A stretch of 36,576 bases of DNA from a virus (taxonomy: Duplodnaviria > Caudoviricetes): positions 1 through 36,576 of the IMG/VR virus record IMGVR_UViG_3300011335_000146, one strand, 5' to 3'. The notes beneath the pieces were generated by a model. It was given only the letters and a program-made list of their open reading frames with translations. It made no database searches and was not told where the DNA came from. Positions 1 through 36,576 of the stretch are shown here, piece after piece. Within the stretch, counting starts at the first letter, position 1. Every line of letters starts with the position of its first letter. Position numbers and translations under genes: made by a program.

Positions 1-72
1 TGCAATTTGATGCATATAGACTCAAGCTATGGGGTGGTCAAAAAGGAAAGTTCGTAAACAAGGAAAATATAT

Positions 73-546
73 ATGGCAGCACATAAATTACCCGCAGAGG
101 TTCACGCAGTACATGGCAGCAAGGGAATGAATGCAGGCGTTATGCTTCCCGAAAAAATCAAGGCGAGAATTCCGTTTGCTGAATGGGCAGAAAATCCTGA
201 TTTGTTTTCTCGCAAAAAGTTTGTTGAAGAAACTGCAAATTATTTGTTTGATGTTTATGGTATTGGCTCTGCACAAGACAGGCACACGCTTGCCATGCTT
301 GCTGACCAAATGCAAGTTTATATAGATGCCAAAAAAATGCAATCAACTTTTCCTTTAATTGTGGAAATAAATGATGGCAAAACCCTTGCGCCAAATCCTT
401 ACATTGCCCTTTCAAATAAAGCAATGGACAACTGCGTGAAGCTGATGAATGAATTGGGGCTAACGCCTAAATCAAGATTGGCTGCAAACAAGTTAGAGGA
501 TTCATCACCACTGGCTGACTTTCTAAAGGGTTGGCAACCACAATGA
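73..546 (+). CDS. terS: Terminase small subunit (P27 family)
   Basis: C-terminal NPY...ELGLTPKSR motif; AAGGA SD; stop overlaps the terL start (ATGA). Confidence 0.9.
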   Translation: MAAHKLPAEVHAVHGSKGMNAGVMLPEKIKARIPFAEWAENPDLFSRKKFVEETANYLFDVYGIGSAQDRHTLAMLADQMQVYIDAKKMQSTFPLIVEINDGKTLAPNPYIALSNKAMDNCVKLMNELGLTPKSRLAANKLEDSSPLADFLKGWQPQ

Positions 547-2204
547 AATGGCAAGATGGCGTGATATACGCCACACAGGTTGTGAAGGGCGAGATACTAG
601 TTTGCCGTAATGTGCTGCTTGCGTGTCAACGATTCCTGAACCAAATAGAAAACAAAGAATGGGAATGGGAATTTCAACCTGCGGCAGTTGACCATTTCCT
701 GCAATTTGCTTCATTGCTTAAACACGCTAAAGGCGCAGACGCAGGCAAACCATTATTGCTTGAACCATTTCAAATATTATTAATCTGCGGCATCTATGGT
801 TTTTGGTCTAAGAAGGATAAGACAAAACGCATGGTGTCGGATGTGATTGTTTTCATTCCTCGCAAGGCAGGCAAATCAACATTGATTGCTGTGATTGGTC
901 TTTATGAATTGATGTTTGGTGAAAAAGGTTCAGAGGTTTACACACTAGCAACAAGCAGAGATCAGGCAAGCATTGTATTTACTAGCGCAATGGGTTTGAT
1001 TGAATCCATGCCGCAAGAAGTACAGAAATTGTATAACGTACAAAAACACCACATTACAAAAATTGGTGATTCGCAATCAATGTTTAAAGCATTGTCGCGT
1101 GATACCAAAAAAAGCGGTGATGGTTTAAATCCTAGTTGCGCCATTATTGATGAAGCTGCACAGATCATAGATAGAAACTCAATTGAGGTTTTGCATTCAG
1201 GTATGGTGGCGCGGAAGAACCCACTACGCATTTACATCACTACCGCTAGTTTTACGAAAGACACAAAATTTCATGAAGATATGCTGATGCTTCAAACCAT
1301 GCTATCTGGCGAAGCACCAGACAACCCAAGATGGTTTGGTTTGCTGTATGGCTTAGACCCGCAAGACGATTGGCAAAACCCTGCTATTTGGGCAAAGGCA
1401 AACCCTATGCATGGCATATCTGTATTTGAAGAAGCTATTGTTGCAAGGGCAGAGGAAGCAAAATACAAACCCGCAACGCTAAATGAATTCCTTTGCAAAA
1501 CCCTTAATGTATTTGTAAGTGCAAATTCTGCGTGGATAGATAGAACCCATTGGGATGAATGCGCTACAGCTAAATATGAGCGAGAACCTGAAGCTGTCTT
1601 TATTGGTTTTGACTTAGCAGCAACGCGAGATTTAAATGCAGTTTGTACATTAAAAAGATATGCAGAGGATGATTACTTTGCAGAGTTTAAATTCTTTTTG
1701 CCTGAAGAAGCATTGAACCATGTGCCGCAGCATTATCACGATATATTTAGAAACGCTAAAGATTCAGGAATATTGCATTTGACACAAGGCAATGTAATGG
1801 ATGATCGAGAAATTAGCGAATATATTAAACAGCAAGCAAGTAAGTATGATGTTAAAGAAATTGGTTACGATGCCTACAATGCCGCAAGTTTAATTGCTCG
1901 ATTACATGACCAAGCAATGCCAGTTAAAAAAGTTGGTCAAGGCATGGCGGTACTAAGCAACCCATCAAAGCATTTGGAAAAGTTAATTTTAAGCAAGAAT
2001 ATTAAACATGATGGCAATCCATTCTTAGGTTGGCAGCTAGGTAATTGTGAAGTGTATGAAGATGTAAACGGAAACATAAAAATTCGTAAGAATGAAGCAG
2101 ATAAAAGTGCGAAAGTTGATGGTATTATTGCGCTAATTATTGCCATGCATTGTTCATTAGATCATCCAGTTGATAGTGGCAGTTATGGTTTCCGAACATT
2201 TTGA
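543..2204 (+). CDS. terL: Terminase large subunit
   Basis: LEPFQ adenine-binding motif, Walker A PRKAGKST, Walker B AIIDE, nuclease GFDLA and KVDGIIA. ATG at 543 preferred over TTG at 531. Confidence 0.97.
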   Translation: MKWQDGVIYATQVVKGEILVCRNVLLACQRFLNQIENKEWEWEFQPAAVDHFLQFASLLKHAKGADAGKPLLLEPFQILLICGIYGFWSKKDKTKRMVSDVIVFIPRKAGKSTLIAVIGLYELMFGEKGSEVYTLATSRDQASIVFTSAMGLIESMPQEVQKLYNVQKHHITKIGDSQSMFKALSRDTKKSGDGLNPSCAIIDEAAQIIDRNSIEVLHSGMVARKNPLRIYITTASFTKDTKFHEDMLMLQTMLSGEAPDNPRWFGLLYGLDPQDDWQNPAIWAKANPMHGISVFEEAIVARAEEAKYKPATLNEFLCKTLNVFVSANSAWIDRTHWDECATAKYEREPEAVFIGFDLAATRDLNAVCTLKRYAEDDYFAEFKFFLPEEALNHVPQHYHDIFRNAKDSGILHLTQGNVMDDREISEYIKQQASKYDVKEIGYDAYNAASLIARLHDQAMPVKKVGQGMAVLSNPSKHLEKLILSKNIKHDGNPFLGWQLGNCEVYEDVNGNIKIRKNEADKSAKVDGIIALIIAMHCSLDHPVDSGSYGFRTF

Positions 2205-2214
2205 GGATTAAATC

Positions 2215-3618
2215 ATGGGCGTACTAGATATTTTTAATAGAAAAAATAAGAATTCAAAAGAATCTAATACCTTATTTGGTCAAACTGCACTAGGTAATAA
2301 TGTGCTGCGTAATACAGGTTCAGCACAAGCATTACAGCAAATGCTGTATGTCACGACATCTAGCGCAACGCAAGCAGGTAGAACCGTTGATATGTCGGTT
2401 CTGTCCCGCAATAGTACCGTCATGGCTTGCCTAGCAGTCAAAGCAAGGGCTATATCGCAGTTGCCCATACAGATAATGACTTATGACGATAAAGATAATT
2501 ATGTTAATGCTTGTCATGACATACCAAATTCACGCGATAAAATTAAAGCGCGGCAAGTTTATAGTTTGCTGACTAACCCTAACAACTTTCAAAGCCAATA
2601 CGAATTTTGGTATCAGTTCTCGATGTGGTTAGATATGGCAGGCGAATGCTACACAGTGCTGTGGCGTAAAGATCAAACCAAATCAGATCAAACGCCATTA
2701 GAAATGTATGTATTAGACGCAACTTTAATCACTACACAGTTAACAGAAACACGTTACCCAATGTATGTGCTGTCATCACCTAGTTATGGTTTTTCAAAGA
2801 ATCAACCACTAGATTATTGGCAGGTAATTCATTTAATGGAAATGGGTTGGCAAGGTTCAGGTGGTTGGAATAAAGGCACATTGCTTGCGGAGTTGATAGG
2901 CTTAGATCAAGACATTGATTTATATGCAAACTACGTTATGCAAAACGGTGCAAAGCCAAGCGGATTGTTTGTTACTGACCAGGTTATTCCAGATTCAAAA
3001 TATAAAGAGATTGCCGCACGATTAAAAGAAGGTTGGTCACAGTTAACAGGTTCAAGACCAACTGACCCATCAAAACCCGGTCAAGGTATGTTGCTAGATA
3101 ATGGCATGAAATATATGCCTGTTGATATGCTTTCAATTCAAGATGCAGATTTAGCTAAACTAAAAGAACAAACTATGAAACGAATCTGTGGCGTGTTTGG
3201 TGTACCGCCACAAATGATTAGTGTTGGTGAAGGCAAATTTAACAATACACAATCAATGTTAGATGAATTCTATAAAAGCACAATGTCGCCATTGCTGACC
3301 AACATAGAACAAAAATTAAAAATGAGTTTGTTGCAAGGATTCCCAAACTTATATATTCAATTTCAAACAGAGAATTTTTTAAAAGGCGCGCCACTTGACC
3401 AAATGAATTATTCTGTGGCGGGTGTCAACGCAGGAATTTTTACGCCAAATGAAGCAAGAAAGTATTTGGGATTAGAAGAAATTGATGATAGTATTGCCAA
3501 CAGTTTGATTAAATCCAACAGCAAAGCAGAACCTATTGCAGGTTCATCACCACAAGATACAGGCGGCGGCGGTAATGACAGTTCAGTAGGTAAAACTGGC
3601 AGAGCAGGCAACGCATGA
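2215..3618 (+). CDS. Portal protein, HK97 family
   Basis: LLTNPN, NGAKPSG, ICGVFGVPP and TPNEAR motifs; follows terL; GAGG SD. Confidence 0.95.
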   Translation: MGVLDIFNRKNKNSKESNTLFGQTALGNNVLRNTGSAQALQQMLYVTTSSATQAGRTVDMSVLSRNSTVMACLAVKARAISQLPIQIMTYDDKDNYVNACHDIPNSRDKIKARQVYSLLTNPNNFQSQYEFWYQFSMWLDMAGECYTVLWRKDQTKSDQTPLEMYVLDATLITTQLTETRYPMYVLSSPSYGFSKNQPLDYWQVIHLMEMGWQGSGGWNKGTLLAELIGLDQDIDLYANYVMQNGAKPSGLFVTDQVIPDSKYKEIAARLKEGWSQLTGSRPTDPSKPGQGMLLDNGMKYMPVDMLSIQDADLAKLKEQTMKRICGVFGVPPQMISVGEGKFNNTQSMLDEFYKSTMSPLLTNIEQKLKMSLLQGFPNLYIQFQTENFLKGAPLDQMNYSVAGVNAGIFTPNEARKYLGLEEIDDSIANSLIKSNSKAEPIAGSSPQDTGGGGNDSSVGKTGRAGNA

Positions 3619-3746
3619 AACCAAATCAATCGCAATCAAAGCAAAAACAGATTGCCGACAAAATAAAACAAGCTGCGGATAAGCGAGTTAAAAAGCCAAT
3701 GCAGGCAAATGGCATGAAACAAAAAAAGGTGATTTTCCATGACTAA
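3615..3746 (+). CDS. Small basic hypothetical protein (43 aa), absent from the ORF track
   Basis: MKPNQSQSKQKQIADKIKQAADKRVKKPMQANGMKQKKVIFHD; ATGA overlap with the portal stop and 8-nt overlap with the protease start. Confidence 0.5.
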   Translation: MKPNQSQSKQKQIADKIKQAADKRVKKPMQANGMKQKKVIFHD

Positions 3747-4536
3747 AAATGTCACATTTATTTTTGAATCACAAGTTGCGCTAGGCATATCTGCCGATGA
3801 ATCAATGGATTCAATGGGCAAGATTGAAGCAATGCTTACAACTTGGGGCGCACGAGAAGGCGCAGACGGTCGCAAGTTTAATTATCAACCTGAAGCATTT
3901 AAACAGTGGGCAAAAGAATTTTCTGCAATGGGTAAGCCACTGCCGATGTATTTTCAGCACAATGACCAATCAATGCCAGTTGGTCAATGGGATGAATTTG
4001 AATTTACCGATGAAGGCATGATTGGCAAAGGCAATATCTTTGTTAATACAAGCGCAGGCAAAGATTTATACACAATTATGAAAGAATCGCCAATGATGGT
4101 TGGCGGCGTTTCTGTTGGTGCGTATGCAGACGAATATGAAATGGTAGATGCTGAAGGTAATATGCTTCAAGCAGGCATTGATGCCGATGAAGAAGGTTAT
4201 TTCAGCATTACTAAAGGTGGATTGGCTGAAGTTTCGATTGTCATGAACCCAAACAATCCGATGGCAAATATTAGCAAGCTAGAATATTTCCGCGAAGATG
4301 GTTCATTCAATTTAAAAGTATTTGAGAAAGCCCTGCGCGATGCGGGTATTTCTAAAAAAGATGCGACTACTGCCGCGTCTATTTTTGGCAAGGCAACCGC
4401 AAAACGTGATGTTGAAACGGTTAATGTCGAACCGACTACCGAAATGCGCGATGCTGAATCGGATGCGGCAAAAGAGTTTTTAGAGTATCTTGAACAAAGG
4501 GATTTGCTCAAGGCTTTAGAAGCACGCTTATCTTAA
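3739..4536 (+). CDS. Prohead maturation protease, HK97 family
   Basis: PMYFQH, PVGQW, GVSVG and LAEVSIVMNPNNP motifs; lies between portal and capsid. Confidence 0.93.
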   Translation: MTKNVTFIFESQVALGISADESMDSMGKIEAMLTTWGAREGADGRKFNYQPEAFKQWAKEFSAMGKPLPMYFQHNDQSMPVGQWDEFEFTDEGMIGKGNIFVNTSAGKDLYTIMKESPMMVGGVSVGAYADEYEMVDAEGNMLQAGIDADEEGYFSITKGGLAEVSIVMNPNNPMANISKLEYFREDGSFNLKVFEKALRDAGISKKDATTAASIFGKATAKRDVETVNVEPTTEMRDAESDAAKEFLEYLEQRDLLKALEARLS

Positions 4537-4554
4537 TTTTTAATAGGAATAATC

Positions 4555-5910
4555 ATGTTAGATAAAATCACTGAAAAGCTAGATTCAATTGAATCTAAAG
4601 TTAAGGCAGATACCGAAGTAATGGTTAATGAAAAAATTGCTGAAGCAACTGCACAAGTTGAAGCTGCTAAAGCTGAATTTGCAGAAAAAGTTTCCGCACT
4701 AGAAGCAAAGGTTGCCCAAGTTGGTACGCCTTCAATCGTTCGTGCAAACGCAGGCGTAATGGTTGACGTAAATCGTAAAGTTGCAGAACAACTTTCCGCA
4801 TTCTACAAATCTAATGCTCGTTTAGAAAAAGAAATTAAGTTGTTTGAAGATGCTGCACAGTATGAGGCTTTCCAAAAGGAAGCATCCGCACTGACAGGCG
4901 GCGGTAATAATCAAGGTGGTCGTACTGCTTATGACCCTGTATTCGCACCACTGCGTTTGGCAAATCCAATGCGTGGAGTTAGTCGTGAAGTTGCAACCGA
5001 TGGTTCTTCATATCAGTTCCGCGCTAAGATAGGTAATGCAGGCGCACAATTTGGATATACCATTCAAAACAATGGTGCAGCAACTACCGAAGATACAAAC
5101 ATTTGGCAATTAGTGCTGCAAGATATGAACGTACAGTTCCCAATCCGTACCGCAGCATTGGATGACATTGATGGTTTAGAAGCTAATGTTGTTAGCGATA
5201 TGTTGCTAGAATTTAGCCAACTAGAAGCACAATCAATGATTCAAAACAATGACCAAGTTGCACAAGGTGTTTCAAATCCATATGGCGGCACAAACGGTTT
5301 GCGTGGTCTTGATCAATATGCGGGCGCGGCAGCAACTTATGCAGGCGGTTCAGTAACTACTGCAGCATTTGGTACAAGCGGCACAGGCTCATCAAGCGGT
5401 TTGCATTCACTTGCTACTTATGACCAGTTGACAACTAACGCTAATACTGTAGGCGCAGCAAACATTACTTACAAAGATGTAATTAATCTTGTTTACTCAC
5501 TGCCACAGGAATATTGGACACCAACAACCAAGTTCATCATCAATCCAATATTGCTGCAACAGATTCGCGGATTGACAGATACACAAGGTCGCCCAATCTA
5601 TGTTGATGGCTTGGCTCGCACTGACGGTATTGTTGGTCAATTGCTTGGCTTTGATGTTGTTGTTAATAAATATCTTGACACACCATCACAATTAACAACT
5701 GGCGCGGCAGGTACAAACAGTTTGTATCCAATGTACTTTGCTGATTTTGCACGTTTCCACACAATCGTTGATCGTCTAAGCATGGTATTGCGTAGATATG
5801 ACCAAACATTGCCCGGTTTCATCACCTTCTTTGGCGAAAAGCGTTTAGCAACTTCTGTTGTTAATCCGTTCGCGGGTGTTCGTTACCGTTCAACTGGTAC
5901 AGCTACCTAA
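4555..5910 (+). CDS. Major capsid protein, HK97 fold, with N-terminal coiled-coil delta domain
   Basis: Charged helical N-terminus, then IRGLTDTQGRPIY, LLGFDVVVN and YFADF motifs; AGGA SD. Confidence 0.95.
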   Translation: MLDKITEKLDSIESKVKADTEVMVNEKIAEATAQVEAAKAEFAEKVSALEAKVAQVGTPSIVRANAGVMVDVNRKVAEQLSAFYKSNARLEKEIKLFEDAAQYEAFQKEASALTGGGNNQGGRTAYDPVFAPLRLANPMRGVSREVATDGSSYQFRAKIGNAGAQFGYTIQNNGAATTEDTNIWQLVLQDMNVQFPIRTAALDDIDGLEANVVSDMLLEFSQLEAQSMIQNNDQVAQGVSNPYGGTNGLRGLDQYAGAAATYAGGSVTTAAFGTSGTGSSSGLHSLATYDQLTTNANTVGAANITYKDVINLVYSLPQEYWTPTTKFIINPILLQQIRGLTDTQGRPIYVDGLARTDGIVGQLLGFDVVVNKYLDTPSQLTTGAAGTNSLYPMYFADFARFHTIVDRLSMVLRRYDQTLPGFITFFGEKRLATSVVNPFAGVRYRSTGTAT

Positions 5911-5920
5911 TAGCGGTTCG

Positions 5921-5953
5921 CCCCTACCAGAATGCACTGGTGGGGGTTTTTTT
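5921..5953 (+). terminator. Rho-independent terminator after capsid gene 1
   Basis: CCCCTACCAG-aatgca-CTGGTGGGGG stem followed by T7. Confidence 0.9.
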
Positions 5954-5962
5954 GTTTAGGGA

Positions 5963-7009
5963 ATGGAAAATATGAAAGCCAACGAAAAAATCCTTTCAGG
6001 TATTAAACAGACGCTAGAAACTGGCGATAAGATCACCATTGACTTGCGCGAAGCATCTGCGCTTACTGGAAGCGGTAACAATGTTGGTGGTCGTACTTTA
6101 TTTGATGATGCTTTTGCTGCAATGCGATTTGCAAATCCAATTCGTCAAAATGCAAGAATAGTAAAAAGAGCAGGTCAAAGTGCTATTCAGTTTGTAGCTA
6201 AAACTGGTAACGCAGCTAATCAAACAAATCCGTTTGGATATACGTTTACCGCAGATAGCGGAACGCCAAACACAAACACAACAATCTGGCAATTGCCAAC
6301 GCGAGTTATTACCGCACAACTTCCAGTTCGTAGCGCGGTCTTGTCGGATGTAAACTATTTAGATGAAACATTAGTTGCTGATTTAATGGCTGAATTTGGT
6401 GCTATTGAAGCGCAGTCAATGATTATCAATAATGACCAAGCAGGTTCAACAACCACAAGCACAGGCGGCACAAACGGTTTGCGCGGTTTAAATATGTACA
6501 CTAGTGCGGCTTCTTCTGCTTATGGCACAAGCGGCACAGCAATTACTAATGGTATTCACAGCATTGCTACATATACTCAAGCGGCGGCGGCAATTGCTTA
6601 TGGCGATATTACTGATATGGCTAGATTATTTCCGGCTCAATATTGGAATACACCAAGCACAGCATGGATGATGCATCCACAAACTATTCATGAATTGAGA
6701 AATTTAACTGCTACTGGCGGTAATCTTACAAGGCAATTTACTGAAAATGGTAATACTTTTGGTGGCGCAGTAACTCATATTTTTGGTTTTCCTGTGATAC
6801 CAAACCCATATATGGAAACAACTGGTGCAGGTAAATTTAATGTTTATTTAGCATCATGGGAAAATTTTGTAACGATTGCTGACGTTGAAGAAATGACGAT
6901 ACAAGCATTTGAACAAACTGCGCCCGGTTTTATTACACTGTATGCAGAACGCCGTTTAGCAAGCACAGTTCGTGACCCATTTGCAGGCATTAGATTAGTG
7001 GGTGTTTAA
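5963..7009 (+). CDS. Second capsid protein paralogue lacking most of the delta domain
   Basis: Collinear with 4555-5910: EASALTGxGNNxGGRT, TNGLRGL, APGFITLYAERRLAS. Start may be 5972. Confidence 0.9.
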   Translation: MENMKANEKILSGIKQTLETGDKITIDLREASALTGSGNNVGGRTLFDDAFAAMRFANPIRQNARIVKRAGQSAIQFVAKTGNAANQTNPFGYTFTADSGTPNTNTTIWQLPTRVITAQLPVRSAVLSDVNYLDETLVADLMAEFGAIEAQSMIINNDQAGSTTTSTGGTNGLRGLNMYTSAASSAYGTSGTAITNGIHSIATYTQAAAAIAYGDITDMARLFPAQYWNTPSTAWMMHPQTIHELRNLTATGGNLTRQFTENGNTFGGAVTHIFGFPVIPNPYMETTGAGKFNVYLASWENFVTIADVEEMTIQAFEQTAPGFITLYAERRLASTVRDPFAGIRLVGV

Positions 7010-7011
7010 TT

Positions 7012-7665
7012 ATGCCAGTTCAAGAAACAGGTTTAGGATTTGTTCAACTTGCGCCTACACGCAATCCGTTCAATTATGATTGGTTTGAACAGACCAACCG
7101 TAATATTGCGACTGCGTGGTTGACGCTTACTGAAATTAAAAATCAATTAAACCTGTATTCTGACAATAGCCAAGATACATATTTAACTGCATTGGAATTA
7201 GCAATACGAATGGCGATTGAGGATTATCTAGGATTGTCCATTACTAGCGTTCAATACAAAGTTTATTATGGTGCGTCTGCGTTATATGGTTCGCCATTGT
7301 CACTTGATTTGCCTGAAACATCACAAGGTGGAGTGACAATTAATTCGGTTGCTTATTATAACGATTCAACTCCAACAGTATTAACTACGGTAAACCAAGC
7401 TAATTATTATTATGACCCAACAGGGCAAAAAATAATTGTTACAGATTTGCCAAGCTCAATTAATCCGCAAATGACTTCACCTGTCATTGCTACTTATACG
7501 CTTGCGGCATCATCATTGGCAACTTATCCAGTAATTAAACAAGCGGGTTTATTGTGGTTTACGCATTTATATAATAACCGTAGCGATGTAACAGATTTAA
7601 ATTTAAAGCGAATTCCGATGGGTGTAGATACATTGTTGCGCCCATATAAGCCATTGGTGATGTAA
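7012..7665 (+). CDS. Head-tail connector/adaptor (HK97 gp6-like)
   Basis: LTEIKNQL...IEDYLG and IKQAGLLWFTHLYNNRS...LLRPYK motifs. Confidence 0.88.
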   Translation: MPVQETGLGFVQLAPTRNPFNYDWFEQTNRNIATAWLTLTEIKNQLNLYSDNSQDTYLTALELAIRMAIEDYLGLSITSVQYKVYYGASALYGSPLSLDLPETSQGGVTINSVAYYNDSTPTVLTTVNQANYYYDPTGQKIIVTDLPSSINPQMTSPVIATYTLAASSLATYPVIKQAGLLWFTHLYNNRSDVTDLNLKRIPMGVDTLLRPYKPLVM

Positions 7666-8006
7666 TGGTAAAAAGATATGAAGATGTAAATGTTTATGAC
7701 CTTACATTTGCTACAAATGAATATGGCGAACCAGTTACAACTAAAACTTTAAAATTTAATAGTAAAGCTGAAGTTAAGGAAGTTAAAAACGATTTAAAGA
7801 TTACCGATAAATATCGCGTTTATACTGGCATGATTAATTTTATTTTTAATTTTACGCCGTACACACGCGACATTTACGATAATCAAAATTTGTATTCAAT
7901 TGCATGGCGCAATTTAGATTGGAGAATTGATAGCGCAATTGAATCAAATGATAGGATGCACGTTACGTTTTTGTGTTACCACAATGACCCATCAACGGCG
8001 ATTTAA
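7665..8006 (+). CDS. Head closure protein (SPP1 gp16-like)
   Basis: Position, size (113 aa), NEYGEP motif and beta-rich sequence. Confidence 0.7.
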   Translation: MVKRYEDVNVYDLTFATNEYGEPVTTKTLKFNSKAEVKEVKNDLKITDKYRVYTGMINFIFNFTPYTRDIYDNQNLYSIAWRNLDWRIDSAIESNDRMHVTFLCYHNDPSTAI

Positions 8007-8008
8007 TT

Positions 8009-8425
8009 ATGGCTACACAAAACAATGTTTTAGATTATGCAAAGGCAATACAAGCGCAGCTAACAACTACAGTTAGTCCTGTGCCTGTGTATGGTTCTTT
8101 CAATAGAAATTTTGCTTCACAACAGAAGTTTGTAACATGGAATTTGCGTAATGTGCATCAACCAGTTTATACAGGCACAACGCAATCGGTAAAGGGTATA
8201 GACAGACCTATATTCCAAACCAATATATATGCAGGAACATTACAAGATGCGTTCGGCATAGCAAATACGATAATACAAGCATTGCATGGATACAGTGGGC
8301 AGTTTGGTGGGGTAAACGGTTTTTATATTAGTAAACTTGATATTGATTTTCTTTATAATTCATACGAGAACGATATAAATTTGCATTCCGTTTATCTTGA
8401 TTGCACAATGGATATTCCGACATAA
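8009..8425 (+). CDS. Tail completion/terminator protein
   Basis: Immediately before tail tube genes; FQTNIYA...IIQALHGY pattern. Confidence 0.7.
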   Translation: MATQNNVLDYAKAIQAQLTTTVSPVPVYGSFNRNFASQQKFVTWNLRNVHQPVYTGTTQSVKGIDRPIFQTNIYAGTLQDAFGIANTIIQALHGYSGQFGGVNGFYISKLDIDFLYNSYENDINLHSVYLDCTMDIPT

Positions 8426-8457
8426 GACAGACTTTTAAACTTTTTCGAGGATAAATC

Positions 8458-8952
8458 ATGGCACTACCAAATAGAGTTCTACCCGGATTTGCTGCAATAC
8501 TTTACGCACAACCAACTGCAAACCCTACTGCATTAACAGTTGCTCAATTATCTACATTAGCTAACGTGGCTGCAATTGCAGTTAGCGGCAATCAGTTGCC
8601 AGTTGAATCCATACCTGCATTTGGACAAGATGACGGTGTTGTAAATTACTCGGTTGCGGGTTCACGTCAATCAGACAAGATACCAGTGCAATCTGCACCA
8701 ACATCATTATCCGTTACTGCCGCATGGAATCCATCTGATTCAATGTTGCTTTTAATGCGTGGTGATTCACAAAGTGGAATCATTGATCGCACATTCGTTA
8801 TTGCCGCAGTAGATGGTAGCAACATTGTTTACTATGCATTCAATGGGCGTGTATCTGAATTTCAAATACAAAGTGACCCAAGTGCTGAAGCAAAATGCGT
8901 ATTCACTATTCACCCGCGTGGCAACCAATACGGTTGGTCAAATAACGTGTAA
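8458..8952 (+). CDS. Major tail tube protein, paralogue 1
   Basis: Position, GAGGA SD, 164 aa, YAFNGRVSEFQI beta-strand motif. Confidence 0.8.
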   Translation: MALPNRVLPGFAAILYAQPTANPTALTVAQLSTLANVAAIAVSGNQLPVESIPAFGQDDGVVNYSVAGSRQSDKIPVQSAPTSLSVTAAWNPSDSMLLLMRGDSQSGIIDRTFVIAAVDGSNIVYYAFNGRVSEFQIQSDPSAEAKCVFTIHPRGNQYGWSNNV

Positions 8953-8964
8953 AGGAAATTTATC

Positions 8965-9483
8965 ATGGCTTTACCTAATAGAGTTCTTCCCGGCTTTGCT
9001 GCTTCGCTATTTATGCAAACAGGCGCAAACCCAACAACATTAACAACTGCAAATCTATCTGTATGGTCTGCACAAGTTGCCACTATTGTTGGCACTAGCG
9101 CAGGCGGTACAGGCGCGGCAGGCGTTTTAGTTCCAGTTGAAAGCATACCTGCGTTTGGTCAAGATGATGGCGTTGTAAACTATGCTGTTGCAGGTTCACG
9201 CCAATCAGATAAAATTCCAGTTCAATCTGCACCAACTTCATTGTCGGTAACGGCTGCGTGGAATCCATCGGATGCTGCATTGTTGTTAATTCGCGGTGAT
9301 TCGCAAAGCGGCATTATTGATCGCACGTTTGTAATTGCGGCGGTTGATGGCGCAAACACAGTTGCGTATGCGTTTAATGGTCGTGTTTCTGAATTCCAGA
9401 TTCAATCAGACCCAAGCGCGGAAGCTAAATGTGTTTTCACGATACATCCAAGAGGTAACCAATACGGTTGGTCAAACAACTAA
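8965..9483 (+). CDS. Major tail tube protein, paralogue 2
   Basis: Near-identical C-terminal two thirds to 8458-8952; AAGGA SD. Confidence 0.8.
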   Translation: MALPNRVLPGFAASLFMQTGANPTTLTTANLSVWSAQVATIVGTSAGGTGAAGVLVPVESIPAFGQDDGVVNYAVAGSRQSDKIPVQSAPTSLSVTAAWNPSDAALLLIRGDSQSGIIDRTFVIAAVDGANTVAYAFNGRVSEFQIQSDPSAEAKCVFTIHPRGNQYGWSNN

Positions 9484-9489
9484 AACAAT

Positions 9490-9509
9490 GCCCCTACGGG
9501 GGTTTTTTT
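9490..9509 (+). terminator. Rho-independent terminator after tail tube genes
   Basis: GCCCC-TACG-GGGGT stem with cUACGg tetraloop and T-tract. Confidence 0.85.
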
Positions 9510-9521
9510 ACATTAAAATAT

Positions 9522-9749
9522 ATGACAACAAACATTCAATCAAGCAATGATTTATTAGGTTATTTATTAGAGCAATCATTAACTGCGCCTAAAAGTTGGT
9601 TTGGATTTCCGCAACAAAAGCTGACAGGCATTGCACTGGCTCATTCCATTGCTGCCAATCACGCTGACAAAATGTCACCGCAAGAAATAGTCGATTATGT
9701 AGTACGACTAAACAATGAAATTTATACAGGCATTATTAAAAAAGGATAA
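9522..9749 (+). CDS. Hypothetical protein (75 aa)
   Basis: ATG at 9522 after the terminator; fills the gap up to the chaperone gene. Confidence 0.7.
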   Translation: MTTNIQSSNDLLGYLLEQSLTAPKSWFGFPQQKLTGIALAHSIAANHADKMSPQEIVDYVVRLNNEIYTGIIKKG

Positions 9750-9752
9750 GAT

Positions 9753-10214
9753 ATGAAACTTTCTTCTGCATTAAATATAAACTTAGACAATATTCGCATT
9801 CGTGAATTCACGATGGCAGGGCAGAAAATGCGCGTTCGTGTTCCTCTTGCATCCGAAATGGAAGCAATTACAAAGGCGGTTGATGAAGTTGATTGGTCAA
9901 AAAAATATGAAGAAATGTCATCATCATTTTTAAAAGACAGAGCAGAAATTGAAAGTGAAGAAATAAAGTTTTTGGATGATGACATTGTTGTTGACGGCAA
10001 ATCAATAAAAGAAATTTCTATTCTTACGGCAAAAACGGAAGAAAGAATTACGCAAATGATTCGTTTGCTTGTTCCTGCAAATGAAGCAGATAGTATGGAT
10101 ACCATTACTTATGCAGATATAGATGAAGCATTTCCATTTGCCGTTCAAATGGAAGTAATGAAAAAGATTATTGAAGTTATATCGCCCGGCTACGAGGAAA
10201 CAAGAAAAAACTAA
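9753..10214 (+). CDS. Tail assembly chaperone (gpG-like)
   Basis: Acidic 153-aa ORF between tube and TMP genes, ending RKN on a slippery sequence. Confidence 0.8.
   Translation: MKLSSALNINLDNIRIREFTMAGQKMRVRVPLASEMEAITKAVDEVDWSKKYEEMSSSFLKDRAEIESEEIKFLDDDIVVDGKSIKEISILTAKTEERITQMIRLLVPANEADSMDTITYADIDEAFPFAVQMEVMKKIIEVISPGYEETRKN
10205..10211 (+). promoter_or_regulatory. -1 programmed ribosomal frameshift site A AAA AAC
   Basis: In-frame X XXY YYZ heptamer directly before TAA. The -1 frame reads CTA ATT GGC TCA TTG and continues open to 10567. Confidence 0.85.
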
Positions 10215-10567
10215 TTGGCTCATTGCGACTACAGGCGCGGGCATATATGTTGGCGCATGGAGCAAATCCAGACGCAATGAGCGAGGATGATTATCAATTA
10301 GTAATAGTGGCTTTAAATGATGGTTTGTTTGGAAACAAAGTATTAGCAAATGTAAGTGGCTTATTAACTACTGGTGTTTTTAATTACATTAGAAATGCAA
10401 ATTCAAGAGCATATAATTTGCAAGATATTTTAGGAATATTTTATAAATATATTTATAAACCATTAACTGAAGAACAAAGCAAAAATGCGGTAAATGAAAA
10501 ACTATTAGCGTTTATGTCAATGAATCCAAATTCAGATAAATATTTAAAACCAAAAAATGAAAAATGA
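10211..10567 (+). CDS. Tail assembly chaperone frameshift extension (gpT-like)
   Basis: ORF in the -1 frame with only a TTG start and no clear SD. Confidence 0.78.
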   Translation, partial: LIGSLRLQARAYMLAHGANPDAMSEDDYQLVIVALNDGLFGNKVLANVSGLLTTGVFNYIRNANSRAYNLQDILGIFYKYIYKPLTEEQSKNAVNEKLLAFMSMNPNSDKYLKPKNEK

Positions 10568-11003
10568 AACTTTTGGATTTGATGATTTTGATAAAACCCT
10601 AACAAAGATGGGCGAGGAATTTGGCTATACAGACGTAAATAAAAAAGTATTAGTGCCTGCATTAAAAGCAGCAATGATGGTTGCTTTACCAACTGCAAAA
10701 TCACTTGCTAGAGAAGATACAGGACAAATGAAACAAAGCATAAGAGTTGATGCTCGCAGACCAACAGACAAAGATCAAGATTCAAAATATGTTTATCCTT
10801 CTGATGCGGCAATTGCTATTTTGTCTGTAAAAAAATCTAGGGTTTCTTTAGGTGAAGAATTTGGAACAGAAAAAAAGGCTGCACATCCATTTATTAGACC
10901 TGCTTTAGAATCAAATCAAAAAAATATATTAAATACATTAAACCAACAATTAAAAGCAAAGATTGACAAATATCAAGCAAAAAAAAGCAAGGATAGATTA
11001 TGA
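10557..11003 (+). CDS. HK97 gp10-like tail component
   Basis: DTGQMKQSI and EEFGT...AHPFIRPALE motifs. Confidence 0.88.
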   Translation: MKNETFGFDDFDKTLTKMGEEFGYTDVNKKVLVPALKAAMMVALPTAKSLAREDTGQMKQSIRVDARRPTDKDQDSKYVYPSDAAIAILSVKKSRVSLGEEFGTEKKAAHPFIRPALESNQKNILNTLNQQLKAKIDKYQAKKSKDRL

Positions 11004-13096
11004 GTAATTACATAGCAAGACTTGGCGCAATCCTTTCGCTTGATACAAAAGAATTTGTCAAAGGCGTTGATGCCGCACAATTAAAAAGCAAGCAATTCAA
11101 ACAAAATTTAAAAGAAACTCAGCAAGTTTTAGATGGCGTTCGTACTGCCGCAAATGCAACTGCACTTGCAATGTTGGCGTTTGGTGCAATGGCGGCAAAC
11201 ACTGCCGATGAAATATCTGATTTAGCAGACGCTAATGAAACTACTGTTGGTAAAGTTCTTGAATTAAAAAAGGCATTAGTTTCTTCGGGTGGCGATGCCG
11301 GAAAAATCTCACAGTTATTTACTTCATTTACAAACTCAATAGATGATGCAGCACAAGGAAGTGATAAATTAAGAGATGCTTTTAAAGCAGTTGGTATTTC
11401 AACTAAAGATTTAGGTTTATTGTCTAGCGATGAATTAAGACAAAAAACACTTAAAGGATTGGCACAAATTGAAGATGGCATTACAAGAAATGCTTTAGGT
11501 ATGCAATTTTTTGGCAAAGCTGCTAGAGGTGTTGATTTTTTAAAACTCGCAGAAGAAGCAGAAAATGTTGCGGGTAAATACGATAAACAAGCTGCGGCAA
11601 TTAAATCTGCTGCCGATGCTGCACAAAAATTAGAATTGTTTTTTGGTGATATGAAAATTGCTGCAATACAAGCAATGAAACCAATTTCTAATTTAGTTAA
11701 TTTATTGCCTTCTGAAAGCCGTATAGAAGCAATGACAAAAGGTTTTCAAGTTTTAGGCGTTACCCTTGCTATTGCTTTCGGTGTTAAAGCAGTTCGCGGT
11801 GTTGTTCAATTAGGTAATGCCATACGAATGATTGCAATTACAAATCCCTGGCTACTTGCATTAACTGCGGCGGCAACTGTTGGAGCATATGTTTTTGCCG
11901 ATAAATTAAATCCATTGCCGGATGATAAAGAATATCCAAAAATGGATGGCGGTGGTGGCGGTCGCAAAATAGAGCAAAGCGCACGAGATAAAGCGGCTGC
12001 AAACGACTTAGAAAAAGAAGCAGAAAAAAGAAGAAAAGCATTAGAAAAAGCAAATGAATTAGAACAAGATTTTGCAGAAACGCTTAAAAATGCTTATGAT
12101 CGCCAATCAAAATATAATGCTCAATTAAAGGAAATGTTTGAAATTAATAAAATCAATAATGAATTAATAAAAGATGATTTTAATACTCAAAAAGAATTGC
12201 TTAATTTAGAAGCTCACCGCCATACTCTTTCAGAGAATGAATATCAAACTGCAAAATTAAATATTACAGCAACAGAAAAATTAAAAGAGATTGAACGAAA
12301 TGCAATACACGCTAAAACAGTTGCATTGGCAGAATTTGAAAGGGCATCTTCTGAAGAACAAGTTAGGGCAAAAGAAATTTACGATGCAAAAATTTATTAC
12401 ATAGAATTAGAAGCAGACATTAGAAGGGGTTATGCCGAACAATTAAATGATATGGAAGATGAAAATTTGCAGAAATCCATTGAAAGACAAAAATCATGGT
12501 CTGCAGGTTGGTCTGAAGCTATGAAGGAATACACAGAAACGGCTGAAAAAGCATCATTGCGTGGTCGTGCTGCATTTGAATCAGTTACATCTAATATGGA
12601 AACTGCCATTCGTAGGTTTGTAGATACAGGCAAATTTGCTTTTAAAGATTTTGTAGGTAGCGTAATTAAAGATTTACTTGTTATGGAGGCAAGGGCGCAA
12701 GCATCCATGATATTAAGATCAATAATAAGTAGTTTTGGTGGAATGCCTGCAGGCGGTGGTGGCGGTGGTGGCGGTTCTGCAGGTAGCGTTTTAGGTGATT
12801 TGTTTGGCGGCAAAAAAGCAGCAGCAGGTGGTGCAATTAATTCACCTACTCTTGTCGGTGAAAATGGCGCAGAATTATTTATACCAAGCACACCCGGCAC
12901 AGTTATTCCGCATGGCTCATGGCAACAAATGGCTGCGGCAGGTAGTGGCAATAATGGCATAACAGTGAACGGTAATTACATTGCAAACATGAGTGCAATA
13001 GATACGCAATCTGCCACACAGTTTTTAGCAAAAAATAAAAATGCAATTTGGGCATCATACCAATCTGCAAACCGTAGTGTTCCAATTTCACGATAG
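11000..13096 (+). CDS. Tail tape measure protein
   Basis: 698-aa Ala-rich helical protein; lambda-type FVDTGKFAFKDFVGSVIKDL and AAGG...LVGENGAELFIP C-terminus. Confidence 0.93.
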   Translation: MSNYIARLGAILSLDTKEFVKGVDAAQLKSKQFKQNLKETQQVLDGVRTAANATALAMLAFGAMAANTADEISDLADANETTVGKVLELKKALVSSGGDAGKISQLFTSFTNSIDDAAQGSDKLRDAFKAVGISTKDLGLLSSDELRQKTLKGLAQIEDGITRNALGMQFFGKAARGVDFLKLAEEAENVAGKYDKQAAAIKSAADAAQKLELFFGDMKIAAIQAMKPISNLVNLLPSESRIEAMTKGFQVLGVTLAIAFGVKAVRGVVQLGNAIRMIAITNPWLLALTAAATVGAYVFADKLNPLPDDKEYPKMDGGGGGRKIEQSARDKAAANDLEKEAEKRRKALEKANELEQDFAETLKNAYDRQSKYNAQLKEMFEINKINNELIKDDFNTQKELLNLEAHRHTLSENEYQTAKLNITATEKLKEIERNAIHAKTVALAEFERASSEEQVRAKEIYDAKIYYIELEADIRRGYAEQLNDMEDENLQKSIERQKSWSAGWSEAMKEYTETAEKASLRGRAAFESVTSNMETAIRRFVDTGKFAFKDFVGSVIKDLLVMEARAQASMILRSIISSFGGMPAGGGGGGGGSAGSVLGDLFGGKKAAAGGAINSPTLVGENGAELFIPSTPGTVIPHGSWQQMAAAGSGNNGITVNGNYIANMSAIDTQSATQFLAKNKNAIWASYQSANRSVPISR

Positions 13097-13105
13097 AGGT
13101 TAAGA

Positions 13106-14107
13106 ATGCCTGTCCCTTTTACATTTGCAAATCAATCCGGCAACATACCTTTAGCGCAATTGGATGCAAACTTTTCTGCGCTTTCCGGCACTGTTACTCA
13201 AGTTGCTTTTTCTACTGGCACAACTGGATTAACGGCAACAGGTTCACCAATTACTACAAGCGGCACAATAACTTTAGCGGGTACGCTTGCACTTGCTAAT
13301 GGCGGTACAGGCGCAACATCTGCGCCTGCGGCAATGGCTGCATTAACTGGATTTACAACAACGGCAACATCGGCGGGAATAACAACATTAACTGCGGCAT
13401 CTACTTATTACCAATTATTTACAGGCACGTTATCACAAAATGTGTTTCTGCCTAATGTGGGAACATTAGGTTTAGGTTGGTCATATTACATTTGCAATAA
13501 TAGCACTGGCAATATTAATGTTAATTCTTCAGGTGGTAATGGCGTAATTACTGTTTTGCCTAATACAACTGTAATGGTTACTTGCATTTTGGTTACAGGT
13601 ACAACTGCGGCATCTTGGGAAGCTGAATTTACTGGTTTTAGTGCTGCAACTGGTACAGGTAATGTCGTATTAGCTAACGCACCAACAATAACATCACCAA
13701 CATTAGTCACGCCTGCATTGGGTACGCCTGCAACTGGCACGTTAAGCAATTGTACGGTTGATGGCACTAATGCGGTTGGTTTTAGAACCGTTCCAATAAA
13801 TGAACAAATCACCGCATATACTGCGGTGTTGGATGATTCGGGAAAAGTAATTTCACATCCGTCAACCGATGCAAATGCAAGAACATTTACTATCCCTGCA
13901 AATGCTTCTGTTGCTTATCCAGTAGGAACAGTTTTAACTTTTACAAATATGACTTCACAAGTTGTTTCTATTGCGATTACATCTGACACAATGTATTTAG
14001 CAGGCACAGGTACAACTGGCACAAGATCATTGGCGCAATATGGCATGGCTTCTGCGCTTAAATTAACCGCAACAACGTGGCTTATTTCTGGTAACGGATT
14101 AACGTAA
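13106..14107 (+). CDS. Putative tail fibre/virion appendage protein
   Basis: N-terminal LAQLDANF anchor motif, LALANGGTGAT repeat unit, TIPANASVAYPVGT...WLISGNGLT C-terminus. Confidence 0.7.
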   Translation: MPVPFTFANQSGNIPLAQLDANFSALSGTVTQVAFSTGTTGLTATGSPITTSGTITLAGTLALANGGTGATSAPAAMAALTGFTTTATSAGITTLTAASTYYQLFTGTLSQNVFLPNVGTLGLGWSYYICNNSTGNINVNSSGGNGVITVLPNTTVMVTCILVTGTTAASWEAEFTGFSAATGTGNVVLANAPTITSPTLVTPALGTPATGTLSNCTVDGTNAVGFRTVPINEQITAYTAVLDDSGKVISHPSTDANARTFTIPANASVAYPVGTVLTFTNMTSQVVSIAITSDTMYLAGTGTTGTRSLAQYGMASALKLTATTWLISGNGLT

Positions 14108-15003
14108 TGAGTGGCGTTCTAGGATTCCTTGCGGGCGCAATTGCTAGACCATCCGGCGGTGCTAGTGCGCCTTCAACAGTTGAATATTTAGTTGTTGCAG
14201 GCGGTGGTGGCGGCGGCACACAAGGCGGTGGCGGTGGCGCAGGCGGGTATAGAACGGCAACAGGTTTTGCAGTAACGCCAAGCACATCATATACCGTAAC
14301 AATTGGCGCAGGCGGCGCAGCAAATGCGAACGGAAACAATTCTGTATTTTCAACTATTACATCCACAGGCGGCGGCAAAGGCGGTGCTGCGGCAGGCACT
14401 AGCGCAGGTAGCGCAGGCGGTAGCGGTGGCGGTGGTTCAGTTAGAGGTGGTACAGATTTAGGCGGTGCAGGCAATACGCCAAGTACATCACCATCACAAG
14501 GTAATGCAGGCGGCAATAACGCGGGTAACAATGCACGTTACGGCGGTGGTGGTGGCGGCGGTATAGGTAGTGTTGGTGTTACTGGCACAACATCGGCAGG
14601 CGGCAATGGCGGGTCTGGTTCAACATCCGTAATAAATGGCGTTACATATGCGGCAGGCGGCGGTGGCGGTATTTTTACAGGCACAGTCCCTTCTGTAGTT
14701 ACCGCAGGCACAGGCGGTAGTGGCATTGGCGGCAATGGCTCAATAGGTAATGCAAACGCAACTTCCGCAGGCGCAAATACAGGTTCAGGTGGCGGTGGCG
14801 CAGGTACAAATGTTGGCACAGTTGGCGCAGGCGGTTCTGGTATTGTTATTGTTTCCTATCCTAATAACTTTAATGATTTAGCAAGTGTTGCTGCAACGCT
14901 TACTTGTAACGGGAGCACAGGCAATACAGTTCCAAATACAGCAATTAGAGCAGGCTATAAAACTTATATATTTACCGCAGGAACAGGTACAATTTCATGG
15001 TAA
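14107..15003 (+). CDS. Glycine-rich adhesin-like protein
   Basis: Domain bounded by VEYLVVAGGGGGG and GGSGIVIVSY; TAATG coupling to the upstream gene. Confidence 0.75.
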   Translation: MSGVLGFLAGAIARPSGGASAPSTVEYLVVAGGGGGGTQGGGGGAGGYRTATGFAVTPSTSYTVTIGAGGAANANGNNSVFSTITSTGGGKGGAAAGTSAGSAGGSGGGGSVRGGTDLGGAGNTPSTSPSQGNAGGNNAGNNARYGGGGGGGIGSVGVTGTTSAGGNGGSGSTSVINGVTYAAGGGGGIFTGTVPSVVTAGTGGSGIGGNGSIGNANATSAGANTGSGGGGAGTNVGTVGAGGSGIVIVSYPNNFNDLASVAATLTCNGSTGNTVPNTAIRAGYKTYIFTAGTGTISW

Positions 15004-15019
15004 AAAATTGGGTTAAATT

Positions 15020-15700
15020 ATGAGTTTACAAACAATACTTTCTGTTGCTGAATCGGTTGGAATTAATGACCATAAATTTGCCGGACAAATGCTGTCACGC
15101 AATATGCGTATAAGCACATCCGAAGTTCTAACGGTTCAACCGTTTGAATTTGAAATTAAGCCAATGAATTATTTGTTGTATTCTCAAAATCGTGCAGTGT
15201 TATCTACACTACGCCAAGCGGATAGAATCAATGAACAGTATTTAAATTTTGGTAATACTGGTTGGGTTAATTACATTGCGTATCAAGGTAACATGACAAG
15301 CGGGCAAATTGCTGCTTGCACTTATGAAACAACAAGCGGAAACAAAACAATTGTTCTTGGTAACTTACCTGCAATTGCATCAACTGATTACATAGTTAAG
15401 GTTGGCGATTTTATACAGATTGATCGTTATGCTTATATAGCAACTGCCGATGTATTGCGCGAAGTTGGTACAACTGTAAGCATTCCAGTTCATAGAACAA
15501 TTTTAACGAATGTATTTACTGGCATTCCTGTGGTAATTGGTCAATACGGCACAACCGTTCAACTAGGTGTTTCTAGTTATACAGGCATTACTTTTCCAGT
15601 TATCCTTCGAGATTATCCATCTTACACATTAATCCCAATGACCAATGACAGTTTCATTCAATGGGCGGGACAGTTCAAATGCTATGAGGTGGTGCTGTGA
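15020..15700 (+). CDS. Putative distal tail protein
   Basis: First non-fibre gene after TMP; beta-rich. Function inferred from position. Confidence 0.55.
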   Translation: MSLQTILSVAESVGINDHKFAGQMLSRNMRISTSEVLTVQPFEFEIKPMNYLLYSQNRAVLSTLRQADRINEQYLNFGNTGWVNYIAYQGNMTSGQIAACTYETTSGNKTIVLGNLPAIASTDYIVKVGDFIQIDRYAYIATADVLREVGTTVSIPVHRTILTNVFTGIPVVIGQYGTTVQLGVSSYTGITFPVILRDYPSYTLIPMTNDSFIQWAGQFKCYEVVL

Positions 15701-16374
15701 ACGAAATAGCACCAGTAGAAAATACCAATCTTATTAGGTATGCGGATTTTGTACGTATAACCACACCAGACGCAACATATCGTTTTGCCACTACGCCTAC
15801 AGCAATAACAGTTCCATCGGTTGACCCTGAACCATTTACTGCATTAGGGCAGTTGGTTAAAGTTGGCGATGCGACACGCGACATTAAATCAACCGCAAAT
15901 GAAACGACTGTTACGCTAACAGGCATTGAACCAACCATGCTTGCGCTTGTATTGGGTACACAAATAAAAGGCGCACAAATAGAAATGTGGCATGGCTTTT
16001 TTAATGCTAACGGCGAATTAACTAGCGGCGCATTGCCTGTCACATGGATTAATAATTCGACATTAGATGTTAATTGGCAAAATCAAATATCGTCAAATGT
16101 AACGTGGACATCTGACACCAACGGAACATTGTATAAATTTTTTACTGGTTATATAAATTCATTTACTATCAATGAACAATGGTTTGAAGAAGTGCGCGGT
16201 TATCTTGGAACGATTACAGTTAGCGCATCAAGCATACAATTGATTTTACAAAATAGGGTTTCAGGTAGATACACAAATAACAATTCATGGCAGTTTTACA
16301 CGCCTAATGACACAAGCATGAATCGAGTAGCGTTTATTCAAACCATTAATTATGCTTTTGGTCAAGGCTCATGA
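15697..16374 (+). CDS. Putative tail hub/minor tail protein (gpL-like position)
   Basis: GTGA overlap; TVTLTGI...FFTGYI...ITVSASS pattern; position. Confidence 0.55.
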   Translation: MNEIAPVENTNLIRYADFVRITTPDATYRFATTPTAITVPSVDPEPFTALGQLVKVGDATRDIKSTANETTVTLTGIEPTMLALVLGTQIKGAQIEMWHGFFNANGELTSGALPVTWINNSTLDVNWQNQISSNVTWTSDTNGTLYKFFTGYINSFTINEQWFEEVRGYLGTITVSASSIQLILQNRVSGRYTNNNSWQFYTPNDTSMNRVAFIQTINYAFGQGS

Positions 16375-16805
16375 TAAGACAAGCAAACAAATACGATAAG
16401 ACACAAATAATAGATTTTATGAAATGCTTTCGTGATGAAAGCCCATTAAAAGAAATATTTGCAAGCAATGATGAAACCCAATTAAGTATTTTGATAAATA
16501 ACATTTTGGCAGGACAGGGCAGAATATTTATTAAAGACAATGTTGGTTTTTTTATGTGTTTAATATTGCCTAGCATTTGGAATCACGAAACATTTGTTCT
16601 TCATGAAATTGCTTGGTATGTATTGCCGCAGTATAGAAATGGAACGTCTGGTTATAAATTATTGAAAGCATATTTAGAATATGCAAACGAATTAAAAAAT
16701 AGCGGCAAGATTAAATATTTTACTTTGAGCAAAATAGCGACAAGCCCAAATTTAAAATATGAAAAGTTAGGGTTTAGGAAAATAGATGAAAACTGGATTC
16801 AATAA
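16371..16805 (+). CDS. GNAT acetyltransferase-fold protein
   Basis: MIRQA start, WYVLPQYRNGTSGYKLLKAY motif A and YEKLGF motif B. Confidence 0.75.
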   Translation: MIRQANKYDKTQIIDFMKCFRDESPLKEIFASNDETQLSILINNILAGQGRIFIKDNVGFFMCLILPSIWNHETFVLHEIAWYVLPQYRNGTSGYKLLKAYLEYANELKNSGKIKYFTLSKIATSPNLKYEKLGFRKIDENWIQ

Positions 16806-19698
16806 AATTTGGTTAGCTATTGCGCTATTAACATTTACTGCGCCTGCGTTTGCTCTTGGTTCTATTGTTGCTGCTTATTTTTTTACTGCGGGGACTATCG
16901 GTTTTTATGTAACTGCATTCGCAATTAACATGGTTATTTCAACCATTGTTTCTCGTGCATTAACACCTGATATGCCGTCATTTGATGGCACACGTTATCC
17001 CGATCCCGGCAATCGTCAACAAGTACCGCCTGCAACTGATAATAAATTACCTGTTGTTTATGGTTCTGCTTATGTTGGCGGCACAATTACTGACTTATCT
17101 ATTACTAGCAACAATCAACAAATTTATTATTGTTTAGCATTATCTGAAGTTACCAATTCGGAATATGGAAACACTGCCGATGTGTTTAGTTTTGGTAATG
17201 TTTATTGGGGTGGCAAGAAAGTAATATTTAGCACAACTGTTGGTGAAACTTATAAAGTAACTGGTTTGCTTGATGAATCAACTGGTGTAACTGATACAAC
17301 TGTTGCAGGTTTAATGGAGTTTTATTTTTACCGCAATGGTTCTAGCACACCAACAAATAGTTCATTAACTGCAATACAAGTAATGAATAATCCTGATTTA
17401 ATTTATAAATGGGATGCTAGTAAGTTAATGAGCAACTGCGCGTTTGTAATTATTAAATTAACTTATTCGCGTGATGCAAATATTACTGGAATGCAGCAAA
17501 CTAGAATTCAAGTAATTAATCCTAGAAAAAATCCCGGCGATGTATTTTTAGATTATTTTAGATCAACTAGGTACGGCGCAGCATTACCATTGTCTAGCGT
17601 AAACACAAACAGTTTGGCAGCATTAAATACTTATTCAACGCAATTAATAAATTATTCAACTTCGGGTGGTCTTGCGGGTTCAATGCAAAGATTTGAATTT
17701 GATGGCGTGATTTTGACAGATCAACCAATCATGTCAAACATTCAAATGATGGCTAATTGCTGCGATTGTTTGGTTAAATATAATGAAATAACTAGTCAAT
17801 GGGGCGTTATAGTTCAACAACCTACTTACACAACAGCATTAGAAATTAATGATTCAAATTTAGTAGGCGCAATAAATATATCGCCTTTAGATATAGCAAA
17901 CACTTTTAATGTTGCTGAAACAAAATTTGTAGATAGCACTCAACAAGATACATTTGCAAGTGCAATATTTGACCTTGCACAAATTGCGCCTGAATTGCTT
18001 TATCCAAATGAACCAGTAAATAAACAAGTTATTACATTGCCGTTAATTAATAACAGTGTAAGAGCGCAAATTTTAACAAGTAGATTTTTAAAATCTTGTC
18101 GAGAAGATTTGCAAATGCAGTGCATTGTGAATTTTTCAGGTATTCAATTAGAAGCAGGCGATGTTGTAAGTGTTACAAATACAAACTACCAATTTAATAA
18201 TAAACTTTTTAAAGTTCAAAAAGTAACTGAAAATTTTGCCGATGATGGTTCTGTTACAGCAAGTTTAATGTTGACAGAATTTAATCCTGAAGTTTTTGCC
18301 GATACTGACGTTACTGAATTTGCGCCTTCACCTAATAGCGGATTTTTAGACCCTTCAGTATTTGGCACTGTGCCTGCGCCTGTTATTAATGGAATAGTAA
18401 CCGCAGGCTTTAAACCTAAATTTGATGTTGTGCCAACAACAAGCACAGATGGCATTATTGAATTTGTACAGATTTGGTATTCAACTGTACCAGTTCCAAC
18501 AATTGACCAATTAACATTGCTTGCTGTTTACAATTCAGTAAATGGTCAAGGCTTCCCACAAAGCACAGCATTACCTGCTTATGAAGTTGCTACATTTGAA
18601 GCAAACACATATTACTTTTTTGTGCGTGTAGGCAATTCATTAAAGACAAGTATTTTTTCGCCTGCTACTTCAATCAATTGGAATCCGACATTTATAGATA
18701 ATGTTTTATCTATTACTGCAAACGGTTTAAATCTGTCATGGACAGAGGTTGCAAACTGGCGAATTGCAGGTTATGTATTGCGCTATCAATATGGCGTAAA
18801 TACTGATTGGAATACTGCACTGCCTTTATCTGGTGGTCTAGTAACTGACACCAATTTTTTTGCTGCGGCATTGTCCGGCATACAAACAACCGTAATGGTT
18901 AAGGCAGTTGATACTGTTGGACATGAATCGCCTAATTCAGCATCGACACAAGTTAATAGCACTGATTCGCTAGTGCCAAACGTCATTGAGGTTATTGATT
19001 TCAAAGCGGGCGGTTGGCTTGGTACTAGAACAAATTGCTCGATTGTAGGTGGCAATCTTGTTGCTGACATATTAGATTCATTTTATGGCGAAGATGAACA
19101 ATCATTTTATGGATTGGCGGCTGAAAGTTTATATGATTCTGCTATATCGCAAGCAATGGTTTACACGACTGAAGAAACATTTATTGGCTCTGCTTTAGCA
19201 AATTCATTTGCTGTTTTAAATTGGACTGCACTTGGAAACAATCCAGTTGTTGAATATAGGCAAGTTTACCCAACGCCGTTTTATGGCGCAGATGGCGATT
19301 CGAAATATGGCGTTGACGATAACGCAAGTTTCTATGGTGAAAATACTGATTTCTTACCAATGCCTTCAAGCATTTTTATGCAAAACGGCGTGTATCAATT
19401 TAGGATTTCATTAGGCACTGGCGTAATTGGCGAGGTATCAGAATTTAATTTATCAATTGATGTGCCGGATATAGTTGAGGTTGTGAACAATCATGTTGTT
19501 AACGGTGGCGCAATTCCTTATTTCAGAAACTTTACAGCAATCACTAATGTTCAAGCAACATTGCAGCAAAACGCACTTGGCGTGGTAACAATTAGAGTGG
19601 ATAAATCTGTACCACTTGCGCCTACAATCACAGGTTATAATTCTGCACAAGTTGCCACTACAGGCGCATTGGCAGACATAGTTTTACAAGGATACTAA
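16786..19698 (+). CDS. Tail tip/host specificity protein (gpJ-like)
   Basis: 970 aa; LPVVYG, NPGDVFLDY..STRYG, LEAGDVVSVT motifs and FN3-like segments (VKAVDTVGHES). Confidence 0.88.
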   Translation: MKTGFNKIWLAIALLTFTAPAFALGSIVAAYFFTAGTIGFYVTAFAINMVISTIVSRALTPDMPSFDGTRYPDPGNRQQVPPATDNKLPVVYGSAYVGGTITDLSITSNNQQIYYCLALSEVTNSEYGNTADVFSFGNVYWGGKKVIFSTTVGETYKVTGLLDESTGVTDTTVAGLMEFYFYRNGSSTPTNSSLTAIQVMNNPDLIYKWDASKLMSNCAFVIIKLTYSRDANITGMQQTRIQVINPRKNPGDVFLDYFRSTRYGAALPLSSVNTNSLAALNTYSTQLINYSTSGGLAGSMQRFEFDGVILTDQPIMSNIQMMANCCDCLVKYNEITSQWGVIVQQPTYTTALEINDSNLVGAINISPLDIANTFNVAETKFVDSTQQDTFASAIFDLAQIAPELLYPNEPVNKQVITLPLINNSVRAQILTSRFLKSCREDLQMQCIVNFSGIQLEAGDVVSVTNTNYQFNNKLFKVQKVTENFADDGSVTASLMLTEFNPEVFADTDVTEFAPSPNSGFLDPSVFGTVPAPVINGIVTAGFKPKFDVVPTTSTDGIIEFVQIWYSTVPVPTIDQLTLLAVYNSVNGQGFPQSTALPAYEVATFEANTYYFFVRVGNSLKTSIFSPATSINWNPTFIDNVLSITANGLNLSWTEVANWRIAGYVLRYQYGVNTDWNTALPLSGGLVTDTNFFAAALSGIQTTVMVKAVDTVGHESPNSASTQVNSTDSLVPNVIEVIDFKAGGWLGTRTNCSIVGGNLVADILDSFYGEDEQSFYGLAAESLYDSAISQAMVYTTEETFIGSALANSFAVLNWTALGNNPVVEYRQVYPTPFYGADGDSKYGVDDNASFYGENTDFLPMPSSIFMQNGVYQFRISLGTGVIGEVSEFNLSIDVPDIVEVVNNHVVNGGAIPYFRNFTAITNVQATLQQNALGVVTIRVDKSVPLAPTITGYNSAQVATTGALADIVLQGY

Positions 19699-19701
19699 AT
19701 C

Positions 19702-20367
19702 ATGGCTTATACAGCACCCCCCGCAAAAACGGCTATATCAGACACATACCCAAACCCATCAAATGCGGTGGCGCGGGCAGGCTTTGGACAGCTATGGGAT
19801 TATGCAACTGGATTGCTAGGTTTAACTGGTAGCCCGCCTGCGGCACGAACAGCATTAGGTTTAGTCATTGGTACGGATGTGCAAGCATATAATGCAAACA
19901 CTGCGTTTACAAATACTCCACAAACATTTACTGGACTGCAAACTTTTGTTGGCACATCATCTAATGCCGATGCAAAGTTTTCCAATATTTTAGAAGTTGC
20001 AACGGTGTCTGCAACTGCGGCAACAGGCACAATTAACTTTGATGTAACTACGCAATCGGTTCTGTATTACACAACCAATGCTAGTGCAAACTTTACTGTA
20101 AATTTTAGAGGTTCAAGCGGCACAGCATTAAACACAATCATGGCTGTGGGTGAATCGTTATCGGCAACTTTCTTAAATACTAATGGCGCAACTGCTTATT
20201 TTAATAGTGTGGTGCAGGTAGATGGTTCAACCGTAACTCCTAAATGGCAAGGCGGTGCTGCGCCTACACTTGGCAATGCAAATTCAATTGATGCTTACAC
20301 ATACGTCATTATCAAAACAGGTAGTGCTGCGTTTACCATACTTGCATCACAAACAAGATTTGCATAA
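19702..20367 (+). CDS. Tail fibre protein
   Basis: ARTALGLVIGTDVQAY motif; KWQGGAAPT...IDAYTY C-terminal domain. Confidence 0.75.
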   Translation: MAYTAPPAKTAISDTYPNPSNAVARAGFGQLWDYATGLLGLTGSPPAARTALGLVIGTDVQAYNANTAFTNTPQTFTGLQTFVGTSSNADAKFSNILEVATVSATAATGTINFDVTTQSVLYYTTNASANFTVNFRGSSGTALNTIMAVGESLSATFLNTNGATAYFNSVVQVDGSTVTPKWQGGAAPTLGNANSIDAYTYVIIKTGSAAFTILASQTRFA

Positions 20368-20378
20368 TAGGATAAAAA

Positions 20379-23300
20379 ATGCCCCGTCTATCTAAAATTG
20401 GTGCTGCCTGTCTTGCTGCCTTTGGTTATACACAAGGCACAGCAACTATTGCTGCAAATATACTTGTTGTCGCAGGCGGTGGTTCAGGTGCATCAAATGC
20501 AGGCGCGGGTAGTGGTGGCGGTGGATTATTAACATCTATTATTAATTTATCTTTTCTTAATTCATATTCAATCATTGTCGGCGCAGGCGGTGCGGCTACT
20601 ATAGGCGCAGTTGGCGCAATTGGTGGTAATTCTTCAATATCTGGCGCAGGAATTACAACAATTACTGCAACAGGCGGTGGCGGTGGTGGCAATTTTGTAT
20701 CATCTACTGGCGGCAATGGTGGTTCAGGCGGTGGTGGTGGTGCTGCTACAGGTGCAACTACTTCTGGCGGCACTGGAATTTCAGGGCAAGGTAATGCAGG
20801 CGGCACTGGTAATGGAGTTGGTACAGGCGGTGCAGGCGGTGGCGGTGGTGCGAATGCAGTTGGTGGCAATGGCACTTCAACTAATGGTGGTGTTGGCGGG
20901 GCAGGTTTTGCATCAAGCATATCAGGTTCTAGTGTAACTTATGCAGGCGGCGGTGGCGGTTCTGCGGGTGTTGCCGGATTAGGTGGTGCAGGCGGTGTTG
21001 GCGGCGGTGGCGCAGGCGGTGGCGGTGCTACTAATCCGGCTGCAAGTGGTATATCAGGAACGGCAAATCTTGGCGGTGGTGGTGGTGGTGGATGGCAAGG
21101 TGGTGGTGTTTCTATTGGCGGCAAAGGCGGTTCTGGTGTAGTCATTGTTTCATACACATCACCTACACAAATATTCGGTGGCGGTATTGTTACGTTTGTT
21201 GGTGGCAACTGGATTCATACATTTACTACTTCTGGCACATTAGTTCCTATTTCTACTTTTACAGCATCTTATTTATTAGTTGCAGGCGGCGGTGCAGGTG
21301 GTGGCGGTATCGTTACAGGTTCAGGCGGCGGCGGCGGTGGTGCGGGTGGATTTGTAAGCGGAACAGGTTTAACGCTTGATACAAATTCAAATTACATTGT
21401 TACAGTTGGTGCAGGCGGTACAGGCACAGTTGGCATACAAGGGACAAATGGCGGCACATCTAATATTAGTTCTATAGTTACATCAACTGGTGGTGGTGGT
21501 GGCGGAAATTCTACTTTCACAGGTTTGAACGGTGGTTCAGGCGGTGGTGGTTATAAAGCGGGTGCGGGTACTGGTGTTGCCGGACAAGGTAATGCAGGCG
21601 CACAATCTATTAATGGTTCATCTGGTTCAGGCGGTGGTGGCGCAAGTGCGGCAGGTATATCATCAAGTGTTTCACCTGTAGCACTTGGTAATGGCGGCAA
21701 TGGTTCTGCATCATCTTTATCAGGCGCATCCGTTACTTATGCAGGCGGTGGTGGTGGCGGTCGTTATAACGTAGAAACAGGCGGTGCAGGCACAGGTGGC
21801 ACAGGCGGCGGCGGGAATGGCGGTAGCGCAAGTGTAGGTACGGCAGGAACAGCAAACACTGGCGGTGGTGGCGGTGGTGGCGCAGGTGGTTCTGGTGCTG
21901 CTTATGCAGGCGGTGCAGGCGGTAGCGGCATAGTCATTATTAGTTATGCAGGCGCACAACGCATGGCAGGCGGTAACGTCACATTTGTTGGCGGCAATAC
22001 TATTCACACATTTACATCTAGTGGATATTTAAGCGCATTAAAATTAATTGATAGATCATTGCGTTTTAAACAAAGCACAAGTTCGTATTTAAATCGCACT
22101 CCTGCTAGTGCCGGTAATCGTAAAACTTGGACTTATAGCGTTTGGCTTAAACGTGGAAATCTTGATACTGGTGCTTTACAAACTTTACTTGCGGGTTTGT
22201 TTGGTAGTAATAGTGATCGTTTACTTTTTGAAACATCGACAACTTGCTTGACAATGTATGGTGATGATGGTGTTGCGGCTGAGCTAAGAACGACGCAAGT
22301 ATTTCGTGACCCTTCTGCTTGGTATCATATTGTTTTTGCAAGCGACACAACGCAAGCTATTGCAAGTAATAGATGGAAATTATATGTAAACGGAGTGCAA
22401 GTAACTTCATTTTCTACAGCCAATTATCCGGCTTTAAACAGAGATGGCGGTATAAATAATAATACCGTTCAAAGAATCGGCGCGCCTGCACAAGTAGTTA
22501 GTCAATTTTTTGATGGCTATATGACAGAAATTAATTTTGTTGATGGTCAAGCATTAACACCATCATCATTTGGTGGATACAATTCATTTGGTGTATGGCA
22601 ACCAACGCAATATTTAGGTAGCTACGGCACAAACGGTTTTTATCTGCCATTCACAAATAACACAAGCAGCACAACTATTGGATTTGATTTTAGTCCTAAC
22701 CAAAATAACTGGACTGCTAACGGATTTACGCTAACACCGACAACAAGTGTTTTGTATGATTCAATGACAGACGTTCCGACATTGACTAGTGAAACGGCAT
22801 CTAACTGGTGTATTGCTAACTCATTAGATGCGGCAACAAATTTAACAATAAGTGATGGCAATTTAAAATTAGCGGCAAGTGCATCAGGTTCTAAGCTTGT
22901 GAGGTCAAGTTTTGCATTGCCTGATAGTGGCGCATATTATGCAGAGATAACATTTGCAAACTCATCAACTTCAAATATTGGACAAACAATTGGCATTTGC
23001 ACAGCAAGTAGAAGTTTAACAGCCACATTTAATGCTGCGGGAGCATATTTATTTTATGCTTCTAATTTTGGTAATTTAGTTTCTAATGGGACAACAAACG
23101 CATCATTATTAACCACAATTTCTGCAAATGAATTATTCCAAGTTGCAATAGATGTTACCAATAGTAAAATGTGGATTGGTAGAACAAACGTCTGGTATAA
23201 CAGCACAGGTGGCACAACAGGCAACCCATCAACAGGCGCAAATCCTACATTTACAGGCGCATTTGTGGATTACTTTATTTATGCCGGATTTGATACTACA

Positions 23301-23393
23301 TCTGCCGTAACTGCAAATATTAATTTTGGTCAACGCCCATTTGTAGGCACAGTGCCAACTGGCTTTGTTGCGCTTAACACATTTAATATGTAA
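20379..23393 (+). CDS. Large adhesin: two Gly-rich domains, a LamG/ConA-like domain and a SPRY-like domain
   Basis: Two LVVAGGG...GGSG.VI.SY units; RSLRF...WTYSVWLKRG...FRDPSAWYHIV; FDGYMTEINFVDGQAL; NFGQRPF...PTGFVAL. Confidence 0.8.
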   Translation: MPRLSKIGAACLAAFGYTQGTATIAANILVVAGGGSGASNAGAGSGGGGLLTSIINLSFLNSYSIIVGAGGAATIGAVGAIGGNSSISGAGITTITATGGGGGGNFVSSTGGNGGSGGGGGAATGATTSGGTGISGQGNAGGTGNGVGTGGAGGGGGANAVGGNGTSTNGGVGGAGFASSISGSSVTYAGGGGGSAGVAGLGGAGGVGGGGAGGGGATNPAASGISGTANLGGGGGGGWQGGGVSIGGKGGSGVVIVSYTSPTQIFGGGIVTFVGGNWIHTFTTSGTLVPISTFTASYLLVAGGGAGGGGIVTGSGGGGGGAGGFVSGTGLTLDTNSNYIVTVGAGGTGTVGIQGTNGGTSNISSIVTSTGGGGGGNSTFTGLNGGSGGGGYKAGAGTGVAGQGNAGAQSINGSSGSGGGGASAAGISSSVSPVALGNGGNGSASSLSGASVTYAGGGGGGRYNVETGGAGTGGTGGGGNGGSASVGTAGTANTGGGGGGGAGGSGAAYAGGAGGSGIVIISYAGAQRMAGGNVTFVGGNTIHTFTSSGYLSALKLIDRSLRFKQSTSSYLNRTPASAGNRKTWTYSVWLKRGNLDTGALQTLLAGLFGSNSDRLLFETSTTCLTMYGDDGVAAELRTTQVFRDPSAWYHIVFASDTTQAIASNRWKLYVNGVQVTSFSTANYPALNRDGGINNNTVQRIGAPAQVVSQFFDGYMTEINFVDGQALTPSSFGGYNSFGVWQPTQYLGSYGTNGFYLPFTNNTSSTTIGFDFSPNQNNWTANGFTLTPTTSVLYDSMTDVPTLTSETASNWCIANSLDAATNLTISDGNLKLAASASGSKLVRSSFALPDSGAYYAEITFANSSTSNIGQTIGICTASRSLTATFNAAGAYLFYASNFGNLVSNGTTNASLLTTISANELFQVAIDVTNSKMWIGRTNVWYNSTGGTTGNPSTGANPTFTGAFVDYFIYAGFDTTSAVTANINFGQRPFVGTVPTGFVALNTFNM

Positions 23394-23403
23394 GGTATAG
23401 AAA

Positions 23404-24462
23404 ATGCCCACGACATACGCAATCCCTAATGGTGCTACACAATTTGCTGCTACGTTATGGACAGGCAATAGTGGTACGCAATCAATTAATAATGGAGCAA
23501 GCACTTCAGGCACATCATTTCAACCTGATTTTGCTTGGGTAAAAAAACGTACTGGCACAGACAACCATGAATTAACTGATTCAGTTCGTGGCAATAATTT
23601 GCGTTTAGCATCAAATACTACAGACCAACAGTCTGCGGGCGGCATTGCTTTTGCATCAAATGGTTTAACATTAACTGGCGGCTTTGGTACAGATAACCAA
23701 ACTGGTTTTACTTATGTTGGTTATCAATGGAAAGCAAACGGTGCGGCAATAACAAATACCGCAGGTTTAATATCTTCACAAGTAAGCGCAAATCAAACCG
23801 CAGGATTTAGCATTGTTACATGGACAGGCGATGGCTCACTAAGCGCAACGGTGGGACATGGGTTAAATGCCACACCAAAAATGATTATTCAAAAAGGTAG
23901 GGACAGCAGCGTTTATAGTTGGCGTGTATATACTTCGACAATTACAGCAGGAAATATGCTTTTGTTGAATAGCACATCACCACAAATTGCGATAGATGGG
24001 AATGGTGGAATTTCTTCTGTGGGTTTATCTACTTTCGGTTTTTCTGGTGGTGTACCTGCTGTGAATGCAAATACAGAACGCTATGTAGCATACTGCTTTT
24101 CAGAAATAGCAGGATATTCTAAATTTGGCAGTTATACAGGAACAGGTGTTGCTGCTACAGCACCATTTGTTTATTTAGGTTTTAAGCCAAGACTAATTAT
24201 GTTGAAAGCAATAACTACTGGTTCATCTGAAAATTGGATTTTTATTGATACGGCAAGAAATCCTGTTAATGTAAACACAAATCAATGGTTGTATCCAAAT
24301 CTGCCCGCACAAGAAGGAGCAACAACAGCACCTTCTGTAGTTGATATTTTATCTAATGGTTTTAAATTGCGCGGCTTTACTGGCACACCAAATACTTCCG
24401 CAGTAACATATATATATGCAGCATTTGCAGAAAATCCTTTTAAATACGCTAACGCACAATAG
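23404..24462 (+). CDS. Tail fibre-associated beta-rich protein
   Basis: FQPDFAWVKKR, AGFSIVTWTG, VGHGL, GYSKFGSYTG, YLGFKP and YIYAAFAENPF motifs, familiar from aquatic phage tail proteins. Confidence 0.75.
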   Translation: MPTTYAIPNGATQFAATLWTGNSGTQSINNGASTSGTSFQPDFAWVKKRTGTDNHELTDSVRGNNLRLASNTTDQQSAGGIAFASNGLTLTGGFGTDNQTGFTYVGYQWKANGAAITNTAGLISSQVSANQTAGFSIVTWTGDGSLSATVGHGLNATPKMIIQKGRDSSVYSWRVYTSTITAGNMLLLNSTSPQIAIDGNGGISSVGLSTFGFSGGVPAVNANTERYVAYCFSEIAGYSKFGSYTGTGVAATAPFVYLGFKPRLIMLKAITTGSSENWIFIDTARNPVNVNTNQWLYPNLPAQEGATTAPSVVDILSNGFKLRGFTGTPNTSAVTYIYAAFAENPFKYANAQ

Positions 24463-24470
24463 GAAATAAC

Positions 24471-24836
24471 ATGGCACATTTTGCAAAAATAGAAAACGGT
24501 ATTGTTGTGCAAGTAATAGTTGCAGAGCAAGATTTTATAAATACTGGTGTAGTTGGTGACCCTGCATTTTGGGTACAGACTTCATACAATACACGAGGTA
24601 GCGTTCACTACGGTGCAGACGGTCAACCAGATGACGGTGAACCATTACGCAAGAATTATGCGGGCATTGGTTATAGCTACGATGAAACACGCGATGCGTT
24701 TATACCGCCACAACCGTATGAATCATGGATACTAAATGAAGAAACTTGTTTGTGGAATGCGCCAGTTGCAATGCCTACAGATGATAAAATGTATTCATGG
24801 GATGAAGAATCTGAATCTTGGGTTGAAATGGAATGA
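24471..24836 (+). CDS. Conserved phage protein, possible fibre chaperone
   Basis: MAHFA...QTSYN...RKNYAGIGYSYD..RDAFIPPQPYESW motif; AGGA SD. Confidence 0.75.
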   Translation: MAHFAKIENGIVVQVIVAEQDFINTGVVGDPAFWVQTSYNTRGSVHYGADGQPDDGEPLRKNYAGIGYSYDETRDAFIPPQPYESWILNEETCLWNAPVAMPTDDKMYSWDEESESWVEME

Positions 24837-25021
24837 TCATGGCTACAGTTAATGAAATTGATTTAAAAATTGATTCTCACATTGACATTTGCAGTGTTAG
24901 ATATGAAGGCATAGAACGTGAAATGCGTAGTGTTAATGCAAGATTAAAAAGGTTAGAAACAATAATGATTGCAGGCGCGGGAACAATCATTGTTTTGTTA
25001 GTTAATCTTTTATTAAAATAA
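24833..25021 (+). CDS. Small membrane protein, XhlA/hemolysin-like
   Basis: H...C..RY coiled coil, RLKRLE and a C-terminal TM segment; ATGA overlap. Confidence 0.6.
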   Translation: MIMATVNEIDLKIDSHIDICSVRYEGIEREMRSVNARLKRLETIMIAGAGTIIVLLVNLLLK

Positions 25022-25054
25022 GACACCATAGAAACTAAAGTTGTGGTGATGATT

Positions 25055-25207
25055 ATGGATGCCTTAGATTTATTGGTTAAAATTTCGCCTTTGTTGCTTG
25101 CGTTAATAACTCTAATTATTGTTTTATCTAAATTAGATTTACGAGTTGCAGTATTGGAAGAAAAAGTTAAAGCATTATTTGATTTAATAAATAAAAATAG
25201 GAATTAA
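25055..25207 (+). CDS. Small membrane protein (50 aa), absent from the ORF track
   Basis: MDALDLLVKISPLLLALITLIIVLSKLDLRVAVLEEKVKALFDLINKNRN; GGTG SD; ends just before the holin start. Start may be 25049. Confidence 0.7.
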   Translation: MDALDLLVKISPLLLALITLIIVLSKLDLRVAVLEEKVKALFDLINKNRN

Positions 25208-25208
25208 A

Positions 25209-25709
25209 ATGTTGCCATTACTTGTTCCAATTTTGTCACAACTTGCAAGCGCAGGTATGCAAAAGGTTGTTGATTCCGTACTGGACAAAGGCGTACAGCA
25301 CGTAGAAGAAAAATTAGGAATTACATTAACGCCTGATTCAGACGGTAAATTATCGGATGAAAAGCTATCGTCATTAAAAGAAGCGGCAATGAAGCATGAA
25401 GAATTCATGTTTGAGCAAGAAGTAAAAGACAGAAGCAGTGCCAGACAACGCGAAGTTGATATTGCATCAAATGAAAATGTGCCGTTAATAAATAAAATAA
25501 TTACTCCGGCATTGGCAATCTTTGTTATTGCCGCATCATTTGTTTTGTTCTCTGTTTTGATTTTTGTTGATGTGCGCCCTGAAGCTAAAGACATTTTGAT
25601 TTATATTTTGGGTGTATTGTCTGCGGCAGTAACTCAAATCCTATCCTATTATTTTGGTTCTTCACAGGGTAGCAAAGACAAATCAGATTTGCTTGCACTT
25701 AAAAAATGA
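25209..25709 (+). CDS. Putative holin
   Basis: DRSSARQRE, two C-terminal TM helices and YYFGSSQGS; precedes the endolysin. Confidence 0.7.
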   Translation: MLPLLVPILSQLASAGMQKVVDSVLDKGVQHVEEKLGITLTPDSDGKLSDEKLSSLKEAAMKHEEFMFEQEVKDRSSARQREVDIASNENVPLINKIITPALAIFVIAASFVLFSVLIFVDVRPEAKDILIYILGVLSAAVTQILSYYFGSSQGSKDKSDLLALKK

Positions 25710-26140
25710 ACCTATCCGAAAACTTTACGCTAGAAGAAATGATTGCTAGTCAAACGGCGGCAAGGCATAACATTGACCAAACACCATCAAATGAAGTATT
25801 GATGAACCTGCGCCGTTTAGCATTGTTTTTAGAAGATGTGCGAAAGCTATTAGATAAACCAATACAAATAAATTCTGCCTATCGTAGTCCAGAAACAAAT
25901 GCAAAAGTAGGTGGAAAATCAACTAGCCAACATTGTCGTGGTACGGCGGCAGACTTAAAAGTAAAAGGCATGACACCAGATCAAGTGGTAAGAGCAATAG
26001 TTAAATCTGGTTTGCAATATGACCAAGTAATTAGGGAATTTGATTCTTGGACACACATAAGCATTCCAAACGGCAAAGATTTACCGCCAAGAAAACAGGC
26101 ATTAATAATTGATTCCAAAGGTTCTAGGGCGTTTGCTTAA
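25706..26140 (+). CDS. Endolysin, peptidase M15 family
   Basis: LSENFTLEE, SAYRS, SQHCRGTAAD and WTHIS zinc-peptidase motifs. Confidence 0.92.
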   Translation: MNLSENFTLEEMIASQTAARHNIDQTPSNEVLMNLRRLALFLEDVRKLLDKPIQINSAYRSPETNAKVGGKSTSQHCRGTAADLKVKGMTPDQVVRAIVKSGLQYDQVIREFDSWTHISIPNGKDLPPRKQALIIDSKGSRAFA

Positions 26141-26264
26141 ACTTTTTGTTATAACACGCTTTGCAAACCCAACGCCTAGATTTGCGGTTATCGGCTATTT
26201 TCCAATAACCGCCCATCGAGGGTCTTTCTAAAGTGCAATTGCTGCAATAACGATTTGATTCCAT
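26124..26264 (-). CDS. Small zinc-ribbon-like hypothetical protein
   Basis: CSNC...RWVCKAC; likely ATG at 26264. Confidence 0.6.
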   Translation of the reverse strand: MESNRYCSNCTLERPSMGGYWKIADNRKSRRWVCKACYNKKFKQTP

Positions 26265-26280
26265 GCTTGTACTAGCAACT

Positions 26281-26589
26281 TCATAGTTCTTTAATAAACA
26301 CGCCATCTTTATTTAGAAAACCTTTTCTATCCTTAATTTCATTATAAGCAGCTTGGTAACACTGCGTCATGTCAATATCAAGTATGCCACAAATCATGGT
26401 TAGCGTTACTAGCGTATCACCAATACCGTCAATGATGCCTGCCTTATCGTTTGCTTCAAGTGCTGCGCCCAATTCTGCAACTTCTTCTTTGGTCTTTTCA
26501 AACTGTGCAAGCGGCGTACTGTTTTGAATAATTCCTCTATCCTCGCCCCAACGTATAACATCCATTTCAATAATTTTAAATGTTGACAT
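26281..26589 (-). CDS. MazG-like NTP pyrophosphohydrolase
   Basis: WGEDRGI, KTKEEVAEL, DGIGD and AYNEIKDRKG motifs. Confidence 0.88.
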   Translation of the reverse strand: MSTFKIIEMDVIRWGEDRGIIQNSTPLAQFEKTKEEVAELGAALEANDKAGIIDGIGDTLVTLTMICGILDIDMTQCYQAAYNEIKDRKGFLNKDGVFIKEL

Positions 26590-26696
26590 TACTTATCCTT
26601 AAAAATATAAATGATTGCAACAGCACACGCCATTGCAGCTAATGATATGCCAAAAAATATTCCACTTACAATGTATATTGATTTAATCCATTCCAT
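26589..26696 (-). CDS. Single-TM peptide (35 aa), absent from the ORF track
   Basis: MEWIKSIYIVSGIFFGISLAAMACAVAIIYIFKDK; TAATG coupling to the MazG-like gene. Confidence 0.6.
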   Translation of the reverse strand: MEWIKSIYIVSGIFFGISLAAMACAVAIIYIFKDK

Positions 26697-26880
26697 TTTT
26701 ATTCCTTATTTCTGCTTCTACTGCTTCAATCAATTCAAGCGTAGTCCATTTTGGTGCGTTGCGTATAAAAAACAATTTTGCTGTGTCGTTTAACCCAACC
26801 CATTCTGTTGGCTTGCAAACGCATTTTGGTACTAATGGGTGTCCAATAGCATAGCCACAAGTGCATTCTTTTTTAGGCAT
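26683..26880 (-). CDS. Hypothetical protein (EWVGL family)
   Basis: EWVGL...EAEIRNKN shared with the adjacent ORFs. Confidence 0.7.
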   Translation of the reverse strand: MPKKECTCGYAIGHPLVPKCVCKPTEWVGLNDTAKLFFIRNAPKWTTLELIEAVEAEIRNKNGMD

Positions 26881-27325
26881 TGTTCTTTTCCTTTAATTTT
26901 GCTTCTATGGCTTTGGCAAATGAATACAGCAACATACGATCACCCTCAATATTTAATTTACCTGCTTTTTCCACTTCTTCATCCGTCAGACCTACCCATT
27001 CTTTCTTTGGTGGTACTGTGTTTGAAAGTTGTGTCAGTGCATGGCGTAGTTGAGTAGCAAGCCATTCAGAAAATTCTTCTGCTAAAACCTCTGGTTGGTG
27101 TTCTAGAACATCATTAATTTGAAATGATTGAACCCCTATTGAAAAGAAAATATGATTATGTATAGTCCATACTTCCCACGCTACAGGTTTAGGTTCAGGC
27201 TGCGCTAGTCTTGTGCGTATTGCTTCTATTGGCTTATTAAATAAATCAAGATTAGCGTGTGAATATCTACGCTCTGCCCATTCCAATGAATCTAACGCTT
27301 GCTGTAATAGTTCTCTGTCAGTCAT
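26873..27325 (-). CDS. Hypothetical protein (EWVGL family)
   Basis: MTDRELLQQALD, LAQPEPKPVAW, PPKKEWVGLT and IEAKLKEKN. Confidence 0.8.
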   Translation of the reverse strand: MTDRELLQQALDSLEWAERRYSHANLDLFNKPIEAIRTRLAQPEPKPVAWEVWTIHNHIFFSIGVQSFQINDVLEHQPEVLAEEFSEWLATQLRHALTQLSNTVPPKKEWVGLTDEEVEKAGKLNIEGDRMLLYSFAKAIEAKLKEKNNA

Positions 27326-27560
27326 GTGTTCTTCTCCTTTAGCTTTGCTTCAGCCATTGCTAATTTAAAATGCACAGTTCCTCCGCCTTGATAAATCTCT
27401 TGCAGTTCCTCACCAGTCAGCCCTACCCATTCTTTCTTTGGTGGTGCTGTGTAAAGCGGCAAAGGATTAAGTAATTCATCTGGTTTGCCGTGATATAAAC
27501 CAGCGTTGTGACTAATCCACGCCACTGGCTCAGGCTCAGGCTGCGCTAGTCTGGCGCGTA
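26985..27560. repeat. Dispersed direct repeats shared by two paralogous ORFs
   Basis: 26985-27021 vs 27416-27452 (35/37 identical); 27191-27219 vs 27532-27560 (26/29 identical). Confidence 0.85.
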
Positions 27561-27708
27561 GTGCTTCAGCAATATGGTTTGCGCGTGATCTTGCCCATCT
27601 TTCAAACTCACCAAGTGATGCAAGTTCTTCCCAATGACGATAATCTGCGATGGCTATTTGTTCGGCTGTTTCAAGCGCTATTTGCATTACTTCTTTATCA
27701 TTAGGCAT
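27322..27708 (-). CDS. Hypothetical protein (EWVGL family)
   Basis: LAQPEPEPVAW, PLYTAPPKKEWVGLT and AEAKLKEKN; ATG at 27708 follows GGAG. Confidence 0.8.
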   Translation of the reverse strand: MPNDKEVMQIALETAEQIAIADYRHWEELASLGEFERWARSRANHIAEALRARLAQPEPEPVAWISHNAGLYHGKPDELLNPLPLYTAPPKKEWVGLTGEELQEIYQGGGTVHFKLAMAEAKLKEKNT

Positions 27709-27886
27709 TAAATTTTCTCCCAGATATAGCATTGTAGGAATGTAGTTCTTCTGCCCACATTGATTCCTGCATTGCTTTTGAACCTGCTACAAATCCTAAT
27801 TCATAACTAGAAATCAGCAATTTTTTTTCTTCTTTGCCAAACCCTTTTAAATCCTCAATCAGTTTTGTAAATTGTTCTTTGTTCAT
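27701..27886 (-). CDS. Hypothetical protein
   Basis: Overlaps both neighbours in the leftward operon. Confidence 0.7.
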   Translation of the reverse strand: MNKEQFTKLIEDLKGFGKEEKKLLISSYELGFVAGSKAMQESMWAEELHSYNAISGRKFNA

Positions 27887-28176
27887 AGTTCACCTATCAT
27901 TTTTTTAGTATTGAACAAATCTTTATGTGCCGGATAAGTTTCTTGCCATAAGCGGGCATAGAAGGCGATAAAGTTATTGCTGATTTTAAATTCTTCGCCA
28001 GTAGTTACAATGTAAACTTCCCAACGGATGCGATTAATAATCAACCAATGGCTAATCTTTTTGCGCTTTTTGGCGATTGCTTCAAATGCAAACTTTTGAA
28101 AGTATTGCCATACCATTGGGTTTTCGCGGTGATAATCTTGCCATTCTGCTTTACGTTGTTGAAATGTTTGGTTCAT
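27883..28176 (-). CDS. Conserved phage hypothetical protein
   Basis: HRENP.VW..F, IINRIRWE and FKISNNFIAFYAR motifs. Confidence 0.75.
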   Translation of the reverse strand: MNQTFQQRKAEWQDYHRENPMVWQYFQKFAFEAIAKKRKKISHWLIINRIRWEVYIVTTGEEFKISNNFIAFYARLWQETYPAHKDLFNTKKMIGEL

Positions 28177-28177
28177 T

Positions 28178-28390
28178 TTAATTATCCTTCATCATATTGT
28201 TAATTTCGCGGTTTAAATACCAACGCGCCTTTTTTAAATCCTCAAGTGCGTCATTCTTTTTACCTGCCCTGCTTATGTATTTAACAGCATTGCCTAAATT
28301 AAATCCTAATTGCTTTGCTTCAATAAAATCAATTTTTTCAATACCGCCATCTTTATAATGTGGTGGGTCATTAACCATGTCTTTTGTCAT
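28178..28390 (-). CDS. DUF3310 (SaV-like) protein
   Basis: VNDPPHY, GNAVKYISRAGKK and EDLKKARWYL motifs. Confidence 0.9.
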   Translation of the reverse strand: MTKDMVNDPPHYKDGGIEKIDFIEAKQLGFNLGNAVKYISRAGKKNDALEDLKKARWYLNREINNMMKDN

Positions 28391-28725
28391 TGTAATTTTC
28401 CTTCGCCGCGTCTATTAGCATTTTGAGTGCGCCATGCTTCAATAGTTGATGTTGCTGCAACCATGCCCCAACGATTCAATTCATCTTGATATACGGCATC
28501 TTTTAATGCTGTAAGGTGGTCTGTATATGCTTTTGATTTATATGCTTCACGTTCTTGTGAATTGGCGGGTTGCCCTACGTTTAAAGCCATTTGCTGCGCT
28601 TTAATCGTTTTTCGATATTCTTCCATGTACACTTTATTTGCTCTTGCCTGCGCTGCTTTAGGCGCATTGGTTCGCAAATAATCTAATGCTTTTTGCACAT
28701 CATCATCTGTAATTATCTGTTTCAT
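28387..28725 (-). CDS. Conserved helical phage hypothetical protein
   Basis: GAGG SD before ATG at 28725; QEREAY...IEAWRTQNAN. Confidence 0.75.
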   Translation of the reverse strand: MKQIITDDDVQKALDYLRTNAPKAAQARANKVYMEEYRKTIKAQQMALNVGQPANSQEREAYKSKAYTDHLTALKDAVYQDELNRWGMVAATSTIEAWRTQNANRRGEGKLQ

Positions 28726-28746
28726 ATTTCCTCGCATTGAATGGGT

Positions 28747-28847
28747 GGGCTACTCGCAGCACTGTGTCTAGATACTGCCGCTTTTTGTGGTGCGCTTTGT
28801 ATAGAGGCGTAAAAGTCGGACTTACGTCACAGCATTAGCTTTTGCCC
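28747..28847 (-). ncRNA. Candidate structured RNA downstream of ssb
   Basis: Minus strand GGGC-AAAA-GC-TAAT-GCTGTG...CACAGT-GCT-GC-GAGTA-GCCC closing stem with internal hairpins, in a rare intergenic gap. Confidence 0.6.
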
Positions 28848-28861
28848 GTAAAGTTGTCAAA

Positions 28862-29272
28862 TCAGAAAGGAATCTCTGAATCCTGAAAATCATTCGCAGG
28901 CTTTGCAAATTGTGTAGGCGCAGGTTTATCGCCCGATGCTTTGCCGCCTAACATTTGGAAATTTTCACAGGTAATTTCAAAGGCGGTTCTTTCAATGCCT
29001 TGCTTATCTGTGTATTTTTTAGATTTAATTTTGCCTTCCACATACACTGCGCTGCCTTTTTTAAGGTATTGACCTGCAACTTCGGCTGCCTTACCAAATA
29101 TGCTTACTCGATGCCATTCGGTTTCTTCTTTCATGCCGCCCGTTGCTTTGTCTTTCCATTTGCTTGTTGTCGCAAGGTTAAGATTAACAACTGCATCACC
29201 GCTAGACGCATAACGCACTTCGGGGTCTTGCCCTAAATTCCCAATAAGGTGAACTCTATTTAAACTTGCCAT
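28862..29272 (-). CDS. ssb: Single-stranded DNA-binding protein
   Basis: LIGNLGQDPE, TEWHRV, YLKKGSAVYVEG and acidic tail DSEIPF. Confidence 0.97.
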   Translation of the reverse strand: MASLNRVHLIGNLGQDPEVRYASSGDAVVNLNLATTSKWKDKATGGMKEETEWHRVSIFGKAAEVAGQYLKKGSAVYVEGKIKSKKYTDKQGIERTAFEITCENFQMLGGKASGDKPAPTQFAKPANDFQDSEIPF

Positions 29273-29538
29273 TATTTATTTCCTTTATTTAATTTTAAAC
29301 ATTCCATATTTTCCCATTTGCATATTGGCTCAGGTTTACACATCAAAACAAAACCTTCGTGCGCTTCATCACCGCCACATGACTGTACTTCATAACCATA
29401 ATCACCAACTTGAACAATCATTGGCACATCGGGGTTAATCATGTCGTCTTTATTTTTCCATTTACTGCGCTGCCATAAATCTTCAACATCCATCATGCTT
29501 GCCATAACAAAACGCATTGATTGTGATTTAAATATCAT
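29272..29538 (-). CDS. Hypothetical protein
   Basis: Translationally coupled between the ERF gene and ssb. Confidence 0.7.
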   Translation of the reverse strand: MIFKSQSMRFVMASMMDVEDLWQRSKWKNKDDMINPDVPMIVQVGDYGYEVQSCGGDEAHEGFVLMCKPEPICKWENMECLKLNKGNK

Positions 29539-30206
29539 TTGTTTTCTTCTTTATATTTTTTAATTGCACTACGGATTTTTGAATCTAATTGCGACCATAA
29601 AGCACTTGTCCAATCTGCATCCAATTCCAAACTTTTTACATATTCAACACATCCGGCAATGTCATTTTTATTTGCCATGACAATTATTTCCATTGCAAAG
29701 CTACGAATTTGGTCTTGGTCGGCAGCAGGCATTTTGTCGAATATATCTTGCGGTACTGATTTGGCTGCGGCGGGTTTAATCATTGGCTGCGTAGTTAAAT
29801 CAGCATCATTATCGCCTTCAGTTGGTATGGCAAATGCTTGCATACAGGCGTATTTATAAGCGGCAGACATGGCTTTATTGGTTGCCTTATCGCCACTGTC
29901 CATTGCTTCGCCAAATGTCTTAATTGTATGTTTGCTGCCATCTTCAGACGATACAAGATCAAATTCAGCATCAACTGTCACATAAAACAATGTTGTGCCT
30001 TTTTGGGTTATGCGTTCAGCACATTCACGCGACAACATTCGCGGCAATATGCACAAACCAGATTCAGCAAGAATTGGTGACAATGCATTGTAAACATCAT
30101 CAATGCCGCGAAAATTGTAACCTTGTTGCTGATTTTTATTGCTTTTGCTAATGCCCATTACGGACAATGCTTTTTGTACTTTATTAATTGATTCATAAAC
30201 TTTCAT
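29535..30206 (-). CDS. ERF-family single-strand annealing recombinase
   Basis: YNFRGIDDV, GEAMDSGDKATNKAMSAAYKY and AIPTEGDNDAD motifs. Confidence 0.9.
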   Translation of the reverse strand: MKVYESINKVQKALSVMGISKSNKNQQQGYNFRGIDDVYNALSPILAESGLCILPRMLSRECAERITQKGTTLFYVTVDAEFDLVSSEDGSKHTIKTFGEAMDSGDKATNKAMSAAYKYACMQAFAIPTEGDNDADLTTQPMIKPAAAKSVPQDIFDKMPAADQDQIRSFAMEIIVMANKNDIAGCVEYVKSLELDADWTSALWSQLDSKIRSAIKKYKEENK

Positions 30207-30403
30207 GTGTTTTCCTTCACTTTGATTTTGTTGAAATCTTTCAATGATTCAATGCCTTTGATACTTAGTGTTCGTACTTCTGCCCATTTTTTTTGTACTT
30301 CAGGGTTTTCTGAAGGCGGTATCCAACCGTAAAGTAATTTCCATCTAATCGTGATGTCGGTTGTTGCGCCTGTCCAAATAAATTCACTCGACTTTGTTAC
30401 CAT
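30203..30403 (-). CDS. Hypothetical protein
   Basis: GGAG SD; TDITIRW...GWIPPSE; ATGA overlap with the ERF gene. Confidence 0.7.
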   Translation of the reverse strand: MVTKSSEFIWTGATTDITIRWKLLYGWIPPSENPEVQKKWAEVRTLSIKGIESLKDFNKIKVKENT

Positions 30404-30407
30404 ATTT

Positions 30408-30590
30408 TTAATCTCCCATTGTTGTTTTCCTTGCTTCGATCATTGCATCTGCCATTTTATAAGCGAGTTTTGCTATTTCATTTATGCTGTGACCAGAACT
30501 TTCAAATTTTTGCATAGCTTTAGCTGCAAAATAATCACGCAAATCCATACCTTCGTTATTACACATATGCGAATCTGGGAATGCTTTCAT
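30408..30590 (-). CDS. Conserved phage protein (LRDYFAAKAM family)
   Basis: GMDLRDYFAAKAMQ...AYKMADAMIEAR. Confidence 0.85.
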   Translation of the reverse strand: MKAFPDSHMCNNEGMDLRDYFAAKAMQKFESSGHSINEIAKLAYKMADAMIEARKTTMGD

Positions 30591-30592
30591 AA

Positions 30593-30703
30593 TTAGTTTC
30601 CTTCAAAATAAGCAACGATTAAAAAACATAGTGTCATCATGATGAACACTATTTTTGGATGACGTGCCAACCAATCATTAGGATTTAATAATTTGTTTAG
30701 CAT
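30593..30703 (-). CDS. Single-TM peptide (36 aa), absent from the ORF track
   Basis: MLNKLLNPNDWLARHPKIVFIMMTLCFLIVAYFEGN; GGAG SD; fills the gap between neighbours. Confidence 0.6.
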   Translation of the reverse strand: MLNKLLNPNDWLARHPKIVFIMMTLCFLIVAYFEGN

Positions 30704-30966
30704 GGGAATTTCTCCAATGTAAACAGGTTGCAAAGAACATTGTGCGGGTCATAAATAGACCAGATATTGTAATGATGGCTGCCTTCATAATCCCAAATAG
30801 CACACTCAGCACCATCAACCATGAATGCCCATGAATTAACTACTTTGTCCGGGTCATCTTCAACATTAGGTTCAAAACCTAGAATGTCAATAATTTGCTG
30901 TTTGGTGTATTTGGATAATGTGCCAGTGCGGTAACTGCCGGACATTTGGATTGGGATGATTTGCAT
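30697..30966 (-). CDS. Hypothetical protein, first gene of the leftward operon
   Basis: AAGGA SD; DDPDKVVNSWAF...AIWDY. Confidence 0.75.
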   Translation of the reverse strand: MQIIPIQMSGSYRTGTLSKYTKQQIIDILGFEPNVEDDPDKVVNSWAFMVDGAECAIWDYEGSHHYNIWSIYDPHNVLCNLFTLEKFPC

Positions 30967-31191
30967 TTTATTTCCTTCACATTGAACCCGCTAAGTGGCT
31001 GCGGTATGTAAGAACATTAATTGATAATTGCGCCTTACGCAAGCATTATTTGATTAATTTTATACATTTATTGAATAATTTGCATAAATTGTTATAAATA
31101 TGTTAATTTTTACAATATTTCTTGCTATTTTGATGGAAAATGCACAATAATTGCCTTTGAACCATTTTTTAATTGATGAAAAGGAAACAAT
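30967..31191. promoter_or_regulatory. AT-rich divergent control region
   Basis: Leftward TTGCGT (31042-31037), 17 nt, TAATGT (31019-31014). Rightward TTGAAT (31071) with TGtTATAAA (31090-31098). Confidence 0.6.
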
Positions 31192-31563
31192 ATGTCAAGA
31201 ATTATGCCTAGAAGAACCATGAAAATGTTTACTTTGCTTGAATGTATCTATGAATTGGGCGGTGCTACTTACAAAGAAGTTTTAGATGAAATAGGCAATA
31301 TAAGCAGTCGCGGCACACCATCGGAAATGAACAAATTTTTTAACAATGCCTTAGATGCGGGCTATCTGTACATGATGGGCGATAAGTACAAAGTGACACT
31401 AGATGTTGCCGCACACATAAACGCGGTGTTAAAGATGGACAGTAATTACAAGCCTAAAGAAGTAGTGCAACCTGCATATCGAAATGTGTTTACGCCTGAA
31501 ATGAAGGGCTATGAAGCTAAACTTTTTAGAAATAAGAGAGGGTATGAAAATGGATTTAAATGA
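31192..31563 (+). CDS. Hypothetical protein, possibly winged helix
   Basis: AAGGA SD; helical N-terminus then GYLYMMGDKYKVT hairpin. Confidence 0.7.
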   Translation: MSRIMPRRTMKMFTLLECIYELGGATYKEVLDEIGNISSRGTPSEMNKFFNNALDAGYLYMMGDKYKVTLDVAAHINAVLKMDSNYKPKEVVQPAYRNVFTPEMKGYEAKLFRNKRGYENGFK

Positions 31564-31783
31564 ATTTCTTAAAGAGCATGGCGCAGCAAAACGATTGGCA
31601 GATAAATCAGGTATATCACCGCCTGAAATTTCACGCCTGCGTACTGGCAAAAAGAAAATTACGTTTGCTACGGCGGCGGCAATTGAATTTGGTAGTGATG
31701 GTGCAATTAAGATGGAATCACTGCTAGACGATCAGCATGATAGAACCATTGCCGGATTTATTCGTGCCAATGTTTCGCAGTAA
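31544..31783 (+). CDS. Cro/YdaS-like HTH regulator
   Basis: AKRLADKSGISPPEISRLRTGKK...AAAIE...GAI pattern. Start 31544 or 31550. Confidence 0.8.
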   Translation: MKMDLNEFLKEHGAAKRLADKSGISPPEISRLRTGKKKITFATAAAIEFGSDGAIKMESLLDDQHDRTIAGFIRANVSQ

Positions 31784-32069
31784 GCGATTATTAAATGCCG
31801 CAAAAGGGCAATCATGTATGGTTCAAATTCCTAATGTATGCAATGGGAACAATGATACTGTTGTGGCTGCCCATAGCAATCAATTGCTGCATGGTAAAGG
31901 CATGGGCATTAAAGCGCATGATTGCTTTATAGCATGGGCTTGTAGTGCTTGCCACTATGAAATAGATCAAGGCAAGATGAGCAAAGAAGAAAAGTATTTT
32001 TATTGGCAACAAGGGTTTGAAAGAACAATTTTAGCCATGCTGCAATTAGGAATTCTTGTTGTTGCTTGA
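31770..32069 (+). CDS. DUF1364-family zinc-binding putative nuclease
   Basis: RSKRLL..AKGQSC, VVAAHSN, GKGMGIKAHD and WACSACH motifs. Confidence 0.85.
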   Translation: MFRSKRLLNAAKGQSCMVQIPNVCNGNNDTVVAAHSNQLLHGKGMGIKAHDCFIAWACSACHYEIDQGKMSKEEKYFYWQQGFERTILAMLQLGILVVA

Positions 32070-32075
32070 TATAAT
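32067..32075 (+). promoter_or_regulatory. Extended -10 promoter for the replication genes
   Basis: Perfect TGnTATAAT (TGATATAAT) about 10 nt before the structured leader. Confidence 0.65.
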
Positions 32076-32084
32076 TAGCGATGA

Positions 32085-32168
32085 AGGCTAGGGAGTGCAA
32101 CCCGAAAAGGCGATTTATCACCGCCCTGCCTGATTTTATTCAGTGATAACTAACCTATGATAAAAGGT
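32085..32168 (+). ncRNA. Structured 5' leader: three-way junction with potential pseudoknot
   Basis: AGGC/GCCT, GGG/CCC and GGCG/CGCC helices; loop TTTATCAC complementary to GTGATAA (32143-32149) and TGATAAA (32158-32164). Confidence 0.55.
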
Positions 32169-32172
32169 ATCA

Positions 32173-32877
32173 ATGCACTACTTTCAATTTAATATTGGCG
32201 ATTACGCCAGTCATACACGCAATCTTTCTATCATCGAGGATATTTCATACAGGCGTTTGCTTGATGAATATTATTTGCATGAACAGCCGTTAAACGGCAG
32301 TCCAACGGACATTGCACGACAGATCGGCATGAAGGATTATGTTGATGAAATTAAGTTTGTTTTGCAGATTTATTTTACGTTTGTTGATGGTCAAGGATGG
32401 GTTAATTCTCGTGCCGACAAAGAAATTGCCGCATATCATTTCAAGATAAATCAAGCATCTAAAGCAGGAAAAGCATCGGCTGAAGCTAGGTTGAACAAGA
32501 GTTCAACGGGCGTTCAACCAAACATAAAACATAAAACATTAAACATAAACCATAAACCAATTAAAAACATATACACGCCTGAAGGCGTTGATGTGTCTTT
32601 GTGGAATGATTTTGTTATTTTGCGTAAAGCCAAAAAACTACCAATTACAGAAACCGCAATTAATGGATTGATTCGTGAAGGCAATAAAGCAGGGTTGTCA
32701 TTAGATGCGACATTGCAAGTTTGTTGTGAGCGCGGGTGGGCAGGATTTAAGGCAGAGTGGATTGCAGACAAACCTAAATCAAAAGGTTTTGAAAGCGAAC
32801 GTGATCGAGGCAATCGTGAATTAGCTGAACAAATTTGGGGAAAGGTAAAAAATGAATCCATTATCGACATCAACTAA
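32173..32877 (+). CDS. Replication initiator, DUF1376/YdaU family
   Basis: MHYFQFNIGDYASHTRNLS...YRRLLDEYY; C-terminal W.DF...RKAKK.P.TETA...RGWAGF. Confidence 0.88.
   Translation: MHYFQFNIGDYASHTRNLSIIEDISYRRLLDEYYLHEQPLNGSPTDIARQIGMKDYVDEIKFVLQIYFTFVDGQGWVNSRADKEIAAYHFKINQASKAGKASAEARLNKSSTGVQPNIKHKTLNINHKPIKNIYTPEGVDVSLWNDFVILRKAKKLPITETAINGLIREGNKAGLSLDATLQVCCERGWAGFKAEWIADKPKSKGFESERDRGNRELAEQIWGKVKNESIIDIN
32490..32561 (+). repeat. Putative replication origin: iterons plus AT-rich 7-mer tandem
   Basis: GTTSAAC at 32490, 32501 and 32512 (11-nt period), followed by six AAMCAWW units at 32520-32561. Confidence 0.65.
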
Positions 32878-33538
32878 CCCAATCCCTGAAAAGTGGATTG
32901 ATGCTTTATTTGCAAAGCTACATTCTTTTTACGGTACACGTTTTTTAGACATGTGGCGCGGTAACGATTTGCAAACCGTAAAGGCGGTATGGACACAGGA
33001 ACTAAGCAAATTGTCGCGTGATGAGGTTGCAAAAGGTGCAAACTCATTAGTCAATCAAGAATATTGCCCTACATTGCCGCAATTCATCAAGCTATGCCGT
33101 ACAGATATTGATTCGGTTGCTGCTTACTATGAGGCATTGAATGGCGTGGTTGCGCGTGAAAAAGGTGAAATGGGCGAATGGTCACATCCGGCTATATTTT
33201 GGGCATCGGTAAAGGTTGGCGCATTTGATTTGAAGAACCAAACGTATAGCAACATCAAGGCACGATGGGAACGTGCATTAGACGAAGAAATAAACAAAGG
33301 TCAATGGGCTGATATACCTCAGGCTCAGATCGCGTTACCAGCGCCCGCTACGCCCGTTTCAAAAGATATTGCGGAAAAATATTTATCTGAAACACAGATA
33401 ATAAAAAAGCAAGAATCAAAAACAGATCATAAGCGATGGGCAAAAATAATATTGCAACGCGAAAAAGATGGCGACAAAACGTTGACGCATATAAAATTAA
33501 GCATGGCAAAAGATGCAATGAAAAATGAAGTGTATTGA
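32852..33538 (+). CDS. Replication protein, lambda P-like/helicase loader position
   Basis: LF..L...YG..F..W and CPTLPQFIKLCR motifs; follows the initiator. Confidence 0.6.
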   Translation: MNPLSTSTNPIPEKWIDALFAKLHSFYGTRFLDMWRGNDLQTVKAVWTQELSKLSRDEVAKGANSLVNQEYCPTLPQFIKLCRTDIDSVAAYYEALNGVVAREKGEMGEWSHPAIFWASVKVGAFDLKNQTYSNIKARWERALDEEINKGQWADIPQAQIALPAPATPVSKDIAEKYLSETQIIKKQESKTDHKRWAKIILQREKDGDKTLTHIKLSMAKDAMKNEVY

Positions 33539-33725
33539 ATGTGAGCATATAGCGATTAAACCTTACCCAAGTCATGCAAGTGTTGGTCTTGGTCGATGTA
33601 TGAAAGAAAAATATGCTACGTTTTACGCTTTAATTAAAGATCATGGTTGCCAAATGTATATTAAAGCTGATAATGAAAAGGTAAAAAAAAGGATAAATTG
33701 GTATGAGAGCCGCCCGAATAGATGA
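33525..33725 (+). CDS. Small Cys-containing hypothetical protein
   Basis: CIEC...GRC...C; overlaps both neighbours. Confidence 0.65.
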   Translation: MKCIECEHIAIKPYPSHASVGLGRCMKEKYATFYALIKDHGCQMYIKADNEKVKKRINWYESRPNR

Positions 33726-33993
33726 TAATCAGAAAGCCATAACGCGATATTTGCGCGAAAAAGGCGTATCTGTGAGCATTACAAGTGCTATAGGTCGTGG
33801 TTTCCCTGATTTGATGTGCGGATTTAAGGGTAAAAATATCCTTTTGGAACTAAAAGACGGTGCAAAGCCATTATCAGCGCAAAATTTAACGCCTGAACAG
33901 CGCATTTGGCATTATGATTGGAAAGGTCAAGTTAAGGTAGTTAATTCACCTGAAGCTGCATGGGAAGAAATACAGAATCAAACAAAGGAATAA
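33703..33993 (+). CDS. VRR-NUC-like PD-(D/E)XK nuclease
   Basis: AARIDDNQ, GFPDL, LLELKDG and LTPEQ motifs. Confidence 0.85.
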   Translation: MRAARIDDNQKAITRYLREKGVSVSITSAIGRGFPDLMCGFKGKNILLELKDGAKPLSAQNLTPEQRIWHYDWKGQVKVVNSPEAAWEEIQNQTKE

Positions 33994-34397
33994 TGATGGT
34001 AACGTTTAAAATTGGCGAACAACAAGAAGAAGAATATTTATTAACGGATTTGGTAATGTGTTTGCTTAATAGCGCAATTGTTACTCACATTATGCACTGG
34101 CAGACTGAATCTTATGCTGCCCATCAAGCATTGGGAAAATATTACAGCGAAATACCCGAAGCAATTGATGCTGCTGTTGAGGCATATCAAGGCAAAACAG
34201 GTATCATTTTGCGTAGTTTCCCCGTTGAAACTGAAGTTTATGAAGATATGATTCCACTTGTATATATGGAATATTTAAGTCAAAAATTAACAGACAATCG
34301 TGCATTGTTTGGTGCAGACCCAGAAATACAGAATTTAGTTGATGCGATTGCTGATTTAATCGACTCGACAATGTACAAACTTAGACGTTTTAAATAA
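33993..34397 (+). CDS. Ferritin/Dps-like protein (DUF5856-like)
   Basis: HIMHWQTESYAAHQALGKYY...VEAYQG and IQNLVDAI...YKLRR motifs; AAGGA SD before 33993. Confidence 0.8.
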   Translation: MMVTFKIGEQQEEEYLLTDLVMCLLNSAIVTHIMHWQTESYAAHQALGKYYSEIPEAIDAAVEAYQGKTGIILRSFPVETEVYEDMIPLVYMEYLSQKLTDNRALFGADPEIQNLVDAIADLIDSTMYKLRRFK

Positions 34398-34406
34398 GGA
34401 ATAATT

Positions 34407-34658
34407 ATGAGCAAGCAATTAGATGATGCTATTGAGCATTTAACGACCACTTATCAATCATTAGCACAAGCGGCTGCCGGATACATAAACACATTAGACG
34501 CTAAAGAAGTTGCTGCCGCACTAAAGAAAGCCAAACCAGATACGGCTGAATATGTTGCGCTTGAGCAATTAAATAATCTAATGCAATTAAAGAACAGCAA
34601 ATCAGTTGAGGTTATTAATGAACCTACTGCAATCACTGAAGAACCTGCTGCCGAATAA
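34407..34658 (+). CDS. Hypothetical protein
   Basis: TAAGGA SD; helical with an acidic tail. Confidence 0.75.
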   Translation: MSKQLDDAIEHLTTTYQSLAQAAAGYINTLDAKEVAAALKKAKPDTAEYVALEQLNNLMQLKNSKSVEVINEPTAITEEPAAE

Positions 34659-34683
34659 AACACAACATAAGATAAGAAAAGAC

Positions 34684-34893
34684 ATGAAATTAACAGATTG
34701 GTATAGCGGGAAATTAAAACCCGCTTATGTTGGCGTATATGAACGGCGTTCATCATACGGTTTTAGTCATTACAGTTATTGGAATGGCAAAGAATGGAAG
34801 CAAATGGCATTCACACCAAGCAAGGCAGAAGAATTGCAATGGGATGATTGCAGTTTCTTTCAAACCCTTGAATGGCGTGGGGTTGCTAAATAG
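34684..34893 (+). CDS. Trp-rich hypothetical protein, paralogue of 35758-35967
   Basis: W...P.YVGVYER...YSYWNG..W...WRGVAK. Confidence 0.75.
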   Translation: MKLTDWYSGKLKPAYVGVYERRSSYGFSHYSYWNGKEWKQMAFTPSKAEELQWDDCSFFQTLEWRGVAK

Positions 34894-34894
34894 C

Positions 34895-35231
34895 ACCAAT
34901 ACGCATGGGAATTAGGAAGTTGTATTTGTTTACAGCAAAAGCGATGGGAATCCTTTTCCCTAGTTCCCATTCGTGTTGGTTCCCTCATTGATGAGGGTAG
35001 CAAATTACTAACAACCAAGACGCATGAGAATTGGCATAAATGGCGCACCCGCTGAATGAACCGGCAAATAACGGGTTAATGCCAAGCCGGGCTAACAGTC
35101 CTCAGCCGTGTTGGTAAAAGGGGTATCGCTATAGGACGCTATAGCTACGTTGCATTGTGAGGGCTTTGCGACTGAAATAACCTGCAATGCTCCTGTCTGG
35201 GCTGCAATCCGATGACGATAGGCTACCAACA
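34895..35231 (+). ncRNA. Candidate structured non-coding RNA locus with repeated stems
   Basis: Two ACCAAKACGCATGRGAATT...AGTYCYCAKYCGTGTTGGT units and two TGTTGGT...ACYAACA stems in the largest internal gene-free stretch. Confidence 0.65.
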
Positions 35232-35258
35232 ACATTTAAATATAAAACAGGATAAGAC

Positions 35259-35471
35259 ATGACAAAAGAACTATCAGACATGGAAATATATGCTCTCAAT
35301 CAAATTACTGTTGTAAGCGATGAAGTTTTATTGTTGTTAGATCATCTAAACAACATACGCATACATCCAGATTCCCAATGGGTTGAAAAAGCAAAACATC
35401 ATTTTGAGTTTGCATTTAATGCGCTCAAATATTCAATTGAAAAGCCCGATTTAACCGAAAGTGACGAATGA
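35259..35471 (+). CDS. Small helical hairpin protein, divergent Acb2/Vs.4-like
   Basis: ELSDMEIYALNQI and QWVEKAKHHFEFAFNALKYSIEKPD follow the Acb2 pattern as I recall it; AGGA SD. Confidence 0.5.
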   Translation: MTKELSDMEIYALNQITVVSDEVLLLLDHLNNIRIHPDSQWVEKAKHHFEFAFNALKYSIEKPDLTESDE

Positions 35472-35761
35472 TGACCAGCGATGTGATTCGCATGGCGCGG
35501 GGACGCGATAACCTGTTGTTGCAAATGATAAAGCGTCATTTTCCGCATATCCCAATTGACGACGATGATACTTGGCGTATGTTTCTTGATTTTGCAAATG
35601 AAATCTATGCAACTGGCGCAGCAGCAGAGCGCGATGCGTGTGCAAAGTTTTTACTGTCAACCGATTTAAGTGGTTTGCGTAATGACCTTGTGCTGCAAAA
35701 TTGGACTGCAAATTTACTAACAAATTATGCTGAAGCTATCCTCGCAAAGGGGCAATTATGA
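35468..35761 (+). CDS. Hypothetical protein
   Basis: GAAAERDACAK...AEAILAKGQ motif; ATGA overlaps on both sides. Confidence 0.75.
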   Translation: MMTSDVIRMARGRDNLLLQMIKRHFPHIPIDDDDTWRMFLDFANEIYATGAAAERDACAKFLLSTDLSGLRNDLVLQNWTANLLTNYAEAILAKGQL

Positions 35762-35967
35762 CAGTCACTCAATGGTTTAATCCGCGTAATAAAGAATTCC
35801 CTATTCATGTTGGAGTATATCAACGCAAATGGAATGGGCGGATAACATACAGTTTTTGGACAGGGTGGGGCTGGTGTTATGCTGGCCTGACTGTTGAAGC
35901 TGCTATACGTCAACGACATGATTATTCAATGGAACAATGCGCGATGTGGCGCGGGTTAGCTAAGTAA
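35758..35967 (+). CDS. Trp-rich hypothetical protein, paralogue of 34684-34893
   Basis: WF...PIHVGVYQR...YSFWTG.GW...WRGLAK. Confidence 0.75.
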   Translation: MTVTQWFNPRNKEFPIHVGVYQRKWNGRITYSFWTGWGWCYAGLTVEAAIRQRHDYSMEQCAMWRGLAK

Positions 35968-36392
35968 TGCCTATTGCCCCATTGAATACCGAATGTAAAG
36001 AGTATGGTTGCCGCAACCCTAAGACAACCAGATCAACGTACTGCATAGAGCATGGCGGTGGTATGACAGATAAAGGTAAGGCAAACAGTAAGCTATACGG
36101 ACAAAAGGCATGGGCTAACATCCGCACAAGGCAACTAAGCAAAAATCCGTTATGCGCTAAATGCTACATCGAGGGCAAAATTACGGCAGCAACTACAGTT
36201 GACCATGTGTTTCCACACCGTAGAGATGCAGACGCATTTAAAGTAAACCTATTCCAATCCCTATGCACTGCTTGCCATACGCTAAAGACCCAAGACGAGA
36301 ACAAAGGCAGATACCTACATTACACAGCGCATGGTGTTACTGAATACACTGGTGATGACTACATTAGAATATGTAGCAACATGACAAGGTAA
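35967..36392 (+). CDS. HNH endonuclease, packaging-associated (HK97 gp74-like)
   Basis: PLCAKC, VDHVFPH and QSLCTACHTLKT motifs; last gene before terS on the circular map. Confidence 0.92.
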   Translation: MPIAPLNTECKEYGCRNPKTTRSTYCIEHGGGMTDKGKANSKLYGQKAWANIRTRQLSKNPLCAKCYIEGKITAATTVDHVFPHRRDADAFKVNLFQSLCTACHTLKTQDENKGRYLHYTAHGVTEYTGDDYIRICSNMTR

Positions 36393-36451
36393 TAGGTATA
36401 AGCTATGACCAATCGTTATCAATCAAGCATGATGCAACAAAGAAAATATTT

Positions 36452-36534
36452 TGTGGATAAGATGTGGATAAAGGCTGTGGATAACCTGTGGATAACCCTC
36501 CAAAACAGGGAAATAACTTAAAATCTGTGGATAA
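36452..36534 (-). promoter_or_regulatory. Cluster of five consensus DnaA boxes (TTATCCACA on the minus strand)
   Basis: TGTGGATAA at 36452, 36463, 36476, 36487 and 36526. Confidence 0.85.
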
Positions 36535-36576
36535 GTTATGCAGCAAGCGCGCGGTTTACTGCGAGGTGCTCGAGGC

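Follow-up and report, generated by a model that had tools for sequence, protein, structure and literature searches.

A phage array of predicted RNase III stalks enclosing exchangeable small-RNA modules

A non-coding array in a lambda-like phage genome is probably an RNase III-processed small-RNA cassette, in which constant stalks enclose one class of RNA module (cargo, A) and, once cut, would lend their outer arm to the closing stem of the next (B). This grading concerns the processing and not the function of the cargo. The original prediction had proposed a modular small-RNA cassette with constant stems as processing handles, and this held up: the stems are predicted RNase III substrates, and both insert classes vary independently of the arms.

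The array and its stalk family

The window, that is the whole stretch of DNA analysed, is an entire viral record of 36,576 bases (97% complete). Its gene order is lambda-like, with terminase, portal, capsid, tail and endolysin genes followed by a leftward recombination block that includes an Erf-like protein, and beyond it replication genes, small genes and an HNH gene. The array lies on the sense strand and fills the interval from a small gene that ends at 34893 to the following gene at 35259, stalk 1 beginning 1 nt past the stop codon of the upstream gene (34684-34893). Both units were found where they had been placed originally (34895-34980 and 35014-35115; Table 1).

Table 1. Features of the window's array, and abiF RNAs in or near arrays at other loci (L numbers). 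Cuts are predicted.
Feature	Position	Strand	Details
Stalk 1, 5' arm (20 nt)	34895..34914	+	Predicted RNase III cut 34903^34904
Cargo A1, two-hairpin junction	34915..34960	+	One homolog, at L002, between tRNA-Tyr and tRNA-Gly
Stalk 1, 3' arm	34961..34980	+	Predicted cut 34973^34974; final 7 nt are also the B1 5' strand
Module B1	34974..35013	+	7-bp closing stem 34974-34980/35007-35013 around hairpin 34982-34997
Stalk 2, 5' arm	35014..35033	+	Predicted cut 35022^35023
Cargo A2	35034..35095	+	Two stacked helices and loop-to-tail pseudoknot 35061-35065/35086-35090
Stalk 2, 3' arm	35096..35115	+	Predicted cut 35108^35109; final 7 nt are also the B2 5' strand
Module B2	35109..35231	+	8-bp closing stem 35109-35116/35224-35231, two conserved inner hairpins, one 3' hairpin
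abiF RNA	L021:1269-1305; L082:1551-1587; L176:73-109; L093:73-109; L284:840-876		

On the + strand the 351-nt array region folded better than all 100 shuffles (z -3.4); on the - strand the signal was weaker (z -1.65, 4/100 shuffles). Taken by itself, unit 1 reached a folding z of -6.7; unit 2, whose stalk has an A.C mismatch at position 16, folded no better than chance (z -1.15, 25/200). The earlier statement that the array is not CRISPR, tRNA or a terminator was upheld. When the 60 window proteins were scanned against PHROGs none matched integrase, Cas or reverse-transcriptase families, an ARAGORN scan of the window found 0 tRNA or tmRNA genes, so that this identity was rejected for the window's modules, and a promoter and terminator scan of the region gave nothing exceeding shuffles. 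Rfam 15, a search of which had been suggested, gave 0 matches in the window at gathering score, and the four matches obtained at E up to 10 in 34400-35500 were all attributable to chance. Four sequencing runs matched, all as contigs and three of them with small shares; one contig from an RNA library is identical to 35030-35182 and is uninformative on transcription or ends.

Searching with the 5' arm alone returned 2 viral loci, and the unsearched 3' arm was present in both. Two-arm patterns returned at least 119 and at least 120 viral stretches (totals estimated at ~290 and ~1,300), and a profile scan of all fetched loci identified 334 units in 261 loci, some contigs among these having been fetched twice. 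Tandem arrays of 2-4 units occurred at 65 of the 261 loci, with the units on one strand in 64 of these 65. The arms were conserved independently of the inserts, which is what a viral-database search had been expected to reveal for a modular system. Bacterial genome contigs gave 70 matches, of which 33 passed the stalk filter and 37 were discarded as chance. Betaproteobacteria are named in the titles of 22 of the 33, isolates of Paraburkholderia, Chromobacterium and Polynucleobacter are among the stalk carriers, and phage-type genes surround both of the stalk-carrying bacterial loci whose neighbours were scanned. The stalk family appears to reside mostly in phages of Betaproteobacteria, with hosts that appear betaproteobacterial. 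When the region and two further units were compared with cultured phages by BLAST, only short chance matches were obtained, and no cultured phage carrying the stalk was found.

The stalk comprises 20 pairs: an outer helix with a frequent G.G at position 6, a 2x2 loop at positions 10-11, and an inner part with covarying pairs at 14-16, a U.G at 18 and a U-A at 19. Each search pattern fixed part of the arms, including positions 7-9 and 12, and positions are quoted where possible from the scan that left them free. The compensatory arm change that had been noticed between the two window units proved to be general: positions 14-16, which the pattern left open, are paired in 130, 127 and 130 of 130 distinct units, through four to five kinds of pair. 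Pairing collapses beyond position 20 (67/130 at position 21 and 49/130 at position 22). At L170 a short hairpin, which we take to resemble lambda boxB, directly precedes the stalk.

RNase III register and sister stalks

Every cleavage register was scored with a pair-count matrix built from 85 in vivo E. coli RNase III stems (Table S4 of Altuvia 2018, PMC6212723). A single register, with a mean of +8.1 bits against at most +0.8 for all others, ranked first in 228 of the 229 distinct stalks, but these stalks are kin, so that the count amounts to about one strong observation, and the matrix stems from E. coli whereas the hosts appear to be Betaproteobacteria. On the opposite strand of the same 229 stalks no register rose above +0.03 bits, and 1 in 20,000 pair-order permutations reached the score of the winning register. 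Window unit 2 scored +10.8 bits at this register and unit 1 only +2.8 bits, its next best register scoring +2.2. Cuts centred on the 2x2 internal loop (-2.8 bits) or at positions 15/16 (-3.1 bits) were rejected.

At the winning register the distal box was U.G in 208/229 and U-A in 218/229 stalks (88/102 and 95/102 where the pattern left it free), and both are present in both window units. The A-U/U-A pair expected at D was found in 227/229 stalks and that at D' in 218/229 (122/130 where free), and the central pairs A' and A were G-C/C-G in 223/229 and 228/229, respectively. Exactly 11 positions (10-20) remain up to the stalk end. A stringent U.G, a canonical UA/UG and an 11-bp minimum are given as RNase III substrate requirements by Pertzev and Nicholson 2006 (PMC1540722). 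The rnc gene was found in 5/5 stalk-carrying bacterial genomes tested. We strongly infer that the stalk is a substrate of host RNase III, predicted to be cut on both strands.

Prophage Qin provided a positive control, since in vivo cuts in its stalk have been mapped to 1649182 and 1649251 (Table S3 of Altuvia 2018, PMC6212723). Register scoring picked exactly these two positions, and this stalk lies outside the 85 training stems because its structural distance is 3. The cut at 1649251 starts a stem-closed B-type module upstream of DicF. Another such module is excised, at the homologous 5' base, by the mapped pair 1649454/1649584, which is within the training set (PMC6212723). DicF itself is released by the sister stalk together with RNase E, according to 10.1101/2023.04.14.536235. 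The Qin stalk shares with those of the window the C-G/G-C central pairs, a mismatch beside the cut, a U.G ten pairs in and 11 nt to the stalk end; it likewise encloses a short insert, and cutting on its 3' side liberates a heptamer with which the following module is closed. In contrast, its stalk sequence is another one, with a bulged base at position 7, where the window family has a paired A-U (229/229), and the window differs from Qin in its tandem units, unrelated cargo and lack of DicF. For the dicBF operon, an RNase III stalk preceding DicF was reportedly noted by Faubladier in 1990.

In lambda, a sister stalk is located right after tR' (44787-44863). Its predicted cuts at 44796 and 44857 fall at +209 and +270 from pR', which we take to be the RNase III sites of Daniels 1988. 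As in the window, stalk and insert are followed by a module closed by the freed 5' strand and lie ahead of late genes, whereas the stalk sequence differs. The region 44787-44940 (L334:387-540) runs from the stalk and insert through a stem-closed module ending in CC to further hairpins before gene S. Copies of the lambda-type stalk occur in Salmonella, Klebsiella and Escherichia phages. This group has the commonest B family in common with the window family, and in 3/4 cultured phages fetched that family comes after a sister stalk whose inner end is the same. Scored with the window-family profile, sister arms from four cultured phages did not exceed +1.9 bits, as against about 10-36 for true arms; as judged by sequence, the Qin and lambda stalks are a sister family, distinct from that of the window. 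The sister arm pattern had only 4 matches in E. coli K-12, with three mismatches each. In Salmonella and Klebsiella phages the arrays open, ahead of the sister stalk, with a reading frame resembling a tmRNA tag (L329:957-1010, L331:~995-1046 and L332:~985-1045), and the permuted-tmRNA matches in L329 and L331 were weak (27-29 bits vs a cut-off of 47).

The suggestion that the system is undescribed was borne out for the stalk family, the reuse of an arm as the closing stem of the next RNA and the cargo libraries, of which no description was found in the open-licence papers and preprints searched; the arm motif had 0 occurrences there. It did not hold for the architecture, which is present with another stalk sequence in Qin, where the cuts are mapped, and in lambda. 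RNase III punctuation of phage transcripts is already known, and Daniels 1988 or Faubladier 1994 may already describe part of the architecture. The present analysis adds a register test that includes a positive control, and it connects the window stalk family with that of Qin and lambda. For the function of the RNAs released by the lambda late-leader and dicF stalks, the open-licence literature searched yielded no description.

Interlocked modules, their exchange and their passengers

The terminal heptamer of each unit had been predicted to pair forward as an alternative to the stalk. This heptamer and one further base close an 8-bp downstream stem in 153 of 277 distinct 3' flanks, compared with 18 in a control region further downstream; 124 flanks have no B stem. 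The two pairings are mutually exclusive, as claimed, and both are conserved. The 5' end of the B stem, delimited separately, falls where the 3' cut is predicted. Before cleavage, pair probabilities in the full precursor are 1.0 and 0.99 for the stalks and 0.0 for B. Since the stalk wins there, the B stem would be the fold of the product, and since the predicted 3' cut frees the B-closing heptamer, the exclusive pairings would correspond to precursor and product rather than to a switch.

We collected 154 B modules in 67 families. A T-arm-like hairpin is stacked on the stem in 47 of them (shuffle mean 5.2, maximum 12), and AC directly follows 97. B1 and B2 of the window are without a stacked T-arm and had no tRNA match. 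B1, for which no homolog was found, is followed by ACCA belonging to the arm of stalk 2. The B2 family comprises 15 other viral loci and follows a 3' arm in 15/15 of these (2 degenerate) and in 8/10 metagenome loci (2 degenerate), two sets that overlap; the metagenome loci with no stalk arm (L342 and L348) are one distinct sequence. Compensatory changes affect 8/35 B2 pairs across 15 sequences, and comparison with homologs assigns the conserved pairing to 35151-35156 with 35169-35174. Two helices initially drawn in B2 had to be given up: the GCATTG/CAATGC hairpin is not kept in 14 homologs, and TATCG/CGATA is broken in 3/15 aligned sequences and competes with two covarying hairpins. The 3' end of B2 is bounded by neither terminator nor stalk.

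The commonest B family (L021:1166-1265 and 33 other B modules) is a tRNA-shaped scaffold with complementary D-like and T-like loops, a loop-loop compensatory change in L082 and L197, and a hypervariable middle where the anticodon arm would be. Matches to it were found in 146 cultured phage records and, with E up to 10, in 1,054/5,426 E. coli genomes; it had no Rfam match.

The 289 distinct units with flanks contain 178 cargo families, which are 20-207 nt long, enclosed by inverted arms and common to different phages. Comparing pairs of units, we found 88 with the same cargo and both flanks different, 6 with the same flanks and a different cargo, and 5 with all three the same, and 0 inverted cargos among the 289. 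The cargos of the window behave likewise, A1 recurring between two tRNAs at L002 and A2 among three other sets of flanks (L092, L174 and L168). L115 carries the upstream gene of the window, and the start of its HNH gene is similar, but its modules are different ones. These comparisons, made at the level of sequence, show that cargo and intervening modules are exchanged freely at the arms. Shuffling among phages by homologous recombination within the 20-nt arms is a moderately supported explanation, and the Erf-like annealing protein is plausibly its agent.

Cargo families retain their fold across unrelated flanks. In A2, 14/14 pairs including the pseudoknot are kept with 2 compensatory changes, in a comparison of only 3 distinct sequences in which 49/500 shuffles scored as high. 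Overall, cargo folding energies are mildly better than control (mean z -0.62, n=267, vs -0.28, n=120).

An Rfam scan of 60 homolog loci at gathering level found only tRNA and abiF RNA, beside or inside the arrays. The tRNAs abut units: in 7 loci the ACCA end of a tRNA forms the first four stalk bases, and in L018, L058, L257 and L298 tRNAs occupy B slots with their first base 6 nt inside the arm. That in L058 has a TTA (ochre) anticodon. We also noted tRNA-like genes with normal D and T arms and a long insert replacing the anticodon arm (L018:1287-1394, L257:2627-2738, L183, L055 and L235). Following one match from the gathering-level scan led to abiF RNA above the Rfam cut-off (43-55 bits vs 37) in or near 5 loci (Table 1). 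Their five records, which are fragments (10-43% complete), contained no Abi_2 match. In L021 the abiF hairpin comes after the last module, is followed by a T run and may serve as a terminator. According to PMC12373285, abiF motifs neutralise the AbiF toxin through binding, and PMC9964418 mentions the motif in a cyanophage.

Possible roles of the released RNAs

In the mechanism that we propose, the stalks would form first in the precursor, and RNase III would cut between positions 9 and 10 of the 5' arm and ahead of the final 7 nt of the 3' arm (34903^, 34973^, 35022^ and 35108^). This would release A1 (70 nt), B1, A2 (86 nt), and B2 joined to the downstream mRNA. The freed heptamer would refold by pairing with ACCAACA, giving an acceptor-like stem that ends in an A-C(-C-A) tail, and where tRNAs are present the upstream one would keep a 5-nt trailer and the downstream one a 1-nt leader for host trimming. 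The released small RNAs could then engage, as decoys or ligands, host defence proteins that bind RNA or attack tRNAs. We favour such a decoy function because the only recognisable passengers are tRNAs and abiF RNA, together with the tRNA-mimic modules. T5 tRNA-Tyr is said to act against retron 78. Phage tRNA clusters and RNA decoys resemble the family in that tRNAs and abiF RNA lie within its arrays, whereas the four modules of the window include no tRNA and no Rfam match, and their decoy role is putative.

That the released RNAs form an exchangeable arsenal against host RNA-targeting immunity is a tentative proposal, which may well prove wrong. We are slightly more hesitant about its extension, by which lambda-like phages might carry a programmable platform: from its RNase III stalks and tRNA-like scaffolds would come a combinatorial library of hundreds of structured RNAs, among them tRNA mimics, pseudoknots and orphan antitoxin RNAs such as abiF, that neutralises host RNA-targeting immune proteins, with the arms serving to shuffle and the lambda late leader as minimal member. 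The original prediction had also considered the constant stems as protein-loading handles and proposed a check for co-occurring genes. No partner gene recurred near 164 loci other than ordinary phage genes, which speaks against loading handles; the largest neighbour protein cluster (45/164 loci) is terminase-like by look.

RNase III helices cut polycistronic RNA at the intercistronic sites of T7 and T3 and in the processing stalks of rRNA. The window family resembles these in its repeated optimal RNase III helices and, as in rrn operons, in tRNAs between stalks; it differs in that the stalks enclose hypervariable, exchangeable non-coding cargo and in that their outer arm serves a second time, in the stem that closes the RNA after it. 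By analogy with T7, the stalks could be mRNA punctuation that gives the downstream packaging or late mRNA a stem-protected 5' end, with the inserts mostly dispensable. Arrays indeed often lie just upstream of same-strand terminase genes (the 45/164 loci above, terminase by look), a sister stalk is located in the lambda late leader, B2 continues into the downstream genes without a terminator and cargo folding is only modestly above control. However, one cut would suffice for this purpose, yet 65/261 loci carry 2-4 tandem units, cargo families keep their pairing with compensatory changes across unrelated flanks, and real tRNAs and abiF RNA are present in the same arrays. We consider this account, which is compatible with a processed cassette, unlikely though worth serious weight.

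The cargos could instead be base-pairing RNAs, and a guide or antisense role had been among those originally envisaged. DicF in Qin, derived from a sister stalk plus RNase E (10.1101/2023.04.14.536235), provides a precedent, and a diversity of 178 families in 289 units would suit such a role. Against it, the longest matches of the four window modules to the rest of the phage genome were 10-12 nt, equal to shuffles, the cargo ends are locked in stems, cargo variation is compensatory with the fold kept across unrelated flanks, and neither a conserved effector at the 164 loci nor a Cas, integrase or reverse-transcriptase match among the 60 window proteins was found. We regard it as improbable. 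CRISPR and TIGR guide arrays have fixed-length unique spacers, direct repeats and an adjacent effector gene. A guide array of this kind was rejected for the window family, in which cargo of variable length, shared between phages, lies between inverted arms, with no conserved partner and no Cas match.

A conformational switch in the uncut leader, of the attenuator or riboswitch type, might account for two pairings that exclude each other and are both conserved; it is very improbable, as the precursor pairs in the stalks (1.0 and 0.99) and not in B (0.0), neither state is tied to a terminator or start-codon pairing, and the overlap is already explained by the predicted cut. Integron attC sites have extrahelical bases, a single crossover point and an integrase, and the idea that the arms are attC-like single-strand DNA hairpins for site-specific cassette exchange, to which breakpoints in the arms and a GTT/AAC-like core at the ends might point, deserves still less credence: the stalk is symmetric with no extrahelical bases, both arms act as breakpoints unlike the single attC crossover, inverted cargos number 0, no integrase matched among the 60 window proteins, and conserved G.U pairs and strand asymmetry indicate RNA.

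The predicted processing provides exact RNA ends for many phage RNAs that lack annotation (in this sample, 178 families of cargo and 67 of B modules) and ties two old observations, dicF and the lambda late-leader RNase III sites, to array RNAs. If the cargos are decoys, each would point to a host RNA-binding defence protein, and if the platform reading is true, the arrays would correspond, at the RNA level, to anti-defence gene islands. The design of stalk plus scaffold amounts to a natural multiplexed small-RNA expression cassette.

Some further features of the window were recorded. Two copies of the unknown family phrog_26541 (34684-34893 and 35758-35967) flank the array region, and a perfect 16-nt inverted repeat (32010-32025/34855-34870) has its halves 2.8 kb apart within coding regions. 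Two adjacent genes, 4555-5910 and 5963-7009, each match major head protein families. Immediately upstream of the terminase genes lies a cluster of TGTGGATAA repeats (36452-36545), which we take to resemble DnaA boxes.
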